This document shows positions 1-64,000 of a stretch of DNA of 64,000 bases, one piece after another. The position numbers were made by a program, and so were the translations under genes. The stretch lies in the IMG/VR virus record IMGVR_UViG_3300026522_000022, positions 66,611-130,610 of that record; one strand, 5' to 3'. How positions within the stretch are numbered: position 1 is the stretch's first letter; each line of letters starts with the position of its first letter. This stretch comes from a virus. Lineage: Duplodnaviria; Caudoviricetes. The notes under the pieces were generated by a model, which was not told where the DNA came from, searched no databases, and saw only the letters and a list, made by a program, of their open reading frames with translations.

Positions 1-274
1 TCGGTTTCCCGATATTTTAAAGGGTTTAGACTATACCATAAATTATAACATAATTTTTACAAAAATCAAATTGTTTAATTTCGCCCATTATAGTCGTTGA
101 ACGTTTCTCTGTTCTAGAGACTTCGCTGCGTCTGGTTGCCCAATCCTTAACGATTTTACCTTACCTTGGTCGCTAACCTTGCCACTAATATATCCCTATA
201 TTAGCTTGGTTGTTAAGGCTCTAAGGGCGTTCCCGCAATTTAGAGCGTTTAATGTGGGCCAGTGTTAGGTTTTA
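1..274 (-). mobile_element. Group I intron in the C-terminal nrdD gene (3' end lies beyond the window start)
   Basis: The NrdD frame stops after GTLAVG. P1 helix GUGGGU/GCCCAC has a U-G splice pair, and group I core words (TTGCGGGAA, GTTCAACGACTA, TATAGTCT) follow. Confidence 0.85.
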
Positions 275-709
275 ACCCACAGCAAGAGTTCCATGCTTAA
301 GGGCAGAACGGATTCCTTCTTCTGGGACATAACCAGCCATTACATTATTTTCATACATGAATGAAGCTGATTTAGGGTCTTGGCTACAAATCCACTCAAA
401 GCGTTCAATTAACATATCTTTCGCTTCGTGAATTTTAGTATCCAATAGTTCAAAGAACTTATCAATATCTCCCCTAGCCTCCATTGCTAAAGTGGGGAGA
501 ATAATAGTTACAGGACAGATGTTACCCCTACCGTCTTTTTGAGCTGCTGAAATGTAATTATCATATAGATGTCCTGTTTCTATTACCGATTGAACGTTCG
601 CTTGATAGGAATCGAATGCATTTACATCTGCTCCGTTCTGTGTCCTGCATCCCATGGTCGAGAACAGTTCTACTGGGGTTTCAGCTTGTTTAATTCTTAT
701 TTTTTTCAT
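275..709 (-). CDS. nrdD: Anaerobic ribonucleoside-triphosphate reductase, C-terminal polypeptide, first exon
   Basis: FSTMGCRT, GRGNICPVTIILPTLA and HGTLAVG motifs. Own ATG at 709, 1 nt after the TAA of the N-terminal part, with GAGG upstream. Confidence 0.85.
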
Positions 710-710
710 A

Positions 711-3167
711 TTAAGCATCCTCTTCATATATTTCAAGCATTAAAATATTTTGTAATTCTGGGTTTTCTTCTAATTTTGCAATTAAAATATTATATTGTTC
801 TTCTGTTAAAGAATTTATATATTCTTCTTTTTGTTTCCTATCATAATCAATTCAATCTTTTTGCATTTTAACATCGCAATTAGCATAATTGGGATATAAT
901 CTTTGAGAAGTAGACTTTAAAGCCAATCTATAAAGGTCATAGTTCGGATCACCTGGTTCACGATTAACACCTTTCATGCATTGGAAGATACCACACATTT
1001 ATACCGTTGTTTTCACAATACTTTAACGCTTATTTAAAAGCCGGATTAGACTATATCATTACTATTATAATATTTTTATAATAGCACAGGGCACTTCGAA
1101 ATTATATTGCTATAATTCTACTCCATATAGGATAGTCGTTTGACCTTATAATATTTCTTTAAAATAATAACCATTAATTGATTGTCCGTCTTGAACTCTT
1201 CTCCATAGAGTTGTAAGACTAATATTATATGCTTTTGCAGCTTTAGTTATAGAAGGAAAATTTTCAATATATTGATTGCTTTTATTATAAACAGCAATAT
1301 CATGTCCTTCTTTATCTCCAATTTTTTTGTTCCTATCATTATAATTATTATTATAAGATACGGTACACCATTCAAGATTTTCAACCCTGTTATTCGCAGG
1401 ATTTTCATCTTTGTGATTTATAATTTGATAATTATTTGGATTAGGAATAAATGCTTCTGCTACTAATCTATGAATAAAAACACGTTTTTTCTTTCCAGCT
1501 TCCGATAATACTACTCTTAAATGACCGTCCGCTGTTACTTCTGGTTTTAATATCTTTTCTTTATAATGTCTAATCCCTGTTTTTGTTTTAACGTTTCTTT
1601 CATTTGCTTTAACGTTTCCTAAATTACTAACAGAATATAAGTTATTATAAATTTTTATCCATTGTTCTTTCAATATGCTTGTCCCTCCTTTCTTGGAGAT
1701 TTTTTAAAGAAATATTATCTTGGCACAGGATTGTCATGCTTTAAGAATAATAAAGTTTAGAGTTTCCCTGTTAGCAAAAGTATCTCAATAGTCATTTCCT
1801 ACTATATTTTACTTTCACACCCGTCTCTGACGGTTCACCCTGTTTTAATTCCCCAGTGGTTATATTTTAGGGAAAATGCTAGTTTTATGAAGCTTACCAA
1901 GACCTTCAATGCTTACTTCAAGAAGTGCCTTTGTAACTAAACGACCTTCTGGTTCTGTGCAAGTACCATAGTTAATTGAAGTGAACGGTCAAATCTGTTA
2001 TCGCAAAGGCTTTTTGTCCTTTGCTTCTTATAGTTTCCTATAAGTTCAGCATATATTTTCACCTTCGCCATTGCGCGTTAAGGGCGGACACTCGTGGACG
2101 AATTATATTTATTCATCGTCTATGCGTTACGGTTCTTAATAGCCTTTCGCAATCTATTAAGTTACCTCGGGGTTAACATATCTAATGACTTAGTCCTTCC
2201 CCGATTTTGCCCGGATTTTCATAAGTATCTCTACTTAAGCAGCCACTCTTTCTAGCTGATTACCACTACGACTTTGAAGAGTATTTAAGTTATGATACAT
2301 GCCTTCAACAGCTTGACGAGTTTCTTTCTCCGTCATATCAACAGCATATTTGTATGCGGCTGGATGCATTTTATATTTTTCATCCATAACAGACATGGTA
2401 TTATTTACATCTGCTTCGAGCCCAGCTTCACAATATTTCATACCATCTAAAAAGTGCTTATAGAAGCTCTTGCGGACGTAAGGAACCATTGTTCAATCAA
2501 GATGTGTAGCTGCAACTCCGCCAAACTGTTGTAGAGACTGAAGCTGAAAAATAACAGCCACAAGCTGCATAGCTGTATTGATACTATTAGCAGGCCGCAC
2601 ATCTGTTTGTCTAGTATTAAAACCATTAGCAAGCAAATCATCAAATGGGATAGAAAGACAATTGTGTGCGCCAATCGCATATGAGTCCAAGTCGTGAATG
2701 TAAATTTCATTATTTATATGGTTTTCTCTAGACATTTTAGACACAAGATGGTCAAGAGCATATTGCTTCATAACTACATTATTAGCCTCACCCCTGCGGC
2801 CACCGAAAGAATATTCATCAACATTGGCATTTTGATTTTGGACGTTTGAAGCTAAAAGTTTTTCTTTAATTGCTTCTTCTGTCTTTTTCTTTCTAGCAAG
2901 TTCATGGTCATATCTATATCTAATATAAGCTTTGGCTTCATCAATATAGCCATTGTTAATTAAACAATCTTCAACTATATCTTGAATTTCTTCAACTGAC
3001 ACATTTTTCTTATGTAATTTTTTAATAGCTGTTTCAATATCATTTAATACTACCGCATCATCAAATTCTTTTCCTAGTTCTGTAAATGCGCCAGATATAG
3101 CAATAGAGATTTTTTCTAGGTTATATTTTACCTTAGTACCATCTCGTTTAACTACTTTTATTCGCAT
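711..3167 (-). CDS. nrdD: Anaerobic ribonucleotide reductase, N-terminal polypeptide (ATP-cone); exons 3167-2254, 1989-1869, 995-711; two TGA=Trp
   Basis: ATP-cone VVKRDG; IYIHDLD..HNC; THLD-W(TGA)-TMVPYVRKSF. Splicing restores GNQL/PFTSINYG and SIFP/CGIFQ. The exons sum to 1320 nt, in frame. Confidence 0.9.
996..1868 (-). mobile_element. Group I intron 2 of nrdD, with an HNH homing endonuclease
   Basis: P1 UUCCCU/GGGGAA, terminal G at 996, in-frame exon junction. Confidence 0.9.
1146..1673 (-). CDS. NUMOD4-HNH homing endonuclease (intron-encoded)
   Basis: YSVSNLGNV (NUMOD4) and HRLVAEAFIPNP..INHKDENPANNRVENLEW (HNH). Confidence 0.92.
   Translation of the reverse strand: MKEQWIKIYNNLYSVSNLGNVKANERNVKTKTGIRHYKEKILKPEVTADGHLRVVLSEAGKKKRVFIHRLVAEAFIPNPNNYQIINHKDENPANNRVENLEWCTVSYNNNYNDRNKKIGDKEGHDIAVYNKSNQYIENFPSITKAAKAYNISLTTLWRRVQDGQSINGYYFKEIL
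1990..2253 (-). mobile_element. Group I intron 1 of nrdD (no ORF, 264 nt)
   Basis: P1 CAGCU/GGCUG, terminal G; the junction restores GNQLPFTS. Confidence 0.88.
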
Positions 3168-3184
3168 ATATCACGCTCCATCTA

Positions 3185-3241
3185 TACTATATTTTGATAT
3201 TTTTCTATAATATATTATTTGAAAGCCACAAAATATAGATT
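3185..3241. promoter_or_regulatory. Two NrdR-box-like sites upstream of nrdD
   Basis: ATACTATATTTTGATA and (reverse) ATCTATATTTTGTGGC resemble acaCwAtATaTwGtg and lie just upstream of the RNR start. Confidence 0.5.
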
Positions 3242-3857
3242 ATACGTTTTTGGCCAAACCTTTATGTATCCCATGAATTTTAATTCAATAATATATCATA
3301 GATACTATTTTAGATGAATCTTTTTCATTATGAAAAATAAGAAAATCCTTAAAATAATCGTTTAAATATTTTTCCATTTTCTTAAAATCTTTATGGTCAG
3401 CAATAATACGTCTAATAAATTCTTTTTTAAGTTTATTTTCACGTTTTATTGACCTATTTAATCTAGTAAAAACATTTGTATCTATATATATAGGAATAAT
3501 AGTATAAAAACTTTGCAGTTCATTTAATTGTTTTAAACTTTTAGGATTAAAAATTCCAATATTTATCATAGTATCGACTATTTGAAATTTATTTGTTCCA
3601 TAATATCAATTATTAAATTTAGTATATTCTAAATACCGTCCAAATATAATATTATGCCCGAATACTTTATTAGAAACAAAATGATAATCTATATCTTGAT
3701 ACTCATCTTTTCTTCGCGGTCTAGTTGTATCGTGTAACAAAAGTTTTGAAGGAATATTATTTTTCTTTAAAAGTTTATGCAATTCTATTGCTAGAGTATT
3801 TTTTCCAGATGCAGATTTTCCTAAAAATGCTATAATTATAGGTTTAATTTTCTTCAT
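3240..3857 (-). CDS. Guanylate kinase-like protein (two TGA=Trp)
   Basis: GKSASGK P-loop, TTRPRR..E..DYHFVS, FNN-W(TGA)-YYGT. Joins ORFs 3606-3857 and 3285-3569. Confidence 0.85.
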
Positions 3858-6800
3858 CTTTTTCTCCCCAACGTTTATTAGTAAACTCTAATGTACCATC
3901 CTCGTTAATCTGAGTAATCTTATAAAGTTGGTGTGAATTTGTCTTTTTATAAGCTTTCGTAAAGAACATATTTCCACGACGAAAACCATTCACCATTACT
4001 TTTGTACCACGAGTAAACCAACCATTTTCCTTTACTTTTTTTGTTCCATCAATCTGAACTTCACTAATCCTTCTATTATACTTTGCATAATAATCACGAC
4101 TAAATTTAACTGTTACAACTCCACTGTTCGGAGTCAAAATACTAATTGATGATTTATTATCATCTTTCGCAATTACAGTCCCAACAATTCTTAATGTTTT
4201 AAAAATTGGAATCCGCACATTGTTTCTCTTAAAGGTATAATCAACAACTGGATCTTCTGGCAAATACTCATATTCATGAATATTATACTTCTCACAATCA
4301 ATATTCTTCAAAACATGTGGATGATAATAAAATCCTAAACTATCCATTTCCCAATCAGACAATGTACCTTCCGCATACTTATCCCATACCTCTTGGAACA
4401 AAGTATTATTCAATTTATTAAGAATATCTTCTTGATGCTGCTTAAAATATGTGCGGGCCGCATCCATTCCCTTATCATAAAGTTTCTTCCAAACTTTCTG
4501 ACTAATTACCAATTCACCATCAATATTTGGTTCAAGTAAATCTACATCAAAAAATTCTTCATAAAAGTCATAATAATTATCTTTTACAATAAAATCATCA
4601 CCACTTTTACAATTTGCTTTTAGTGCTTTATTAAACACAAACAATCTTTTTTGAAACTCAAGATGTTCTGGAATCAAATTTCTTTCCATTAATCCATTAA
4701 AATTTTGAAGTGTAATTCTCTTTTTTGGTTCGCAAACACTCCAAATATATTCTTTCATAATTTCTTCTCTTTTACCAAATGAATCAAATGCTCCACTCTT
4801 AATCAAAGAAATCATAACAGTTTTATTACACTTAACTTTCTGTTGAAAGTCTGTTAAACTTGCGTATGGTCTATTCGCAATAATTTGCTGAATAATTTCT
4901 CCACCAACGCCATTTAATGCCTTCATGCCGTATAGAATCGTGTCTGTTACAACATCCGGTTCAAACATATAACCAGAACGATTAATATCAATCAATGATA
5001 CATCAATGCCGCGATTAATAATATTACCTACTGCTTTTGCAATCTTACCATAGTTTGTACTTGCTTCTTCCTCCAAACCACTGTCAACTCGAAGACAAGC
5101 TGTATTCCAATAGACAGGATTGAAATAAGTTGCGAGATAAATCGTTTGCAAACCAACAAAACTATATGCTAAACTATGAATTAAACTAAAACTATCATTC
5201 ACCCTCAAGTTTCCAAGAGGAATAGACTATCTCTTACCCGCTTTCGCGGGAACACCCATTTCCAATTACGTATCAATAGTAATTGTACTCCCAGTCTCAC
5301 CCAGGATAGTCGTTACAGGTTTCTTAGTGGATATTTTATATTGTTATCTTTATGTGTTTCGCCCTTATTGATACGTCGGACTGTTTCAATAGAGCAATTA
5401 TATTTTTGACTTATTTCTGTTATTGATAAATTGTTTTGTAACAATTCTTCTTTTATGTAGTCTGCTTTATTTTTCTTTCTTATTGGATAAGTAGGATACA
5501 ATCCTTTTCTTAATTTTCCACTATTTATTTTTTTAACAGTAGAATATCCAATATTTAATTGTCTTGCTATGTCAGCTAAAGATAAATAAGATTCAGTTAA
5601 TAATTCAATTAATTCGTCATAATCAGAATCTTTTTTATAATACTGAAAAAGAGGATAATCAATATCTTCATCGTGATAATAAATTCCATGATTAACAGAT
5701 GATATAAAACTTGCACTTATATTATATTTATTTTGTAACTCATAATATTCAATACCTTGTTTTATATCTTCTTTTAATTGTTGAATTTGTTCATTAGATA
5801 ATTTACCTTCATACTTGCGAGATCCACCCAAGTCCATGTTATATCCTTGTCCAAATCCGCAATATGATTTTTTATTATCAATTCAATATTGTTCTCGACT
5901 ATTTATATAATTTTGATCATTACTAGTTCCTTGCTCCAATAAATATATATTAAAATTATTTTCTCCATATTGTCTAATTTTTTTATGAATAAGATCATTA
6001 TAAGAACTAGCATTTTTATTAAAAGCACAAGAACGATGTTCATTAATTCGACGGTTATAATTATTAGTTTGTCCGACATAATTATGACCATTAATTTTAT
6101 TTTCATAACAATATATATAATACATTTCCACCAAGCCTTCCCACGGGATTGCCATCACAAATGGGGTATATTTTATACCCTCATTATATATTAGGTTTCC
6201 CCGTTAGCCAATTATAAAAATTGACCCCGCCGATAAACGGAAAAGGTGTTTAGGGGCAAGTTTTTTGTTTACCCCATCTGCGGCTTAATTGCTGTTTCCC
6301 AAATATACGCACCAAGATTTTCTGAAGTTGCTCTATCCATTACTCTTTGATGAAGTTCTTCAATACGATTCATTTGTTTCTTTGCACAAATTTTTCTCGC
6401 ATCGTTCGCTTCTTTCAATGTAAACCCGCAAATATCTTTGTCCATCAAAATCATCATCATATCTTCTTGCTGTGCGGGCGTTGCATAAGTTGACAGATAA
6501 TACTTTTCCAATACCGCAATATCATGTTGAGTAATATGCCATCTTTTAAGCTCATCATACCAAAGATTCATATTATCCATCATTCGCTTATATCGTTCAG
6601 TCGGCGTCTCTCCACCTTTTTCTGTTGCCATCAGCCGCATACAACTATTACTGTTTGCCATTTCCTTTGGTGTGCGCGGCTGCAATGTTTTAACTGTCTG
6701 ACTTCCAACTTGTGAATCAAACTGGAATAACTTCAAAACATTTCCAGATGCTAATGTATCCCACATTTTATCATCTTGAATCGGCAAAACATCTGGATGA

Positions 6801-8741
6801 ATGTACTTATTATAAACTTCTCGCAAAGTTAATTCTGGTTCAATTTCTTCATGCTCTTGGAGCATTTGAATACACTGAACAATAACATCCTGAATTTCTG
6901 TTACAAGAAAATCATACTTTACATCACCTACATATTCCGCGTCATGAAGTGAATATTGAGTTACAATTGCTCCACTCGTTGCTTTCATAAAACATGCTGT
7001 CTTATATGGGTCATTATCATAAAAATTAACGCCTGACGCATGAATACCACGATGGTTAATAAGACCCTCAATGTTTTCAATAATATTCAAAAGTCCTGGA
7101 TACTTGTTTACTTCATTAATAAAATTCTTTACTGGTTTGCGGCCAGTCTCTTCGTTTCCATATACCAGATCATGAATCGGCCAAACAAATCCTCGCTCAG
7201 ATGGCGCAAGACTTGTCATATACTGCGCAATATCGTTGTCAATTCCATTTGGAAAACTTTCACTACGATAACCACGACATGCTGTTGCAATTGCAGAACG
7301 AGTTGACTCTGTTCCATATGTACAAACTTGAACACATCCAAGTTGTCCGCGCTCTTCACGAATCTTACTAAAAATCTTTTCTCTCTTGGATGGACAAATA
7401 TCAATATCAATGTCGGGGAGTTCTACACGATCTTTATTCAGAAAACGCCAATATGGAAGTTCATACTTAATCGGGTCAAGCTGTGTAATACCGAGAAGAT
7501 AATGATTTAATCCTGCACAAGCTGAACCACGACCCGCGCCTACTGTGCTGCCGCACTCCCAAAAAAGATTAATATAATGCTGAAGAAAGATTGGATAACT
7601 AAACATACAAGTTTCCAACTTATCTCCAATTGTTTTTTGAATATCTGCTTCCTCTTCAAGACGCTGAAGATAAACATCATTATATAAACCAAGTTCTTTA
7701 AGTTTATCTACACAATAATTAACCCAATATCTTTCTTGAATTTCGTCACTTTGATAAAGATAATCAAGAGTTTTATATCCAAGAGAAGATGAAATCTTAG
7801 GATAATTATGAACCTCTACTTGCGGCACCTGCTGTTTGTGTGCCAAATTAAAATTTTCAATCTTATCATAAATCTCTATTGTATTCTTTTCAAGTTCATA
7901 ATAATCAAGGCCAGTATCTTTAAGATTTTCAATTACTTCTTCAGTTGATTGAAGATATGCATACTCATAAAATGCATCGACTTCTCGCTCACCATTCTTT
8001 GAATTAAGATATGCTTTATGAACTTCTCTATCTGCTTTTGAAAGATAATGCGCGTCAGTTGTTACAATAATCTTAACACCAAAATATTGCGCGAGAGCTT
8101 TCATGCGGCTGTTGACAACCATCTGCTCTCTACTTCTTGCTGGCTGAACTTCAAAATAATAATCATCACCGAACACATACTTGCACCACTCAACAAAGTC
8201 AATAATTTGATTATAATACTTTGTTTTACCCTCAATGTTTCCAAGATGTTCAGCCTTGCACATTTCAAGAATACAATAATCAAGTTCTGAACCAAGACAT
8301 GCGGAGGATGCAATTAGATTTCCTCGACCATACTTTCTCACAATACCTTCGAGGTCACTTTTAAGAGTTGGAACCCTCTCCATACCACGGTCATAATAAC
8401 TATTCATCCATGCAATAGACGAAAGTTCACGTAACATTTTATGTCCTGTTGCATTCTTTGCAATCAAGATAAAATGATAATATTTTTGCCCAGTTTCTCT
8501 CGTATCAGTAAGATAAATTTCATTACCGAGTGCTACTTTAAAATCAGGATATTCTTTCGCAATTTGATGACGATATTTATCTATAACCACATGACCGCCG
8601 AGAGACTCGTGATCCGTAACGGCGATCCCCGTAAGTCCAAGTTCAATTGCTCTATCTATAAGTTTTTCTGGGAAGTTAATTGAGTCAAAGTAAACGAATA
8701 TTGCTGTACATTGTATGACTATGCAGCTCCATCCTACCCAA
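3844..8741 (-). CDS. dnaE: DNA polymerase III alpha subunit; needs a +1 frameshift at 8690-8684 and splicing of intron 5196-6270
   Basis: PHP motif HSHTMYS..LL/DSIN..GIAVTDHE, GRGSA, PDIDID, HASG, MG/YSFSLIHS. Segment lengths are in frame after one skipped base. Confidence 0.9.
5196..6270 (-). mobile_element. Group I intron in dnaE
   Basis: P1 GGGGU/GCCCC, terminal G; the junction restores MGYSFS. Confidence 0.9.
5313..6125 (-). CDS. GIY-YIG homing endonuclease in the dnaE intron (TGA=Trp at 5885-5883)
   Basis: YIYCYENKING..YVGQT..R..EH; REQY-W(TGA)-I..GYN; C-terminal HTH repeats. Confidence 0.85.
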
Positions 8742-8846
8742 TATTCTCCCTCCTTTCAAACTATTCTTTCTCAATTTGTATATTTATTATATCATAAAAA
8801 AACAGAGCTGTCAAACGACAGCTCTTATTACCTTATAAAAATTAGA

Positions 8847-9092
8847 TTACTTAAAGGCCGCACAAATTTCTTGCAACTGTTTTTGGTTTTGAATCACTTC
8901 ATTGATGACTGTATTTGGTACAGTAAACTCTACATATATTTTATGTTTTTCTGTATCTGCGCGAAGATTATCTGGAAAATAAAACATTACTTCATTTGAC
9001 TCTTCATCAACGGGGCCTCGAAGTAAAAATGTAGAAAATTGGTGCGCACGCATAAAATTTAAAAATGGTTGATAAGCATCATCAAGTTCCAT
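8847..9092 (-). CDS. Hypothetical protein
   Basis: Clean ORF with an upstream SD, co-oriented with neighbours. Confidence 0.6.
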   Translation of the reverse strand: MELDDAYQPFLNFMRAHQFSTFLLRGPVDEESNEVMFYFPDNLRADTEKHKIYVEFTVPNTVINEVIQNQKQLQEICAAFK

Positions 9093-9101
9093 ATTAATAT
9101 C

Positions 9102-9350
9102 CTATTCCTCTATTATGTCTTTTACACTTAAAAATAACAAAGCGATTTGTTCAAATCCTTGTTCATCTTTTCATTGAGAAAGTTCTTCTTTAGTGAATTG
9201 ACATCGTTCATCCTGGGTGGGGTCTATGATTTTTAATTTATTAACTATTTTATCAAACATAAAACTATGTAAAATTAACGAATCTAATTCAGTTAATAGC
9301 TCTTTAGGATTAAATTCTACATATTCTTCTGTATTCATTAGAACACCCAT
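9102..9350 (-). CDS. Hypothetical protein (one TGA=Trp)
   Basis: SD and ATG; open to TAG when TGA is read through. Confidence 0.55.
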
Positions 9351-9488
9351 TCCTCTCTTAATTTTCTATATTAATTATACCATATTATTTTTTATCTGTC
9401 AATTATTAAAATATCCTGCGCTAATAATTATAATTTTATACCATTAAAATAAAAAGGCTATTTTCATTTAAAAAAATAGCCTTTATCT

Positions 9489-10241
9489 TTAAAATGATCA
9501 ATCTTTTAGCAATCCATCTTTATAATAACCGAGCTTTTCAACTCCTTTTTGATTATTTTTATTAACTGTGCGGAAACCGGTTCCTTCTCAAGCTAAATCA
9601 AAATCATCAGGCAATGTCTGTTCACTACATAAAACATAGCATCTTTTACTTAATTCTCTAACCCAATCCCAATATTTTGCATGATCAAACCCTCGCTCTC
9701 AAGAATAACCATATTGAGTAGTGTTTTCATATGGCGGGTCACAATAAACAAGACTACCATTAGCAATATCCAAATTTTGATATTCACTACAAATGAAAGT
9801 TACATCTTCTAAATTTGGAATCTGAGCTTTAAAATTTCTATATCTTTCATCATATACATCACGGTTACGTCCAGCTTCAGCATAACTTCCACAAAATCCT
9901 TTCGCTGCGAAAGAATGAAAAAATGCATATGCTCCTTGTACATACAAAGGAATATCTGATTCAACTTGATCTCGATAAACATCTCGAGCTTTATTAAACT
10001 CTTCTCGAGAACAAGAAGTAGGAATTTTTGAAAAATCTTCTTGACCTTGTTTAAAAAGTGCAATTAAAATTTTATTCTTATCAGCACCATATTTATTTTT
10101 ACACTTTATCTTATCAATAATATTAGCACCGCCTACAAAAGGTTCTCAATAAATCTCTATTCCCTTTTTATCAATTATTTCTTGTAATTTTGGAACTATA
10201 TTTCCGGCATATTTTAATTTACTTCCCATATAAGTAACCAT
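9489..10241 (-). CDS. Dam-like DNA adenine methyltransferase (four TGA=Trp)
   Basis: YMGSK, Y-W(TGA)-EPFVGGAN and VYCDPPY motifs. Confidence 0.88.
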
Positions 10242-10251
10242 AAATTAACTC

Positions 10252-13099
10252 CTAAAAAACTCATTTAGTATCCAGTTTATAATCTTCTACAATAAGTTGA
10301 GCGCTAACATTCCCATTCCATTCATTTTTAGCTGCTCGACAAATTGCAGTTAAAATTTTATTTTGACCTATAAAATTTTCATACTCTTCTTGCGAAGATT
10401 TAAATTTCATAATATCAATTCCATTATCAAGATGAATCTTAATCGTTGGGTGCTTATCTGGAGAAAGTAAATGTACTTGATAAGGTTGAATAGAAATGTT
10501 TTCTATACAAATATAAGGTTCAGAAATTTCTTGTCCCCAATAAGGTTTTGCTTCTGCTATTGAGAGGATATCATCGCTGCTCATGTCATTCAAAGACCAA
10601 ATAAAGTCCACCCAATAGATAGGAGAATTAGATACATTTTTATATTGTTCATTTGTACTCTCTATAAAATCTTCTAATTTTGATTCTGGGATAGAAATAC
10701 CGAATGCTGAATCATGACCTTGCGCATATTCTACATCGCCCGTATCTTCACAGAGCTGCCGCATATCTTGAATTTCAGACATATTATAGTTGCGGGCGCT
10801 GCCACGATAAAACACTTCTTTATCATCTTTAGTTTTACTTTTAATTAATACTAAACAAGGACGCTGATATTTTGCTTGAATTTTATTTGCAACTAGTCCT
10901 GCGAGATTTTTTTCTACTTCTCCTGGTTCACACTTAAAAATAAGAATGGCATTGTCAAGAAGATTTTCCTCTAATATCTTGTTTTCAAGAAGAGCCATTG
11001 TCGAATCTTGTAACTTTGTTTGTCTTGCTTTAACATTGGTACAAATCCTTACTGCTTCTTCTACTCTTGGAACCATTTCTCCTTTGTGACCACGTTTGCC
11101 GCTAGGAATTTCCTCGAAAGCGTACATCTGTAAAAATGATTTAAAAATCATATCTTTTTCTTCTGCGGTTCCTGAACGAACCATAGCATTAATAAAAGGA
11201 GTTACATAAAATGCAATTGACATGTAATTAATGCCACCCATTTTATTAATACTAAACTCATTCTTTTCTGTCATATAATAAAAGAATGGGTTTTTAATAT
11301 TTTTTAATCCTAAATTAATAATAGCTCTGGTTTCTAATGAACGATAGTCCATCATATCAGACAACCACAAACTCTATTGTTTCCAATAGTGCAGACTATA
11401 TTTTACTCATATGAGTATATCTCTTTCGGTTTTCACGCACTTCGTTTCCTAAAATGCGGCTGCGTATCAATAGCAACCCTACTTCCCAGCATTTCAACCT
11501 AAGGAATAGTCGTTACAGGCTTCGATTTAAATATTCTTTCAAGTATATCTATAACAAACTTTTCTAATTGTTTCTTTTGAAACTTCTTGATAATCTTTAG
11601 CAATTTGTTTTCATTGCTCTCCATCATCAAATCTTTTTCTAATAGCTAAAACTTTTTCTTTTGTAAGTTTTGCTTTATTATTTCTTTCTCCAGAATTAGC
11701 GATTGAAGAATATTCTTGACGAGTTTTAGCTCCTTTAGGAATTATAAATTCTTGACCGATTTCTTTATAGCCATTTCCTAATCAAACATTTTCAAATGTA
11801 TTAAAAGATATATTGTTATAATCTTTATATACATCTACTTTTCTTTCTCCAAAAAATCTACGTTTTCTAATATCTAAAACTTGTTCATTGGTAAAAACTG
11901 CTTGATTAAAATCAGAACCACTTAAAGTTGAATTATCTCCGCCAGGAGTTAAATTATATCCTTTTTCTTTATCATTAGAATGATAAAAAGCAATTCAATA
12001 TTTTTCTCGTTCTCCCATCTGCATTCTATTTTCAGAATTGCAGAAATCAAGAATTTCTATTTCTTCAATTTTTCCATATTTATTAATAGCTAAATCACAA
12101 GGAGTTTTATTTGTTGATGGATTATTATGTTCTCACATTCTTCTTCTAATATCATTACTCATTCCTATATATATTTTATTATTAGGGAAAGTAATTTTGT
12201 AAATGCCAGACATATTATCCATTAAATCTTTTACTTGAATTTTCATAATACCTCCCTTCCGCAGGAGATATTTAAATCGATTCCCACGGGATTGCCATGT
12301 ATAATAGAGGTTTATCCATCATGTCTTCATGTCTCTATTATATTTAGGTTTCCCCGTTAGCAAATTATTGAGTTTTACCCAAAAATTTACCCCGCTGATA
12401 AACGGAAAAGATATATTAGCACGTTTATAAGTTCATGCCTAAAGCAGCTAAATCTAATAAATCAACAGAATGACATTTAACTTCAAAATAATTGCCACCA
12501 TTGGAAAAATAAGAGTCCATTGCACGACACATATGCCATGTTACGCCAGCACCACTTAAATTTTTATTAGGATAATCACAAATTTGATTATTAATTATAA
12601 TGGCATTTTTATTCCATACATCTGAATGGTGATGATCCATACAAATTACATCTATACCATTATCTAAAAGAGCTTGCATTTCATCTACATCATTAGTTCC
12701 TGCATCTGGTATAACAACTAATTTTGTCCAATTATCATTTAAAATATCTTCATAACAATCAGCTAATCCGTGTTGTTTACCTGTATGTAATATATAATCT
12801 ATATGCGTAGCCGCATATTCTGGTCATTGAGCGTATAGGTAATTAATAAATATCGCGGCAGAAGTAAAACCATCTGCATCACTATCTACAACAACAGTAA
12901 TATTATCTTCATCGTGATATGCTTGAATTATTCTTTGAATAAGTCTATTAACCATTTCTTGACCAAATAGACTTTCATCATAAATTTGTTTTCCATCTGC
13001 GTTTAACCAAGTATCTAATTCATCGAATTTTAATCCACGATTAATTAATACCTGGGTTAATGCTGAATATTTTGGTTCATTAAATATTTTGTAAATCAC
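10252..13099 (-). CDS. recJ: RecJ-like DHH ssDNA exonuclease; exons 13099-12435 and 11365-10252; two TGA=Trp
   Basis: DSDADG, DHH, LSGAGV, LAALGM/LSDMMD, GSAR, GHDSAFG. The exons sum to 1779 nt. Confidence 0.88.
11366..12434 (-). mobile_element. Group I intron in recJ
   Basis: P1 GCAU/GUGC, terminal G; core sequence closely resembles the dnaE intron. Confidence 0.88.
11527..12246 (-). CDS. GIY-YIG homing endonuclease in the recJ intron (several TGA=Trp; absent from the ORF track)
   Basis: SGIYKITFPNNKIYIGMSNDIRRRM-W(TGA)-EH; REKY-W(TGA)-IAFY..GYNLTPGG. Confidence 0.85.
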
Positions 13100-13307
13100 T
13101 ATAGTCCGCCTTATATCCTTTACAACGAAAACCTCCTATGGTTTCGTAACGCCAATCTTTCAATATCTTTTTCTTTAACGTACAATACCAATAATCTGGG
13201 ATATGCGGGACGTCAATCCCACGATATTTACTATAAACACACCATCTACAACGGTGATGTTTATCTCTATACTTCGTGTTTACTGATTGCATTTTCTCAC
13301 TCTTCAC
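13080..13307 (-). CDS. Small Cys-rich hypothetical protein
   Basis: CRWC..C..C pattern, within the operon. Confidence 0.5.
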   Translation of the reverse strand: MKSEKMQSVNTKYRDKHHRCRWCVYSKYRGIDVPHIPDYWYCTLKKKILKDWRYETIGGFRCKGYKADYSDLQNI

Positions 13308-13562
13308 GAATTTGTTCTTCTAATTGATATAATTTTTTCCATATTTTATATTTAACAGAATCTTTTTCTTCTAGCCATTCTTCAAAATCTTCTCTTAAAA
13401 TTTCTGATTCTACTAAGAAACCATATACACAAGACAAAGGAATCTCTCTTAATTTTTTCATACAAGGAACCTCCTTTTCTCGTTCATAGCTTCAAAGTTC
13501 TCAAAGAATTAAATCAAAATAATTTGATATAAAAAGAACATCACAATCAGAAAATTCCTTCA

Positions 13563-14636
13563 TTATAATATCACCCTATTTCTAAATAAATATAAAAATT
13601 TGTCTTTTCCACAATCTAATGGAGAATCTTTATACCCTAGTTGATTATTTTCTTTATCAAACAAGAAACTAATTGTTACATATGGACTATATTTATCATA
13701 AATTTTTTGTAATTTATCTACGACTTTATTGTACTCTTCTGAATTTATTTCGTCAAAATCTTTATCGAATCCAATGATAACTTCATGTGCGCCGCATTCT
13801 TCTAACAATTGAAATTGATATTTTGATAATGAGCTGCCGCACACAGCGACGCATATATTTGACATAGTTCCAAAATAACTCATAAACTGTAAAACAGATT
13901 TTTCAGATTCAACTACAAGAGCTACGCCCATATCTTTAATATTGTCTTTCGCTTTATCTAATCCATATAAATTAAAAGCCAAAGGATGATTGCAGAGTTT
14001 TCCTCTTATTTTGGTTGGTCTATATTTACCATATTTTTCATCCTCTTGGACAAGAGTTCTTTGTCTAATACCAACCAACCTACCATTTTCATCTTTATGC
14101 GGAATTAAGATAACCCCATTTTCTGGATTATATCTTATCCCCATATAATCACAAATTTCTTTTTTAATTCCTTCTTTATACCAAGGAACAATTAAAGGTT
14201 GTGGATAATTAATTAAAACTGATTCGTTATATTCTGGCAATTCTACTTTTTCATTATTAATTTCAATGTCGTTAATTTTATCATAACGACTAAAAATCTT
14301 CCAATCTTCAATTGTAAAATCATCATCAGCTTCGCTAATTTGACTTTGAAGATTGAAGAAATTAACTACAAAATAGATTGCCTTATTTAGATCGTCAATC
14401 TCTCTAACCTTTTGGACTAGTTCAAAAACATCAAAACTGCCGCATGAACCTGTATAACATTTAAACAACTGTGTATTCTCATAGTAATATAACTTATGTG
14501 AATCACCATTATGACAAATAGTCTTTGCTACAATATAATTACTATACATTTCTGGTTCAGCTTCAAAGAAATCCAATAGAGAGTAAATATCTTCTAGTTC
14601 AAGATTTTCTTTAACTATTTCTTTACTATAAGACAT
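13563..14636 (-). CDS. DNA primase (Zn finger plus TOPRIM)
   Basis: CH..C..C Zn-binding region; NLYGL, VESEKS, GFDKD; next to the helicase. Confidence 0.85.
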   Translation of the reverse strand: MSYSKEIVKENLELEDIYSLLDFFEAEPEMYSNYIVAKTICHNGDSHKLYYYENTQLFKCYTGSCGSFDVFELVQKVREIDDLNKAIYFVVNFFNLQSQISEADDDFTIEDWKIFSRYDKINDIEINNEKVELPEYNESVLINYPQPLIVPWYKEGIKKEICDYMGIRYNPENGVILIPHKDENGRLVGIRQRTLVQEDEKYGKYRPTKIRGKLCNHPLAFNLYGLDKAKDNIKDMGVALVVESEKSVLQFMSYFGTMSNICVAVCGSSLSKYQFQLLEECGAHEVIIGFDKDFDEINSEEYNKVVDKLQKIYDKYSPYVTISFLFDKENNQLGYKDSPLDCGKDKFLYLFRNRVIL

Positions 14637-14645
14637 CTACCCTCC

Positions 14646-16178
14646 TTAACTAAATATTTCACCTGTAAAATAATTAATTCTTGTTGCAGCAATATGAATC
14701 AAATTATAATGATAATCTGTACAAAAAATTGGTTCAAATCTACAAGTTGATTTATTCGCAACCATCCACAAATAACATTTATTATATGAACCACGACGAT
14801 TTTTATAAATTGAAAGTTTTACATTCGGCATTGCAAAACCTTCTGCTTGACACTTCTCAGCTAATGCTTCTTTATCATCTTCTGTTACATCAAGTAGAAT
14901 CATACCCACGTCAATTTTATCTGCCATTGACTTTGCACCACGAAGCAAATTCTGGTCTGGAATATCTGAAGATTTCCAATCCTGATTCAACTGTGTACTA
15001 CTAAGAATAAAAACACCAAACTGATTGCAAATATCTTTTAACTTAACACTGAGAAGAAACAAAACATTATCTTCTCTTAATCTTACTCCACCTGAACGCT
15101 GCGAAATTTCTTCAAGAATTTTCATTGATGTATGGATATAATCATAAAAAATATACTTACATCCATGCATTCTAATATTTCTTTTGATAATATTTTCAAT
15201 ATCTCGGAGATTAAAGTCTGGAATTTCCTCAATATACAATGGAGAATTTGCTAAGATCTTCGCTGCTTCAATAACTCTTTCTTTTTCTCCAAAACTATAA
15301 TCCCCAACAAGGATATGCTCTTCATCTACATCTGCAAGAAATGCCAAACACATAGTCTGAATTTCATTTAGTTCAAGCTCTGTACTAATAAACAAAGACG
15401 CACAACTAAAACCATTATCTTCCCATTGACCATTACGCCAAATTTTATTACATGCACAATTACAAGCGTCCGCAATCATTGTACGAGTTTTACCAACACC
15501 AGTTGCGGCAGACCTTAAATAAAATTTTCCAAGTCTCATACCTCTAAGTGCAGTATTAATATATGGACCATATAATGGCATTCCCATTTCTGGTTCTTGT
15601 TGAAGTTCTTCAATAAGTTCAAGAATACCCTCGCCCGCATGAACTGCATCATCTGTACTATTATCAATGTATGTGCGGCGTATGTTGTCAATTCGATCTT
15701 CAATCAAGTTTGCTATATCAACAAGTGACAAACTATCAAGATAATTTTCTTGTTGTTGTTTTCTTTTTACATCAAAAATATTATCGGGATCGTATATCCA
15801 TGATACATCTAACCCAATATTATCATATTCTCTAAGCAGAGTCATCTTTTTAACTCTACTGTAATAATAATCAAAGTTACCTACATCTGCATTATTTGAA
15901 ACATTTTTAAGCCATTCAGAACCTTTACCTGTTTTATATATACCTAAAGATTCTGGTCTGGTTGACAAATAATCTTCAATCGTTCTAATTGTAATTCCAG
16001 TTGCGCCCATTTGATGAAGATTAAAAATTGCTCCAAATACTACTTTATGAAATTCATTTGGAAAATCATCTTCATTAAAGAAATATTTTCCATCATAATC
16101 CATCAAACTGGGCTGCCGCATTATACAACCAATTACTTGAACCGCAGATGGAGAATCTACATACTTGCTACCCGCCAA
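14646..16178 (-). CDS. DnaB-like replicative helicase
   Basis: AATGVGKT Walker A, FISTEL, DYIH, STQLN, KNRRG. Confidence 0.9.
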   Translation of the reverse strand: MAGSKYVDSPSAVQVIGCIMRQPSLMDYDGKYFFNEDDFPNEFHKVVFGAIFNLHQMGATGITIRTIEDYLSTRPESLGIYKTGKGSEWLKNVSNNADVGNFDYYYSRVKKMTLLREYDNIGLDVSWIYDPDNIFDVKRKQQQENYLDSLSLVDIANLIEDRIDNIRRTYIDNSTDDAVHAGEGILELIEELQQEPEMGMPLYGPYINTALRGMRLGKFYLRSAATGVGKTRTMIADACNCACNKIWRNGQWEDNGFSCASLFISTELELNEIQTMCLAFLADVDEEHILVGDYSFGEKERVIEAAKILANSPLYIEEIPDFNLRDIENIIKRNIRMHGCKYIFYDYIHTSMKILEEISQRSGGVRLREDNVLFLLSVKLKDICNQFGVFILSSTQLNQDWKSSDIPDQNLLRGAKSMADKIDVGMILLDVTEDDKEALAEKCQAEGFAMPNVKLSIYKNRRGSYNKCYLWMVANKSTCRFEPIFCTDYHYNLIHIAATRINYFTGEIFS

Positions 16179-16191
16179 TGTTTATTCCTTC

Positions 16192-16665
16192 CTACTGCAA
16201 ATCAAATAATTTAACACGTTTCGGTTTCTTGATATATTTTCTACTAACAGTAATAGTTTTCTTTGGCTCATCTAAGAAATCACTAATCTTTTGACCATTA
16301 AGAGCTTCTTTAAATTTACTTTTCTTTATCTTCTCTTGGATATAATCTGGATAAACATGCGGGAAGATGCCTATTCCGCCATTCGCTTTACTTGCATCTT
16401 CTCCCCGAATACCAAACCACCAATTAATTGTTTCTGCTATATGACTTAATTCATATCCATCTTTTGTAAATTTATTTATTTGAGAATCAATTTTATTTTT
16501 TGAATAAGCTTCTCCGCATTTTTCTTTCATTAACTTATGAATTGCATTTACTTCTTGAACACAACTTTTATGAGCATATCTTCTTCCAATTTGCTCGTAT
16601 TCTTCTTCTTCTCTATAGAATTTTCTATTACAATACAAGCAAATAACTTGCGGTTTCTTTGCCAT
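16192..16665 (-). CDS. Hypothetical Zn-finger protein upstream of the helicase
   Basis: CxxC..HxxC near the N-terminus. Confidence 0.6.
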   Translation of the reverse strand: MAKKPQVICLYCNRKFYREEEEYEQIGRRYAHKSCVQEVNAIHKLMKEKCGEAYSKNKIDSQINKFTKDGYELSHIAETINWWFGIRGEDASKANGGIGIFPHVYPDYIQEKIKKSKFKEALNGQKISDFLDEPKKTITVSRKYIKKPKRVKLFDLQ

Positions 16666-16770
16666 ATTACCTCACATTCCTCTATATATTTATTATATCA
16701 TAAAAAAATAGAGGTGTCAACAAAACGACCTCCTGTAAAGGAGGTCGTTTAAAATTCTTGGTTATTTTTT

Positions 16771-17775
16771 TTAAATACCCATGCCCATAGCTTCAACAAG
16801 GTCATCAACAATAAGTGCGAGCTGTTCTGTCTGAGAACGAGTCATATCGCTAACTTTCTTTCCAGCTCCAAGGTACTTAGTTGTAATTTCAACAATTCTT
16901 GGCGCCCATGTAGTTCCAAAAGAACTACCTGTTACTTCTTGGAGTTTAGCTACAGCCGCGTTAAATTGATTCATCAAATCGTCAAAATCAAGCTCAGGTT
17001 GCGGCGTATGTGCAGTAGTACGTTTATCTGTTACATATTTACCTTGAGTTTCTTCTGCCTGCTTATCAATAGCATTTCCAATAGCATCAACAAGATTTTG
17101 ATAAGTAAACTCAATTGAATCAGGAGTATACTTAAAACGAGAACCAGCTACAAAACGTGGAGTACCCCGCATATAAAGAGTAGTATGAACAGTTCCATCT
17201 TCCTCTTGGGATGCATGGGCAAAACCAATAATATCAGACATGCGATCTACAATAAGACGAGGACGATTAGCAAGAGTAGGAACAATTTGATTATACTCTA
17301 CACCATTTTCATCTACAAACGATTTGTCTTGAGAGTGACTAATCATTACAAGACCATATCCCATTTGCGGGATACTACGCAGAGCTTCGTCAAATTCTTT
17401 GCTTGCCTTAGACCAACCTTGACCATAAGGAATTTCATTAATTGCGCTAACACCAGCTTGATTGCAAATAAACTTTTCACAAAGATCGTATGCAATATCT
17501 GCCGTATCAATTACAATATTAGAAAATTGTTCGTGAGCTTTTTCATCTTTAAGCTGCTTAAGAACTTGTTTAAATTCAGACCATTTATTAATTGGTTGCG
17601 CCATAATTCCAGGAATTGCAAGATAACCAGTTTCAAAAGCAAGAAGAAGAGCTTTAGGAAACTGAGACGCAATGGTTGTCTTACCAGTCTTAGGCTCACC
17701 ATAAAGCATTACCGTATATCCACATAAGTCACGGCTAACTTCATGGGGCTGAATTGAGAAAATATCAATAGCCAT
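16771..17775 (-). CDS. AAA_24/Sak4-like P-loop ATPase
   Basis: YGEPKTGKT, IVIDT, ISHS motifs. Confidence 0.8.
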   Translation of the reverse strand: MAIDIFSIQPHEVSRDLCGYTVMLYGEPKTGKTTIASQFPKALLLAFETGYLAIPGIMAQPINKWSEFKQVLKQLKDEKAHEQFSNIVIDTADIAYDLCEKFICNQAGVSAINEIPYGQGWSKASKEFDEALRSIPQMGYGLVMISHSQDKSFVDENGVEYNQIVPTLANRPRLIVDRMSDIIGFAHASQEEDGTVHTTLYMRGTPRFVAGSRFKYTPDSIEFTYQNLVDAIGNAIDKQAEETQGKYVTDKRTTAHTPQPELDFDDLMNQFNAAVAKLQEVTGSSFGTTWAPRIVEITTKYLGAGKKVSDMTRSQTEQLALIVDDLVEAMGMGI

Positions 17776-17793
17776 CTTCGTTACCCCTTTTTA

Positions 17794-18726
17794 TTAAAAC
17801 TTAAAATCACCAGTGGATGCGGCAGGCTTTGCGTTACTTGCGGGAGCCACAAAAGCACTTGTAGAAGCATTACGAGAAGCCTGATAATCCTCAGCACGCT
17901 TTTTCTCTGCGGCTACGCGCTCTTCACGCTCAACGAGCTTCTGCTTAAACTCATCAACTGTAATAGTGGATTCATCATCGTACTCATAAGGCTCAGCCGC
18001 ACAACCTTCAATCTGCCAAGAACGAAGAGTACGAGTTGTAATATTAACCTGCGGACCACCAAACGCAGACTCAACCTCATTCTTTGTCTCAATTGTGGTG
18101 GAGATAATGTTACCCCAAACACGAGTAAGAAGAGGATTGGCGTTGCTAATATCACAATTCTCAAAATACTTAATACCATCAGGGTTCTTAATTGTATAAG
18201 TTACAGGGAGAACATCGCCACGGAAGTTGAACGCATATCCGCGAACATTCATATAATCCTCGCCATCCTCAACCTCTTGCAGAGTTGCTTCTGCAATAAG
18301 CATATCGGTTTCAAAAGATGCCTCGAAATTAACATCATTCGCAAGATGGCAGAAACTACCACGAACACGCTTTGCCGCAACCATACCATCACGACCAAGG
18401 AAGTCATTAATCTCTACGTCACCATCAATACGAACCTTAAGTGCAGAGGTACCGACTTCCTCAAAAGTATTCTGAGTTCCACTAAGAATTTGCTGAAGAA
18501 CCTTATAAGTTGCATTCTCCTTACCGCTACGAGCATAACGCTCAGTAACATAAGTAAACGAAACAGGAACGACATTCATACCCTGATCATCTGTCGCAAC
18601 ATTAATAATACCCTGAATGAAAGGAGTACCAGGATTCTTAGACTGCTCACCCGTTACTCGTGCCTGTAGACTGTGTGAAAAAATGTAACCCTCAACATGT
18701 GTATTATTTGTCCAGTTTGTGCGCAT
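17794..18726 (-). CDS. Putative single-stranded DNA-binding protein
   Basis: Beta-rich body, flexible tail ending DFKF, high-expression codon bias, position in the replication operon. Confidence 0.6.
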   Translation of the reverse strand: MRTNWTNNTHVEGYIFSHSLQARVTGEQSKNPGTPFIQGIINVATDDQGMNVVPVSFTYVTERYARSGKENATYKVLQQILSGTQNTFEEVGTSALKVRIDGDVEINDFLGRDGMVAAKRVRGSFCHLANDVNFEASFETDMLIAEATLQEVEDGEDYMNVRGYAFNFRGDVLPVTYTIKNPDGIKYFENCDISNANPLLTRVWGNIISTTIETKNEVESAFGGPQVNITTRTLRSWQIEGCAAEPYEYDDESTITVDEFKQKLVEREERVAAEKKRAEDYQASRNASTSAFVAPASNAKPAASTGDFKF

Positions 18727-18812
18727 CTAATTCTCTCTTTCTTTTATCTTTCCATTATTGTATATATATTATATCAAAATTTTTCTTTTTAGTCAAGCAA
18801 TATTATATTTAC

Positions 18813-19076
18813 TTATCTTCTCTCACCCCATGCGCAGTAGCCGTCGGGCTCAACTTCGCCGAACCCCTCACAATGCCAGACGCGCCCCCATGGCCCGTAG
18901 TCCTCTACGTCAACGTTCATGCAATCCCTGCACCGCACGAGGTCACCCATGCGCTTGACCGCGCTCCATCCGTCCCAGTAGGTCGGGCGATACTCAGACC
19001 AGATGCCCTCGTGCTCAGCCATCGTCCACCCCAGCCTTGCCGCCACCTCGCGGCGCTCGTCGCTAGTCATCGTCAT
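18813..19076 (-). CDS. GC-rich hypothetical protein (MTSDERREVAARL..CRDC..DGYCAWGERR)
   Basis: Typical small phage Cys protein; GC content well above the flanks. Confidence 0.6.
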   Translation of the reverse strand: MTMTSDERREVAARLGWTMAEHEGIWSEYRPTYWDGWSAVKRMGDLVRCRDCMNVDVEDYGPWGRVWHCEGFGEVEPDGYCAWGERR

Positions 19077-19353
19077 TGCAGCACCTCTCATATGTCTTGT
19101 TAAATATGTCTTGTTTGCATGGATATAGCTCGCCATTGACGCCCTTAATGATGTAGTCGCCGAGGTTTACATCCATCTCGCCCTCAAGCGTCCTAATGGT
19201 GCATTCAACTGGGTAATTTGGATTTGTCTTCTGATACACTACACCACTCACAATCGCATCAGCGAACCATTGTGGGTAATCTCGATTACGTATTGTATAC
19301 ATCAAGATTTGAAAAGCTTCAACCTCAATTGACCTTTTGCGGTATCTTGCCAT
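19063..19353 (-). CDS. PGDYG-like phage protein
   Basis: YRKR.IEVEA..TLEGEM..GDYIIKGVNGELYPCK.DIF. Confidence 0.7.
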   Translation of the reverse strand: MARYRKRSIEVEAFQILMYTIRNRDYPQWFADAIVSGVVYQKTNPNYPVECTIRTLEGEMDVNLGDYIIKGVNGELYPCKQDIFNKTYERCCNDDD

Positions 19354-19495
19354 CTCTAACCTTTCAAAGCGGTCATCTCCGCAGACTTCGCAGTCCATTG
19401 CTTCACCTTTCTTCCACAGTTAAGGCAGTACTTCTGGGTATATCTCCACTCAGAAGGGCCATATCTTTGCCCTTCTTTGTATTTATAATTACTCA

Positions 19496-20134
19496 TTATT
19501 TATCAGGCCAAATTCCCGTAATGAATTCATTGTAAGGAAGTGTATGAACCCATTCTACAAAATCTTTAGACCATTGCAGCAGCCTGTGGTTTTTTCTTTG
19601 ACGATACATTGCTGCTAATGTTTCATAATTTAAGCAAACGGTACGTTTTTGAATAAATGACTCTGGTAACATAGCTTTTAACATTTTTAAATAATAATTT
19701 TTACGTTGAGGGTCATTTTTCGCTCGGTCAGCCGCAGTTTTTAAAACATTAATATAATCTTTAAAAGCAACTTCAATATTTCAATCTGCTCCATCAAATT
19801 CAGGTCATTCAAAATCTTCTTCGTCAAAATCTTCATCTAAAATTTTATGCATAGTAGATTCTGAATTTGCAGATGTGCCTATTTTATAAGTATCCCATTC
19901 TGCTCACCAGTATCTCGGCGCTCAAATATCTGCTCATACCTGAATCATACGTAAATATTTTCTATGTTCTGTTCCAGCTTGCCAAAGATTCTTTGCTAAC
20001 TTATAATCATTTGGCCCAAGATAAAAATGACCATTATCCCAATAGGAATCATATTTGTTATATGACTTTAAAGGGTTCCGCATACCTCGAATAGCTGGTT
20101 CAAAACCACTAACATTTAGAGTTTTAAATTTCAT
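19496..20134 (-). CDS. Conserved phage ThyX-like protein (several TGA=Trp)
   Basis: AIRGMRNP, HRKYLR, APRYWWAEWDTYKIG, STMHK, LPESF.QKRT, RKNHRL. One 213-codon frame with readthrough. Confidence 0.65.
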
Positions 20135-21066
20135 TAGCCTATTCCCTTGTTCCCATTATAACCTAAAGAATTAGAGTTATAAAGTGAAATAAAATATTTC
20201 TCTTTCTTATCTAAGTCTTGCGGCGGACACTCTTCTAATAATTCAAAACTGAAATTTTCAATTCCATATTCCTGCATAGCCGAGTATAATTTATTTCCTG
20301 TGGGAGTATCAATACCAATCGCGGCCTTAACGTGATCGTTTCATCTAAGCCGCACATCTTTAGCTTGACCAATATAACATTCTTCTGTTTGAAGATTTGT
20401 TATTTTATAGATGCCGCATACATTTTGTTTTCCTAATATTTTAGGAAATTTTATTTTAGTTATTGGCTGATAGTATGCAGTTCATATTACCATAGAAAGT
20501 GCGCGAGGTTTTGAAATTCTCATTTTAGTTTCTTCAAGGATTGCAATATCTCTTTGTTCTCCTTTTGGAAGAGACAAAGTAAAAAAATCTTTATTTGCTT
20601 TAATCTCTTTTTCTTTGCGTGCGGCTTCAATAACAGCAATTTTAGTATTTTGTAAAGACTGTAATTCTAAACCTGTTTCTTCAATTTCAACTAACATTTT
20701 ACGTCTTTGATTTTCAAGTTCAGTTAAGTCTTTATTAAATTCAGCCTCTAATACTTTTCGACGTTCTTCCGCAGCTTCTTCGGCTAACTGTTTTGTATTT
20801 TCAATTACTTTTATTTTTTCTTCATACTGACTTTGCAGTTCCGACTGACGGACCTCGGCCGCATGAATTTGTTCTTCTCTTCATTTTATATCAGATACTA
20901 AATTTTTAATTCTTAATTCTAACTTTTCTTCTTGATTGTGTAATTCTTCGCAAGTTTTTCTTATTTCTTCGTTTCTATCTTCTATTGGTTTAGAAGCAAA
21001 TTTGCGACCTACGAAAAAGGCAATAATAATTAATATTATTGCTACAACTCAAAAAATTCCATCCAT
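20134..21066 (-). CDS. Protein with an N-terminal TM helix, coiled coil and C-terminal GIY-YIG domain (four TGA=Trp)
   Basis: Hydrophobic N-terminus; CGIYKITNL..YIGQAKD..R-W(TGA)..H. 311-codon frame. Confidence 0.75.
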
Positions 21067-21120
21067 AACAAAATGGAGGTAGGGATATCCCTACCTCCAT
21101 CCTCCGTTATTTAAGTTAAA

Positions 21121-21378
21121 TTACTCAGCAACGGGCTTCTCAGCTGCGGGATCGACCTGCTCACCATCAGCAGTAAGACGAATAACCTTCTTCTCGATAC
21201 CCTCAACAACAACGCGCTCAGTAAGACCCTTCTTCTGAAGGCCGGTAGCAATACCATTAACGGACTTAGCGGAAAGGCCAGTACCCTCAGCAATATCGTC
21301 AGCAGTAAACTGACCCTTTACATTAGCCTGTAGAAAACGAAGTACGGTCTGAGCATTCTCTGAAAACATAGCAGCCAT
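21121..21378 (-). CDS. Small winged-helix DNA-binding protein
   Basis: TADDIAEGTGLSAKSVNG..LQKKGL HTH pattern. Confidence 0.7.
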   Translation of the reverse strand: MAAMFSENAQTVLRFLQANVKGQFTADDIAEGTGLSAKSVNGIATGLQKKGLTERVVVEGIEKKVIRLTADGEQVDPAAEKPVAE

Positions 21379-21535
21379 TCTAATCTCCTTTTTTCTCTAA
21401 TTTTTTCTTACCTGTTTTCTAATAATATTATATAATATTATTTCTTAAATGTCAATAAATTTTATTTCTTAACTTTTATTATCTCCATTTAAGATATATA
21501 TATTATACTAATTATTTTTTATTTAGTCAATAATT

Positions 21536-21718
21536 TTAACTAAAAATTACTTGTCTGCCACAATTTGGACAGTATATATTTCCTTTTACCCCATTTCATA
21601 TATCTGAACTACAACCTTGATGATTACATTTAGAACAATAGCCTAATTCACCACCAATTCAATATTCTTTATTGGGGTCTTGCACAATATCATCGTTCAT
21701 ATTTTTAATTTCGTCCAT
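21536..21718 (-). CDS. Small Zn-ribbon protein (two TGA=Trp)
   Basis: CSKC..CPNCG; starts overlapping the ligase stop. Confidence 0.55.
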
Positions 21719-22743
21719 TAGGCAAATACCTCCTCTAACTGACAATCTTTAATATCTTTATCATAACGCATAGTCTCAAATACTGGATGACGAATAGTCT
21801 TATCCTTTTTGTTCAAAGACATACAAGATACTTGAACTACTTGATTAAGATATTTTTCAGGATTTTCAGCCATATCTGCACGAATATCATCTGATAATCC
21901 TGAAGCTACACGACCTACTTCAATAATCTTACCATTTTTATATGCACCCAGCCGCATAGCATTTTTCCAACCATAATAATAGTGTTTTGTTACTGGTTCA
22001 CCATCAATCCAATATTGCCAAGTTTCAAGCTCTTTGCCCGTATATTCTTTAATTGGATCAAGCAATTCCATGCATATAAGATCAACGCTATCAACATGTT
22101 CTTTCATCTTAAAGCAAGTCATAGGTCGCTTATCTGGCTCGTATATACTATCTTTGCGTTTAAAGACCATACCTTCGCCGCCCATTATAAAAATATTATT
22201 AAGTATACTTTCAAAATCTGAATCGTAAATAATACTTAAATGAACTTGCGGCGAGTATTCAAAATTCTTTAGATAATTCCATCTATCAATAAATCCAATA
22301 GAAGTCAAATCTATACCATCGTACCGTATACAATCAAAAACATAATAATGAATTAACCCACCAAATTCATCGGTTTGAGTTTGACGCTTAATCGCATTGG
22401 CGGCTGTGCATCCCATAATCTTTGTAACATCATTTGACTTACCACCGGGCACAAAAATCTCACCAATTAATACAGTTTCATTTGGAAGCTGCTTTGCCCA
22501 CTCAATAATATGCGGCACATTCGCAGATTTTTCTGTTAATTCTCCAGTTTTCTTGGATTTAGTTCTGCCAAAGAGATAGATACGTTTATCATCTATCTTT
22601 TCTAGCATATACCAAGCTCCATCAATCTTTTCTTGAGCAACCCAATCTCCGCTTGTAAATGCGGCATCAACAATTGAATCAGCTGGTTTATTGTGATACC
22701 GCATTGCAGGGACTTGATGTGACCCAGAATACAGGCTAGACAT
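21718..22743 (-). CDS. ATP-dependent DNA ligase
   Basis: EKIDG, GEI, VFDC, EGMVFK, RHPVF..R.DK. Confidence 0.9.
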   Translation of the reverse strand: MSSLYSGSHQVPAMRYHNKPADSIVDAAFTSGDWVAQEKIDGAWYMLEKIDDKRIYLFGRTKSKKTGELTEKSANVPHIIEWAKQLPNETVLIGEIFVPGGKSNDVTKIMGCTAANAIKRQTQTDEFGGLIHYYVFDCIRYDGIDLTSIGFIDRWNYLKNFEYSPQVHLSIIYDSDFESILNNIFIMGGEGMVFKRKDSIYEPDKRPMTCFKMKEHVDSVDLICMELLDPIKEYTGKELETWQYWIDGEPVTKHYYYGWKNAMRLGAYKNGKIIEVGRVASGLSDDIRADMAENPEKYLNQVVQVSCMSLNKKDKTIRHPVFETMRYDKDIKDCQLEEVFA

Positions 22744-24898
22744 ATTTCTTACCCTTTCCCGCACGGCCTTGTACTTTAATACCTTTTATAGTCTTATTAT
22801 ACTTTTTAAATTCAATTGTGTCAACGGCAGGATGACAAACCAAAGCTTCAATAACATAGTCACCATCTTCAAGCGAAATTCCCTTTACGCCGCGTGCAGT
22901 TTTTCCAACCGGATTAACTTTATCAAGTTCAAATTGAATAATATAACCATTATTAGAAACAATAACTGCATAATCTCCGTTGCACTCATACCAAGAAATA
23001 TATTCATCTCCATCGACAAGACCAGCAGCCTTCATTCCCTTTTTGTTTTGGGTTCCGCCAAGATAAATTGTCTTATCTGATTTTTTAACCAAACCGTTCT
23101 TTGTAAACCCAACAATATAAGGATGTTTTTCATCAATATTCATTGAGAAAATATTCAAAATTTTCTCGTTTGCTTCAAGATTGAGGATTGAACCGACAGC
23201 CGTTCCCTTATCTTTCATTCCACATTCGGCAATATTATCTACACCGATGCGGAATACCTTTCCAAGAGAAGAGAATAGAACAATCATATCTGTAGTTTGA
23301 GTTTTAAAACTGTTAACAATATTATCATTCTTAACTGAGCGGTAAGCCTTCACAGGAATACGTTGGAGATAACCGAGTTTATTGTAAATTACAATTACAT
23401 CTTGCGGGATGATCTGCGTAATCGGCTTCTTTGCAGTCGGCTTGATAATCTTCTTCTGTGTTACATCTGTGCGGCGGTCATCGCCAAATTCCGCACACAA
23501 CTTTTCTAATCTTTCAATTAGAACTTCTTTTTGTCTTTTAGCAAATGTGGCAATATCTTTGCAGTATGCCGCATATTCTTCTTTCTTTTCTTTCTCTTGG
23601 ACTAGCTTCTCTTCTTCGAGTTTTGAAAGACGTCCGAGTTTCATATCAAGAATTGCTTTAACTTGACGCTCGCTAAGTTCTGGATACGCAGCGCTTAGGT
23701 TCTTATGAGTTGATTCACCGCGAATAACTCGAATAATACTATCAATTCTTTGAACTGCAAAAATTAAACCTTCAAGAATATGAAGTCTGTCAATTGTTTT
23801 TTGATATTCAAATTCAAATTCTCGTTTTATGCAATAAAGATTGTGTCCCATATAAGCATTTGCAACTTGATTTAAATTAAGTAAATGGGGAGTTTTACCA
23901 ATTAGGGCAACTTGGTTAGCATTATATGTTTGACGAAGATCTGTCTCTGCAAAAATCTGATTAAGTGTAATATCAATATTTGCATCAGCCGCAAGCTCTA
24001 CGACAATACGAACTTGCTTTGAACTTTCATCGCGCACATCTTCAACACCAGTAATTTTTTCTTTAATAATTCCTTCGCAAAGCTGAGGAATGATGCCCTT
24101 AGACTTTCCTTGGTCGCTATATTCAATCTTTGTGCTATATGGAATTTCATAGAATACAAGAAGTTTCTTACCATTACGAGTTTCTTCTCTATATTTAGCT
24201 TCAAGAATAACCTTCCCTCTACCGGTACGATAAATAGAAGCAACCTCGTCTTGGTTTACAATAGTTCCGCCAGTAGGAAAATCAGGAAAAAGATTTGTAT
24301 AATCAATCTCTTCTCCTTTGATATAAGGAATTAAGACCATATTAACAATATCTTTTAGATTATGCGGGAGCCAGTTACATGCAAGTGCCACACCAATGCC
24401 GCTAGTTTGGTTACACAAAAGATTTGGAAACAGTGCCGGAAGAAGAACTGGTTCTTCAATATCTTCTGAATAGTTTGGCCGCATATCAACAACATTTTTA
24501 TTGATTGCATTTAGAAAACCGGTTTCAGCCAGTTCATTAAGACGGCATTCTGTATAACGCATAGCAGCTGCGCCGTCTCCACCAATGTTACCCTTATTAC
24601 CATGCCAGTCAATAATAGGATAACGCATATTCCATTCTTGCGCAAGTCGTGTCATCGCATCATATATGGATGTATCTCCATGTGGATGATACTTACCCAT
24701 TACATCACCGACAATACGTGCGCATTTTACATATGATTTATCGTGAAAAAACTTTTCTTGATTCATTGACCATAAGATGCGGCGAGCAACTGGTTTTAAA
24801 CCATCTGCCGCATCCGGAATTGCTCTGTCGGTGTTTACAGCATAGGCGTAATCAATAAAGTTTTGCCCAAGCTCTGCACAAACATCATGATTAGACAT
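22736..24898 (-). CDS. gyrA: Type IIA topoisomerase (gyrase/topo IV) subunit A
   Basis: DGLKPVARR, YHPHGD, AAMRYTE, PDFPTGG, C-terminal beta-pinwheel repeats. Confidence 0.9.
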   Translation of the reverse strand: MSNHDVCAELGQNFIDYAYAVNTDRAIPDAADGLKPVARRILWSMNQEKFFHDKSYVKCARIVGDVMGKYHPHGDTSIYDAMTRLAQEWNMRYPIIDWHGNKGNIGGDGAAAMRYTECRLNELAETGFLNAINKNVVDMRPNYSEDIEEPVLLPALFPNLLCNQTSGIGVALACNWLPHNLKDIVNMVLIPYIKGEEIDYTNLFPDFPTGGTIVNQDEVASIYRTGRGKVILEAKYREETRNGKKLLVFYEIPYSTKIEYSDQGKSKGIIPQLCEGIIKEKITGVEDVRDESSKQVRIVVELAADANIDITLNQIFAETDLRQTYNANQVALIGKTPHLLNLNQVANAYMGHNLYCIKREFEFEYQKTIDRLHILEGLIFAVQRIDSIIRVIRGESTHKNLSAAYPELSERQVKAILDMKLGRLSKLEEEKLVQEKEKKEEYAAYCKDIATFAKRQKEVLIERLEKLCAEFGDDRRTDVTQKKIIKPTAKKPITQIIPQDVIVIYNKLGYLQRIPVKAYRSVKNDNIVNSFKTQTTDMIVLFSSLGKVFRIGVDNIAECGMKDKGTAVGSILNLEANEKILNIFSMNIDEKHPYIVGFTKNGLVKKSDKTIYLGGTQNKKGMKAAGLVDGDEYISWYECNGDYAVIVSNNGYIIQFELDKVNPVGKTARGVKGISLEDGDYVIEALVCHPAVDTIEFKKYNKTIKGIKVQGRAGKGKKYV

Positions 24899-27820
24899 AA
24901 ATTTCCGCCCTTTCGCTGTTATCTCTAATGTAAATCTTGCGCTTTTCTGCATCTTTGCCCATCAATTGTTCAAAGAGCATATCAGCTTTGCCAAAATCTT
25001 CAATCGTAATTTGTTTAATAATTCTGGTTTCAGGATTTACTAGCGCCTCTTCGATTTCGTCAGAAGACATTTCTCCTACGTATGATTCCTTTATTTCTAA
25101 AGGTACTGACTATTTCTTCTATCGTATGATAGCTCACCGTTTCCACCTATGTACCAATAATAGGTGTACTCCCCAACAACGGGGATAGTCGATACAGGTT
25201 TTATTCTACGACGATATGTTTTCAATTATATCCATTCCAGATATTTTTAAAAGAACCTTTTGTAATACCCGTATATTTATAATCTTCATATACATCTTTT
25301 TGTTTTTCGCCATTCTTTTTTCTTAAACGAATGGCTAATACATCTTCTTCAGTAAGTTTTGAACGACCGTTTTGTGAACCTTTTTGTCCAGTGTTATGTT
25401 TATGAAATTCTATATTTTCTGGAGTGTAAACATCCATCATAACACCTTTTCAAGTTTCTCCTTTTCAAATTTTAGAAAAACCTGAATGACCAATTTTATC
25501 TTTATAAAGTTGCTCAACTTCTTTACAACGTTCTTTATTTTTATATCGTGTTCTTATATCTATAACATCTTGTTCAGTCATTTTATGCCGTGGATGATTT
25601 TCTCCATTGTTTCCCTCTCCGCCGCATCTAATATTATAACCATTATCATGAACTAAAGAATGATAATAATTAATTCAATATTGTTCTTTTTTATCTAAGT
25701 CATTCAAAGAACATTCTTCAATCACAGAAAATATAAAATTTTCTATTCCGTATTTCTTAAATGCTTTGTACAGAGGAGAATCGGCGTGTCGTTCTTGCTC
25801 ATATGGAGATTTATGTTGCGTCCATCTTCTTTCAATAAAATTAGATTGACCAATATAAATTTTACCATTTATTTTATTTTCTATTTTATAAATACCAATC
25901 ATATTATCTCCTTTCAATAATGATTAGAGATAATATCGTAGTAGAATAACTTCCCACGAGATTATCTTCTACTATATATAATTTTTAACATTTCACGGTT
26001 ATCCTGAAATACCCAAAATTATTTTATAGCGGTCAGACTCCCTCGTTAGCCGCAAATGCGACCCCGCTGGTAAACGGAAAAATGAGTAAGGGCCAGACTA
26101 TCTCTTACCCTTTTAAACGACTAACTTGATATTTGCTAATATCATTCTCTTGCTTAAATTCGGCAAGAGCATCGTCATCTTTAATATAGATAATCTCTTT
26201 ATTATTTTTCAATCTGAAAAGTGGTGGAACGCCCGCATATACAAAACCATCTTGAATCAGTTCTGGGGCAAAATTCCATATAAACGTATAAAAAAGATTT
26301 TTAATATGAGCTCCGTCTACGTCAGCATCGCTCATAATAATAATTTTTCCATAACGCACATCAGCCTTATTGTAGACAAGACGCTTGCCATCTGCACTAA
26401 CTTTCAGTCCAAAAGCATTAATCATATCTACAATCTCTGCATTTTTCATAATCTTATCCAGAGTTGCCTTTTGAGTGTTAAGAATCTTACCACGAACAGG
26501 AAGAACCGCTTGATATTCGTTATTACGAACTTGCTTTAGATTACCACCTGCAGAATCGCCCTCTGTGATATAAATCTCACATTTACTTCTGTCCTGACTA
26601 TAACAATCAGCAAGTTTAGAAGGAAGATTTAAAGACTTCTTCTTTGGCTCAGTCTTTACTTTTGCCTTAACAGCAGCCCTTGCTTTCTTCGCAGCTTCTG
26701 CCGCACGTCTAGCTAGAAGAGCTTTCTCAATAATATTTCTTCCATCTGTTGGATTGTTGTCTAGCCAAACTTCAAGTTGTTGTCCAAGAGTAGAAGAAAT
26801 AAATGAAGTATCAATCTTAGTTACGGTTGTTTTAACCTGGGCATTATAACCAACATTTTCAGCAGTGATATTGCAGACAAGAATCAAACCTTCTTGTAGA
26901 GAACTACCATCAAGATTCTTTTCTTTTTCTGTAAGAATACCCTGCTCTTTAGCCCACTTATTCATAATACGGGTGATGGTAGATTTAATACTTGTGATGT
27001 GCGGACCTTGCGTAGTATTGCCGCAATTAACATAAGTAATAATATTGCTGCTGTTCCGAGAAGTGTAAGTTAAAGCCAAATCAAGTTTTTGTTTTTTCTC
27101 TTTCTCTTGGATAATAAGTGGTGTATTAATAATTTCAATATCAGTTCCAATATTCTTTTTTAGAAAATCGGAAATACCATTTTCATGTCGAATTTGTTCA
27201 TTGTTAAATACAATTGTCAAATTAGGACAAAGGCATGTAATATCATCACAAAATTCTTTAAGCTTTTTAATATTAACATGCGGGTCATCAAAGAATTCTG
27301 CACTTGGCTTAAAGGTTACTGTTGTACCTGACCAGTTAAAACCGTCTCCAACTTCGCGCTTATCAAACACACCTTCTTTAAACCAAATATGCTCATACTC
27401 ACCAGTCTCTTTGTGAGAAATAACTTCCAACCAATTAGAAAGAAAGTTGGTAAGTTTGCTACCTTGGCCGTGTAGCCCCAACGCGCTACCTTCATACACT
27501 CCATCTGAAGAGAATTTACCAGATGTATTCATAACATCAAACGAAGCTTGGAGGATAGTTTCATTATCTTCACGAAGAACATTGATAGGAAATCCTTGTC
27601 CTTCATCTTCAATTTGAACAACACCATTATCAGCAATATTAATAATAATTTTATTTCCGTGTCCAATATTGTGCTCGTCAATAGCATTAGCTAGAATTTC
27701 TAGTGCCAACTGAGTAGGGTCTTGAGTATCTCCAATATACATACCAGGGCGTAAGCGAACATGCTCTCTAGGGGCCAAAGACTCAATACTATCATCAGTA
27801 TATAAAGTTTTATCCATCAA
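24891..27820 (-). CDS. gyrB: Type IIA topoisomerase subunit B; exons 27820-26107 and 25078-24891
   Basis: HVRLRPGMYIG, EGDSAGG, PVRGKILN, DADVDG, RLKG/LGEM after splicing. Confidence 0.92.
25079..26106 (-). mobile_element. Group I intron in gyrB
   Basis: P1 AAGGGU/GCCCUU, terminal G; the junction restores KGLGEM. Confidence 0.9.
25201..25902 (-). CDS. GIY-YIG homing endonuclease in the gyrB intron (four TGA=Trp)
   Basis: IGIYKIENKINGKIYIGQS; KEQY-W-I; I-W-KGET-W-K; GYN-W-KH. Confidence 0.85.
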
Positions 27821-28601
27821 AGACCCCTTTCTTTTTTAAATAGTTAAAATTAATTAAAGCTAAGTCAGTATAAGGAATTCTTATTAAATTAATATTATTA
27901 TCAACGCAATATTGATTTTTTATTTTATCTCTATATTGTACCGCTTTCAAAAAATCCTCCGTATAATATCCTCCGTTTGATTTAAAATGTTGTATACCAT
28001 CATATTCTATACAACAATTATATTTAGGCAAATAAAAATCAAATCTTAATATACCAGACGTTTTTTTATTTTTACATCTTCCGTTATCTGTTCATTCTTC
28101 AATAAAATCTATATTATTCTGCTGTAAAATATTTCGTAATAATAATTGTCCTTTAGATTTTTCTGAACATTTTGGACAACAAATTCTTTTTCTGGTGCCA
28201 TCTCCATATTTATCTCTATTTCATTCTCCAATTTGTAAATTAAATATATTCCCACAATCGCATCTAATTTGTCAGAGATTACCTCCATTAGAGCGACTTT
28301 CTATTTTTTTAACAGCAGTTAAAGAACCTTTTCGTTCGCCTGTTATATCTAAAGCATTTGCTTTATTTTTTGCAATAACTTTTTCTTTTTGCAAACATCC
28401 GCAACTTTTAGTGTTACCTGTTTTTAATTTGTGCATAGAAGTATAAATAATAGTATGATTATTACAAGAACATTGACATTTTCATAATCACCGATTATCG
28501 CTATCCTTTTTACCAGTAAATTCAAGAACTGTTAATCTATTAAAAACTTGTCCTGTAATATCTTCTATATTTCTTCCTGATGGGGCTTTAATATATTTCA
28601 T
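27810..28601 (-). CDS. Free-standing endonuclease: Zn-ribbon repeats plus Vsr/DUF559-like C-terminus (about five TGA=Trp)
   Basis: W-L-W-KCQC, SCGC, W.IRCDCG; IEYDGIQHF..RDKIKNQYC..LIRIPY. Confidence 0.75.
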
Positions 28602-28798
28602 TATTCCTCCATACCATTTAATCCGGTTTCTATGGTATTTTACTTTTATATAATAAAAATTATTTCTTTTTGCCCCAAATCAATTTATTTTTACTTTATA
28701 TAAGTATTATATCATTTTTAACTTATTCTGTCAATATAAACAAAAAATCTTACCGTGAGGTAAGATTTTTATAAATATTGCCGATAGGCAATATTTTA

Positions 28799-29266
28799 TT
28801 ATTCTTTTATATCATTTCGCAATTTTCTGCGCTGGTTGATAATATGTTCGCAATAACCACTATAGCTATCTCGAAGAGTTTCATACTGCTTTTTCGCTCT
28901 ATAATAATTTGTCCAAGCGAGCATTTCTTGACGATATAGCTTATCCATAATAGGATTGTTTGCTAAATCAGGATTACCAATTACAACCACTTTTAATGCA
29001 TGGGTAACTCCTTTGGCTCGTTCTTTCATTACCTTAGCTTTTGCTTTATAGGCTTGAATATCGCATTTCATCTCTGCAAAACGGAAGCCATCCCATTGAT
29101 TTGCAATATCTTCATCCTCTAAAGCTGCGGTTGCTTCTTCAAAAAATACTCCGTATTTTGTTTCCTTATAAACATAAGCTGTAGCTAAAGAATGTACAGT
29201 TTTACCGTCAGCAGAAATAACATCTTCTGGTTCATTATACCAAGCACCGAGGATTTTTCCCTTCAT
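28799..29266 (-). CDS. Hypothetical protein
   Basis: 155-aa ORF within the operon. Confidence 0.65.
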   Translation of the reverse strand: MKGKILGAWYNEPEDVISADGKTVHSLATAYVYKETKYGVFFEEATAALEDEDIANQWDGFRFAEMKCDIQAYKAKAKVMKERAKGVTHALKVVVIGNPDLANNPIMDKLYRQEMLAWTNYYRAKKQYETLRDSYSGYCEHIINQRRKLRNDIKE

Positions 29267-29268
29267 GG

Positions 29269-29487
29269 TTAATTACATTCCTTTCCATCTACAAAAACAT
29301 TATAAGTTTTAGAACCTTTAGTTAGAAGAAAAGGCTCTGTTTCATCGAAGAAATTACCATATTTTTTTTGTTTATTAATTGCTTTCTGTACAGCTTCTTG
29401 TAGAGTATGTCCAGAAAAATGACCTAATACTTTATTACCCTGTTCAACCCTATATTTAATACTAGGCATAGTTCTCCTTACATCCAA
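29269..29487 (-). CDS. Hypothetical protein
   Basis: Tightly packed ORF. Confidence 0.55.
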   Translation of the reverse strand: MDVRRTMPSIKYRVEQGNKVLGHFSGHTLQEAVQKAINKQKKYGNFFDETEPFLLTKGSKTYNVFVDGKECN

Positions 29488-29732
29488 TCATCTTCATATT
29501 CTTCATACTCTTTATCTTCTTCTTCAGCGAAAAATTGTTCTGTTAGATATTTTTCTTGCTTCTCAATCTCTTCTCTATTTTTATTTTTTTGTTTACGTTG
29601 CTGTTTGATTTGAGATTTTGGTTTTACCTTTTTCTCAAGTTTATGGTTTTTCTTTCTTATCTTTTGAAATTGCTCTTCATTATCATAATCGTAATAATCA
29701 TCCTCATAATCATAAGGATTTGTATAACGCAT
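29478..29732 (-). CDS. Small highly charged hypothetical protein
   Basis: GGAGG SD; acidic and basic blocks. Confidence 0.55.
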   Translation of the reverse strand: MRYTNPYDYEDDYYDYDNEEQFQKIRKKNHKLEKKVKPKSQIKQQRKQKNKNREEIEKQEKYLTEQFFAEEEDKEYEEYEDDWM

Positions 29733-29742
29733 TATTCCTCCA

Positions 29743-29937
29743 TTACATTGTTTTATCGAAAAGATAATACTGACCACATTTTTCACAAAACATAATATTA
29801 CTGTTTTCTACTTTGGTCATAATAGTATTGCATCGTCTACAATTAAATTGCTTGCCTCTACGTTTCCGCTTTGGTTTTGGTTCTTCTGCTAATCCAGCCT
29901 TCACTAGGGCTCGCTGTAAAGCATTCATATTTGACAT
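29743..29937 (-). CDS. Small Zn-ribbon protein
   Basis: CRRC..CEKC; AGGAG SD. Confidence 0.6.
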   Translation of the reverse strand: MSNMNALQRALVKAGLAEEPKPKRKRRGKQFNCRRCNTIMTKVENSNIMFCEKCGQYYLFDKTM

Positions 29938-30006
29938 TAAATTCTCCTTTTTGAATTTTTTCTAACAAATTCATTATAATATTTCTTCGTTAATTTGTCA
30001 AATTTT

Positions 30007-30369
30007 TTAATCTGTGCTTTCTATTTTATGAATAAAAATTTGTTTATTTAATTGTTTAGCAAAATTAAAAGTATATGCAGTGCCCGCACTTTTTCCGTCT
30101 CAAAATACAATTACAACATCGCAAAATAGAACCATATCTTTATCTCGTTCAAGTGGAGCTTTATTACCCCAAATTTCGTAGTTAGGTTTAAATTCTATAT
30201 ATTCAATTTTATGTTTAAAAGCCCAATTTCTAGCTAAACTATCAATTCCAATAGCGCCACCAGAAATAATTTCACCGCAATGTTCTGGAGTAATAAACAT
30301 ATCTAAATTAACATAGTCAATTGTGCGGCTGCCGCATATACATACGATTGGCTTTTGACTTTTAGGCAT
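30007..30369 (-). CDS. SLOG/DUF2493 (YspA-like) protein (TGA=Trp)
   Basis: ICGSR, ISGGAIGID, F-W(TGA)-DGKSAGT. Confidence 0.8.
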
Positions 30370-30812
30370 TAAAAGAGCCTTTCATATACAAAACTATCCT
30401 CACCAGTATAGTACAAATGACCAATGCCCGCATCCTTTAGCGCATTCATACAAGCCTTGCAAGGACGAGCCATACCATGACCAAGCGGCTTGCCTTTGCA
30501 AATCCTATAGATATAAACAGATACATCTTTCCAATGAATCTGTTGAGCTATTGGATATGGAATTGAATTGAGCGCAGCAATTTCTGCATGGAGAGAATCA
30601 ACAATCGGCTTATCTCCATACTTAAATTTTCTATACTTTCGATTATATCTTTTTTGCATAGGATGAGTCTTTGTGCTATTGGATGCGGAGGCAATGATCT
30701 TGTGTTTGTATACAATAACGCACCCCAGATGAAAAGAGTCAAAATCTGAGGTACCTGCCGCACGCCTTGCCGCATTAAACATTTTGTAATCAAACTTAGT
30801 AATTTGAGCCAT
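30369..30812 (-). CDS. Cytidine/deoxycytidylate deaminase-fold protein
   Basis: HAE and PCKAC Zn ligands. Confidence 0.8.
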   Translation of the reverse strand: MAQITKFDYKMFNAARRAAGTSDFDSFHLGCVIVYKHKIIASASNSTKTHPMQKRYNRKYRKFKYGDKPIVDSLHAEIAALNSIPYPIAQQIHWKDVSVYIYRICKGKPLGHGMARPCKACMNALKDAGIGHLYYTGEDSFVYERLF

Positions 30813-31092
30813 AAAAATATCTCCCTTCTCTATAATATATTATATCATAGAAAAAGAAGATATGTCAACTACTTATTATATTCTTTGCAAAGAAAATCAT
30901 AAAGGTTCTCTGGTGTAAAATGTCTATTTCATTTCCTTTTTCATCTACAATAAAATATTCTTTTGTAATTATATTTCTTCTTTCTTTTAAATTATTTTAA
31001 ATTAAAAAAAATAGTTCTGTCAAATAGAAAGAAATTGACTGAATAAAAAGAAAATGATATAATTTTTATAGAATCCAAAAGAAAGGAAAAAT

Positions 31093-31437
31093 ATGATTAA
31101 TGTAATTGAAACTCCAATAGATTATAAATATGAAATTAAAGATTGTAGAGACTTAAATAGAATGGAAATGATTGGTTTTATTTCTTGTGATATTATGGGA
31201 AAATCTCATAATGAATCTACTATGAATCATTTTCGCAATCTATTTAGAGGAATTACAGAAGGTCCTTGGACTATTTCTTGTAATCCAGATAATTCTATAA
31301 GATATCTTACAGAAGATTATGCTATAAAATTTACTCCCCTTGATTCTGATGGTATGGTTATTGATTATTATTATGGTGAACTTAATTTTTATACTTCTAT
31401 TTGGAATATTGATGAAGTAGAGGATGCTTTGATATAA
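31093..31437 (+). CDS. Hypothetical protein
   Basis: TTGACT-17-TATAAT-like promoter and an SD upstream. Confidence 0.6.
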   Translation: MINVIETPIDYKYEIKDCRDLNRMEMIGFISCDIMGKSHNESTMNHFRNLFRGITEGPWTISCNPDNSIRYLTEDYAIKFTPLDSDGMVIDYYYGELNFYTSIWNIDEVEDALI

Positions 31438-32276
31438 TGTTGTATTTTCATGGAGATATACACGGAAATGCCATAGCTAATTTTAGTTATCGCCGTAACC
31501 CAGAAATGCGGGAGCTTACCGAGAATGATTATCTTATTGTTCTTGGTGATTGCGGCATACCTTGGAATTATCTTACCGAAAAAAGAGATTTGCATGAGTT
31601 GCATTGGCTTAACGAAAGACCTTATAAAACAATTTTTATTACTGGTAATCACGATAATTATGATTTGATTGAGCAAATGCCGCAAATAAATTTTTGCAAT
31701 GGTATTGCTCGACGAGCTGTTTTTAAAGATAAAACTTTTGAAAATATTGTTTATATAGATAAACCAACAGTTCTTGATATTCAAGAACAACATATTTTGA
31801 TTATTCCTGGCGCAGATAGCCATGATATACAAAATGGTATTATTGATGGATATGACAAAAATTGGCGAAAACTTGCCAAAGCTAAACAAAAAAATGGTGA
31901 ATATTATTTTCGTATAAAACATCTTACTTGGTGGCCGCAAGAAAAACTTCAAATTGATGAAATAGAAAAAATATTGAAAACTGATAATAGTTTTGATTTT
32001 ATTTTGTCACATGAGTGCCCTTCTAGTCAACTTAGATATTTTTCAAGAAGATTTAATCCAACAGACGGAGAAATTTATCTTGAGCAAGTAAAAGAAAAAG
32101 TTGATTATAAAATTTGGTTACATGGTCACATGCATCAGTTTGCTAATAATTATTATGATAATATTATTTGTTTATATAATGACTTATTGTCTCTTGCAGA
32201 AGTAATGCAAATAAGAAAGACAAATAAGCAAGAATTAGAAGCGTTTGAAGAAAGGATGGCCGCATGGCAAAATTAG
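31437..32276 (+). CDS. Calcineurin-like metallophosphoesterase
   Basis: GDIHG, GD, GNHD, SHECP, HGHMH. Confidence 0.88.
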   Translation: MLYFHGDIHGNAIANFSYRRNPEMRELTENDYLIVLGDCGIPWNYLTEKRDLHELHWLNERPYKTIFITGNHDNYDLIEQMPQINFCNGIARRAVFKDKTFENIVYIDKPTVLDIQEQHILIIPGADSHDIQNGIIDGYDKNWRKLAKAKQKNGEYYFRIKHLTWWPQEKLQIDEIEKILKTDNSFDFILSHECPSSQLRYFSRRFNPTDGEIYLEQVKEKVDYKIWLHGHMHQFANNYYDNIICLYNDLLSLAEVMQIRKTNKQELEAFEERMAAWQN

Positions 32277-32782
32277 TAATGCTTATGGCTCCACCTTGTG
32301 TTGGTAAAACCGTAATTGCTAATCATATTAAAAAAACTCATAAAAATTGTAAAATTATTAGTAAAACAGATATATTAAAACTGTATCCACAATATAACAT
32401 TCTTTCTTCTGAGCTTAATCGTATATATTGCAACCAAATTAATGATGCTCTTAAACTATATGATATTGTAATTGCAGATGATACTCAAACAACTATTGAA
32501 TCAAGAAATAGAGTTTTTGCAAACTTAAATTTAAAACATGTAAAGGTTATTGGAGTATGGATTGAAAGTGCGCTAAAGAGCGCTCTATCTTATAATGAAA
32601 CTCGTCCACCTGAAGAATATCTTGATCCATATATTATTAAAGAAATTTTTAGATATTCTGTATCGCCCGCAGAAAAGGAACCTTTTGATGATGTAATTTA
32701 TTTTAATAGAGACACATGTTTAGGAATTGGAAAAACGAATCCTAAAATTGATGATGCTTTTAGTCTGCTTACTGCAATCTAA
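32264..32782 (+). CDS. Polynucleotide kinase-like P-loop protein (AAA_33)
   Basis: APPCVGKT, DDTQTT..SR, EPFD. Confidence 0.7.
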   Translation: MAKLVMLMAPPCVGKTVIANHIKKTHKNCKIISKTDILKLYPQYNILSSELNRIYCNQINDALKLYDIVIADDTQTTIESRNRVFANLNLKHVKVIGVWIESALKSALSYNETRPPEEYLDPYIIKEIFRYSVSPAEKEPFDDVIYFNRDTCLGIGKTNPKIDDAFSLLTAI

Positions 32783-32853
32783 AATAAATTTTTATAGACA
32801 GAACTTCTTTTCTTTGATATAATATAAATACAGAAAAAGAAAGGAAAGCTAAT

Positions 32854-33183
32854 ATGTTTAACTGTCTCTATTATGCAAATGAATTTGTATTTACTTTGCC
32901 TGAAGAAAAGCAGAAAAAGATTCTTGATTTGTTGACCTATTGGCATAATGCTGCTAGAGATTATCGGCGTCGAAGTTATCGTGCTGAGAATGACGATGCT
33001 CGATATTATTGTGATAGATATTATCAAATGTATATGACAAAGATTAAGAATTGTAAAGAGATTCTTGAAACTCTAGAAATTTATCCTGTTATTGGGTGGG
33101 TTGGTCATCATGATGAATATTTCTTTCCCACTGAAACAGATTGTGAAATGCAGGAGGATTGGATTATTCAGTGCATGGATTAA
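32854..33183 (+). CDS. Hypothetical protein
   Basis: Own promoter and SD. Confidence 0.6.
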   Translation: MFNCLYYANEFVFTLPEEKQKKILDLLTYWHNAARDYRRRSYRAENDDARYYCDRYYQMYMTKIKNCKEILETLEIYPVIGWVGHHDEYFFPTETDCEMQEDWIIQCMD

Positions 33184-33292
33184 AGGTGTAAAGTGGAAAT
33201 ATATGGCAACGTTAAAATTGCAGAATTTTTAGACTCAGATCATACTACAATTCAAACTTGAATTTATGGATGGAAGAGTTAGAGAGGGACGA

Positions 33293-34231
33293 ATGATGGC
33301 AAGCTATCGTAGCTACACACACGTAGAAAGATTAGAAAAACCTGAATGTGAAGGTTTGCTCCAAAATGATGAAGTTTATATCTCTGCTAAAATTGATGGT
33401 ACTAATGCTGCAGTATGGTATGATTCTGAAACAAAAGAGGTGTGCGGAGGTTCCCGCACTCGAAAACTAACTTTAGAAAAAGACAACGCTTCTTTCTATC
33501 TTTGGCTTAGGTCTGGACAGGAAGAAGCTGTTGCTCTTCGTAAATTTGTAACAGCTAATCCTGAATGCATTGTTTATGGAGAATGGTTAGGTTGTGTGAA
33601 ATTTGTTGGTAATATAAAAACATATAATCAAGATGCTCTTAGACATATGTATATATTTGATGTTTTTGATACTTTAGAAATGCATTATTTGCATGAAAAA
33701 GTTTGGAGAGAGAAGCTTTCTTATTATAATCTCGATAAATGGTTCGTTCCTATTCTTGCTTGTCTTAACCATCCTTCTTATGAAGATGTTGTAAAAATTG
33801 CAGAAAACAATAATTTTCTTCTTGATTTTGCAGAAAATAAAGGAGAAGGTGTTGTGTGTAAAGTACCAGGCTGGAAAAATAAATATGGTAATACTTGTTA
33901 CGGTAAAATTGTTTTAAATGAATACCGTGAGCATAAGAAAAACCCAAAGACACAAATAAAAAAAGAAGGCATTGAAGCAGATATTGTAGAATATTTTGTT
34001 ACAGATAGTGAATTGGCCAAAACAAAAGCTAAAGTTTGTACAATTTGTGAAACAGATACTTTTAATATAAAATCTGGCAAAATGATTGGAATGTATCTAA
34101 ATATAACATTTAATGATTTATTGCAAGAAATGAATGCTATATGCAAAAAATGGAAGAATCCTATTATTGATTTTTCAGTTTTAAAAAATGAAACATTTAA
34201 TAAAGCTAGACATTATATTGGATTAATATAA
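33293..34231 (+). CDS. RNA ligase (Rnl2-like)
   Basis: KIDGTN, YGEW, FDV, EGVV.K nucleotidyltransferase motifs. Confidence 0.8.
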   Translation: MMASYRSYTHVERLEKPECEGLLQNDEVYISAKIDGTNAAVWYDSETKEVCGGSRTRKLTLEKDNASFYLWLRSGQEEAVALRKFVTANPECIVYGEWLGCVKFVGNIKTYNQDALRHMYIFDVFDTLEMHYLHEKVWREKLSYYNLDKWFVPILACLNHPSYEDVVKIAENNNFLLDFAENKGEGVVCKVPGWKNKYGNTCYGKIVLNEYREHKKNPKTQIKKEGIEADIVEYFVTDSELAKTKAKVCTICETDTFNIKSGKMIGMYLNITFNDLLQEMNAICKKWKNPIIDFSVLKNETFNKARHYIGLI

Positions 34232-34462
34232 ATGAAAGAAGAACAAAAACATAAAGATTACTTCCCCGGTGCTAGTCATGCGGGGAAGCTCTTTAATATT
34301 AATGGTGTTATCTGGCTTATCCGCAAGCCAACAATCATTTCAAATGAGGAAGGGCAGCAAGAAATTGGTTGGGATGGAAATGATTTAAGTAAAAATGCTG
34401 AATATCATTTCTTTATCGAGTCAGAATTAAAAGAGAAAAATTTTGTAATTCAAGAATTTTAG
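34232..34462 (+). CDS. Hypothetical protein
   Basis: Abuts the ligase stop. Confidence 0.5.
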   Translation: MKEEQKHKDYFPGASHAGKLFNINGVIWLIRKPTIISNEEGQQEIGWDGNDLSKNAEYHFFIESELKEKNFVIQEF

Positions 34463-34493
34463 AATATTATAGTAATTTATTAGGAGAAAAGAT

Positions 34494-34721
34494 ATGGCCG
34501 AGTGGTTGATCTATGGTAAACGCACCAAACCTTGGAAAGATAAGAATAATCGCACTCACGAACCAGATAAAACTTTTCGTGCACTTGATGCCCAAGGTGT
34601 TCGTGTAAATAAACTCAACGAAGCATTTTCATATGCAACAAAAGAAGATGCCCAAGAAAGAATTGATAAAGCAAAACCGCCCATTGAAGGGGTTATATTT
34701 GAGATTAGAAAAGCAAAGTAG
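34494..34721 (+). CDS. Hypothetical protein
   Basis: AGGAG SD. Confidence 0.6.
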   Translation: MAEWLIYGKRTKPWKDKNNRTHEPDKTFRALDAQGVRVNKLNEAFSYATKEDAQERIDKAKPPIEGVIFEIRKAK

Positions 34722-35084
34722 TGGAAGATGCATGTTACATAACTTTAAAATGCATTGAGTGTGAGAATAATCAATGTGATTATTGTCCTATTGGAAGTTA
34801 TGTTCCAATAGAGAGTAAAATAGGGTGTGTGCGGGAGGTCGATGAAGATACTGCCGCACGCTTTATTCATTATATGCACGAAGAAATTCCCTTTTGACGC
34901 ACACAGCCTAAAGCTTATGTAGATGAATCTTACAGAGAGATAATGAATTTTCTTTTTGAAAATGTATATTCTTCTAAAATTATTCACCTATTGGATAAAA
35001 CTGGAAAATATAATGACAAAAAATTGCATATAGACAAATAACTTTTTCTATGATATAATATAATTATCAAGAGAAAGGAAAAGT

Positions 35085-35795
35085 ATGCTTTCGCAAGACG
35101 CACAAGAAGAGATTTTTAAGATTGTAAATGAAAAACTAAAGATTCTTTACCCATCTGATTGTTATGATGAAGATTACAATGAAGATAGTGAAACGCATTA
35201 TGAAGATTTGATGTATGCAGTAGGCGCCGATGATATTTCTTGGGGCGCTTCTAAAATTGTATTTTGGTTTGGAGAACTTAAAGATTATGTAATTAAAATT
35301 CCTATTATCGGACGATATGACGATTATGAGGAAGATTATATGGATTATAATAACGCACAACACGATAATATTGATTGTTTCAATAATAAGAATGATTATT
35401 GTGGTCTTGAATGCTCAATTTATTCTTTTGTGTGCAATCACTATGATAACCTTGTTCCTTGTTTTACTGCCAGCTATTATATTGGCACCACTGATCACGG
35501 AATTCCTTTTTACGCTTGTGAGAGAATGAAGTCAAGTATTAGTCATTCTCGGCGAGTAAAAGTTTCTGAAAACTCTAAAAGCAAAGCACGTCTCGCGTAT
35601 GACACGTATGGCGCGGTTGGTGGACTGGATGAATATATTCTTGGTCTTTTCTATGAACATTATGGAGAAGAAACTGTTTATGAATTGCTTAATTTTATTT
35701 ATAACTATGGAATTGATGACCTTCATTCTGGTAATGTAGGCTTTAATCAAGATGATAAAGTTGTTCTTATTGATTATTGCGGATTCTACGACTAA
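35085..35795 (+). CDS. Protein kinase-like fold protein
   Basis: GASK, VIKIP, E, DLHSGNVG, LIDY. Confidence 0.65.
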   Translation: MLSQDAQEEIFKIVNEKLKILYPSDCYDEDYNEDSETHYEDLMYAVGADDISWGASKIVFWFGELKDYVIKIPIIGRYDDYEEDYMDYNNAQHDNIDCFNNKNDYCGLECSIYSFVCNHYDNLVPCFTASYYIGTTDHGIPFYACERMKSSISHSRRVKVSENSKSKARLAYDTYGAVGGLDEYILGLFYEHYGEETVYELLNFIYNYGIDDLHSGNVGFNQDDKVVLIDYCGFYD

Positions 35796-35805
35796 GGAGA
35801 AAATT

Positions 35806-36066
35806 ATGAAGTATGTAACTACTCCGCAACCAACAATTCTTAAATCTGATATTCAATGGGAAGATTCTCAAAAATATTTTTGCATTGCTGGTAAATGTCT
35901 AAATGGTAGTCGCCATTACTCTGAAGATTTTTATAATTATAAAGATGCTTGCAAGGCATTTGATGAATATTGTGGACTTGTCATTTATTTTGGCGGCGGT
36001 GTTGTAGATTTATATTGCTTTACAAACGATGAATTTGAAATTATTAAATCAAAAGTTTGTTTTTAA
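35806..36066 (+). CDS. Hypothetical protein
   Basis: AAGGAG SD. Confidence 0.55.
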   Translation: MKYVTTPQPTILKSDIQWEDSQKYFCIAGKCLNGSRHYSEDFYNYKDACKAFDEYCGLVIYFGGGVVDLYCFTNDEFEIIKSKVCF

Positions 36067-36319
36067 TTTGACCATTCCAAAAAAAATTGCTATAATATAA
36101 ATATAGAAATAATCCCAATGTTCTTCTGTTTTCCTTTAGAGATAATCTTCTCAGCCAAGAAGAACATTGTAGATTATAATGATGTTTGTGATTACTAGCC
36201 AATATCATATGCATCAACTTCCTTTCTTGCGAAAAGACTGAGCCGCCACTCAGTCTTTCTTTTTATTTGACAAAACTTTTTTCTTTTGATATAATTAACT
36301 TATAAAGAAAGGAAGAAAC

Positions 36320-36574
36320 ATGTTTGACACAGATAAAATTTTCGATTGGGAACTTGACCCGTGGATTCCAGGTGATATGATGACACTTGGTTTAGCTGAA
36401 CAAACTATACTAGAAAATAAAGTTATAGATATGATTGATTATATTCGTAATCATTATGGATATTTTATTTCTAGTTCTATTATAGATGAACAACTTGCAG
36501 CCCGTGACATTGATTACACGGGGCTGCCGCAATACCTTAAAGATAAAATTGACGATGCTTTTGAGTGTCATTAG
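36320..36574 (+). CDS. Hypothetical protein
   Basis: Promoter and SD. Confidence 0.6.
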   Translation: MFDTDKIFDWELDPWIPGDMMTLGLAEQTILENKVIDMIDYIRNHYGYFISSSIIDEQLAARDIDYTGLPQYLKDKIDDAFECH

Positions 36575-36582
36575 GAGGAACC

Positions 36583-37479
36583 TTGAAGTTAGCAACTCCT
36601 TTTCAATTACATTGTAAATATGAAAATGTAATTGATGAATGAAACATTAATTACGATCCATATAAATACACAAAAACAGATAAATTAAATCAAGCAGCAG
36701 ACATTAGGCAAAAAAGTCAAATGCTGTTTGATAAACTTATATCTTTTGTCGAGGCATACCCGCATAAAAGAATTAATATTTCAATTCCAGATTCAGATAT
36801 TCCTATTAATCATCTTATTACATTAACAAAGATTCACGATAATATTTATATAAAACTTGGACGTCATCAATTTAGTTATATAGAAAAATTAAAAGACAAA
36901 GATATTAATTTCTTTTTTGATAATACTGTTCCTGTTTCTACTTTCATTCTATTGGATGAATTAATTAAACTTGGCGTAAGTGATGTTTATATTGCCGATG
37001 ATTTATGCTACAATCTTGAAAAAGTATCCAATAGATGTAAAAAAGATAATGTTCAAGTTCGTTTAATTTTAAATAGAATACCAGCAACTACTCCCCGTGC
37101 CTATGAAGATGTGCGGGCGCCTATATTTACTCCACGTCATTTTGAAGTATTAGATAAATTTGTTGATGTAGCTGAATTTGATTGTGCTTATGTTGATGAT
37201 AGTGATGCTTATAACTGGAGTGTTTTTAATGTGCTTTATCGTTCATGGTTTGAGAAACATGATTGGTATAATGATTTAAGAGAAATTAATAAAGATTTAC
37301 GTATATTCTATCCTGTGCGGCAGGAGATGCCACTATTTATTGATAGAAAAGTCGAGTGCGGCAGACAGTGCGCATATAATAATATGTGTCATAAGTGTGA
37401 AACCGTCATGGAAATTGCTCATAATTTATATGAAGATAATGCATATATAAAAATTAATAAACGGGGCAAAGAACAATAA
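36583..37479 (+). CDS. Peptidase U32-like protein (TGA=Trp near the N-terminus)
   Basis: AGGAGG SD before TTG; GVSDVYIADDL, VRLILN, C-terminal Cys cluster. Confidence 0.55.
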
Positions 37480-37527
37480 TAATATATTACTAAAAATGAA
37501 TTACAAATAGAATACAGGAGGTATTTA

Positions 37528-38265
37528 ATGAAAAAATTTTTAGTAATATTAATAACTATTGTTGTTGTTTGCGGTATAATTGGTTTTAGTTTTTGATATG
37601 CTAAAGCTAATGAACCAGAACCACAAAATGAGGCTGCTTCATTTACCTTAGACGTATCTGATATGAAAAAAGATTTAGAAGGGCATGAAACCTTAATTGA
37701 ATGAATCAAAGAATATACTGATAATATTACTGCTTATAGCGGCCGCACAGCAAGCATTGAAAATGAACTTGGTGATTTTATGACCCAAGAACAAAAAGAT
37801 GAAATGCTTGCTTTAGAAGAACAAATTAAAAATGCTTCAACTATCGCTGAACAAAGAGAAGCGATGCAAAGATTCGATTTTATTTTAGAAGAAATTAATA
37901 ATTATCGCCATGCTCAAGAGCAAGCGCTATTAGCCGAACAAGCTGCGGTGCAGTCACAGCCGCAATGGCAAGAACCAAATGACGAGGGATATACACCTTC
38001 AAATAATTTTAAAAATCAAGGAGTTGTATATTGGAACGATACTCGGTATACTTGGTATAGCCAAAATGTTTTACCCGGTGGAGGTTTAGATATTCCTGGG
38101 AGACATGTTGGAGGCGATGATCTTATTTACGATGGCGATGGATGTATAGTAGTAGCTTCTAGCGATCATGCGTATGGCACTACTGTAGAAACTCCCTTCG
38201 GGCAAGGTAAAGTTTACGACACTGGCTGCGATAGTGGTACAATAGACATATATACAAATTACTAA
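37528..38265 (+). CDS. Secreted or anchored protein with a 3D-like peptidoglycan hydrolase domain (two TGA=Trp)
   Basis: Signal-like MKKFLVIL..; VVASSD..YGTTVETPFG.GKVYDTG..IDIYT. Confidence 0.65.
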
Positions 38266-38274
38266 GGAGAAAAA

Positions 38275-38787
38275 ATGAGAAAACCGCAAGGTATGACAAT
38301 TAATTATTCTATGGTAAGGAATGAAAACGGAGAACATGAAGTCGGTTTCCGTTACAACAATACCGATGGAATTGATATTGATCGTCATTATAGTGGAGCA
38401 AAAGAAGAGGACATTTATACTCAGCTCTGCACAGATGTAATTGAGGAAATGTCTAAGCAATATGATGCTATTAAAGAGAAGAAAGCTCTTGAAGCTGCCA
38501 AGGCTAGAAAGGCAGCTGCCGCAAAGGCTCAGCCTACGCAATCATATGAAGAAATCATTGAAGATCTTCAGCAAAAGATTAAGAAAATCGAAGAAGAGAA
38601 TAAGTCTTTAAAGATTGATAATGATATTCTTAATAAGAGAATTAAGGATAATCTTAATCAAACAGCTAAGAAATCACAAAAGAAGATTGAAGATAAATAT
38701 AATCCTTATAAAATGTTAGAAGAAATGTTTAATAGTGAGGATTATGATGAATGGGTAGATTCTTTCAATCGTTTTCTTAAAAAATAA
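38275..38787 (+). CDS. Coiled-coil hypothetical protein
   Basis: 170-aa ORF followed by a terminator. Confidence 0.65.
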   Translation: MRKPQGMTINYSMVRNENGEHEVGFRYNNTDGIDIDRHYSGAKEEDIYTQLCTDVIEEMSKQYDAIKEKKALEAAKARKAAAAKAQPTQSYEEIIEDLQQKIKKIEEENKSLKIDNDILNKRIKDNLNQTAKKSQKKIEDKYNPYKMLEEMFNSEDYDEWVDSFNRFLKK

Positions 38788-38802
38788 AATGATTTTGAAA
38801 TG

Positions 38803-38838
38803 ATAGGCGTAGTGTAAAAAGCTACGCCTATTTTTTTT
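38803..38838 (+). terminator. Intrinsic terminator
   Basis: ATAGGCGTAG/CTACGCCTAT stem plus a T run. Confidence 0.75.
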
Positions 38839-38890
38839 ATAGACAAAACTTCTTTTTTATATTATAATATAATATATCAAAGGAGGAAAA

Positions 38891-39205
38891 ATGATTCTAC
38901 TTAATGATGGAACATATATTTATAGTGCCCGCACAGCAATAGATTTTCTCTATTCTCTTGGAATGGATGATATTGATATTGATAATTTTCAAAAGTTTTT
39001 GTCTGAAGAAGATGAAACTAATACTGTAGACTATTGGAAACAAGAAGCGAAAGAATGGGAGCTTGACAGTGCACACCAATATGAACTACGTAACGCTCTT
39101 ATTTGTGAGATACAGGATTTGGCGGATAAATTGGCTTCTGGCAAAGGCGGGACTAAGGCGCAATATGCGGATAAGATAAAAAATATTTGTGAGTTCTATG
39201 GATAA
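38891..39205 (+). CDS. Hypothetical protein
   Basis: Promoter and AGGAGG SD. Confidence 0.6.
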   Translation: MILLNDGTYIYSARTAIDFLYSLGMDDIDIDNFQKFLSEEDETNTVDYWKQEAKEWELDSAHQYELRNALICEIQDLADKLASGKGGTKAQYADKIKNICEFYG

Positions 39206-39447
39206 TTTTTATAGACAGAATTAAATTTTTAGGTTATAATAATATATATCAAGTTGAAAAATAGAAAGGCAATTTGGCAACCAGCTTTCTTGCAGCTGGG
39301 CAAATCCCTGTAAGAAAGTTGATTGGCAAGCTGCTACTTGAAAACACATACTCCAAGGGAAGCGACGTTAAATAAAGAACCGTTATGAGAGTATGACGCA
39401 GAGAACTTGTCTCCGTCGAAATTTTTCCGCAATGGCTATTTTATTTT

Positions 39448-39523
39448 GCTCCGGTGTACTCTAAAGGCAAGAGGTTTGACTGTTAATCAAATGTTTGCAG
39501 GTTCGAGTCCTGCCATCGGAGCA
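39448..39523 (+). tRNA. tRNA-Asn(GTT)
   Basis: Cloverleaf; anticodon arm tttga-CTGTTAA-tcaaa. Confidence 0.85.
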
Positions 39524-39564
39524 AAATAAAATTGGCTATTTCGGATAAAATATTATAAATAAAT

Positions 39565-39641
39565 GGGGTATTAGTTCAGTTGGGATGAACGCTTCCCTTG
39601 CAAGGAAGAGGTCATCGGTTCAAGTTCGATATACTCCACCA
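39565..39641 (+). tRNA. tRNA-Ala(TGC)
   Basis: GGGG start with G3-U70, cttcc-CTTGCAA-ggaag, CCA. Confidence 0.9.
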
Positions 39642-39679
39642 AATGAATCCGTAGCTTAGTCGGTAAAGCAGGTGACTTT

Positions 39680-40289
39680 TAAAATGGGAGCCTTATAAAG
39701 AAATTTATAAGTGAACACCCCGCTAAGTCGGTGAAACCTGTAAAATGGTAATACCGAGCAAGGAGTTTGACAAATGAATAGTAAAAGTAAGGGGAATATT
39801 TCAGAAGCAAGAACATTATTTGAATTTCAAAAATACAATATTCCAGTGTCTCTTCCATGAGGGGATAATGAAAGATATGATATGATTGCTGAATTTAATG
39901 GTAAATTAAATCGTATCCAAATAAAAACCTCAAATGAAGAAAACAATGGAGCAATTAAATGTTATTGCAGAAGTTCTACCAATCATACGACCAATAAAAA
40001 TTTAAGTACGTATGAAAATGATATTGATTATTTTGTATTTTATAATCAACAAAGAGATATTCTTGCTTTGGTGCCGATCGAAGTAGTAGGAAACAATAAA
40101 TCAATTTCACTTAGAATTGAACCTACTAATAACGGACAAACTAAAAATATTAAATTTTTTAATGACTATTCATTTGATAAAATTCTATGTGTAGAGACTT
40201 TACACGGGGAGCCTAAGTCATAAGATAAGGCTAAGATAAAGTCCAGGCCACAAACTACAAAAGTAGGCTATGAAAATAGTAATGGTATG
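39680..40289 (+). mobile_element. Group I intron in tRNA-Lys (position 35/36)
   Basis: Core words TCGGTGAAAC, TACCGAG, GTAGAGACT, AAGATAAAGTCC; terminal G. Confidence 0.88.
39774..40223 (+). CDS. Group I intron PD-(D/E)XK homing endonuclease (TGA=Trp)
   Basis: KGNISE..VSLP-W(TGA)-GDNERYDMIAE..RIQIKT, resembling tRNA-intron endonucleases of the I-Ssp6803I type. Confidence 0.8.
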
Positions 40290-40411
40290 TAATCACCAGA
40301 CCGTGGGTTCAAGTCCCACCGGATTCACCAGTTAAAAATAACTCTTTTCTAATAAAGAATTTTATGATATAATATAAATATAAAAGAGAGAGAAAAAATA
40401 ATTTCTTTTAT

Positions 40412-40486
40412 GTCTCCATCGTCTAGTGGTAAGGACAGTAGATTCTCAATCTACAAACGAGAGTTCGACTCTCTCTGGAGATACCA
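40412..40486 (+). tRNA. tRNA-Glu(CTC)
   Basis: gtaga-TTCTCAA-tctac, TTCGA T loop, CCA. Confidence 0.88.
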
Positions 40487-40487
40487 T

Positions 40488-40561
40488 GCCGCCTTAGCTC
40501 AACAGTAGAGCAGTTGGCTCTTAACCTCCAGACGTAGGGGCAGCACCTACAGGCGGTACCA
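40488..40561 (+). tRNA. tRNA-Lys(CTT), atypical
   Basis: GCCGCCT/AGGCGGT acceptor, CTCTTAA loop, CCA. The anticodon stem is mismatched and the T loop reads GGCAGCA. Confidence 0.65.
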
Positions 40562-40638
40562 AGTTAATATACACCCACATAGCTCAGTGGAATTATATTA
40601 TATAATATAATTAATGAAAGAGAGAAAAGGAGTTTTTA

Positions 40639-40863
40639 ATGGGATTTGTAATGAAGTATGAGACAGATGAAGGACTTGAAACTGTATATCATATTGATGA
40701 AGACGCTACTCTAGACGAAGTTTTTGCTAAGTTTGTTGATATGACTCGTATTATGGGATATCAAGATAGTTCTTGGAGTCGCACTATTAATCATGTAATG
40801 GATTATATTGATGATGATCCTAATACTGTTTTTGATTGGAGTTGTGACACTATTTGAAGTTAA
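40639..40863 (+). CDS. Hypothetical protein
   Basis: AAGGAG SD; a TGA two codons before TAA. Confidence 0.6.
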
Positions 40864-40912
40864 AATGAGTTTGAGAGGTCTCATTTTTAAATAAAACCTC
40901 TCAAAATTCTTA

Positions 40913-40941
40913 TAGACAGAACAAAAATTTTTGGGTATAAT
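40913..40941 (+). promoter_or_regulatory. Sigma70-type promoter TAGACA-17-TATAAT (near-identical copy at 44891-44919)
   Basis: About 60 bp duplicated ahead of two RNA clusters; similar promoters recur across the plus-strand arm. Confidence 0.75.
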
Positions 40942-40960
40942 ATAATTAAAGAAAGTTGAG

Positions 40961-41194
40961 AAAGTTGAAAATTAAATATTTAGGAGTTAATCTTCTGAGT
41001 CCGGTATTGAGTAAAACGGACCTTGAATACGGTGGAGATAAAAAATCCGGAAAAAATTATCAAGCGCCGCAAGATTTTTCTCTAACAGGAGGGGTGGAGT
41101 CATGACCACCAAAGGAAAAACACCCAAGAGTGGTTCAGTAAGGAAGATTAATTTAAAACAAGGCTGTGCTTCTAAATATTTAATTTTCAACTTT
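40961..41194 (+). ncRNA. Unknown structured RNA closed by a 23-bp stem
   Basis: 40961-40983 is the exact reverse complement of 41172-41194; inner helix 40984-40995/41143-41154; no credible ORF. Confidence 0.55.
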
Positions 41195-41407
41195 TAAAAG
41201 GAAAAGTGTGAATGATGTAACTGGTGGGTGCATATTCGATGTTGCCGTAAGGCCGCGGAAAGATTACGTTCGATTCGTAACGCACTTTAAAAGTTGAAAA
41301 GGAATAATTTCCTTTATTCCTGTATGAGTTTAATCTTGTACTCTCCGAACAGAACAAGATATGCGCGTTTGTAAAGCTTCCGCGCAATATGAGTTGCTAT
41401 TTTATAT

Positions 41408-41960
41408 AAGCCATTGTTGACGAATATTGTAAATATTGTCGAGTAAGAAATTGAGCGCTTAGTTAAGCTGTTCTAAACAAAAACAGTTTTATAGAGAAGA
41501 TGTTAGGTCCAACTAACTTATCCCGCATATGGGATAATAGTTTAAATGTGAAAATATCTCTATGCCGCGTACAAAACGATGAGTTATGTGACACTCATAT
41601 CACATCAGCGCGGAATATAAATAGACAGATGGTTGAGTAAAAAAGTCACAGCGCGTTTGGGTTAGAGAGCCACATGAGCAGAGACTTTGCGCGCTATATA
41701 TATTAAATACAAAAGGTAGGGACGCTGGCTCATTTTAGTTTGGTCACATGCGGCTAACGAGTAATGTCGGTCACTAAGCGCGTAGGTCGAGCATGTGATT
41801 CGCGCAGCATTGGGGATGCGAAACCCTATTCTTGATGCCAGGACAATGCAGGGACGCCTAGCGATGGCTAAAAGAATGCGGCAGCTCTTCCGTTCTTGGG
41901 CGCAGTATACGTGTTTGCAGGGAAAGCCTTGCGAGAAGTGCAAGAATATAAAATTGGCTT
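41408..41960 (+). ncRNA. Large structured ncRNA, ROOL-like candidate
   Basis: About 550 nt, ORF-free, many hairpins, terminal helix AAGCCA/TGGCTT, inside a phage tRNA cluster. The family is recalled from memory only. Confidence 0.5.
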
Positions 41961-42493
41961 AAATACCCAATGGAGTTGCCGCAAGTGGTTTGGAATCATA
42001 GGCAAAGAGCTTTTTCCACTATAATCCAAAAAGAGTGTTTTCCGGTCTAGTAAGTTGGATTAGACCTTAAAATAAAAGCCAACAATCGTCAAGCTTATGG
42101 TTTGTCTCGACAGGAAGAGAAACCTACCTCAGTTTGAGAAGAGGAATTAGCGCCTCCTAACTGGCTCCACCTATCCGTGAAAGTCGGTAATCCCTGCGAG
42201 GTACAGGGCACGAAAGAAAAGTGTATAAACCACCTAGAATCGCGACTAGGTACTAGACAGCCGGTATAGTGTAACGAAGCGCCGCACGCTCAAACATTAT
42301 TTCTTCTCTTGGAGAATATTTAATATGATGAATATTTTCTAAAAGGAGAAATCCTTCTAGGTAAAGATTTGCCAGTTTCAACCTAGGTAAGCAAAGAAAA
42401 CTGGCGTCTCCACCAAGATGGAGCGGGTGAGCTTGGAACATCCCGAAAACAACAAGCCCTCTGAGTGGTCTTGGGCAACACTCTGTTCTTAAA

Positions 42494-42579
42494 GCCAGTG
42501 TCGCATAGTGGTCGATTGCACTCGCCTTGTAAGCGAGACTCAAAAGAGCACGTCAGTTCGAATCTGACCACTGGCTCCA
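42494..42579 (+). tRNA. tRNA-Thr(TGT) with a long variable arm
   Basis: ctcgc-CTTGTAA-gcgag; extra arm ctc-aaaa-gag; CCA. Confidence 0.8.
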
Positions 42580-42730
42580 TTTTTATGTTAGAAAAGGATT
42601 GCGGAATGAGCAAAGTTGATGTTACTGTTAAAATTGCGGTAATCTCAATAAATGATGGAAAACTTTCTAAAATTCAACTCTTCCGTACTGCTTTTGATGG
42701 TAATGATGCTTTTCGTTGTGGAAGAAATAA

Positions 42731-42822
42731 GCCTCGGTAGTTTAACGGTAGAACGGCAGCCTTATAAGCTGTAAGCGCCAGATTAGCGCGAAATCTTGGT
42801 TCGAATCCAAGTCGAGGTACCA
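42731..42822 (+). tRNA. tRNA-Ile(TAT) with a long variable arm
   Basis: gcagc-CTTATAA-gctgt; extra arm gcgc/gcgc; CCA. Confidence 0.82.
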
Positions 42823-42826
42823 AAAT

Positions 42827-42912
42827 GCGCTTGTGGCGGAAATGGCATACGCTCTGGTCTCAAAAACCAGCGACTTCGGGTCATGTGGGTTCGAGTCCCA
42901 CCAGGCGCACCA
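42827..42912 (+). tRNA. tRNA-Leu(CAA)
   Basis: ctggt-CTCAAAA-accag; type II arm; CCA. Confidence 0.92.
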
Positions 42913-42960
42913 AATTTATCTGCCTTTAGGCAGTTTTTAATTTGACTAGAAGGAGCTGTT

Positions 42961-43176
42961 ATGAGAACATTTCAGGTTTCAATTAAGTTATCTGATTTTA
43001 CAGATTTTACTCAAGGTAAAGAACATGTAATTTCTGTATATTCAGATGCAAATAATTTATATGAAGCTGTTGGACAAGCAGTACAAAATCTTTATAATGT
43101 TTATCAAGAAGAAAAAAATAGACCTTCTGGGGCTTTGTTCGTTTCTTATGACGGAAAACCAAAAATTAGTAAATAA
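42961..43176 (+). CDS. Hypothetical protein
   Basis: AAGGAG SD. Confidence 0.55.
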   Translation: MRTFQVSIKLSDFTDFTQGKEHVISVYSDANNLYEAVGQAVQNLYNVYQEEKNRPSGALFVSYDGKPKISK

Positions 43177-43237
43177 ATTTTCTACTTATCTTTTAGATAA
43201 GTTTTAATAAAATAAAAAAATTATTATGAGGTAACAT

Positions 43238-43969
43238 ATGGAAAAAATAGCAGCATATTGCGGCACTCGCGATGTTTATAGCAATATAATTACGTCCGTT
43301 AAAGCTTTAATCGCGAATAGTGCAGTTAATGAAGTTCATATTTTTATTGAAGATGACGATATGGGTGAAGCAATGCCCGATATTGTCGTTTTTCATAATA
43401 TGAGTGATCAATCTTATTTTGAACAAGATACACCAAATATGCAACAACCTAATGATTATATCAAAATGATGTATATGGCTTTGTGCCATGAGTTACCATA
43501 TGATACAGTATTAGCATTAACTTATAATGCTATTCCGCAAGAAGATATAACAAAGATTTGAGATATTGATTTAGAAAATTATTATTTTTCTGGCGTTCCA
43601 ATTATACGTCGTAGTACGTATAGTACAACTTATTGTGATTTTAGTGTTATTTATTATAATCTTGCTAAAATGCGTGAAGGTAAAGCAGATGAATGTATAG
43701 ACGTATTAAATCATACTTTTTTCCCACAAAAACATCAAGATGTTTGTAATTATTTATGTCAAGGTTATATTTATACTATGCCTGCAAAATATAATACAAC
43801 ACGTTTTACAAATCAAAATAGATATATTCCAGCTATAATATCATTTTCGGATGTTCCATTAAAAAATTGGATTAATAAAGGTGTGGTTTTAAAATGGCGA
43901 GAAATGAGTTGGGAACAAGTTATGGAAAGACATAACAAGATAGTTGAACAATATAAGACAAAGGGGTAA
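43238..43969 (+). CDS. Glycosyltransferase family 8 paralog 1 (DxD lost; one TGA=Trp)
   Basis: Colinear with paralog 2; joins ORFs 43238-43561 and 43670-43969. Confidence 0.75.
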
Positions 43970-43972
43970 TTA

Positions 43973-44704
43973 ATGAAACGAATAGCAGCATATACAGGAA
44001 CTAAAAATATTTATAGCGACATGGTTATGTCTGCTAAGTCACTAATTGCTAATAGCGCCGTAGATGAAGTGCATTTTTTTATTGAAGATGATACAATTGA
44101 GGAAGAAAACCTTCCTGATATGATTATTTGTCATAATGTAAGTAATCAAAAGTATTATGCGACAGACGGTCCAAATATGACTAGTCCGTTTTCATACATG
44201 GCTATGCTCCGCATTGCAATGTGTCATTATCTACCATATAAAACCGCTTTACTCTTGGATTGTGATACTGTTGTACTTAATGATGCGACTCCAATTTGAG
44301 ATATTGATCTAGAAGGATATTATTTCTCTTCTACTCCAGAGTTGCATCGTTCTATGTATGGAATTTTATATTGTAATTTTGGAGTTGTATATTATAATTT
44401 AGCAAAATTACGAGACGGCAAAGCTGATGAATGTATTAAAGTTTTAAATGAATGTAAATTTACTTGAGTTGAACAAGATGTTTGTAATTGTTTGTGTCAA
44501 GGTTACATCCATAAAATGCCAGCTAAATATAATGTAACTAATTTTACTTGTCGTAAACAACCTACTGATATGGTTATTAAACATTTTGCGGGACAGCCTA
44601 GAAAGAACTGGGTCCCACGCGCAAAATCTCAATTCTGGCGCAATATGAGTTGAGATGAAGTTATGCAAAGGCATGAAGAAATAGTTAAAAAACATAGCCA
44701 ATAA
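43973..44704 (+). CDS. Glycosyltransferase family 8 paralog 2 (three TGA=Trp)
   Basis: LLLDCDTVV, YCNFGVVYYNL, EQDVCN, KHFAG. Confidence 0.85.
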
Positions 44705-44727
44705 TTAATATTTTTTATATAAAATAT

Positions 44728-44802
44728 TGGAGTGTCGTCCAACGGCTAGGACACAGGTTTTTGGTGCCTGCTATTGGGGTTCAAATCCCTACACTCCAGC
44801 CA
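44728..44802 (+). tRNA. tRNA-Gln(TTG)
   Basis: caggt-TTTTGGT-gcctg; U1-A72; CCA. Confidence 0.88.
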
Positions 44803-44803
44803 T

Positions 44804-44879
44804 TTCTCCCTAGCTTAATTGGTAGAGTAATGGATTCTGGCTCCATTAGATCTTCGTTCGAATCGAAGGGGAGAAGCCA
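44804..44879 (+). tRNA. tRNA-Gln(CTG)
   Basis: atgga-TTCTGGC-tccat; CCA. Confidence 0.88.
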
Positions 44880-44968
44880 AAAATTTCTTATAGACAGAAC
44901 AAAAATTTTTGGGTATAATATAATTAAAGAAAGTTGAGAAATTTGAAAATTAAATGCAAACATTGCGG

Positions 44969-45043
44969 AGCGGGGTGGAGCAGTGGTAGCTCGTCGTGCT
45001 CATAACTCGAAGGTCGAGGGTCCGAATCCCTCCCCCGCCACCA
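44969..45043 (+). tRNA. Initiator-type tRNA-Met(CAT)
   Basis: Unpaired 1:72 (A/C), GCGGGG acceptor, CTCATAA loop, CCA. Confidence 0.85.
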
Positions 45044-45232
45044 ATTACCAAAAAAAATATGTTTAGCCAAAAGTTTTTTCTTGACTGAACAAAAAATTTT
45101 TGATATAATATTTATATAAGGTTGAGGAAAGAAATTAAAAATCTTTGTTCATCCAAAAAAATTCTTGACTGAACATAAAATAAATGATATAATATTTATG
45201 TAAGGTTGAGAGAGGAAAGAAATTTTCTTCTT

Positions 45233-46386
45233 GAGAGTATCTAATAAGAACCTAGTTCGACAGATACTTTCAAAAAGGGAATTTCGATTCCTGATACGAG
45301 ATTCCGCACATCTCGGAGCCAAAATGTGCGGCGGAAACGAAACCGTGAGAGCTTCGCCTAAGCCGTGATGGAGAAAGCGGTCGGTCTGCCACACGCCTGT
45401 CGCGTGTGGACGGTCATTCAAGAGACGGGTATCTTGAACGTATTGGCAAACACGTGATATTTGCTGGTTTTAACCATCTGTTACCAATAACAGAAGGCGC
45501 GGGCAAGCGCGAGCAACTTGTCTCGGGAATTGACTCTAGCCCGAATCCAAGTGGTGGCTCCGCAAAGGGTTATCGTCCTAAGTATGACATTAAACTGCTT
45601 CGAGATTTTTCTCGCATACGAGACTCGTTAAATAAGTGTATGCAAACCTTGCGTAGCGCGTCAAGTAAAGCTTCGGGCAACGTGTCATGGTCATAAACAC
45701 GTAAAAATGACGACCCCGGGCGCTTATAGGTTTGGCACCGGTTCAACGTGAAACCTAATATTGCTCTTTGATAAAGTCATATCAAAAACTATGTGAACCA
45801 TGTGTATGCGTAATACCATACGGTCATGGGTATTGAGTCAACAGAGTCGAAATCTATGGGATACTTTAGATGTAAACTTTGTGGTGGTAGGTAACCAAGC
45901 CACAGGAGCGGAGAAAGCCGAAAGGTGCCGCAACTAAAAACTCAATAGCGCCAATTAATTTTGCAGTCAAAAGGTAGTGTCTTGTCGCTTCCGCAATAGA
46001 CGCTCTCTGTGAGAGAAGAACCTAGAACACTCACTAACGGGTGGTGCCGAGTGAGAACTAAGCTAGGAATACCAATTAAGGAAGTTTCCAGTGCGGCTGT
46101 GGTAACACAGCTTATAAGACGAGTTCAACGTGCGAGTAGCCCAATCTGGAAAGATATATTCGATTATAGCCATTTAGAAATGGAAATCTAAATCATTATA
46201 GTCTGAATGGTGGGTGAAAGCTGTCGGGTAAGCAATCCCGCGATGGAACTGGCAATTATGCTGGGGCAAGAAGTTATAGGGTCGCTCCTTATAGCTCAGA
46301 CTTGTCTCCCATGTGACTGAATATTGATGCGAAGCTAAGAGGTAAGGCGAAGGTCTCTTATAGTTTTTGATATGGCTTTATCAAAG
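45233..46386 (+). ncRNA. Very large structured ncRNA region (one GOLLD-like RNA or two RNAs)
   Basis: About 1.15 kb, GC-richer, no credible ORF, behind tandem promoters. A 27-bp helix joins 45766-45792 to 46360-46386. Confidence 0.6.
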
Positions 46387-46467
46387 GTGAGCTGTCAAGA
46401 ATTACTTGACAGCTCTTTTTTTATATAGTATAATATTATTATAATCCAAAAGAAAGGAAGTGGAACT

Positions 46468-46632
46468 GTGGCAAAGAAGAAGAAGAATATTTATTGCGGA
46501 ACCATTACCGCAATGCAGATTTTTGATGCGCAGAAACCGCAGTTCAATGGTTTTGGATGCGGGCATGGTGCACACAAAAATAAGAAAGCTTATAATCGAA
46601 AGGATAAGGCTTGGCGCAATGACCTCTACTAA
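46468..46632 (+). CDS. Small basic protein (54 aa) with GAHKNKKAYNRK motif
   Basis: Promoter, AGAAAGGAAG SD and GTG start; missing from the ORF track. Confidence 0.6.
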   Translation: MAKKKKNIYCGTITAMQIFDAQKPQFNGFGCGHGAHKNKKAYNRKDKAWRNDLY

Positions 46633-46888
46633 TGAAATATTAGAGTTTATTCATAGACGTTTTCCGCACGATTGTAATTGATTAAATGGAAATTGTTTGT
46701 GGTTTGCTTTAATTTTAAAAAAACGATTTCCAAATGTAGAAATATTTTATCTTCCAATACAAGGACATTTTATCGTAAAATCAAATAATAAATATTTTGA
46801 TTGAACTGGTATAATAATTCCACAAGAAGAACCTTGGTCTGAAGATGATTTATTGTATAATTATCTTCTTCGAGATTGTTTTTATTAA
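46619..46888 (+). CDS. Hypothetical protein (two TGA=Trp)
   Basis: N-W-LNGNCLWFALIL..GHF..FD-W-TG. Confidence 0.6.
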
Positions 46889-46938
46889 ATAAAGAGGTAA
46901 TTATTATGGATGAAAACGAAATGGGGGATTGGTGATAT

Positions 46939-47985
46939 ATGAGGGGAATAGACGTTTCGAGTCATAATCAGTGGCCTTTTAACAACGTCACTGAAACGGC
47001 TTATCAGGCAAGCGATTTTCTGATAGCCAAAACGACACAGGGCACGGGTTATGTTAATCCATATGGGGATAGGGCTATTCAACGCGCTATAGCGGATGGT
47101 AAGCCCTTCGGCTTCTATCATTACGCGGGTGGAAACGACGCGGTTGCAGAAGCGAACTACTTCTACGAGCATTCCAAGAACTACTTCGGGCACGGGATAC
47201 CCGTGATAGATTGGGAGGGCTATCAGAACAGCGCATTCGGGAATGCGAGTTGGGTTAGGGCTTTCGTTGACCGTATCCACGGGCTAACGGGCGTTTGGTG
47301 CATGATCTATGTGAGTGCAAGCGCTATTCCACAGGTTGCCAATTGCGCGGATGATTGCGCGTTATGGGTTGCAGGCTATCCGGTCAACGCGGCATCTTGG
47401 GACGTGCCCAGCTTCAAGTATTCAATAGAGCCTTGGACGGCTTACACTGTCTGGCAGTTCTCAAGCGCGGGCGGCGTGGATAGGAACGTTTCAAGCATTG
47501 ATAGCGCGGCTTGGCAGCGCATAGCGGCGGGCGATGGCGCGGCACAGCAGGTACAGCAACCTACGCAACAGCAACCAGAGCAACCCTATTACGCGGTTAG
47601 GCTTGCCAACGGACGTTGGCTAGCGATGATGCGCGGCTTGCAGGATACCGGCGGTTCCAACGACGATTACGCGGGCATGTTCGGCCAGCCTATAGGTTAC
47701 GTTGCCATCGGCGGCGTTGGGAAATACAGGGCTAGGAGCATCAAGCATGGTTGGTTACCTTACGTTTCAACATACAACCTAAACGACCTTAACAACGGTT
47801 GTGCGGGGGATGGTAGCGCGATAACCGGCTTGGAGATACCCAACAGCGGAATCAAGTATCAGGTACACATCTTAGGCGGCGGTTGGTTGCCTTGGATGAT
47901 AGGCAACATGGATACAGGCGGCTCGAGGGATTCTTTCGCGGGGAACGGCAAACAGATAGATGCTATCAGGATAGCAAGGGCATAG
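46939..47985 (+). CDS. GH25 lysozyme (endolysin) with C-terminal Trp-rich wall-binding repeats
   Basis: GIDVSSH, K.TQG.GY.NP, YHY, DWE, WQFSS, DRN; GC-rich. Confidence 0.9.
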   Translation: MRGIDVSSHNQWPFNNVTETAYQASDFLIAKTTQGTGYVNPYGDRAIQRAIADGKPFGFYHYAGGNDAVAEANYFYEHSKNYFGHGIPVIDWEGYQNSAFGNASWVRAFVDRIHGLTGVWCMIYVSASAIPQVANCADDCALWVAGYPVNAASWDVPSFKYSIEPWTAYTVWQFSSAGGVDRNVSSIDSAAWQRIAAGDGAAQQVQQPTQQQPEQPYYAVRLANGRWLAMMRGLQDTGGSNDDYAGMFGQPIGYVAIGGVGKYRARSIKHGWLPYVSTYNLNDLNNGCAGDGSAITGLEIPNSGIKYQVHILGGGWLPWMIGNMDTGGSRDSFAGNGKQIDAIRIARA

Positions 47986-47997
47986 GAGGTTAAGAGA

Positions 47998-48309
47998 ATG
48001 GCATACGATGATAAGAGCAAGTTCGATTTCAGCGAAACGTCATTTTGCCTATCACAAAATACTCCTTATAAAAAGAAAGCAAAAAAGAAAAAGAATAAAA
48101 AATCAGACCATAAACACGAATATTATAATTGTATTTTAGAAGATGGCAGACACGCATATAAGGCTAATTATTGTATTAAATGCGGTCATATATATACAAT
48201 ATACTTTTTTTTAAATCCTGATGATAAAGATTTAAAAATTTTACCTAAATTTAGAGTTAATGATATTTGGAAAATTTGGAAAGATAAAAATATTCCTTTG
48301 CAAGAATAA
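47998..48309 (+). CDS. Hypothetical protein
   Basis: KKSDHKHEY..CIKCG. Confidence 0.6.
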   Translation: MAYDDKSKFDFSETSFCLSQNTPYKKKAKKKKNKKSDHKHEYYNCILEDGRHAYKANYCIKCGHIYTIYFFLNPDDKDLKILPKFRVNDIWKIWKDKNIPLQE

Positions 48310-48349
48310 AAAATAAATGATATAATAATATTATCGAAAGGGAGAAATA

Positions 48350-48553
48350 ATGTCTTTGTGGAATGAGCTAAAAGAATATGTAGTAGCTGATGAAATAATT
48401 AATGGTGAACTTAGTCATTATTATACAATTCGAGTCAAGACAGATGTTTCTCCTAATAGATTTAAAATTGTTGCATCTTTTAATAGTTATGAAGAAGCTC
48501 ATAATTTTGTTAAAGGACTGCGACTTTTAAAGCAATACAGGAGTGTGGTGTAA
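48350..48553 (+). CDS. Hypothetical protein; its 3' end overlaps the tRNA-Trp 5' end
   Basis: SD and ATG; the stop codon lies in the tRNA D arm. Confidence 0.5.
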   Translation: MSLWNELKEYVVADEIINGELSHYYTIRVKTDVSPNRFKIVASFNSYEEAHNFVKGLRLLKQYRSVV

Positions 48554-48826
48554 CGGTAGCACAGCGGTCTTTAAATATGGAGCTTTTAATTGGAAACAAT
48601 TAAAGTGCAGCGGATGATATCGGTGAACCCTGTAAAATGGCAACACCGAGGGAAGATAAGTTCACCCGTAGAGACTAGATAATCCGCCACCTAAGTCATT
48701 TGATAAGGTGAAGATATAGCCCAGACCACAAACCGCAAGGGTAGTGAAAACTATAGTGGTAAGCAAAACCGTCAACGATGGCCTCCAAACCCATCGGCGG
48801 GGGTTCGAATCCCTCCACTCCTGCCA
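48539..48826 (+). tRNA. Opal-suppressor tRNA-Trp(TCA) split by a group I intron; exons 48539-48571 and 48764-48826
   Basis: Splicing gives gcggt-CTTCAAA-accgt. Acceptor AGGAGTG/CACTCCT with G73 is Trp-type; 7/5 fold; CCA end. Confidence 0.85.
48572..48763 (+). mobile_element. Minimal group I intron (192 nt) at anticodon position 34/35
   Basis: Core homologous to the tRNA-Lys intron; P1 CUUUA/UGGAG with U34-G; terminal G. Confidence 0.88.
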
Positions 48827-48859
48827 AGTTAATTACTCCGCATAGGATGGATAATATAT

Positions 48860-49063
48860 ATGTGTAGAAGATTTAATCGCAATAATTTTGCAAGAATTAT
48901 TCGAGAAATTGAATATATGGAAGATAAAAATGAAAATATTTGGGTTCCAATAGGTATTCTTGAATATATGTATGAAGATGATAATATGGAAATTGATAAA
49001 TATTTTCATTGTTCTAAAGATAAACGTAATTTAGATCTTCTTATGAATGAAATTATTTTTTAA
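48860..49063 (+). CDS. Hypothetical protein
   Basis: Short ORF between tRNA genes. Confidence 0.45.
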   Translation: MCRRFNRNNFARIIREIEYMEDKNENIWVPIGILEYMYEDDNMEIDKYFHCSKDKRNLDLLMNEIIF

Positions 49064-49138
49064 GAATCGGTGGCCGAGTAGCTTAGGTGACGGTTTGCAA
49101 AACCGTTTACGTGGGTGCAATTCCCACCCGATTCTCCA
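49064..49138 (+). tRNA. tRNA-Cys(GCA)
   Basis: acggt-TTGCAAA-accgt; U73; CCA. Confidence 0.88.
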
Positions 49139-49139
49139 T

Positions 49140-49229
49140 AGAGGGTTAACCAGTCGAGGATTGGCACGGTCTGCTAAACCGTTGGTACTATTTTCATAGT
49201 ATGGGTGGCGGGAACCCAGCCCTCTGCCA
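49140..49229 (+). tRNA. tRNA-Ser(GCT)
   Basis: acggt-CTGCTAA-accgt; long arm; atypical T loop; GCCA end. Confidence 0.78.
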
Positions 49230-49230
49230 C

Positions 49231-49317
49231 GGAGCATTAACTGGAGCGGCCTCCAGTCCTGCCTCGAAAGCAGTGAGTACCGAAAGGTATGGCGATCGAC
49301 ACGTCAATGCTCCGCCA
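49231..49317 (+). tRNA. tRNA-Ser(CGA)
   Basis: ctgc-CTCGAAA-gcag; long arm tacc-gaaa-ggta; GCCA end. Confidence 0.8.
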
Positions 49318-49414
49318 AACAATCTAAGGGCAGATAAGCAAAAAATAACGCTTGTCTGCCCTCTTTTTTTATGTTATAATATATATAGAAAGGGGAAAGA
49401 AAGGAGAAAATATT

Positions 49415-49648
49415 ATGGCGAATACTGTTTTGGAATTTCATGTTCCCGCACAGATTGATGATATTGAAATGCATAATTGGCATTTTGAGTTTTTGTTTGA
49501 CGATGGTACACATGATTATTACTCCAATTATGGAACTGCACGTGAAATGATTAATTGGGTAACTGATGACATGGAGTATCGTAATTTTATTATGCGGACG
49601 CATATTTGGGTAGACTGTCAGTGGTGGGGCGAAGTGGAGCGTCGATAA
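49415..49648 (+). CDS. Hypothetical protein
   Basis: Promoter and AAGGAG SD. Confidence 0.6.
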   Translation: MANTVLEFHVPAQIDDIEMHNWHFEFLFDDGTHDYYSNYGTAREMINWVTDDMEYRNFIMRTHIWVDCQWWGEVERR

Positions 49649-49917
49649 TGTCTCACAGTTATCGTCATCATTATGTTTTTAAAACTGCAAGCGACAAGTC
49701 TATGAAAAAGATTTTCAATCGTAGACTTCGTCGCTCACAGCGTTGTTGTAATATTCCTAACGGTAATGCTTATAAGAAATACAATAATAGCTGGGACATT
49801 GCCGATTATACTTATCATTATAATGATTATAATGATTTTTGGGAATCCCAAAAAGATTATATCACTTACGAAGAAGCAAAGAAGCGTTGGGCTAAATGGT
49901 TTAAGGGTGGAAAGTAG
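49648..49917 (+). CDS. Small basic phage protein (NRRLRR..NGNAYKK..SWDI.DY)
   Basis: TAATG translational coupling to the previous gene. Confidence 0.6.
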   Translation: MSHSYRHHYVFKTASDKSMKKIFNRRLRRSQRCCNIPNGNAYKKYNNSWDIADYTYHYNDYNDFWESQKDYITYEEAKKRWAKWFKGGK

Positions 49918-49923
49918 ATTTTT

Positions 49924-50622
49924 ATGGCTAAAACCCCAAATATATATTTCAGTTCTGATTGGCATTTTGACCATAAAGATATTATAAATTTTGAGCGTAA
50001 TCATTTTGCTTCTGTCCAAGAGCATAATGATTACCTCATTAATATGATTAAAGAATGGGCAAAAAAATGGACGCCTGGTTCTACTCTTTGGTTTCTGGGT
50101 GATTTCGGGAATCTCGATTTTCTTTGGGTTTTCGATATGCTTATGGAACGAGGAATTGCGGTTAATTTTATGCTTGGAAACCACGACAAGCAAGAAGATA
50201 TTTCTAAAATTGAAATGTATGTTTCCAAGGTATATGAATATCCCGTATACCTTTCTCAAAAACTAGTAATCAGTCACTATCCAGTTGCCGTATATGAAGA
50301 TAGTATCAATGTGTGCGGGCACCTGCATGGGTCTAAACTTCAAGACCCAAATCATATAATTGCATCTGTACATGTTGCCAACTATAAACCTATTAGTATG
50401 CAAAATATTAACGGTAGTTTCGGGAAACTGCCTCGATTTAATCGACGTTTTCTTTATGAACCTTTTGCAGCAGATTATCAGTTTACCCAACCTAAAGATG
50501 ATGTTATTATGGATAAGGACGGCCGCATTGACCTTTCTGCAAGTAGACTATACATGAAAATACAAAGAGAAAAAGATGAAGATACTCTTTATAGACCATA
50601 TGTAGGTGGGCTAGATGATTAA
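49924..50622 (+). CDS. Metallophosphoesterase
   Basis: SDWHFDH, LGD, GNHD, SHYP, GHLH. Confidence 0.88.
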   Translation: MAKTPNIYFSSDWHFDHKDIINFERNHFASVQEHNDYLINMIKEWAKKWTPGSTLWFLGDFGNLDFLWVFDMLMERGIAVNFMLGNHDKQEDISKIEMYVSKVYEYPVYLSQKLVISHYPVAVYEDSINVCGHLHGSKLQDPNHIIASVHVANYKPISMQNINGSFGKLPRFNRRFLYEPFAADYQFTQPKDDVIMDKDGRIDLSASRLYMKIQREKDEDTLYRPYVGGLDD

Positions 50623-50770
50623 GTGATTTAAAAGAAAAAGAAAAAATATATATCATTATTATTGCAAATATTGTGATATATTTTTTGATACATATAAGGA
50701 TTGAGACTACAAATGTCCTGGCTGCGGCCGCAGAGGATCATTTTGAAGTGTAAAGGAAAGAGATAAGTAA
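50615..50770 (+). CDS. Small Zn-ribbon protein (three TGA=Trp)
   Basis: CKYC..CPGCG; fills the gap exactly. Confidence 0.5.
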
Positions 50771-50971
50771 ATGATTACTTCCTATTCTTTTGGACAAGAC
50801 TATAATGGAAATAATCGAAATGTTGCAGATAAATATAAAGAATGGGTAAATGCAGAGATTAGAGCAGATCTCCAGAAGAATAGAAGCGAATGTGTTCAGA
50901 TGCAGCGTCTTGACGGGACTGGGTTTATGGAAGTGGAGCGTTTTAATAATTTCTGGGGCGATTTTTATTAA
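50771..50971 (+). pseudogene. Truncated N-terminal copy of the SpoU/TrmH methyltransferase
   Basis: MITSYSFG..RNVADKYKEW..EIRADL..NRS aligns with the start of the gene at 52039. Confidence 0.7.
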
Positions 50972-51017
50972 ATCTATCCCATGATTTTTATATATTATAG
51001 GATAGAAAGGAAATAAA

Positions 51018-52049
51018 ATGCCAAAAAGAAAAGAATATAAATATTTAGAACCTGTGGGAAATAAAGGAGTTCTTTTTATATCAGATTATTATGAAGATGG
51101 AACTCCTATTGAACCATGAGTTTATATAAATAAAAATGGAAAAACACAAAATTTTAGACGAGCAAGATTTCGTTGTCCCATATGTCATAAAGATTTTATT
51201 AGTAAAATTAATCAAGTAAATAGTGGTAATAAAATTTATTGTAGTTCAGAATGTTCCGGAAAAGCAACTACTTTAAGACAAAATGAGCATTTTGAAATAG
51301 GAGATTATGTTGATAAAAATAAACTTTTTATTTATTTAGGAGAAGCAGGTAAAAATTCTAGTAATAGACGAAAAATAAAAGTTTTAAAGCAAGAAACAAA
51401 TGAAATTTTTGAAGCAACTGTTAATAATATAAAAGCTGGAAATACAACTAGAGGGCCAAAAGAATTAAAAGAATTTCGTCAGCAATTAGTTAAATCACCT
51501 AAACTACAGCAGGCTAGAATAAACAGTAATACTTTATATCATGTTGGAGATATTCTAGGTCCAGATAATAATATTTTATTTCAAAAAGAAATTGAAAGAA
51601 CTAATCCAGAACATCGTAGAGGTAAATTTTTAAATTTATGAAATAATATTGAATTTGAGGCTAATTTATCCAATGTTATTAGAGGAGATGCTACTGGAAA
51701 TAAAATTTCTAAGGGAGAATTAAAATTATATAAAATATTATCTGATTGATGTGATGATCTTGAAATTCAAAAGAGTTTTAATGATTTAAAAAATCCTCAA
51801 ACCAATTGCTTATTATATTTTGATGCATATTCTTATAATTTAAATTGTGTTTTTGAATATGACGGAGAGCAACATTTTAAAGCTATTGATAATTGAGGAG
51901 GAGAAGAAGGATTAAAGCAACGTCAATATTTAGATAATTTAAAAAATGAATATTGTAAACAACATAATATTAAAATAATTAGAATTCCTTATACAGATTA
52001 TAATATTTTATCTATAGATTATTTAAAGGAAAAAATTAATGATAACTAA
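51018..52049 (+). CDS. Free-standing endonuclease, Vsr/DUF559-like C-terminus (about four TGA=Trp; absent from the ORF track)
   Basis: CPIC, SKGE, EYDGEQHF..W(TGA)GG..LDNLKNEYC..IIRIPY. Confidence 0.75.
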
Positions 52050-52611
52050 ATATTCTTATGGAGAACATTGTCAAGATTTAGCCAAGAGAAATGTATTAGA
52101 TAAATATAAAACATGGTTAGATGAAGAAATTAGAGCTGATTTAGAGTTAAATCGTTCTCCAATGGTTAATATATTTGTAAATTTACAAGGCGAGTATAAT
52201 AAAGCTTCCGCGATTCGGTCTCACAATGCTTTTCTAGGTAAAGAAGTGTACATTGTAGGTCGTCGCAGATATGACGTGCGGGGAGCTGTTGGAACAAATC
52301 ATTATGAAACTATTTATCATGCAGATGATTTGCGAGAAGTAGTAGACAAACTTCATGGGGAGGGGTATACTATTTTCGCAGTTGATAATATTGAGAAATA
52401 TAATCCTGAAAATATTTTTGATGTTCAATTTCCTATTAAATCTGCTTTTCTTTATGGAGAAGAAGGCGATGGACTCTCTAAACGCAGTATTCAAATGTGT
52501 GATAGAATGATTTATATTCAACAATATGGGTCAGTGAGGAGTTTAAACGTAGCAAGCGCCGCGAGTATTATTATGTATGAATATACTAAGCAGTATAATA
52601 AAAGAAATTAA
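52039..52611 (+). CDS. SpoU/TrmH-family RNA 2'-O-methyltransferase
   Basis: N.ASAIRS, GEEGDGLS, IQQYGSVRSLNVASAASI. Confidence 0.88.
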   Translation: MITKYSYGEHCQDLAKRNVLDKYKTWLDEEIRADLELNRSPMVNIFVNLQGEYNKASAIRSHNAFLGKEVYIVGRRRYDVRGAVGTNHYETIYHADDLREVVDKLHGEGYTIFAVDNIEKYNPENIFDVQFPIKSAFLYGEEGDGLSKRSIQMCDRMIYIQQYGSVRSLNVASAASIIMYEYTKQYNKRN

Positions 52612-52742
52612 AATTACAAACACTATATAATTTATAATTAATAGGCTAGCAATAAAATAATTATTGTCAGCTTTTTTGCTTTATGTTATAATATAATTAA
52701 AGAAAAGGAAAAAATACCCCTATCATATTTTAAGGAGTAAAA

Positions 52743-53935
52743 ATGGCTAACGTAAAGAATTATATGGTGGGGAATGATACTCTTACCATAGAGCAGATTA
52801 ATCATTTTGCAAATTCTGTTGCATATAAGCATTCTAAGATTCGTGTTATGCCAGATGGACATGCCGGAAAGGGCGCTGTAGTCGGTTCAACCATTACCTA
52901 TACTGATAAGATTGTTCCTAATACTGTTGGAGTTGATATAGCTTGTCGAGTCACTGGATTCTGTCTTGGTAATATAGAAATAGATTTCGAAAAGCTTGAC
53001 CATATTGCTCGTCAAAATATTCCGACTGGTTTTAATGTTCGTAATCAGGAGCATGAACTTTCTAAGACTTTTCCGTACGAAGATTTGGTTTGTTGGAGTG
53101 AACTGAAGAATCAGGATCGTCTTCGCAAGTCTATGGGAACTTTGGGCGGTGGAAATCATTATATCGAAATTGATTATGATGATAACACTGAGAATTATTG
53201 GTTGGTTATTCATTGCGGATCCCGTAATCTTGGAAAGCAGGTTGCAGAGTATTATCAGAATATTGCTATAAATGCTAAGAAGGAGCGAATCCAAGAGCTG
53301 AACGCCCGCAAGCGAATATCTATTAATGCTGCTAAATCTGCTGGTTGTATAGATAGTATACAAAATATCGTGAACTATTGGAACGCCCGCATAGCAGAAG
53401 AGCCTGATGATGATATGTGTTATCTTGAAGGTCAGGATATGCAGAATTATCTTCATGATATGCGTATTTGTAATGATTTTTCTAAGTATAATCATATAGT
53501 TATTTTCCAAGAGATAGCAGAAAAGATGGGATGGTAGTGATGGATTATATAACTTGTATACATAATTATGTAGATGTAGATCACAACATCATCCGCAAGG
53601 GTGCTATCGAAGGATATGCGGGCCAGCTTGGTCTTATCCCTCTCAATATGCGGGACGGTGTTCTTATAGTGGAAGCAAAGGGTAATGAAGATTGGAATTG
53701 CTCGCTGCCGCATGGGGCTGGACGTCTTATGTCTCGTGGAGAAGCTCGCCGTTCTCTTTCGCTTTCAGATTTTCAAAATGAAATGAGGGGAATATATTCT
53801 TCTTCTGTTGTTGCAGAAACTATAGATGAAGCGCCTATGGCGTATAAGGATGCGGAAGCTATTATTGAAGCCATTAAGCCCAATGCTAAGATTATTTCGC
53901 ATATGAAGCCAGTATGGAATTTTAAGGCGAAGTAA
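52743..53935 (+). CDS. rtcB: RtcB RNA ligase, in two overlapping frames (52743-53537 and 53531-53935)
   Basis: MPDGHAG, GVDIAC, GTLGGGNHYIE, HCGSR; then HNY, RKGA, PHGAGR, DEAPMAYK. Confidence 0.85.
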
Positions 53936-54006
53936 AAAATATTTATTGCCACCTTTCTTTTCTTGTGTTATAATATATATAGAGAAAGGGAGAGAAAGGA
54001 AATAAA

Positions 54007-54204
54007 ATGACTAGCTACACTGTGATTCTTGATGGTTGCGATGGTTACGAAGAGTGGCCCGGATATGAGGTTCGCAAAGCCCATCTTGGTGATTTCGAGC
54101 GTATGATCGCTGATATTAAGGAAGGTCTTGAAGAACTCGGCGGAGGTCACGCAGATGTTTTCGAGGATGACTCCGGTAACTTTGCATTTGACCTTGAAGT
54201 TTAA
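54007..54204 (+). CDS. Acidic hypothetical protein
   Basis: Promoter, SD, GC-rich codons. Confidence 0.6.
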   Translation: MTSYTVILDGCDGYEEWPGYEVRKAHLGDFERMIADIKEGLEELGGGHADVFEDDSGNFAFDLEV

Positions 54205-54307
54205 ATAGAATTTTAAATTATAAAAAAGAGCTGGCAAAAATAACAGTTGCCAGCTCTTATTTTTTTTGATATAATATATATAGAAGGTAGGAGAAAGGAG
54301 AAAAACC

Positions 54308-54757
54308 ATGACTACCTGGAATGAAAAGTTCAATTACTTTGATGACGAGGAGCTTGCGGCTGATTGGTTCAACGAGCTTTGCGAGCGTCTGAACTGGAAG
54401 TTCTTTGAGAACCAGGAAGATATGCTTTACATGGCTGGTGAACTCGGCCCCGGTTCTCTCCCTAAGTTCAAGGAAGGCGCTATCGAGAAGATGCAGGCTA
54501 CTATCGTTCGTGAACTGGGTTGGATGATCGGTTGCATCACCACTGGTTTCATCGAGAGCTTCCGCATTGATTCCAATATCGACCTTTCCGAAGAGATGGA
54601 AGATTGGCTCATTGATGAAATGGGCATGGATGCTTATGGAGAATGGGAGATCGAAGCTCGCAATAAGATAGTTGAGGAGTATAGCAAGCATCTTGGCCGT
54701 GAAAAGGCTCTGGAACTCGCAAAGGAATGGTGGGGTGAAAATAATGGGGTACGTTAA
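54308..54757 (+). CDS. Acidic hypothetical protein
   Basis: Promoter and SD; eight Trp codons, all TGG. Confidence 0.7.
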   Translation: MTTWNEKFNYFDDEELAADWFNELCERLNWKFFENQEDMLYMAGELGPGSLPKFKEGAIEKMQATIVRELGWMIGCITTGFIESFRIDSNIDLSEEMEDWLIDEMGMDAYGEWEIEARNKIVEEYSKHLGREKALELAKEWWGENNGVR

Positions 54758-55016
54758 GGATTATTTTATTTCCGAACCCAGCGATTATAACGAGGAGTAT
54801 TTTTACATGCGCGAAGATGAATACTATGATGCCCTTGATGCCATGTCCGCCGCAGAGGAAGCCCGCCTTGAAGATGAGTATAATGTGGTAGAGCTTATGC
54901 ACGCCATCGCAGTGCTTCAGGAGTGTGCGGAGGAGACAGGTATTTCGTGCGAAAAGGCTGTTGCCGCACTTAATAAGTTTATTAAAGAATATGAAGATAC
55001 AGTTAGGCTGGATTAA
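54744..55016 (+). CDS. Acidic hypothetical protein
   Basis: Overlapping start, same codon style. Confidence 0.6.
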   Translation: MGYVKDYFISEPSDYNEEYFYMREDEYYDALDAMSAAEEARLEDEYNVVELMHAIAVLQECAEETGISCEKAVAALNKFIKEYEDTVRLD

Positions 55017-55655
55017 ATGTCAAAATATACTAACATGATAACCTACGACGGGGTTAGGCTAGAACCTAGCCCCGAAAGTAGGTTTGCCAATTTGGTTCGA
55101 GAAAACAAGGAGACTTATAAAATGGATTTTACCTATAAACCTTCGATTACAAATACAAACCCAAATATTACATATACTACCAATACTTTTACTACTGCCG
55201 GAGATTCTGACTCATATAGTATACGAGCAAATAGTGCTATTGAAACCTATATTGATAGAGAGCTACTTAAGAAAGTTTTTGAATGTGAAGATGAAATTAA
55301 AGAAGAGTTAAAAGCAGAAAAGGATGCGGCTGAGTTAAAGAAAGTCCAAAAGAGAAACAAGAGACTGCGGGGACTCATTGAAAAAGTAACTTTTAGTGGT
55401 CCTGTTACTGTAGTTAAGTGGAATGATGGAAGTATTACTCGTGTGCGGTGTGCTGAAGGTGAAGTATATGACCAGGAAAAGGGTCTACTTGCAGCTATGG
55501 CAAAGAAGTTATACGAGAATACAAATATTTTTGTAGAAGAGCTTGCTTATTGGTGTGACGATCCTGATGATGATGATTTTGAAGCATATCGTCAAACTAT
55601 TAATGAAAGAGACTGGAAAAAGCTAAGAGATTGGTTTGAACATGAAGATGATTAA
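55017..55655 (+). CDS. Conserved phage hypothetical protein
   Basis: IEKV.F.GP.TVV.W.DG..T.V.C...D.EKG motif. Confidence 0.7.
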   Translation: MSKYTNMITYDGVRLEPSPESRFANLVRENKETYKMDFTYKPSITNTNPNITYTTNTFTTAGDSDSYSIRANSAIETYIDRELLKKVFECEDEIKEELKAEKDAAELKKVQKRNKRLRGLIEKVTFSGPVTVVKWNDGSITRVRCAEGEVYDQEKGLLAAMAKKLYENTNIFVEELAYWCDDPDDDDFEAYRQTINERDWKKLRDWFEHEDD

Positions 55656-56013
55656 TCTTTTGGACGAGACTGAAACGTATATGATTAAACTTGGCTATTC
55701 TTGGAGTGATGTTAACTTCATAGGTGGTAAGGATTTTTCGATTTCAATTGAAAATTTTTGAGAAGTTGCAGCTCATGCAAATTATAATTCAGGATATGGG
55801 GCTCCTGAAGTTGCGGAGGACCTTGTGATTGTTTTTAATGACGGGTGTTGGTTTGATCGTCGTGAATATGATGGCAGTGAATGGTGGACATATAATATTG
55901 TTCCTCGAAAACCTGATTTTGAAAAAGAGATTCATGCTCTTGTTGTTGACCAAAAGCGAAATAGCGAATATCCAGGTTGGTTGTCTCTAGAACAAATGAA
56001 TAGAATTTATTAA
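55648..56013 (+). CDS. Conserved phage hypothetical protein (one TGA=Trp)
   Basis: YNSGYGAPEV..DL..R.EYDGSEWW. Confidence 0.65.
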
Positions 56014-56231
56014 TATTTATAATAATATATCTATTTGTAAAATTTTTGATGCCTAATATTTGTAAGGAAAAATAATGATAGATAAAGATATGGTTATTAT
56101 TATTTTTTGTATAATTATTATATGCGGAGGTATTGGTGTTATACTTTCAGAGTACCCCGAGTATATGCAATGGCGTTTGCGAAGGTGTATGTCAAAGCTG
56201 ACCGGCCGCATTTATTGGTAAAGAGGTAATA

Positions 56232-56453
56232 ATGTTATGTCCAATTAAATATAATCCTGCAAAGTATGATCAATGTTATTATGATTGTCCGTGGGCTTGT
56301 ATAACTAGTGAAGGTTATTGTTGTGCGGTTGCTATGTTAGCAATGAATAAGATGGATGGTGTGGGAATTAACATTGAGCCTCTGCCGCAAAGTTTTTATG
56401 ATGATTTAAAGTTAAAAGAGAAAACTGAATCTGAAACAAAAAAGGAGCTTTAG
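56232..56453 (+). CDS. Small Cys-rich hypothetical protein
   Basis: GAGG SD; CP..C..C.W..C. Confidence 0.5.
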   Translation: MLCPIKYNPAKYDQCYYDCPWACITSEGYCCAVAMLAMNKMDGVGINIEPLPQSFYDDLKLKEKTESETKKEL

Positions 56454-56525
56454 CTCCTTTTTTTATTGCACTTTAGCGCAATATATTTTGACTTTTGATT
56501 TTGAATGTGGTATAATATAAATAGT

Positions 56526-56806
56526 AAAAAACCTATGCTAACTGGTTAAAAAACCTATTACAACTAGCAAAAAACCTATTATAACTAGTAAAAAAACCTA
56601 TGCTAAATAAAAAAACCTATTACAACCTGTTAAAAAACCTATGCTAATATTAAAAAAACCTATGCTAATATGCTTAGATTTTTCGTTTCTTATATGCTGG
56701 GCGTGTGATGTCGTATAACAACTGCAAAAAACCTATGCTAATATGAAAAAAACCTATGCTAACTAGTAAAAAAACCTATGCTAATGGGTAAAAAAACCTA
56801 TTACCC
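56526..56806 (+). repeat. Iteron-like array of 11 x AAAAAACCTAT(GCTA/TA), probable replication origin
   Basis: Direct repeats about 20-23 bp apart in blocks of 7 and 4, upstream of a Rep-like gene. Confidence 0.75.
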
Positions 56807-56934
56807 TAAAAGACGAAAAGACGAAAGACGATAAAAGACCCCGGTTTTTTCTGCGAAATGCAGAAAAAACGCTAAGCTCACTACGTTCGCTTAGCTGATT
56901 TAATTTTAGAATTTTGATTTTGAAAGGAGGAGTA

Positions 56935-57708
56935 TTGACGAAAGAAGAGTATATTATGTTAGATATTCATCCTGATAATATGAAAGAAAAGAATTATAAT
57001 TTGAGAGGAATAGCATTAAGTAATTTTTTAGGTACTGTAGATCTTGCTACAAATCAAAGAATAATAGAAAAGTCAGAGTTTATAGGTCAATTAAAACAAA
57101 TATTAAAGTTGACTAAATATAAGTGTAAAGTTATAGTTCAGACTTTCTTAGATTTGAACATTATAGAAGAAGATAATAAGTATTATTATATTAATCCTGT
57201 AAGCAGTAATTTTTTAAAGTTGGTTGTTCCTACTGCTAAGTATTGTATTAATAATTTGAGTGATTTTTGTTTTAAAGTTTATTGTTATATGTTAAATAAG
57301 TATAATATACATATGGCGTATAGACATTATGAAAATTATTTTTTTTCTTTTAAAGAAGTTTTAAATGATTTAGGGTATAGTAATTATGCGGCTAATATGA
57401 ATATGTTACAACAGGCATTAACTACCTTAGAAGAGTTAGGTTTTATAGAGTATGAGCATGAAGCTAAAGGTAGGCCAGGTAAGCATGGGACATATCATGA
57501 ATTGTATAATGTAAATCAGATTGCTCCTGTTCAAGTTAAAGCTGCTAAGAATTATATTAATAATGGATATGAAATTACAGAAGATATTGTTGAGGATGTA
57601 TTATTGCCTGATGCGGAGGTAGCTAAGGCATGGTTAGAGTCTGGAGCATATGATATGAAAAGTTTACCAGATTCTTATAGAAAGGCGTATGAGAAAAATT
57701 ATGGTTAA
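56935..57708 (+). CDS. Putative replication initiator (tandem winged-helix)
   Basis: FKVYCYML, LNDLGYS..L..LEELGFIEY; adjacent to the iterons. Confidence 0.55.
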   Translation: MTKEEYIMLDIHPDNMKEKNYNLRGIALSNFLGTVDLATNQRIIEKSEFIGQLKQILKLTKYKCKVIVQTFLDLNIIEEDNKYYYINPVSSNFLKLVVPTAKYCINNLSDFCFKVYCYMLNKYNIHMAYRHYENYFFSFKEVLNDLGYSNYAANMNMLQQALTTLEELGFIEYEHEAKGRPGKHGTYHELYNVNQIAPVQVKAAKNYINNGYEITEDIVEDVLLPDAEVAKAWLESGAYDMKSLPDSYRKAYEKNYG

Positions 57709-57910
57709 AGAAGAATTATTGAAATATTTAGAAGAAAAAGAAAAAGAAATAACTTGATATAAACATGAATATAAAGGAGATACAGAAGAATTAATTAAAA
57801 ATATAAGGTGGGAAGATATAGAGATAGGTCCTATATTTGGATGAAATTTAAATAAATTAAAAAATAGTTATACATTAGAAGATTTAAAAGATGCTATTTA
57901 TCAAGAATAG
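57701..57910 (+). CDS. Hypothetical protein (two TGA=Trp)
   Basis: Overlapping start; open to TAG with readthrough. Confidence 0.45.
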
Positions 57911-58650
57911 CACAAAATTGTATAGCTCAATGAAATTTTAGTATAAAATTGTATAGCCCAGTGAAACTGGGGTGCCCTTGTCATGACCAGCCCAATTTCC
58001 AGTTCTCGAATCCGCAACCGTATGCCTTGCCAAAAGGATTTTTAAAACTAAAACCGATTTTCAAATTTCTTGCGGAAGACATCTGATCACTCTAAATATA
58101 CCATATTTTGTATTTGAGAGCAAATAAAAAACACAATATCTATGGTCAAATTTTAGCGTTTGCCGCACATTTCGCTCCATTTTAACGATTTGGTCTTATA
58201 GATGGATGAAAGTTCGACCGGAAATTTCCGATTATCTCGAGCGAAATATGTGCGGGTTACGGAGATCGTGCGTATGAAGAGGCTGGGGCCCGCACCTTCT
58301 ATCTCTTTCTTCTCTTGGATTATTTTTGTTTAGATATAGTAGTATCTTATCCATGAAAAAAGTATCTTAGCCATAATTTGAATGCGGCTGCTCAGACAAA
58401 AATCTTCTATTGACAGAACAGCTAAACTATGGTATAATAAAAGTGAGTATATTTTTTTTAAAAATAATTCTTTGTTTTAATTTTTATTTTCGATTTCATC
58501 TATTGGATCATTTAAAAATTTTTCTTTTCAAAATTTAATCTTTATGGTATAATATAATTAAAGAAAGGGAGAAAAAGAGTTAAAAAAGTTTGACAAAAGG
58601 GTTTTTCTTTGTTACTATGACATTGTTGGAAAAAACAGAAAGGGGTTAAC

Positions 58651-58842
58651 ATGAAATTCTTGCTGGTGTATGATTGGGTTAATGAGGGCACTGAGTTCAG
58701 AATGTTCTTTGATACTAAAGAGCAACTCTTTGAAGCTAAAGCAGAAGCAGAAAAAGATTTTGCCCATGAAATTCAATCTAATGAGTTGATTCTTTCACCT
58801 GCGATTGGTTACAGTTGGGCAGAGATTGACCAATTTTTCTAA
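58651..58842 (+). CDS. Hypothetical protein
   Basis: Promoter and SD. Confidence 0.55.
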   Translation: MKFLLVYDWVNEGTEFRMFFDTKEQLFEAKAEAEKDFAHEIQSNELILSPAIGYSWAEIDQFF

Positions 58843-59266
58843 AAAAGTTAAAAAAGTTTAGTTTTTGAATTTTTTCTTTCTTTGTTCTTTGATAATCGTA
58901 TATTTTTTGAAGTTTTTTAACAATTTTCATTTTGAAATTTCATTTTGAATTTTCATTTTTAAACATTTCTGGTTAAAAAATTTCATTTTCATTTTCAAAC
59001 CAAGTTAAAAATAATCATTTTCAAAACAAAAATTTTATGGTATAATAAATGTATAAGAGAGAGGGAAAAAAGAAAGTACATAATTTGAGATTTACTTCTT
59101 CTCTTGAGCACCTTAAAATTTCTTGTTGACAGCAGTTGAAAAACATGCTATAATATATATGTAAGAAAAAGGTAAGGAAAGTAAGGAAGTTCTGACACTG
59201 GTAAAGAGGGGATGGCCTCCCCTGAAAATAAGGAGCCTCAAGAAGGGGCAGAAAAGGAGAACTACA

Positions 59267-59605
59267 ATGGCTGAGAAGATTACCCGCAAGGACCTGTTCG
59301 CTCGTATCGCTGAGACGATGGCCGATGACCCTGAGGTTGTTGAGATGTGCGAGAAGTACATTGCCCAGCTCAGCAAGCCTCGCGTCCACAAGACCAAGCC
59401 CGAGGTTGTTGAGTTCCGTGCGGCCGTCGCGTCTTACCTCGCTGAGGCTGAGGGCCCGATGACCAACAAGGAGCTGGCTGCTGCGATGGAGTGCAGTGCT
59501 CAGAAGATGGCGGCTGCGCTTCGCTACCTCGTCGGTGAGGGTCTGGTCTCCCGCACCGAGGGCGAGAAGAAGAATGACCCGGCCACTTTCGTGGCTATCG
59601 CCTAG
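59267..59605 (+). CDS. Winged-helix DNA-binding protein, early type
   Basis: MTNKELAAAMECSAQKMAAALRYLV.EG; GC-rich. Confidence 0.7.
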   Translation: MAEKITRKDLFARIAETMADDPEVVEMCEKYIAQLSKPRVHKTKPEVVEFRAAVASYLAEAEGPMTNKELAAAMECSAQKMAAALRYLVGEGLVSRTEGEKKNDPATFVAIA

Positions 59606-59702
59606 AACTTAGGCACGAGGACTGCCCTAGCAGTAGAGGTGCGGGGAGTGGCTAGGGACACTCCCCATCATAAAGACCATGACATAAGCAAGGAGACAGA
59701 TC

Positions 59703-60104
59703 ATGAAGTATACCTTCACCACTGAGACAGGGACAGAGAAGACGATCAACATTCCGGACAGTGTATTTGTGCAGGGCCGCAAGGAGGGTCTGAGCCAGCG
59801 GGAGACGATCGATCGCTACCTCAGTGATGAGGGTTATATTGTTGACCCTACTGTCGCTGAGCTGACGGAGAAGGCAAAGGCTAACGGGACTGGCCTCAAG
59901 GCTCGTACTGGGAAGCGTAAGGCTCCCACCCGCAAGCCAGACGAGACGAAGCGTGCGCTGATCGTTGCTCTGAATGATTTTCTCTGCGATTATGCGGGGA
60001 CTAAAGATGTGACGGTTACGAACATCGAGCGTATAATTGCCTTCCGCATCGGTGACGATAATTATGAGCTTACCCTGAGCAAGAAGCGTAAACCGAAGGC
60101 TTAG
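59703..60104 (+). CDS. Hypothetical phage protein
   Basis: AGGAG SD; RKPDETKR..NIER.I.F. Confidence 0.7.
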   Translation: MKYTFTTETGTEKTINIPDSVFVQGRKEGLSQRETIDRYLSDEGYIVDPTVAELTEKAKANGTGLKARTGKRKAPTRKPDETKRALIVALNDFLCDYAGTKDVTVTNIERIIAFRIGDDNYELTLSKKRKPKA

Positions 60105-60417
60105 GATCGAGCTATACCCCTTTCATAACGGGTAGCGTGAGTCATGGCACGCCCCGGCCCCTTTCTCGAGAAGCGTCGCGTATGCGGCGCTTCTTTTTTT
60201 TTTATTTGTTTATTTTGTGGAGCGAGGAAAAGAGGGCGTATAGAAAATTTGCTCTTGACAGAACGACTGAAATATGATATAATTAAAATGAGAATTATTT
60301 TTTTTAAAAAAAATTTTAAAGTTTTAGGAATCGGGAAAATTATAGCTTTGCGTCGTATATCGCCAGTTCTATGAAAATGGGGCGTATAGCGCGTGCCCAG
60401 CCCACGACCGACCACGG

Positions 60418-60448
60418 CGAACATCTGTTCGATGCGAACATTTGTTCG
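60418..60448. promoter_or_regulatory. Tandem Gram-positive/actinobacterial LexA boxes (third copy at 62157-62170)
   Basis: CGAACATCTGTTCG, CGAACATTTGTTCG and CGAACAAATGTTCG match CGAAC-N4-GTTCG exactly. Confidence 0.75.
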
Positions 60449-60462
60449 ATAGCGAATGCGGC

Positions 60463-60618
60463 TGACAAATGTAAGCCTTTATATTTGTAAAGGTTGACAA
60501 ATGTAAGCCTTTATATTTGTAAAGGTTGACAAATGTAAGCCTTTATATTTGTAAAGGTTGACAAATGTAAGCCTTTATATTTGTAATGGTTGACAAATGT
60601 AAGCCTTTACATTTGTAA
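60463..60618. repeat. 32-bp tandem repeat, about 5 copies, of CopY/BlaI-type boxes
   Basis: Unit TGACAAATGTAAGCCTTTATATTTGTAAAGGT; GACAAATGTA matches KACAnnTGTA. Confidence 0.8.
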
Positions 60619-60980
60619 AAAGTTAGATGCGGTTAACTTTTTGGTGCAACTTTACATAAGATGCTATATCATGCATTTTTTGAAAAAATGCATAAATAGT
60701 TGATAATATTCAAAATAATGCATAAAAAAGAGAAATATGCATGATTAATGCATAACTTTACTTTACATAAGATATTATATCATGCGTTTGCGGGATACCG
60801 CTCACCGACGATTTGCTACCGTTCACCGGTAGGGGTCTTTTTTTTACTTGAAATTTGTGTTAAAATTTTCGGCCGCCCAGGAAGTTAGCCTTGGTTAACT
60901 TTTAGGCAAAGAAAACCCTACCGATTAGGTAGGGTTTTAGTAGTATGAGCGGGTAGGGCTTGCGCCCTACCCCTTGGCCG

Positions 60981-61358
60981 CTAGGCGCGGGTGTAGGTCA
61001 CCTTGCGCCCGTCTACGACCTTGGAGATAATGCCCATCTCCACACCCACGCGGGCGACGGCAGCGGCCTTCTGCGTGGTAAGCACGCCGCGCACGTGCTC
61101 GGTAACCCATTTGGCCGTGACTTCGGCTCCCTCGGGGATAGCGGCCGCGAGCTCGCGGGCAAGTCGCTCGTTATCCTTGCGGGCCTTGCTCGGGCCCTCG
61201 GACTTAGCGCGAGGCTTCGTGATGCTGGCGCGCATCTTCTCAAGAATCTCGATGGCTTCATTCGCGCCAGTCTTCTCCATATCACCCATGCAATTTGCAG
61301 TGATGTTATCAATTGCGAACTCGATAGCCTGTGCACGGGTCATTTTCTTCTCTGCCAT
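60981..61358 (-). CDS. Early-type hypothetical protein, winged-helix-like
   Basis: MAEKKMTRAQ..; GC-rich; downstream terminator hairpins. Confidence 0.65.
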   Translation of the reverse strand: MAEKKMTRAQAIEFAIDNITANCMGDMEKTGANEAIEILEKMRASITKPRAKSEGPSKARKDNERLARELAAAIPEGAEVTAKWVTEHVRGVLTTQKAAAVARVGVEMGIISKVVDGRKVTYTRA

Positions 61359-61663
61359 GGTAAACCTACTTTCTGTCTCGGGTGGGTGAGGGCTTGTCCC
61401 TCGGGCTGTCCCCTTTGACATTTACTAGTATAGCAGGTTTGCGGGGGACTGCAAGCGGGATTTTTTGAATAATTCACAAAGGTTTATGCATTTTTTGGCC
61501 GATTTTTTGCATAAAATACATTTAATATGCATCAAAATGCATAAAAGGGTAGAAAAAATTCATTGAAAAAAATTTTTCCACAAAATGCGGCAAGTTTTTC
61601 ACACCCTTGGGAAAAACTGTGAAAAATTTTTACATGAACATGTGAGCATATGTTCATATGTTC

Positions 61664-61815
61664 CACTATTTCACTCTACTGCGGTGGAGTATCTAAATCC
61701 TACTGCTCAAGTATACTTTACCACTCTACTGCGCTAAAGTGCATAATTCCTATTAACTTTGTGCACTTTACTACTCTACTGCGGTGGAGTAACTAAATCC
61801 TACTACTTTAGTATA
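61664..61815. repeat. About 50-bp repeat x3 carrying the CACTCTA-N6-TGGAGT palindrome
   Basis: Copies at 61672, 61722 and 61772; more near 63089 and at 63815-64000. Confidence 0.75.
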
Positions 61816-62212
61816 GTTTCAGATCGGATCTAGTTCTTACAAATGTAAAAAGTTAACCTCGGTTAATTTTTCAGCCGCCCCCGATAAAATAATATCACAC
61901 TTTCAAGGTTGAGCGCATTTAAATTTCAACTTTTTCGTGAACGGTGAACTCTTACAAACGTAAATTTTTTGTTAACCTTGGCTAACTTTTTCGGCCGACT
62001 ATGACAAATGTAAAAAGTTAACCATAGCTAACTTTTTAGAATCCCCCGATTTATGATACTACAAGTTAGTTGCGGGCACAATACCCTAATCGGTGAACGG
62101 TAGTATTACATTTGAAAAATTTAAGTTAACCGCGGCTAACTTTTTTCGGCCTCAGACGAACAAATGTTCGATGTTTCAAAACTGTTAAAAGTTAATCAAG
62201 GTTAACTTTTAA

Positions 62213-62228
62213 CTTTTCACGTGAAACA
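62213..62228. promoter_or_regulatory. parS-like site (also 62697-62712 and 63345-63360)
   Basis: TTTCACGTGAAA core; this copy matches TGTTTCACGTGAAACA at 14 of 16 positions. Confidence 0.65.
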
Positions 62229-62255
62229 AAAAAGCCCGCTTGCGCGGGCTTTCTT
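62229..62255 (-). terminator. Intrinsic terminator (copy at 63361-63386)
   Basis: AAAGCCCGC-ttgc-GCGGGCTTT flanked by A/T runs. Confidence 0.8.
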
Positions 62256-62930
62256 TTAACGGTTGTACTGTTTGCGCCATGCCTTGAATTTAGGCTGGCA
62301 AGCGATGTAGGCATTAGATACCGGCTCGGTATTCATGCGGGCGTGTTGTCTCAAAACCTTAAACAGAATCGCCGCTTCGAGTTCGGCATCCGCAAGCGCA
62401 GTGTGCTCCTCCTCAAAGTTGGCATCTTGAAGAACATACGCGCCAACGCTGTTAGCATTTGTGCGAACGTTACCCGAATCACTCACAAAACCGCAAACCG
62501 TCGCAAACTTGAAATAGTTACGGCTATTGCAGATGGTTTGAGCGGCGGCGGCGTTGATGCAATGCCACGACATGCCAGCGGGGAGAAAATCGCCGTCATA
62601 GGTGGCATTCAGTGCGCTAATATCGGCCATTGCGTAATAGGCCCAAACCTGCGAAACGTTGAACGCCCTGCAAGCATCAAGGAACAGGGCGCGGGCGTTT
62701 TCACGTGAAACGACACGGGCCGCGCCCGTCTCAATTGCCGCGATGTAGGCGGGGAGCTTGTCCGCATAATGAGCGGTACGCATATCGTTTTCAAGGATAG
62801 TTTCGGCGATGATGGAGCGGGCGCGAGTGACAATTTCGCCCGTCTTGTCGTTCATGATACAAAAGCCAAAGTCATAAACGGCCTTACGCGGGACGGTCAA
62901 AAACTCGGTGTCGATGATTGCACGGTACAT
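62256..62930 (-). CDS. DEDDh 3'-5' exonuclease
   Basis: IIDTE, AY.A..D, HTALADA. Confidence 0.8.
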   Translation of the reverse strand: MYRAIIDTEFLTVPRKAVYDFGFCIMNDKTGEIVTRARSIIAETILENDMRTAHYADKLPAYIAAIETGAARVVSRENARALFLDACRAFNVSQVWAYYAMADISALNATYDGDFLPAGMSWHCINAAAAQTICNSRNYFKFATVCGFVSDSGNVRTNANSVGAYVLQDANFEEEHTALADAELEAAILFKVLRQHARMNTEPVSNAYIACQPKFKAWRKQYNR

Positions 62931-63405
62931 TCAAAACCCCTTTCGTTATGTTTTAACCTAGTAACTATGTTAGCAGAACGCCGACCAAAAGCAAGCATTT
63001 AGGAGGATACAAAAAGTTTAACAGTGAAACTGTTTGTATCTTGACATTTATGTAGTGCGGGGTGTAGAATTTTCGGCCGACCGCTATCACACTCTACTGT
63101 GATGGAGTGCAAATATGAATTTACAATTGTAAAGGTAAAGTTAACCTTGGTTAACTTTTTCAGAACCCCCCGATACCTATTCTACTACTATTAACGCTTG
63201 AGTACAATACCCTAATTCGGTTTTAGGAAAAATTTAAGTGCATTTAATATTAGATACGTTTGTAAATTTAAACTTGATAGGTAAAGTATAGATTTCGCGG
63301 CCGACTATGACATTTGTAAGGGTTCATATTTGTAATAGTTTAAGCTTTTCACGTGAAAACAAAAAAGCCCGCTTGCGCGGGCTTTTGTTGGGGCTTTTGT
63401 TTGGG

Positions 63406-63687
63406 CTAGATATCGTAGCTGGCATACCCAACAATGACCTTGCAGTCCTCGAAGTAGTAGTAGTTGTAGAAGTCCTTCTCGACCTTGTCCGCGCCCTCGG
63501 CGAGCAGTCGCTCTACGCGCGCGACGGCGTTCTCGTCGTAGTCGGCCATGGCCTCGTTCCAGTCCTCGTCAAACCCGTTGAAGTCCTCGACGGTAGCCCA
63601 AATGGTGTCCGCATACTTGCTGCCGCCCTCATGGAAGTAGACGTCCTCGCAGCTCTTCAGAATGGTAATGACCTCGTTGCGCTTCAT
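63406..63687 (-). CDS. Acidic early-type hypothetical protein
   Basis: AAAGGGG SD, promoter, GC-rich codons. Confidence 0.7.
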   Translation of the reverse strand: MKRNEVITILKSCEDVYFHEGGSKYADTIWATVEDFNGFDEDWNEAMADYDENAVARVERLLAEGADKVEKDFYNYYYFEDCKVIVGYASYDI

Positions 63688-63814
63688 TTTGAACCCCTTT
63701 CAATCTTTAACCTTACAATACTAATTATAGTCATTGCGGGTCTGATTGCAATAGGTTTTGGAAAAATTGTTTATTCTATTTTGAGAACAATGTTTAACTA
63801 AACTCAACTGCTTT

Positions 63815-64000
63815 TGTTTACTTTAATACTCTACTGTGGTGGAGTAATTAAACTTAATTGGTTTTGTTTACTTTAGCACTTTAGTGTGATGGAGTAACTA
63901 AATCCTAGTAGTTAAGTATACTTTAGCACTCTGCTGTGCTAAAGTGATTAAAGTAGATAGATATTGTTTACTTTAGCACTCTACTGCGGTGGAGTGAATT
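63815..64000. repeat. About 50-bp repeat x4 (continues past the window)
   Basis: TACTTTAGCACTCTACTGCGGTGGAGT consensus. Confidence 0.75.

Follow-up and report, generated by a model that had tools for sequence, protein, structure and literature searches.

To our knowledge, natural use of the CUU-UGA-C heptamer is widespread in bacteria only in prfB. The bare heptamer gives shifting of only a few percent in Escherichia coli. In yeast, the Ty1 +1 frameshift occurs on CUU-AGG-C, a eukaryotic site that depends on a rare tRNA-Arg. The complete prfB motif consists of an AGGGGG Shine-Dalgarno (SD)-like block 3 nt before the CTTT, the CTTT run itself, TGA and then C, and in Bacillus subtilis this site shifts at 52.7% (PMC12421855). 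The GeneTack survey names prfB, dnaX and IS elements (PMC3711429). In full-text literature searches, no +1 frameshift came up for any DNA polymerase III (Pol III) alpha gene.

Phage T4 provides the second system of interest, a pair of genes, mobA and gene 60, that reportedly form a translational-bypass cassette (Bonocora 2011). The element contains an HNH gene together with a replacement, diverged in sequence, for the part of the target that was deleted; it extends as far as the bypass, and nuclease-less forms exist (bioRxiv 10.1101/2022.08.31.505936; Manning and Atkins). The idea derived from T4 gene 60 is that homing endonucleases are passed on together with a translational device that preserves the function of the host gene. 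The phage dnaE gene described here would extend this idea to its smallest form, a single base.

This gene lies on the minus strand of a 64,000-nt stretch of phage DNA, the window, which is part of a 130.6-kb IMG/VR metagenome record (IMGVR_UViG_3300026522_000022, positions 66,611 to 130,610). It is likely, in our judgment, that a programmed +1 frameshift on the heptamer alone decodes dnaE, and that the extra T which makes it necessary is the 3′ edge of a mobile HNH cassette whose nuclease gene has been lost here. The features of the locus, from the promoter onward, are as follows.

8786–8814, minus strand: sigma-70 type promoter, TTGACA, 17 nt and TATAAT, with an extended −10 TG (12 of 12 hexamer matches)
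8739–8757, minus strand: 19-nt block with the SD and the TTG start, identical to the 3′ end of the HNH cassette of relative L082
8685–8741, minus strand: frame-0 open reading frame (ORF) of 18 sense codons with HxH and S-N-I-R-L-L, ending in TGA (translation; Pfam; synonymous variation in relatives)
8684–8690, minus strand: shift heptamer CTT-TGA-C, with CUU in the P site, UGA in the A site and a 3′ C (30 of 35 non-redundant shifted alleles)
6269–8686, minus strand: +1-frame ORF, the N-part of DnaE, 805 codons and a stop (Pfam; aligns with residues 23–851 of a 1318-aa relative)
5313–6203, minus strand: GIY-YIG and HTH homing-endonuclease ORF of 296 codons with one in-frame TGA (phrog_7168, E 7e-34)
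3844–5208, minus strand: C-part of DnaE with the HHH_6 domain (Pfam; aligns with residues 853–1302 of the intact relative)

The dnaE promoter overlaps the terminator hairpin of the upstream gene (8825–8804).

An SD at 8756–8748 precedes the TTG start codon at 8741–8739. From this codon frame 0 reads M-G-R-M-E-L-H-S-H-T-M-Y-S-N-I-R-L-L, 18 codons that include the HxH motif of the PHP domain, and it ends with CTT (8690–8688), TGA (8687–8685) and C (8684). The +1 frame opens at GAC (8686–8684), reads D-S-I-N-F-P-E-K-L...T-D-H-E and stays open to 6269. When the frames were re-read, they bore out an earlier note, coordinates included, in its claim that dnaE cannot be read without moving to the +1 frame precisely at CUU-UGA-C. 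That note had also pointed out that reading through the TGA soon leads to UAA, and frame 0 indeed continues with L-N and then TAA (8678–8676).

The +1 ORF contains the Pfam domains PHP (PF02811), Pol III alpha NTPase (PF07733) and finger (PF17657). If CTTT is read as one Leu, the fused N-terminus matches positions 1–88 of the PHP profile with 56.8 bits; the +1 part alone matches only positions 17–88, with 43.4 bits, profile positions 1–16 being encoded in frame 0 and the remainder in the +1 frame. YorL of the Bacillus phage SPbeta and other in-frame relatives read S-N-I-R-L-L-D-S, with the same spacing as the fused DnaE. The order PHP, Pol III alpha NTPase, finger and HhH is preserved, and the protein is collinear with the intact 1318-aa relative. 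Farther downstream dnaE is cut by a 1078-nt insert that houses the GIY-YIG and HTH ORF, and a weak group I intron signal lies at 5203–5422. A polymerase search of the 130.6-kb record found one Pol III alpha gene, the sole DNA polymerase family detected; neither a family A nor a family B polymerase is present in the record. Because dnaE is the only DNA polymerase gene in the record, full-length DnaE must be made. The gene is readable only by way of a one-base forward slip at CUU-UGA-C after codon 18.

The two frames might instead give two products, with the 18-codon ORF serving as a leader peptide and DnaE made by downstream re-initiation, since ribosomes that terminate close to a strong SD might in principle start again nearby. 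However, the +1 frame offers no ATG, GTG or TTG before GTG 8590, and a start at that codon would cost the HxH motif and about 45 positions of the PHP profile. The supposed leader is, in addition, the conserved catalytic motif itself. This arrangement is very improbable.

An assembly or sequencing error, with the extra T absent from the phage, or a dnaE pseudogene would also account for the broken frame, and it is relevant here that the record is a metagenome assembly and that the extra base lies within a run of three T. The caution in the earlier note about a 1-nt assembly error did not survive closer comparison. An independent assembly in ENA, ERZ27252042, has a 25,255-bp contig that is 100% identical over 8560–8860 (301 nt), heptamer included, and 35 distinct, non-redundant alleles from many datasets are broken at the same codon. 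The +1 frame is uninterrupted over 805 codons, shares 57% identity with the intact relative and belongs to the sole polymerase gene of the record, all of which argues against a dead gene. Error and pseudogene are nearly excluded, and we give them hardly any credence.

The alleles were collected in two ways. IMG/VR was scanned with a degenerate pattern, HxH...S-N-I-R-L-L-TGA followed in the +1 frame by D-[SC]-I-N...T-D-H-E, which returned 32 dnaE genes with highly diverse sequences downstream. Since this pattern presupposed N-I-R-L-L, protein-based scans that made no assumption about the site were added to remove the bias, and they contributed carriers of S-N-L-R-L-L as well as a CGA variant. 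Removal of duplicates left 120 dnaE 5′ ends, 85 in frame and 35 shifted. The shifted alleles are distributed as follows.

CTT-TGA-C: 30 of 35 non-redundant shifted alleles
CTT-TGA-T: 4 of 35
CTT-CGA-T: 1 of 35 (L252)

These alleles come from at least 23 IMG metagenome datasets and 2 GenBank contigs. A pattern scan of bacterial genomes gave only two dnaE matches, both on phage-sized contigs binned into MAGs, and a blastn search of cultured phages with the 81-nt site found nothing convincing. Among the relatives the frame-0 residues are constant while their codons change synonymously, Ser being encoded by AGC, AGT, TCA, TCT or TCG. In a quick tree, as distinct from a careful maximum-likelihood phylogeny, whole clades more than 30% apart in protein are all shifted and shifted alleles appear in at least five places. 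The conservation of CTTTGAC in related dnaE genes, to which the earlier note had looked, is thus observed: the extra T is kept in close and distant relatives, and the objection that these would read CTTGAC fails.

With respect to the anatomy of the site, the heptamer is identical to that of prfB in its slippery CUU_U, in-frame UGA and 3′ C. As in prfB, it is situated early in the ORF, at codon 19 in this dnaE and at codon 26 in E. coli prfB. The slippery CUU plus U (CTTT) is present here and in all 35 shifted alleles. The stop that follows CUU, which in prfB is always UGA, is TGA in 34 of the 35; one allele has CGA, and TAA and TAG occur in none. The Asp codon is GAC in 30/35 shifted alleles as against 21/85 in-frame alleles (p 6e-10), and the E-site codon is TTA in 32/35. 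The proposed slip of a P-site CUU next to a slowly decoded A-site codon is shared with Ty1, and CTT-CGA-T in L252, the only such allele seen, is a sense-codon version of the kind used by Ty1. The string CGC-TTA-CTT-TGA-C may be shared because the cassettes have a common ancestor, and not because shifting was selected.

In other respects the dnaE site departs from prfB. It lacks the AGGGGG stimulator 3 nt upstream of CTTT, where the codons are AAT ATT CGT TTA. The absence of this internal SD had been entered as a caveat in the earlier note, and it stands, as 21 of 21 aligned alleles have no purine-rich block. RNAalifold applied to 21 alleles found 0 conserved pairs, and the local single-sequence fold is no stabler than shuffled sequence (z = 0.22). 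The dnaE gene encodes a polymerase, Pol III alpha, where prfB encodes RF2, so the autoregulatory loop of prfB is lacking, and the site travels with a mobile nuclease cassette. The dnaE genes would represent a second, independent gene family that uses the prfB heptamer but dispenses with the SD stimulator. Their 35 natural variants provide a ready test of the capacity of the bare heptamer in Bacillota.

According to the proposed mechanism, ribosomes would start at TTG 8741, read 18 codons and come to a pause: peptidyl-tRNA-Leu would sit on CUU while UGA-C, a poor terminator, awaits RF2 in the A site. The tRNA-Leu would then re-pair one base forward on UUU, so that GAC (Asp) is read next and the HxH motif is joined to the remaining PHP domain; ribosomes that do not slip would release an 18-residue peptide. 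The site is predicted to work with the heptamer alone, with neither an internal SD nor conserved RNA structure. The few-percent shifting of the bare heptamer seems low for a sole replicase, and this has to be counted against a slip. The consensus promoter and the strong SD may offset a low shift rate. Both the slippage and its efficiency are inferred here from sequence.

The same fusion could be produced by four-base decoding, in which CUUU is taken as a single Leu codon by a special tRNA, or by a short hop with take-off and landing of peptidyl-tRNA. Stop-started gaps of 5–9 nt that look like hops are present in the dnaE genes of relatives L010–L015, L023, L041, L042, L045 and L046, for example TCT-TAG-G-TCT, five codons upstream of the +1 site, and there are unusual tRNA genes in the window. 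These gaps are in the same gene and in the same first 20 codons. They require a hop, whereas the +1 site involves 1 nt and no structure, and the HNH family associated with the +1 site (see below) occurs in 0/9 gap alleles. The 11 ordinary tRNA genes (ARAGORN and Rfam gathering search, with an intron-split candidate counted apart) include no tRNA-Leu for CUN and no expanded anticodon of the AAAG type, and the heptamer is a classical slip site. Four-base decoding and hopping are improbable explanations, although they lead to the same outcome as the slip, one Leu and then Asp, and sequence alone cannot separate the mechanisms.

The origin of the extra T is revealed by the relatives. In these, the dnaE SD is the end point of one family of HNH ORFs, which measure 282–314 codons or, in a short form, 212. 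An HNH gene abuts the dnaE start in 17/34 shifted and 2/81 in-frame alleles (Fisher p 3e-9, with rows that are phylogenetically non-independent), an association that escaped the earlier note. In L016 the HNH gene is a free-standing insert of 939 nt in the intergenic spacer, and its 3′ boundary is the dnaE start. L056, with the HNH gene, and L050, without it, are homologous from the exact start of dnaE onward, with 99% identity, and all 5 mismatches in the first 878 nt fall between −40 and +23 of the Asp codon. A tblastn search of cultured phages with the HNH protein gave only distant matches, in Vibrio and Pseudoalteromonas phages.

Pairs of shifted and in-frame alleles place the boundary more precisely. 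Shifted L241 and in-frame L242 are 88–100% identical after the shift and 61% identical in the 75 nt before it. Similarly, L279, L270 and L278 compared with in-frame L272 show 95–100% identity over most of the first 600 nt downstream (80–100% in single 60-nt windows), as against 57–65% in the 75 nt upstream of the shift. L279 has the short HNH form; L270 and L278, on the same backbone, have the swapped 5′ end and no nuclease gene. Since these near-identical pairs are swapped only in about 75 nt ending at the extra T, the extra T marks the 3′ edge of the swapped module. Taken together, the comparisons show that the conserved break is linked to a mobile HNH cassette and is located at the cassette edge.

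The phage studied here has no HNH homolog anywhere in its genome, and the ORFs upstream of dnaE have no Pfam match; for this reason the cassette origin in this genome rests on relatives. The nearest of these, L082, has an HNH gene with TGA at four conserved Trp positions. The last 19 nt of this gene encode the C-terminus of the HNH ORF and double as the SD and TTG start of dnaE, and they are identical to 8757–8739 here, which suggests that the 19-nt block in this genome is a relic of the cassette. The present genome is a form that has lost the nuclease gene, with the shifted 5′ end remaining. The site has likewise been kept after loss of the nuclease gene in L270, L274, L278, L062, L086 and others. 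Conversely, L016 and L056 have the HNH gene and an in-frame dnaE. These two in-frame carriers show that a phage can harbour the nuclease gene and do without the extra T, which is one solution and not a necessity. The persistence of shifted alleles long after the loss of the nuclease suggests that the site is either cheap or useful, for immunity to nuclease-carrying relatives or for dosage control.

The cassette is envisaged as having four parts: an HNH homing-endonuclease gene, the SD, a separate copy of dnaE from codon 1 to about codon 19, and the extra T. It would pass from one related phage to another, and a carrier is most likely protected from the nuclease by the changed sequence of its 5′ end. 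Nuclease drive would have spread the extra T, and shifting would keep the cost tolerable. Cutting of cassette-free alleles and sparing of carriers by the nuclease are putative, and the clustering of the L056/L050 mismatches around the Asp codon bears on them only indirectly.

The parallels with T4 mobA/gene 60 are extensive. As in T4, the dnaE relatives have an HNH gene of about 280 codons immediately before the target, the cassette supplies a diverged version of the target coding sequence and ends at a stop-started recoding site, nuclease-less derivatives keep that site, and the spread among relatives is patchy. In T4 gene 60, in contrast, the ribosome hops over 50 nt between a take-off and a landing codon, and a hairpin and a nascent-peptide signal take part, where dnaE has a one-base gap and a +1 slip. 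The target is dnaE instead of a topoisomerase, and the nuclease gene occupies the intergenic spacer, leaving the gene unsplit, unlike the T4 case; the likeness to MobA is one of architecture. The dnaE locus would be a one-base, slip-resolved variant of the T4 architecture in another essential gene.

The UGA at the site draws attention to the genetic code of this phage. The fraction covered by ORFs of 100 codons or more increases from 0.69 to 0.89 once TGA is taken as sense, with the late genes recoded; there are 19 TGA codons in an ORF of 2938 codons and 25 in one of 2365, and TGA aligns to Trp 64 times in comparisons with standard-code relatives. In dnaE and the neighbouring replication genes TGA is nearly absent. 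The window also contains the following feature.

48539–48826, plus strand: tRNA-like gene split by a group I intron, a candidate opal suppressor tRNA(UCA) (Rfam Intron_gpI at 48561–48744, 41.9 bits)

The Intron_gpI match (E 3.7e-9) is under the gathering score of 50, and the exons and anticodon of this candidate were read by eye. ARAGORN in intron mode gave only noise on this genome.

A link between the site and TGA recoding was considered and rejected after whole-contig code surveys. These gave the following distribution.

Shifted carriers: standard code, G006 and G008; TAG-recoded, G002 and G005; TGA-recoded, this genome and L082
In-frame relatives: standard code, G012; TAG-recoded, G011, G013 and G015; TGA-recoded, none sampled

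The site did not arise for opal recoding, because it is also present in standard-code and TAG-recoded phages. A search of 26 virus records for release-factor (RF-1 domain) genes found none in 25, this genome among them; the 26th, G010, is an unrelated pattern match with no dnaE locus.

The earlier note had suggested that polymerase output is tied to the balance of RF2 and a suppressor tRNA. As a general reason for the site this does not hold, given the standard-code and TAG-recoded carriers; an early/late effect in this TGA=Trp phage, with the opal suppressor competing at the site, is possible. In its fuller form, the proposal is that the site has been kept because it acts as a regulatory sensor: the amount of DnaE made would follow the activity of RF2 and, in this phage, the opal suppressor tRNA as well. 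During the early phase of infection the slip would have RF2 as its sole competitor. Later tRNA(UCA) would read UGA as Trp, translation would stop at the TAA three codons on, and polymerase synthesis would be turned off. The recoding of the late genes, the near absence of TGA in dnaE and its replication neighbours, the candidate intron-split tRNA(UCA) and the persistence of shifted alleles in many nuclease-less lineages, which suggests a site that is useful or not costly, are consistent with such a role. Curran and Yarus (1988) reportedly observed that suppressor tRNAs lower shifting at the RF2 site. However, the same site serves phages with other codes, no release factor is encoded in the 25 records, and linkage to the cassette explains origin and spread without a regulatory role. 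We consider it rather unlikely that this is why the site was kept.

A regulatory role is nevertheless compatible with the cassette origin, the two being non-exclusive, and in this genome and L082 it is possible. The inherited CUU-UGA-C may act as a code-state switch, by which the replicase is made only while UGA is a slow stop; once a spliced and charged tRNA-Trp(UCA) is available, translation would end at UAA three codons later and synthesis would cease. More broadly, selfish nuclease cassettes may seed RF2-type sites in essential phage genes. We put forward the code-state switch and its wider form tentatively, as a possibility that is more doubtful than probable. If true, a change of the genetic code itself would turn off polymerase synthesis, and in phages with a changed reading of UGA, synthesis of the replicase would hinge, through this site, on the code state.

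Genes of this kind are easily misread in annotation. Gene callers truncate such polymerases at the shift, and one public pipeline lists a 773-residue product that begins at GTG 8590.

Among the relatives of the window's phage, nine dnaE loci (L010, L011, L012, L015, L023, L041, L042, L045 and L046) carry inserts of 5-9 nt that begin with a stop codon directly 3' of the Y-S codon, about 15 nt 5' of the Asp codon with which the +1 frame opens in the shifted dnaE. The inserts take the forms TCT-TAG-G-TCT, TCC-TAA-CC, TCT-TAA-AAA-GCT and TCT-TAG-TCT, and as read from the sequence are consistent with short ribosomal hops. The family of HNH endonuclease ORFs that adjoins dnaE in half of the shifted alleles is absent from all nine. 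A matched-codon hop is also the candidate mechanism at what may be a second recoding site, besides dnaE, in the genome of the window's own phage. In nrdG of this phage, TCT-TAA-CAG-TCT lies in frame within the radical-SAM motif (G000:C1:65765-65776, minus strand), about 835-846 nt ahead of the window start, and CxxxCxxC is regained once 9 nt are taken out.

One shifted dnaE allele (L252:1490-1506) has CTT-CGA-T in place of CTT-TGA, by its sequence a +1 site at which the A site would be occupied by a sense Arg codon, recalling the CUU-AGG-C site of yeast Ty1. At codon 6 of dnaE in L035, TAG stands in frame where relatives encode Glu (R-F-E-V-H-S-H). Its contig, G019, looks TAG-recoded, and the codon would be a recoded stop within an early replication gene.

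The mobile HNH gene upstream of dnaE is written in the altered code of the resident phage in two relatives: the ORF of L082 has TGA at Trp positions, and that of L117 has TAG, mostly at Gln positions. It follows that the cassette is either adapted to each code or confined within each.

The window also contains these RNA features:
48539-48826, plus strand, tRNA-like gene with a group I intron in the anticodon loop (Rfam Intron_gpI, 41.9 bits, E 3.7e-9)
45774-46375, plus strand, full-length ROOL RNA within the phage's tRNA region (Rfam RF03087, 347.6 bits)
42494-42579 and 42731-42822, plus strand, two tRNAs with long type II-like variable arms and anticodons UGU (Thr) and UAU (Ile)
40488-40558, plus strand, weak additional tRNA match (Rfam alone, 40.8 bits)

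The intron-split gene, detected neither by ARAGORN nor by Rfam's gathering search, is a candidate opal suppressor tRNA-Trp(UCA). In bacteria it is unusual for tRNAs with Thr or Ile anticodons to have long type II-like arms, and the assignment of these two to Thr and Ile is tentative. The weak match has a badly paired anticodon stem, an oversized loop with CUCUUAA and a non-canonical T loop.

Window dnaE is also interrupted by a 1078-nt insert, which splits it cleanly between the counterparts of residues 851 and 853 in a relative whose dnaE is intact:
5209-6271, minus strand, insert encoding a GIY-YIG and HTH homing endonuclease (296 codons, one in-frame TGA)

A group I intron is weakly indicated at 5203-5422 (16.7 bits), so either the insert is a self-splicing intron or dnaE remains as two pieces.

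Follow-up and report, generated by a model that had tools for sequence, protein, structure and literature searches.

An opal-suppressor tRNA gene apparently split in its anticodon by a group I intron in a phage with TGA-rich genes

The split tRNA(UCA) gene and its predicted junction

We analyzed a window of 64,000 nucleotides that forms the right-hand half of a phage contig of 130,610 bp (genome ~90% complete). A split gene for a tRNA with the predicted anticodon UCA lies at 48539-48826 of the window, with all of its parts on the plus strand. Exon 1 (48539-48571, 33 nt) carries the 5' strand of the acceptor stem (AGGAGTG), a D arm (GUGU/AACGGUA/GCAC), the 5' strand of the anticodon stem (GCGGU), and loop bases C32-U33-U34. 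It is followed by a 192-nt IC3-like group I intron without an ORF (48572-48763), recognized by a match to the Rfam group I model RF00028 and by alignment with 43 other phage tRNA introns. Exon 2 (48764-48826) resumes the loop with C35-A36-A37-A38 and continues with the 3' strand of the anticodon stem (ACCGU), a long variable arm, a T arm (GGGGG/UUCGAAU/CCCUC), the 3' strand of the acceptor stem (CACUCCU), G73, and an encoded CCA. In the fold given by ARAGORN, the 26-nt variable arm (48773-48798) has a 6-bp stem (CGAUGG/CCAUCG) and a loop, C-CUCCAAA-C, at 48782-48790. When the intron is removed, ARAGORN folds the remaining 96 nt into a cloverleaf whose anticodon is UCA, and A1-U72, G2-C71, G3-C70, and G73 are all present. 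A preliminary description of 48539-48826 had given the exon end GCGGT-CTT, a 192-nt intron ending at G48763, and the exon start CAAA-ACCGT, and all of these coordinates hold. About 210 nt upstream of the tRNA, a sigma-70-like promoter is predicted on the same strand from a consensus scan only (48297-48326; TTGCAA, 17 nt, and a TG-extended TATAAT, with 10/12 matches).

The match to RF00028 spans 48561-48744 and scores 41.9 bits, with an E value of 2.3e-9 for a 551-nt region. The Infernal check proposed in the preliminary description thus recovers the intron, but with a score below the model's gathering threshold of 50 bits; homologous introns at three IMG/VR loci (L005, L008, and L014) score 62.6-65.3 bits and exceed it. 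A 29-nt stretch of the P4-P6 core was found in 101 IMG/VR contigs, and almost all of the matches that ARAGORN could place are within tRNA genes. We aligned 44 phage tRNA introns, including that of the window, and found compensatory changes in 29 of 47 consensus pairs. The RNAalifold consensus recovers P1, P2, P3, P4-P6, P8, and P9; P7, which is part of the pseudoknot, is not predicted. All 60 invariant columns of the alignment and most of the 57 nearly invariant ones are retained in the window's intron. Its closest relative, a 194-nt intron at the identical insertion site in locus L232, shares ~90% identity with it, and the differences between the two are compensatory, affecting one pair of P2 and, in the GAAA-capped hairpin near the 3' end (P9.1), each of its four pairs. 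The core (CGGUGAAACC, GUAGAGACUAGA, and AAGAUAUAGUCC) presumably resembles that of the Azoarcus pre-tRNA-Ile ribozyme, subgroup IC3.

The rule that U precedes the intron and G ends it, together with a 7-nt anticodon loop, leaves a single split, CTT+CAAA, with anticodon UCA. As read from the sequence, the internal guide UG|GAG (48578-48582) would pair through GAG with C32-U33-U34 to form P1 (C48569-G48582, U48570-A48581, and U48571.G48580) and through UG with the first two bases of exon 2 to form P10 (C48764-G48579 and A48765-U48578). U48571.G48580 is the U-G pair at U34 that had been proposed earlier; U.G is found at the 5' splice site in 43 of the 44 introns, and the terminal guanosine (omega G, here G48763) is G in all 44. 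The splice column is fixed across the alignment and corresponds to U34, where tRNA-Leu(UAA) introns are classically inserted. The guide base just 5' of GAG changes together with base +1 of exon 2, in what amount to few independent events: U/A in 36 Leu introns, G/C in 3 UCA introns, C/G in Ser(UGA), and G/U in Lys. Intronless tRNA(UCA) genes in related phages (L216, L131, and L132) read GCGGUCUUCAAAACCGU uninterrupted, in agreement with the ligated loop CUUCAAA of the preliminary description, the sole one that fits group I rules. The L216 homologue (6849-6942, minus strand) has a 5' half identical to exon 1 of the window, and the L131 gene scores 37.4 bits on RF00005 (threshold 29). L131 and L132 were found via the neighboring RtcB gene; tRNAs were absent from a further relative, L133.

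Two other splits were considered and rejected: (i) the ARAGORN intron-mode call "tRNA-Stop(tta)", with the intron at 37/38, has no U before the intron and no G at its end, and intronless orthologues read UCA; and (ii) a splice after U48572, giving an 8-nt loop CUUUCAAA, is excluded by the fixed splice column of the Leu introns, by P10, and by the intronless orthologues. At the level of sequence, the gene is confirmed as a split tRNA with predicted anticodon UCA and junction CUU|CAAA. The insert appears to be a group I intron beyond chance resemblance, because 43 other introns align with it with covariation and intronless orthologues hold the predicted junction uninterrupted. The earlier placement of a group I intron in the anticodon loop is thus backed both by the RF00028 E value and by the covarying alignment of 44 introns.

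If the intron follows established group I chemistry, a precursor would be transcribed first, the guide GAG would pair with C32-U33-U34, and a guanosine would attack after the U34.G wobble. The freed exon 1 would then attack after G48763, with the 2-bp P10 holding exon 2, and ligation would yield the 96-nt tRNA with the loop CUUCAAA. The expected products are a ligated junction GCGGUCUU-CAAAACCGU and an excised intron of 192 nt.

TGA as a tryptophan codon

Read with the standard code, the left half of the contig breaks into fragments; with TGA as a sense codon it holds ORFs of 2,924, 2,363, 1,135, and 1,097 codons, each with 11-25 TGA codons. The 31 genes of this left arm (16,665 codons) contain 126 TGA and 80 TGG codons. 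TGG alone amounts to 0.48% of these codons and TGA plus TGG to 1.24%, compared with 1.36% TGG in 22 TGA-free core genes of the window. No TGA was found among the stop codons of 53 ORFs (TAA 38, TAG 15). The TGA codons of the window cluster in homing endonuclease ORFs (25 TGA versus 5 TGG), a Dam-like methylase, and a ThyX-like gene.

Alignments with homologues point to the amino acid. Close database relatives are already translated with TGA as W, so only distant homologues are independent evidence for tryptophan. At each of the four TGA positions of a glycosyltransferase, 85-119 of 120 homologues carry W. All four residues are W in five named or long-contig homologues, one of which is labelled Acholeplasmatales, and in four others three are W and the remaining one is Y. 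In the ThyX-like protein, W dominates among homologues at four of five TGA positions. We conclude from these sequence comparisons that the phage appears to read TGA as tryptophan.

No other tRNA with a stop-reading anticodon was found by ARAGORN or the Rfam tRNA model in the sequence scanned; the genome is ~90% complete, so a further suppressor could lie in the missing part. The preliminary description had named this tRNA as the driver of a UGA = Trp code, and the 126 in-frame TGA codons, their alignment with conserved W, and the finding of a single UCA tRNA in the ~90%-complete genome all speak for it. Splicing would then be obligatory for the code change in this phage. Neither a TrpRS (PF00579) nor an RF-1 domain (PF00472) was found in the ~90%-complete genome. 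Because the phage encodes no TrpRS, the spliced tRNA would have to be charged by that of the host; once charged, it would read TGA in late and structural genes, in a phage sigma-factor gene, and in homing endonuclease genes.

Several individual genes deserve mention. The sigma-factor gene (L001:7078-8184, in the same genome but outside the window; phrog_5767, E 3e-40) holds 7 in-frame TGA codons, so its synthesis should depend on the spliced suppressor tRNA. The endolysin gene (46939-47985) has 14 TGG codons and no TGA; in published accounts, the lysis genes of recoded phages are reportedly preferentially recoded. An IMG/VR search with the endolysin as neighbor gave only unrelated contigs of ~40 kb. 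The region of NrdD, the anaerobic ribonucleotide reductase (2235-6203), is broken up and interleaved with TGA-bearing GIY-YIG endonuclease ORFs, and probably contains introns. The RtcB RNA ligase (52743-53935) is spread over two ORFs that overlap but differ in frame (52743-53537 and 53531-53935) and is one protein of 395-400 aa in relatives; a frameshift, an error of assembly, or programmed recoding may account for the split.

Competing readings of the intron and the tRNA

Three lines of evidence bear on what the intron is. First, near-identical tRNA(UCA) genes occur with and without it (L281 versus L291, and the window versus L216). Second, the same intron family is present in sense tRNAs: Leu(UAA), Lys(UUU), Glu(UUC), Ser(UGA), and Asn. 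Third, ORFs for PD-(D/E)XK endonucleases (PF11645) were detected in 6 of 7 long UCA introns tested. These ORFs contain 7-12 in-frame TGA codons and would hence need the spliced tRNA for their own translation. The window itself holds a second example, a split tRNA-Lys(UUU) gene at 39645-40330 (exons 39645-39679 and 40290-40330) that ARAGORN misses with default settings; its homologous group I intron of 610 nt encodes a PD-(D/E)XK homing endonuclease at 39774-40223 (PF11645, E 4e-32; PDB 2OST, E 5e-7). Because the intron is present or absent in near-identical tRNAs, resides in sense tRNAs, and carries homing endonuclease genes in its relatives, the evidence favors a mobile selfish element. Overall, it is likely, and we hold it with good confidence, that the locus encodes a phage opal-suppressor tRNA(UCA) specifying tryptophan, split between U34 and C35 by a compact self-splicing group I intron of the Azoarcus/tRNA-Leu(UAA) type, and that this intron is better understood as a mobile selfish element than as a purpose-built regulator.

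We note two observations on relatives. In the related phage L131, a PD-(D/E)XK ORF (6455-6951) runs right up to the 5' end of the tRNA(UCA) gene, which is intronless there. Among phage "tRNA-Leu(UAA)" genes with an intron, many (L014, L024, L027, L030, and others) have a mature length of only 73-75 nt and look class-I-like, which is unusual for bacterial tRNA-Leu.

The preliminary description had suggested that splicing acts as a timer or a GTP/Mg sensor, that is, as a selected gate that times the TGA-rich late genes through folding time, GTP, or Mg2+. Guanosine and Mg2+ are required by every group I intron, so this need says nothing specific, and the intron has no feature specific to sensing. 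All suppressor supply of this phage would pass through splicing, and a sigma factor with 7 TGA codons is among the targets, making a cascade conceivable, yet members of this intron family also interrupt tRNAs for Leu, Lys, Glu, Ser, and Asn, where there is nothing to gate. Most verified loci (40 of 56) have the intron, a majority that could reflect selection and not homing alone; however, homing endonuclease ORFs are common and account for this prevalence without a benefit to the phage, and the pairs L281/L291 and L216/window show that the intron is optional. A predicted host-type promoter upstream of the tRNA and the published precedent of theta ribozymes linked to suppressor tRNAs (PMC10879173) are further points for a regulatory role, but on the evidence we consider it unlikely and do not retain the timer, although splicing may affect timing as a side effect.

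Read as a mobile selfish element, the intron would also have a simple reason to be where it is. Every invaded tRNA seen, except a single Asn(GUU) case, has the C32-U33-U34 loop with which the guide GAG pairs. Because invaded tRNAs share this loop, we infer that the C34-to-U34 change which makes a suppressor also makes the intron's target. The CCA-to-UCA change would in this way create the CUU/U34.G splice site that the family needs, so the intron can live in a tRNA(UCA) gene.

We next consider what the tRNA is charged with. G73 is present in 33 of 33 unique members of the tRNA(UCA) family, and at 1-72 there is an A-U pair in 26 of them and a G.U pair in 7. The G73 discriminator and a weak 1-72 pair (A1-U72) are Trp identity elements for the TrpRS of E. 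coli and B. subtilis. The bacterial Trp body described earlier is therefore right for the acceptor stem and discriminator but not for the remainder, since the anticodon is UCA instead of CCA and the variable region is 26 nt instead of 4-5 nt. The 3' half is strongly Trp-like, because the pattern of its variable and T arms matched ordinary tRNA-Trp(CCA) in 99 of 101 cases. The CCA anticodon is absent from the anticodon loop, and a CCA triplet is found in the CUCCAAA-type loop of the variable arm: UCCA is conserved there in all 33 unique members while the stems of the arm covary, and the commonest predicted loop is exactly CUCCAAA (15 of 33). On this comparison, the variable-arm loop appears to copy the anticodon loop of normal tRNA-Trp(CCA), and the arm probably gives the host TrpRS its expected anticodon. 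Charging by TrpRS is not certain, because normal tRNA-Trp has neither U34 nor a long variable arm.

Similar arms are found on other tRNAs. Amber suppressors tRNA(CUA) with Gln-like acceptor ends (L143:4235-4325, minus strand; also L219, L228, L233, L234, L239, L449, L451, L453, L455, L464, L484, and L490) have a D arm and anticodon stem nearly those of the window's UCA tRNA. Their variable loops, CUCUGAA, CUUUGAA, or UUCUGAG on seven distinct arms with covarying stems, contain the Gln anticodons CUG/UUG. A 92-nt tRNA-Ile(UAU) in the window (42731-42822) has a variable arm GCGC/GCGC with the 7-nt loop CAGAUUA, in which the normal Ile anticodon GAU stands at the anticodon position; two more versions with other stems occur in IMG/VR (L407 and L430), and the loops read CAGAUUA or CUGAUUA. 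The 86-nt tRNA-Thr(UGU) of the window (42494-42579) has a short extra hairpin in its variable region (CUC-AAAA-GAG) that copies no anticodon.

It could instead be argued that tRNA(UCA) is a class II tRNA, Ser-, Leu-, or Sec-like, that escapes charging with tryptophan and reads TGA as another amino acid. The 26-nt variable arm and a discriminator G73 as in tRNA-Ser would fit this, and ARAGORN labels the spliced tRNA tRNA-SeC, but from the anticodon alone; its acceptor/T arrangement is 7/5, not the 8/5 of bacterial tRNA-Sec, A1-U72 with G73 is Trp-type, and the Trp anticodon sequence is in the variable loop of all 33 family members. TGA positions, moreover, match conserved Trp and not Ser or Leu, and the TGA plus TGG frequency is close to the Trp frequency of unrecoded genes (1.24% versus 1.36%), making a class II identity very improbable. 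Least credible of all is a dead intron in a pseudogene, with TGA decoded by a suppressor of the host or by a tRNA encoded in the 10% of the genome that is missing from the sequence: the subthreshold RF00028 score and ~90% completeness would allow it, but the intron keeps all 60 invariant and most of the 57 nearly invariant columns and differs from L232 by compensatory changes, the exons are intact with exon 1 exactly that of intronless homologues, and 126 left-arm TGA codons imply strong selection for a working suppressor.

Occurrence in other phages and relation to known systems

We scanned IMG/VR twice, once for the uninterrupted junction and once for the intron 3' end joined to exon 2, and checked each match for pairing in the acceptor stem, anticodon stem, and T arm. 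The search for intron-split UCA tRNAs in other phages, which the preliminary description had called for, gave 40 split loci (window included) and 16 intronless ones, 56 verified loci in all; because the anticodon stem was fixed in the scan patterns, the numbers apply to a single clade. The verified loci comprise 33 different mature sequences and 27 different introns, which are 192-707 nt long. In the GenBank phage collection only the neighboring tRNA-Cys was matched, with no relative of the intron or of tRNA(UCA).

Standard tools were expected to overlook such genes, and the two applied here do. ARAGORN at default settings and the Rfam tRNA model both miss the window's gene, ARAGORN at default settings found 0 split genes in 39 IMG/VR loci re-scanned, and detection of group I introns is outside the design of tRNAscan-SE 2.0 according to its own paper (PMC8450103). 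Borges 2021 (10.1101/2021.08.26.457843), a preprint that used tRNAscan-SE, reported that only 35% of code-4 phage genomes had a TGA suppressor, and Yutin 2021 (PMC7886860) also noted the mismatch, with most TGA-recoded genomes having no visible suppressor tRNA. The earlier suggestion of hidden suppressors thus has real support in the 40 split loci and the 0/39 result, and intron-split tRNAs may be the reason why some recoded phages appear to have no suppressor.

A broader proposal covers the whole clade: (i) most of its suppressor tRNA genes would be hidden from standard annotation by a mobile anticodon intron that invaded only after the CCA-to-UCA change made a CUU/U34 target; (ii) the TGA-written endonuclease would be expressed only with the product of its host gene; and (iii) decoy anticodon loops (Trp CCA, Gln CUG/UUG, and Ile GAU) would keep host charging. 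Taken as a whole, this proposal is possible but tentative, and we incline slightly against it.

Among known systems, the introns of cyanobacterial and plastid tRNA-Leu(UAA) and of Azoarcus tRNA-Ile(CAU) share the insertion after U34 of a C-U-U loop with that of the window, and the tRNA-Leu(UAA) and Azoarcus IC3 introns also share the anticodon-loop P1, the splice-site U.G, the terminal G, and a compact core of ~200 nt. The window's intron aligns directly with phage tRNA-Leu(UAA) introns. It differs from Leu introns in a P10 guide base altered to match C35, and from bacterial tRNA-Leu and tRNA-Ile introns in its host gene, a phage-borne stop-codon suppressor. The Synechocystis tRNA-fMet intron with I-Ssp6803I (PDB 2OST) combines an anticodon-loop intron and a PD-(D/E)XK endonuclease in the same way as the window's Lys intron and the homologues of its UCA intron; the UCA copy of the window has no ORF. 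In contrast to the I-Ssp6803I system, phage UCA-intron ORFs with 7-12 TGA codons would be translatable only once the interrupted suppressor is available.

Suppressor tRNAs of stop-codon-recoded phages were reportedly treated by Ivanova in 2014. The late-gene TGA-to-Trp code and the phage tRNA(UCA) of the window are shared with the recoded-phage suppressors of Yutin 2021 (PMC7886860) and Borges 2021 (10.1101/2021.08.26.457843), and the window's homing endonuclease ORFs match the preference for TGA that the latter reports for homing endonucleases of Agate phages. The intron-split form differs from these published suppressors; no description of an intron-split phage suppressor tRNA was found in the literature searched. 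Theta (HDV-like) ribozymes (PMC10879173) likewise tie a self-processing ribozyme to suppressor tRNA maturation in recoded phages, but they flank the tRNA and cut its end, whereas the group I intron here lies inside the anticodon and would be excised with exon ligation.

Bacteria that use code 4, such as Mycoplasma and relatives, have a tRNA-Trp(UCA) that reads UGA and UGG as Trp. The UCA anticodon is shared with these, but the bacterial tRNA is class I with a short variable loop and a co-adapted TrpRS, whereas that of the phage has a 26-nt arm with a copy of the CCA loop and no TrpRS gene was found with it.

For one clade, then, the locus gives a checkable answer to why most TGA-recoded genomes show no suppressor tRNA, and a phage code switch would hang on a ribozyme reaction amenable to in vitro assay. 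A 2014 review placed all phage introns then known in protein-coding genes (PMC3984707); contrary to this, phage tRNA genes do host group I introns, and intron-aware tRNA models are needed to annotate recoded phages. Genetic-code engineering could draw on this family for natural UGA suppressors that carry an unusual extra arm.

Other RNA genes were noted in passing. A tRNA-like gene at 40488-40558 of the window scores 40.8 bits with Rfam and is missed by ARAGORN; its anticodon stem is weak and its T loop, GGCAGCA, is unusual. In L131, an 80-nt stretch between tRNAs (8129-8208) scores 72 bits on the tmRNA model. Finally, a full-length ROOL RNA (RF03087, 347.6 bits) lies inside the phage tRNA cluster at 45774-46375 of the window.

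Follow-up and report, generated by a model that had tools for sequence, protein, structure and literature searches.

How are the suppressor tRNAs of stop-codon-recoded phages charged in hosts that use the standard genetic code? We addressed this question at a tRNA gene in a 64,000-nt stretch of viral DNA (hereafter the window), which makes up the latter half of an IMG/VR phage record 130.6 kb long (completeness estimated at 90%, GC 30–43%). The phage is of the same kind as the gut and rumen phages with an opal suppressor tRNA(UCA) described by Borges et al. (bioRxiv 10.1101/2021.08.26.457843), being AT-rich and about 130 kb long, reading in-frame TGA as Trp, carrying TGA-rich homing endonucleases, and having no tryptophanyl-tRNA synthetase (TrpRS) of its own, with presumed reliance on the enzyme of the host. 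Only 35% of the TGA-recoded genomes in that study had a detectable suppressor tRNA and phage synthetases were very scarce, and its authors anticipated that suppressor tRNAs which had gone undetected might be non-canonical in structure (Borges et al., bioRxiv 10.1101/2021.08.26.457843). Unlike the suppressor tRNAs reported there, for which no special structure was described, the tRNA analysed here is hidden by an intron and carries a fifth arm.

The tRNA gene lies at positions 48,539–48,826 on the + strand and is split by a 192-nt intron, probably of group I. Exon 1 (48,539–48,571) contains the acceptor 5′ strand AGGAGTG, the D arm, A26, the 5′ strand GCGGT of the UCA arm, and C32, U33 and U34 of the anticodon loop. 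The intron (48,572–48,763) follows between U34 and C35, and exon 2 (48,764–48,826) resumes with C35, A36, A37 and A38, the 3′ strand ACCGT of the UCA arm (48,768–48,772), the linker CAA, an extra arm exposing CCA, the T arm (48,799–48,815), the acceptor 3′ strand (48,816–48,822) to which the acceptor strand of exon 1 is complementary, G73 (48,823) and an encoded CCA end (48,824–48,826), all on the + strand. Joining 48,539–48,571 to 48,764–48,826 yields a 96-nt tRNA with five arms, arranged as acceptor, D arm, a GCGGU-CUUCAAA-ACCGU arm, the extra arm and the T arm, with a 7-bp acceptor, a 5-bp T stem and a 4-bp D stem closed by a 7-nt loop. The arm after position 26 carries UCA once the transcript is spliced, not CCA, which belongs to the next arm. 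ViennaRNA folded the spliced RNA into a cloverleaf with an extra 6-bp arm (−32.2 kcal/mol), the ARAGORN drawing matched this fold with anticodon UCA under the label tRNA-SeC, and an intron-less relative folded in the same way.

The extra arm (48,776–48,796, + strand) is in the 3′ exon, and the hairpin CGAUGG-C-CUCCAAA-C-CCAUCG reported in the preliminary description reads exactly so in the sequence, with CGATGG at 48,776–48,781, C at 48,782, CTCCAAA at 48,783–48,789, C at 48,790 and CCATCG at 48,791–48,796. The hairpin stands, whereas the two C residues flanking the loop form a mismatch at a position where most relatives have U-A. We accordingly prefer to read the arm as a 5-bp stem (ATGGC/CCCAT, 48,778–48,782 with 48,790–48,794) with the 7-nt loop CUCCAAA, a broken closing pair (the C-C mismatch), and two outer pairs, C-G and G-C.

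The intron boundaries, and with them the anticodon, were fixed by relatives. Eight intron-less loci carry the same tRNA with contiguous exons, reading GGTCTTCAAAACCGT and giving CTTCAAA exactly at the junction, and an intron-containing locus (L004) has exons identical to those of an intron-less one (L024), from which the intron is precisely absent. The anticodon is therefore UCA rather than UUA. The splice sites (CTT/TAAAT … GTAAG/CAAA) have U before the 5′ splice site and G as the last intron base; the ochre anticodon “tta” assigned by ARAGORN in intron mode to the unspliced gene would need an intron that does not end in G, and was rejected given the CTTCAAA of the intron-less relatives. The Rfam model Intron_gpI matched the 192-nt insert over model positions 1–253 at 41.9 bits (E = 8.9e−10), under its gathering score of 50 and only in a search limited to a 216-nt region. 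Rfam at gathering thresholds and in wider searches reported neither the tRNA nor the intron, and ARAGORN without its intron option called no tRNA at 48,539–48,826, because the 192-nt intron splits the anticodon loop.

By blastn, the intron core resembles an intron in a crAss-like phage helicase gene carrying a GIY-YIG endonuclease. Among the 34 distinct relatives listed, the intron is present in 11 and absent from 23. The group I introns in the anticodon loops of bacterial tRNAs, such as cyanobacterial tRNA-Leu(UAA) and Azoarcus tRNA-Ile, are likewise small, placed after U34 in a CUU context, preceded by U at the 5′ splice site and ended by G; unlike those, the intron here resides in a phage suppressor tRNA and its presence varies among relatives. 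A second intron-split tRNA gene lies at 39,645–40,330, where 39,645–39,679 joined to 40,290–40,330 gives a 76-nt RNA called tRNA-Lys(UUU) by ARAGORN. Its 610-nt insert has a 31-nt stretch in common with the Trp intron, and the “Stop(tta)” label that ARAGORN gave this gene was an artefact of boundary placement.

Which amino acid stands at TGA was read from protein alignments. In-frame TGA codons of ThyX, of NrdD, of a guanylate kinase, of a methyltransferase and of several homing endonucleases are bridged by PHROG matches. For NrdD and the guanylate kinase, PDB alignments likewise continue through TGA codons, which there align with F, E or N and are uninformative on the amino acid. The ThyX-family gene (19,496–20,155, − strand) contains five in-frame TGA codons, across which its PHROG match runs, and in 115 full-length homologues four of the five TGA columns are mostly W (111, 103, 73 and 61 sequences), the same pattern as at the TGG columns. 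As judged from these alignments, TGA is read as tryptophan in this phage. The tRNA at 48,539–48,826 is the sole tRNA with a UCA anticodon in the genome, no tRNA-Trp(CCA) was found there, and the TrpRS/TyrRS family PF00579 is absent from the 90%-complete genome. Five GIY-YIG or HNH homing-endonuclease genes (11,527–12,438, 20,134–21,090, 25,201–25,923 and 27,810–28,706 on the − strand; 51,006–52,049 on the + strand) hold 4–7 in-frame TGA codons each, echoing the report of Borges et al. that an intron endonuclease was preferentially recoded.

The ancestry of the extra arm emerged from a blastn comparison of the whole gene with GenBank phages, in which only two parts matched, the intron core and the last 51–53 nt. 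The latter span the extra arm through to the CCA end and aligned with the 3′ halves of some 170 phage genes for ordinary tRNA-Trp(CCA), so that the extra arm, the next 4 nt, the T arm and the acceptor are all homologous to the 3′ part of tRNA-Trp(CCA). When the UCA arm and its linker (22 nt) were removed on paper, ARAGORN called the remaining 74 nt tRNA-Trp(cca), and these could be aligned over their full length with the tRNA-Trp annotated in Xanthomonas phage XacN1; the anticodon stem there, ATGGA/TCCAT, is nearly that of the extra arm, ATGGC/CCCAT. Because the trimmed tRNA aligns with a tRNA-Trp, the extra arm is a genuine Trp anticodon arm by descent and the UCA arm is the added part. The suggestion that the arm is a relic of an anticodon-arm duplication or insertion is supported, as an account of its origin, by this homology.

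Relatives of the two-armed tRNA comprised at least 34 distinct sequences from at least 54 phage loci, lower bounds rather than a census. The first scan of viral contigs forced the loop to be CTCCAAA and was unable to test loop conservation; it returned 22 loci with covarying stems. Repeat scans left either the extra loop or the UCA arm free; in three of these, most of the matches listed were chance matches, and the resulting counts are lower bounds. Scans fixing only the UCA arm or the intron end recovered the earlier loci together with new members, whose loops were CUCCAAC, GUCCAAA, UUCCAAC or GGUCCAAG; three of the loci (L107, L148 and L160) have quite different tRNA bodies with Sec-like D arms, and still UCCAA. 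With the D arm and the CCA loop fixed and the first arm free, further members were found in which the loop of the first arm was always CUUCAA(A/C) and its unconstrained stems covaried (CGAAU/AUUCG, GUGGU/ACCAU, CAGGU/ACCUG, CGGGU/ACCCG and GCAGU/ACUGU).

These relatives bore out the check on homologues proposed in the preliminary description: the loop is NUCCAAN in 34/34 distinct sequences and the stem covaries. All four core pairs of the extra arm form in 20/20 distinct relatives, with 3–5 pair types each, and one stem pair occurs as GC, CG, AU and UA around an invariant UCCAA. The covariation score of the arm was 0.49 against 0.14 in shuffles, with 0/500 shuffles reaching 0.49, and sliding the 3′ partners by 1–3 columns gave at most 0.14. 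On the evidence of the aligned sequences, the design of the extra arm is more than chance. G73 is present in 34/34 of the distinct relatives listed; the linker before the CCA arm measures 3–7 nt and the one after it 4 nt in 30/34, the latter being likened to a class I variable loop. The closing pair (the 31–39 equivalent) is U-A in every UCA arm, including the arms left unconstrained by the search, and its counterpart in the CCA arm is mismatched (C-A or C-C) in 8/34 distinct sequences, the tRNA of the window included. The CCA arm is accordingly under looser constraint than a working anticodon arm, with its loop bases fixed, a pattern more suggestive of a recognition element than of a second decoding head.

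Every Trp-like long tRNA(UCA) listed carries UCCAA. True tRNA-Sec found with the same viral patterns had no CCA in the variable loop, with one exception among the Sec-like genes, from a bacterial metagenome-assembled genome (MAG; L441), that has UCCAA. Nor was there a CCA in the variable loop of two long-armed phage tRNA-Trp in which CCA is the real anticodon, and a short variable loop does occur in some phage tRNA(UCA). The scan of genome contigs returned mostly chance matches and four two-armed genes in bacterial MAG contigs (L364/L478, L441 and L482). A 301-kb contig of a sheep-rumen Clostridia MAG (L374) holds a fragment resembling the 3′ half, in which the arms are degraded and the T arm, the acceptor strand, the G and the CCA are intact; it may be an attachment-site remnant and a hint of the host. 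L004 also contains a phage-encoded tmRNA (7,986–8,409, − strand, 73.7 bits), separated by about 220 nt from its two-armed tRNA(UCA) gene.

A second tRNA of the window has a comparable arm. The 92-nt tRNA-Ile(UAU) at 42,731–42,822 (+ strand) contains an extra arm, GCGC-CAGAUUA-GCGC (42,775–42,789, ARAGORN drawing), which presents the usual Ile anticodon, GAU. Another nine long tRNA-Ile(UAU) from unrelated phage loci (L041, L045, L059, L066, L078, L085, L091, L102 and L119) were caught by accident in the scans, and in 10/10 distinct sequences the loop is (C/U)AGAU(N)A on covarying 3–4 bp stems, followed by a 5-nt linker. As in the Trp tRNA, an anticodon with U34 serves the A-ending codon of a split box and the extra arm bears the host’s ordinary anticodon for the same amino acid; the Ile arm differs in its stem of only 3–4 bp and in having A where U33 would be. 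Among 78 long tRNAs whose variable region forms a hairpin with a 7-nt loop, only the combinations Trp(UCA) with CCA and Ile(UAU) with GAU were enriched, and the two have in common a split-box codon (UGA/UGG, AUA/AUG), a U34 anticodon and a synthetase that reads position 34. From these sequences, the long tRNA-Ile(UAU) with a GAU loop is an independent parallel to the Trp design; no publication on it was found. Special IleRS variants for UAU are reported in references cited by a review of tRNA identity (PMC9976931).

Other long tRNAs were set against these two. A 93-nt tRNA-Arg(UCU) (L039) has the variable-arm loop AUACGAA, containing the ordinary Arg anticodon ACG, as a single case; it and a few Ser cases were within chance and were rejected as pseudo-anticodons. 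The tRNA-Thr(UGU) at 42,494–42,579 (86 nt) has a long variable arm (stem CUC/GAG, loop AAAA) with no anticodon mimic, and among the loci retrieved many phages have tRNAs of this long-armed kind for Asn(GUU), Cys(GCA), initiator Met, Lys, Gly and Val. Within the tRNA cluster, the stretch at 45,774–46,375, proposed earlier as a noncoding RNA candidate, was identified as a full-length ROOL RNA (Rfam RF03087, 347.6 bits), and a further tRNA at 40,488–40,558 was reported by Rfam (40.8 bits) and missed by ARAGORN.

Considering the descent and conservation of the CCA arm together, we tentatively propose, at somewhat short of even confidence, that the ancestral CCA arm has been kept as a pseudo-anticodon handle for host TrpRS while the UCA arm decodes. 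In this scheme, a tRNA-Trp body would have gained a second anticodon arm (UCA) between position 26 and the original anticodon arm, by duplication or insertion, leaving the original CCA arm in the place of a variable arm. Once the presumed group I intron has spliced out, the UCA arm would decode UGA, and probably UGG, on the ribosome, and the CCA arm would offer host TrpRS the C34-C35-A36 determinants that the enzyme normally reads. A phage without a TrpRS of its own could in this way have its opal-reading tRNA charged efficiently with Trp, TrpRS presumably binding the extra arm and charging being raised thereby.

The distribution of synthetases and identity elements speaks indirectly for this proposal, as do the invariant UCCAA loop on its covarying stems, the GAU arm of tRNA-Ile(UAU) and the lack of a CCA variable loop in the two long-armed tRNA-Trp that decode with CCA. 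PF00579 was absent from 33/33 phage records with the two-armed tRNA, 12 of them complete, and present in 1/6 records with a short tRNA(UCA). Among the Trp identity elements of bacteria, the anticodon and G73 are major ones, A1-U72, G2-C71, G3-C70 and G5-C68 are also listed, and both TrpRS and IleRS read anticodon position 34 (review PMC9976931). The acceptor of the tRNA here, AGGAGTG/CACTCCT followed by G and CCA, has A1-U72, G2-C71, G3-C70, G5-C68 and G73. A GUG pseudo-anticodon engineered into a variable arm improved charging when HisRS had been fused to an additional anticodon-binding domain (PMC7590224). Geometry counts against a handle, as the variable arm leaves the tRNA core in a direction other than that of the anticodon arm, and native TrpRS would reach the extra arm only if the two arms swapped places or the enzyme bound differently. 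The engineered arm, too, depended on the added binding domain. In an E. coli extract, 9/31 phage UGA suppressors were active and all 13/13 analysed inserted Trp (bioRxiv 10.1101/2025.10.30.685624), indicating that a short tRNA(UCA) can receive Trp and that a handle is not strictly required.

A swap of the two arms is the substance of one alternative, in which the tRNA is two-headed, with a five-way junction, two conformers and two true anticodon arms. The conformer with the CCA arm in the canonical place would be charged and might read UGG, and the one with the UCA arm there would read UGA. Each arm is indeed canonical on one side, A26 adjoining the UCA arm on its 5′ side and the 4-nt loop of class I type adjoining the CCA arm on its 3′ side, and the CCA loop retains U33 and A37 on what is usually a 5-bp stem with a 7-nt loop. 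However, the UCA anticodon already reads UGG by wobble, making a second decoding arm unneeded; the closing pair is always U-A in the UCA arm and broken in about a quarter of CCA arms (the 8/34 above); and the Ile analogue, with A at the U33 position and only 3–4 bp, would be unable to decode. The earlier idea of an alternative fold that reads UGG keeps the two half-canonical arms in its favour and is otherwise weakened by these features, and we consider the switching tRNA unlikely.

We rate as equally unlikely that the CCA loop owes its preservation to some partner besides TrpRS, be it a T-box leader, a modification enzyme, a protein of the phage itself, or an anticodon nuclease that the loop would bait. 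Loop invariance shows sequence-specific selection and leaves the partner unnamed. Candidate T-boxes would be those of host trpS or the trp operon (specifier UGG) and, for the Ile analogue, ileS (specifier AUC); the mimicked CCA and GAU are the anticodons with which T-box specifier codons would pair in Firmicutes. Against this, T-box stem I measures the distance from anticodon to elbow, which an off-axis arm may not satisfy, and no candidate partner was identified in the genome. The notion of a decoy for anticodon nucleases, also raised in the preliminary description, found no evidence: a cleavable CCA loop in the same molecule is a liability, since bait within the suppressor tRNA would destroy the tRNA itself.

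Less probable again is a neutral relic, in which the arm is left over from duplication or insertion and serves only as a structural variable arm, its loop sequence being without function. Such a history would suit an arm so clearly homologous to an ordinary Trp anticodon arm, and many phage tRNAs have long variable arms without an anticodon mimic. Yet UCCAA persists in 34 distinct sequences although their stems differ at up to 4/5 pairs and their bodies diverge, and the same logic arose in tRNA-Ile(UAU). Finally, a tRNA-Sec or a Ser-accepting class II suppressor, in which the long arm would be a SerRS identity element, is suggested by the UCA anticodon, the long extra arm, G73 and the ARAGORN label, and is ruled out for practical purposes by the 7/5 geometry with a 4-bp D stem (against 8/5, a 6-bp D stem and a 4-nt loop in bacterial tRNA-Sec), by TGA sites that align with W rather than Ser, Cys or Sec, and by the different appearance of true tRNA-Sec from the same scans; class II tRNAs in general (Ser, Leu, Tyr), whose variable arm has a short loop and lies no more than about 3 nt from the T stem, were likewise rejected given the 7-nt anticodon-type loop, the 4-nt linker in 30/34 and W at TGA.

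We then compared the proposed handle for host TrpRS with known systems. Full-text literature searches found no natural tRNA with a second anticodon-type arm, in agreement with the preliminary description, which knew of no two-anticodon tRNA. The nearest precedent is engineered (Mukai 2020, PMC7590224), where a copy of an anticodon arm was likewise placed in the variable arm of a suppressor tRNA, there to recruit an aminoacyl-tRNA synthetase. That system is synthetic, concerns His on an allo-tRNA chassis, required the HisRS fusion and had a modest effect, whereas the case here is natural and would use unmodified host TrpRS. Hairpins with a cognate anticodon loop outside the anticodon position of a tRNA are also found in the E. 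coli thrS operator and in yeast aminoacyl-tRNA synthetase mRNAs, such hairpins being recognised by the anticodon-binding site of the synthetase (PMC9976931). Those mRNA mimics are regulatory and not aminoacylated, and the mimic here belongs to the very tRNA that serves as substrate. Class II tRNAs and the nematode nev-tRNAs also have a long extra arm between the anticodon and T arms, and in nev-tRNAs the amino acid is set by this arm rather than by the anticodon (UAU or CCC) (PMC3333845). Class II arms act by length and orientation and have short loops of 3–5 nt, in contrast to the 7-nt anticodon-type loop of fixed sequence here, and the amino acid here (Trp) matches the mimicked anticodon, unlike in class II (Leu or Ser).

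Taken with the Ile parallel, the Trp design may, more conjecturally than the handle itself, reflect a general way for phages to extend decoding without a synthetase of their own. A host-type anticodon hairpin would be kept as the second arm of a tRNA whose wobble base breaks the anticodon rule of the host enzyme (UCA for UGA as Trp, UAU for AUA as Ile); the tRNA would be charged via this pseudo-anticodon, perhaps in a conformer with that arm in the canonical place, and the other arm would decode. Owing to its intron and fifth arm, the Trp tRNA gene of the window is overlooked by standard gene finders or labelled tRNA-Sec. For phages that recode stop codons in standard-code hosts, the conserved CCA hairpin suggests a concrete mechanism by which the suppressor tRNA could be charged. 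Should native TrpRS respond to the handle, nature would have provided an example of a tRNA identity element relocated away from the anticodon, and this would supply a simple design rule by which suppressor or rare-codon tRNAs could be made acceptable to unmodified synthetases.

Follow-up and report, generated by a model that had tools for sequence, protein, structure and literature searches.

Repeats between the early genes of a rumen phage are most likely the phage group's own promoters, terminators and repressor sites

An early-gene module across the contig junction

The window, that is, the whole 64,000-nucleotide stretch of DNA that we analysed, is the final 64 kb of one 130.6-kb contig. 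The phage looks like a lytic, TGA-recoded phage from the rumen with a host in Bacillota, and relatives of its endolysin place the host no finer than that. Positions 60418-64000 are the left part of an early-gene module of about 11 kb that runs across the contig junction, as small GC-rich minus-strand genes carry on at the contig start. The initial annotation had placed the region near a genome end, which is not supported: the contig "end" results from the assembly breaking off within a 50-nt tandem array. In the related locus L002 the module lies in the interior, where it connects flanks that are found at opposite ends of the present contig. The flanks of the L002 module are 74-77% identical to the present genome and its interior is mosaic.

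The module genes are small, GC-rich and mostly on the minus strand, and they alternate with AT-rich spacers (Table 1). Every gene comes with a sigma-A-type promoter of its own, a strong ribosome-binding site and a terminator hairpin. Coding density is 37% in 60418-64000 (curated) against an ORF cover of 92% over the rest of the genome, and roughly half of the module is non-coding. RNA contigs from two rumen metatranscriptome runs cover three module genes, with contigs over 59016-60159 (the deepest of the stretch) and over 60945-61449. On the basis of the consensus promoters and these RNA contigs, expression of the module is probably early and driven by the host polymerase. No RNA contigs were seen over the spacers in the two runs, a result that is neutral either way.

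Two types of winged-helix genes are found here. The early operon with the A-type gene gave weak Pfam matches of the MarR/TrmB type. The AF2 model of the B-type protein (pLDDT 85) has a helix-turn-helix plus wing, and Foldseek returned generic winged-helix matches only; the top one was the centromere binder TubR (E 0.02, no better than many winged-helix matches), and MecI was one among many weak fold matches. Each module contains two to four B-type paralogs, and most have a related A-type gene. A LexA_DNA_bind signal was absent from the phage winged-helix proteins. These uncharacterised proteins are likely candidates for the binders of the dyads described below. Note that we gathered the relatives by searching with the winged-helix proteins, so that the co-occurrence of sites and proteins is partly by construction. 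The exonuclease-like gene has a paralog at genome positions 2304-3068, and one or two copies per related module were found with tblastn.

Table 1. Genes and sequence elements in and next to positions 60418-64000 (window coordinates)
Feature	Position	Strand	Basis or remark
Early operon: consensus promoter, A-type winged-helix gene (59267-59605), 133-aa gene (59703-60104), terminator (60168-60195)	59126..60195	+	Promoter/terminator scan
Consensus TTGACA-17-TATAAT promoter with TG extension, no ORF behind, pointing into repeat field	60255..60283	+	Promoter scan
Tandem LexA-type box pair	60418..60448	.	Start-to-start 17 bp
"Cop-box" array: five tandem 32-bp units, each a palindrome with 10-bp arms (ACAAATGTAA / TTAYATTTGT)	60463..60619	.	
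GTTAR-N6-YTAAC dyad 1	60620..60641	.	
Composite: two 30-nt direct repeats starting ACTTTACATAA, 111 bp apart, around five ATGCAT words	60649..60789	+	
ORF-less promoter (TG-extended TAAAAT, 60858-60866), conserved start TTTTCGGCCG, GTTAR dyad 2 (60882-60903)	60858..60903	+	
B-type winged-helix gene, 125 aa, about 60% GC	60981..61358	-	Alignment
Three ATGCAT words including "ArgR-like" TGCAT-N4-ATGCA	61486..61542	.	Common to L002 only
Three CCACA/TCACA "DnaA-like" words	61574..61626	.	
"ArsR-like" GAACAT/ATGTTC palindrome cluster, built of LexA-box half-sites	61636..61663	.	
Three 50-nt tandem units, 18-nt hairpin in each	61664..61819	+	
GTTAR dyads 3-5 (61850, 61969, 62015)	61832..62036	.	TTACAWWYGTAA-type word ahead of each
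GTTAR dyad 6, TTTTCGGCC, LexA-type box 3 (62157-62170), GTTAR dyad 7 (62189-62210)	62123..62210	.	
ParS-like 16-mer (14/16) fused to GC-rich two-way terminator	62213..62252	.	Cassette duplicated at 63345-63386
224-aa DEDD-type exonuclease-like gene	62256..62930	-	Pfam Rv2179c-like E 2.5e-5, just under curated cut-off; phrog_20187 E 1.6e-25
ORF-less promoter TTGACA-18-TAGAAT, TTTTCGGCCG, 18-nt hairpin (63088-63111), TTACAATTGTAA, GTTAR dyad 8 (63138-63159)	63041..63159	+	
93-aa early gene (63406-63687) with promoter (63724-63751)	63406..63751	-	RNA contig over 63478-63628
At least four 50-nt tandem hairpin units reaching contig end	63795..64000	+	

Density and conservation of the sites

The initial annotation had described the spacers as a dense array of look-alike sites for many different host DNA-binding proteins. 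The density was borne out: the spacers are rich in dyads of the protein-binding kind, and their motif families lie far above the values for 1000 dinucleotide shuffles, a comparison that had been set beforehand as a refuting test. We found 3 LexA-type boxes (0.00 expected), 7 GTTAR-N6-YTAAC dyads (0.04), 13 copies of the loose cop core ACANNTGT (0.68), 8 ATGCAT words (0.52), 2 copies of TTCACGTGAA (0.00) and 3 matches to TTWTNCACA (0.40, with 7 of the 1000 shuffles reaching 3). In a genome-wide scan, the early module holds all 4 LexA-type boxes and 12 of the 13 GTTAR dyads. Given this excess and this confinement we consider the site density to be real; the counts are not independent, since much of the excess stems from a few cassettes that are repeated in tandem or scattered over the spacers. 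Matches of at least 18 nt to the other half of the module, to L002 and to distant relatives cover 17%, 17% and 13% of the spacer bases, against 0% for non-early DNA and 0.1-0.2% for shuffles.

The consensus of Bacillota LexA (Cheo/SOS) is GAAC-N4-GTTC, usually CGAAC-N4-GTTCG (PMC4234289). Three exact 14-mers, the number first reported, were found in 60418-64000, at 60418, 60435 and 62157, and the four in the genome are all in the module. The tandem pair also occurs at the syntenic position in L002, inside a block of 84.6% identity. Such boxes are kept in 9 of the 10 related loci counted overall; taken alone, the 8 further loci have them in 7 cases. In five related contigs, 50-125 kb long, there are 21 exact boxes, 20 of them inside the module, with 1 hit for the reversed-pattern control; L011 has winged-helix proteins and 0 boxes within 16 kb. 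Tandem arrangement is frequent, with up to five boxes within 160 bp in L014. What never varies among the boxes is exactly the pair of arms by which the Bacillota LexA site is defined; the centre differs from box to box, as it does in the SOS boxes of hosts (PMC4234289). Within one phage the centres are alike (AWWT in the present phage and L002, ACYA in L010-L015), and the palindrome is often longer than the 14-mer, out to AATCGAAC..GTTCGATT.

The second group-wide dyad, AAAGTTARCC-N2-GGYTAACTTT, is kept in most related phages sampled (it was found in 6 of 8 further loci) and is confined to the early module. Eight such palindromes had been counted with a spacer of N5; the spacer is in fact N6, and seven are exact while the eighth is the near-copy at 61850, which lies in a block (61847-61898) that is 82.7% identical to L002:12382-12433. 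Over 59 sites, R and Y occur together at the rates expected of independent positions, and the dyad appears to behave like two half-sites. Folded as an RNA hairpin, it would reach only -6 to -7 kcal/mol. Its arms retain their sequence, without covariation, among phages whose proteins are 27-50% identical.

The promoters without an ORF have a consensus of TTGACA, a TG-extended TAAAAT and a fixed start TTTTCGSCC. We predicted 36 of them with the same start in 11 loci, and all are oriented against the genes, while the module promoters overall face both ways. The L002 syntenic copy of the promoter at 60858 has a full -35. Behind these promoters there is a GC hairpin in seven cases, a LexA-type box in six (beginning 6-11 nt past the conserved transcript start of the predicted strong promoter) and a GTTAR dyad in four. 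A repressing LexA box stands at or shortly past a promoter, and DNA damage lifts the repression. The conserved boxes here seem, by their placement, to occupy operator positions, at about +6 to +25. Other LexA-type boxes are tandem and without a clear promoter. Start-plus-box segments without a promoter also exist: the one in 62123..62210 is a copy of the segment behind the promoter at genome position 1874, and a copy of TTTTCGGCCG without a promoter lies at 61988.

The labels given to the remaining words fared less well. Of about 15 CopY/BlaI-type boxes, 3 fit the CopY/BlaI/MecI operator TACANNTGTA exactly and the remaining sites fit only ACANNTGT; the 13 sites with this loose core are the 10 arms of the 32-bp repeat and 3 LexA-box centres. 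Cop-like sites are present in L002, and distant relatives have none in 6 of 8 loci and one or two in the other two. The ArgR-like TGCATCAAAATGCA is indeed present at 61528-61541, as a word common to L002 only. TTWTNCACA occurs at 61574, 61595 and 61618, but none of these sites is a strict DnaA box TTATCCACA (one word has 1 mismatch, two have 2); TTWTNCACA is absent from the L002 module, and the words resemble a wider family of paired words, TCYCCACAA..TTCACAA, beside the LexA-type boxes of relatives. The ArsR/SmtB-like palindrome of GAACAT is found as described, and the syntenic composite in L002 (14093-14150) includes a GAAC-N4-GTTC core. ParS, the Spo0J/ParB site, is a 16-bp palindrome, TGTTNCACGTGAAACA. 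The three parS cores TTCACGTGAA at 62216, 62700 and 63348 match this consensus in 14, 13 and 12 of 16 positions; one is intragenic, two are copies of one terminator cassette, and none occurs in L002 or L005. They are private to the present phage. Dif consists of two 11-bp arms about a 6-bp centre. The two XerD-arm words, ACTTTACATAA at 60649 and 60760, resemble one such arm, and by eye no second arm is evident next to them. Direct-repeat pairs of ACTTTACATAA, 73-113 bp apart, occur in five elements: the one here, two in L002 (113 bp apart) and one apiece in L012 and L013. In summary, conservation in most of the relatives sampled applies to the LexA-type box and the GTTAR dyad; the words likened to cop, ArgR, ArsR and dif sites are common to only one to three close relatives.

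The array of five 32-bp units is private to the present phage and absent at the syntenic place in L002; L005 has a 32-bp array of different sequence behind a promoter. The 18-nt hairpin of the 50-nt arrays has 12 copies, all on one strand and 88.5% paired, with 3 pairs changed on both sides and 12 G.U cells against 2 A.C cells; these pair counts are weak evidence because the copies are related by duplication. About 3 kb upstream, before a 264-aa gene, there are 21-22-bp tandem repeats (56518-56801), which are a better candidate for an origin.

A proposed reshuffled regulatory vocabulary and its alternatives

The repeats are most likely the phage group's own promoters, terminators and repressor sites between early genes. 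With a probability of about 0.6, we see here a hyperplastic early module of the host-takeover type with a reshuffled regulatory vocabulary, whose dyads are operators, possibly gated by host LexA. The spacers would be assembled from about ten short element types, reused and reshuffled among related phages, such as the opposing ORF-less promoter, the GC hairpin, LexA-type box or GTTAR dyad behind it, two-way terminators, hairpin arrays and word pairs. Both group-wide dyads would be operators. For the GTTAR dyad, the binder would be one of the multi-copy winged-helix proteins of the phage; for the CGAAC-N4-GTTCG box, it would be host LexA or, alternatively, a different one of these phage proteins. 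Site occupancy would time the firing of the opposing promoters, and hence the damping of early transcription. The shared 20-50-bp elements would double as crossover points, which would shuffle genes and leave gene-less cassettes; this would explain why the sites far outnumber the genes. In one interval bounded by shared landmarks, two genes of L002 correspond to nothing but spacer in the present phage. This explanation gives no role to the 32-bp array, the 50-nt hairpin arrays or the ACTTTACATAA pairs. A more specific version, which we regard as rather unlikely, is that in an entire group of lytic, stop-codon-recoded rumen phages LexA, the DNA-damage repressor of the host, is wired to strong gene-less promoters facing early genes; LexA cleavage, perhaps set off by phage attack on host DNA, would be a clock that lowers early transcription, and the winged-helix paralogs on GTTAR would form a second layer.

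The CGAAC-N4-GTTCG boxes are possibly, at somewhat less than even odds, operators of a phage winged-helix protein rather than of host LexA, their likeness to SOS boxes being convergent or a mimic. They are found in company with a winged-helix family of several copies, the centres are alike within one phage, the palindrome often extends further, and phage GIL01 encodes its own LexA-like binder (PMC6182141). On the other hand, the arms are exactly those of Bacillota LexA with a centre as variable as in host SOS boxes (PMC4234289), and the phage proteins have no LexA_DNA_bind signal and match only generic winged-helix folds. The LexA box is, as far as the sequence tells, the only site type here that credibly matches the site of a host protein, and for this reason the region is unlike a decoy zone for many host proteins. 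Such a loading or decoy zone near a genome end, acting as a ratchet, shield, localiser or repressor sink, had been proposed initially, and we consider it very improbable. The site density is far over chance, the LexA-type boxes match exactly and frequently stand in tandem, and a repeat-rich untranslated region of T5 with DnaA boxes has been proposed to stop DNA entry (bioRxiv 10.1101/866236); yet most host-factor labels fail consensus, conservation or both, the module is internal in relatives, the boxes lie at operator positions behind a conserved promoter, and promoters facing both ways are unfit for a one-way transcription ratchet. The four proposed effects found no support, and the phages encode multi-copy winged-helix proteins themselves; titration of LexA may occur, but nothing seen here speaks for it.

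The spacers could also be mainly non-coding RNA genes. The ORF-less promoters would then give rise to short RNAs with many hairpins, working in trans or as antisense partners, and the palindromes would count as RNA hairpins. This is unlikely in our opinion. The layout of promoter, 5' hairpin, body and T-tailed hairpin speaks for it, as do the same-strand 18-nt hairpin, a 53-nt block behind a promoter that is 90.6% identical to L002, and the small RNAs from the early terminal repeat of phage K (PMC9241854). But there were 0 Rfam matches, many promoters have only about 30 nt of hairpin before the end of the next gene, the GTTAR arms conserve sequence rather than covary, and the pair counts of the duplicated hairpin are weak. 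Finally, it is quite improbable that some of the 32-bp repeat, the ATGCAT block and the 50-nt arrays form a replication origin, packaging or partition site. The 32-bp array is phased at three helical turns, adjoins an AT-rich block and lies about 350 bp after the winged-helix operon, the contig breaks within one array, and TubR is the top Foldseek match; but many winged-helix matches equal it, the nearest relative lacks the array at that place, and the repeats at 56518-56801 are the better origin candidate.

If LexA binds, lytic phages would be using the SOS repressor for timing and not for a lysogeny decision, and in the conserved opposing ORF-less promoters one would have a compact case, made by nature, of regulation through convergent transcription. 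In uncultured phages of the gut and rumen, early takeover regions tend to be dismissed as hypothetical genes; the non-coding half here has a small, conserved and testable grammar, made up of a single promoter type, two dyads and a single protein family. The parts of this grammar, promoter and operators, also point to a host in Bacillota for this group of recoded phages.

Comparison with known systems

The injection-stop region in the left terminal repeat of T5 (bioRxiv 10.1101/866236) is similar in having untranslated DNA rich in repeats and palindromes among the first-expressed genes, and host-factor look-alike boxes conserved across a phage group. However, T5 has one large untranslated block, 8 ordered DnaA boxes and a mapped genome end, while here the elements are distributed over all spacers and the DnaA-like words do not fit the consensus.

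[quoted passage not shown] 1998), belongs to a large lytic phage whose host is likewise a member of Bacillota. In about 12 kb it packs small early genes into numerous short operons, whose promoters and ribosome-binding sites are of the kind seen in highly expressed genes. The likeness to the present module is one of layout, and about half of the present module is non-coding. LexA-type boxes and opposing ORF-less promoters are not known from SPO1.

GIL01 is controlled by host LexA via GAAC-N4-GTTC boxes, some of them tandem, together with gp7 and the LexA-like gp6 (PMC6182141). It is likewise a Bacillota phage with such boxes at its promoters, and a small DNA-binding protein works beside LexA. 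But GIL01 is temperate and its boxes repress gene promoters for lysogeny, whereas the present phage is lytic-looking, its boxes lie behind ORF-less promoters and its winged-helix proteins have no LexA homology.

PeSL (promoter-early stem-loop) promoter/terminator cassettes shuffle early genes in the hyperplastic regions of T4-like phages (PMC2839356, PMC4122927). The definition of a PeSL cassette applies here, too: short conserved promoter-plus-hairpin cassettes surround small variable early genes, the cassettes are conserved better than the genes they flank, and gene content is mosaic among relatives. The marks of recombination between PeSL cassettes are indels bounded by them and mini-circles; here the mosaic gene order and the promoter-less and gene-less copies suggest that recombination may occur at the cassettes. 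Unlike in PeSL, the best-conserved promoter here is gene-less and oriented against the genes, the elements coupled to it are dyads of conserved sequence and not stem-loops of free sequence, and the host is Gram-positive.

The early module and the end of the contig

The phage is assembled as a single contig of 130,610 bp, and the window covers its final 64 kb. Its GC content is about 33% and it carries a tRNA cluster, a ROOL RNA and replication genes of the kind found in large lytic phages (DNA polymerase, topoisomerase II, helicase, primase and ligase); genetic code 4 was applied in translation where needed. From about 59100 in the window to the end of the contig, and also at genome positions 1-7000, the composition and layout shift to an early module of small, mostly minus-strand genes with AT-rich spacers between them. 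Within 60418-64000 the curated genes have a coding share of 37%, as against 92% ORF cover elsewhere. The early genes (window 59100-64000 and positions 1-6700 of the whole contig) have 50-60% GC compared with about 33% for the genome, and they may be tuned to the codon use and tRNAs of the host, the later genes to the tRNAs of the phage. If the early genes do fit the host in this way, one would expect a GC-rich Bacillota species as host. A Bacillota host is indicated by sigma-A-type promoters, GAAAGGGG ribosome sites and the relatives of the endolysin, and the endolysin search resolves the host no further than that.

The initial annotation had placed the region near a genome end. However, the contig stops within a 50-nt tandem array (window 63795-64000), and in the related IMG/VR contig L002 (50.9 kb) the module lies internally and unbroken over about 8.6 kb; the supposed genome end is therefore an assembly break. 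The L002 module is a mosaic inside, with flanks that share 74-77% identity with the two ends of our contig. Since positions 1-111 of our contig match sequence in the middle of an L002 cassette (15053-15162), the assembly probably lacks a short piece of the module. The source DNA run yielded nothing usable that spans the end of the contig, similar DNA was not found in the phage record collection, and five related records are classed in IMG/VR as linear, without end repeats.

Features of the early module (window coordinates unless marked; L001 and genome positions both refer to the whole contig)
Feature	Position	Strand	Remark
A-type winged-helix gene	59267-59605	+	in plus-strand operon
B-type winged-helix gene	60981-61358
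B-type winged-helix gene	genome 178-525
DEDD-type exonuclease-like gene	62256-62930		one of two paralogs
DEDD-type exonuclease-like gene	L001:2304-3068		one of two paralogs
HAD-type phosphatase gene	L001:1198-1671		weak 5'-deoxynucleotidase match
ORF-less promoter	60858-60866	+
ORF-less promoter	63041-70	+
Start segment	61988		without promoter
Start segment	62143		without promoter

Motif families and shared spacer elements

The spacers had been described as holding look-alike sites for many host proteins, and this list is largely real. Most sites are where they had been reported, that is, three LexA-type boxes (CGAAC-N4-GTTCG), the ArgR-like word, the GAACAT palindrome labelled ArsR-like, three parS-like CACGTG cores and two ACTTTACATAA words, but a spacing, the cop count and the DnaA consensus had to be corrected. 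The GTTAR/YTAAC palindrome has a spacer of 6 nt and not 5; all three DnaA-like words are present, yet none is a strict DnaA box; and in place of about 15 CopY/BlaI-type boxes only three sites fit TACANNTGTA. A loose cop core gives thirteen sites, ten of which are part of one 5 x 32-bp tandem repeat. For the XerD-arm words, an initial guess of TTATGTTAA has no occurrence in the region, the word actually meant being ACTTTACATAA.

Compared with 1000 dinucleotide shuffles of the spacers, every motif family is far above expectation (for example, 3 LexA-type boxes against 0.00 expected and 7 GTTAR dyads against 0.04). Over the whole genome, all 4 LexA-type boxes and 12 of the 13 GTTAR dyads lie within the module.

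Eight further early modules were retrieved by alignment of the module's winged-helix proteins. Conservation in relatives is seen for CGAAC-N4-GTTCG (seven of the eight) and GTTAR-N6-YTAAC (six), whereas TACANNTGTA, ATGCATAA and TTCACGTGAA are missing from these modules or nearly so. Searching five whole related records for the exact LexA-type pattern gave 21 boxes, of which 20 are in the module, against one for the reversed-pattern control. The parS-like and DnaA-like words were not found even in L002; the DnaA-like words are similar to a broader set of paired words that lie next to LexA-type boxes in relatives, the most distant one included. The ACTTTACATAA word forms direct-repeat pairs in this phage, in L002 (twice) and in two other related loci, L012 and L013.

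The spacers consist of about ten element types, reused in varying order, as seen from repeat searches and from comparing relatives. Matches of at least 18 nt and at least 80% identity cover 17% of spacer bases when compared with the other half of the module, 17% with L002 and 13% with distant relatives, as opposed to 0% with non-early DNA of this genome and 0.1-0.2% with shuffles. Where this phage has a 900 bp spacer, two genes lie between the corresponding landmarks in L002. The most regular element is an ORF-less promoter with a consensus -35, a TG-extended TAAAAT and a fixed start TTTTCGSCC, found in 36 copies at 11 loci of at least nine phages, always oriented against the early genes. The five copies in this genome are all on the plus strand and inside the module. 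What follows the promoter immediately is a GC hairpin in 7 cases, a LexA-type box in 6, a GTTAR dyad in 4, or else some other short palindrome, and then a two-way terminator belonging to the next gene. The two start segments without a promoter look like a recombination scar.

Some further elements were observed. TTTCATTTTGAAA-type palindromes are repeated upstream of the A-type operon (58913-58997), in L002 (9180-9290) and in another related locus, L005 (2570-2770); because in L005 they also form an array of 6 x 32 bp, we regard them as a further operator-like family. GTGAACGG and CCGTTCAC words are paired about 20 nt apart near gene promoters (window 60793-60835, 61937-61958 and 62092-62105), with nine sites in L002, and are common to several distant relatives as well. 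Both L001:4640-4930 and L002:17365-17500 have a promoter with an ORF-less stretch behind it, a candidate small RNA without an Rfam match; this stretch contains a 53-nt block (90.6% identity between the phages) which can fold as a G.U-containing hairpin with a terminator at its end and, in L002, a LexA-type box after it.

Possible binders and competing explanations

Do the palindromes act as protein sites or as RNA? In 59 GTTAR dyad sites, the arms are invariant between phages with 27-50% protein identity, and the R/Y pairs match independence exactly (A/C 22, G/C 15, A/T 12, G/T 10). Two half-sites for a dimeric protein would fit these sequences better than a terminator does, although covariation has little power here if either strand can be transcribed. 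A terminator hairpin was set aside, as the arms are conserved in sequence, no covariation is seen at the variable positions and a stem of -6 to -7 kcal/mol is weak. The 50-nt arrays, on the other hand, contain an 18-nt hairpin that may act as RNA: it has 12 copies, on one strand only and 88.5% paired, with three pairs changed on both sides and 12 G.U against 2 A.C, in copies that are not independent. Rfam gave no match in the spacers, either at the gathering cut-off or with E allowed up to 1. In the RNA runs X2 and X5 no contig lies over the spacers at 60276-60743 and 61450-63470, which does not imply silence, the contigs having neither strand nor ends.

The module of this phage encodes three paralogous winged-helix proteins, one A-type and two B-type, and the number of B-type copies in relatives is 2-4. 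With a pLDDT of 85 the fold model is confident; it matches generic winged-helix regulators only, with none below E 0.001 in Foldseek; a profile search against PDB sequences gave only weak ETS/PU.1-type matches. At least 697 unnamed metagenomic proteins belong to this family. The A-type operon has the deepest cover of the stretch by RNA contigs from two rumen metatranscriptome runs, and such contigs also lie over the B-type gene at 60981-61358 and a 93-aa gene.

The LexA-type boxes keep exactly the GAAC-N4-GTTC arms of the Bacillota LexA site (PMC4234289), with a variable centre, and are frequently tandem, as are the LexA boxes at GIL01 promoters (PMC6182141). We give host LexA roughly even odds as their binder; alternatively, they are bound by a phage winged-helix protein, though these proteins show no LexA-domain signal. 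Titration of LexA by the boxes is possible but unsupported. The broader proposal, a loading or decoy zone for many host proteins, is not the reading we favour: of the eight host-factor labels, most do not hold up in consensus or in conservation, the supposed end is an assembly break, and the sites occupy operator positions. A one-way ratchet is ill-suited to promoters that point both ways. As for an origin, a better candidate than the arrays of this region is 56518-57708, where about eleven tandem repeats of 21-22 bp precede a 264-aa gene without a family match.

A possible role for the gene-less promoters

The gene-less promoters are directed against the early genes, and we infer that a repressor on the palindrome just past the start would decide whether they fire. 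Firing would damp the adjacent early units by convergent transcription or short antisense RNAs. The common short elements would also permit cassettes to recombine, leaving gene-less cassettes behind; PeSLs recombine likewise in T4-like phages (PMC2839356, PMC4122927).

Among the other proteins of the module, a peptide-pattern search with the 224-aa DEDD-type protein (gene at 62256-62930) found no relative on viral contigs, and Pfam gave nothing for eight other small early proteins except a sub-threshold NT5C match for the HAD-like one. The first genes expressed by phage T5 include nuclease and dNMP-phosphatase functions, and it is these early functions that the two DEDD-type paralogs and the HAD-type phosphatase recall.
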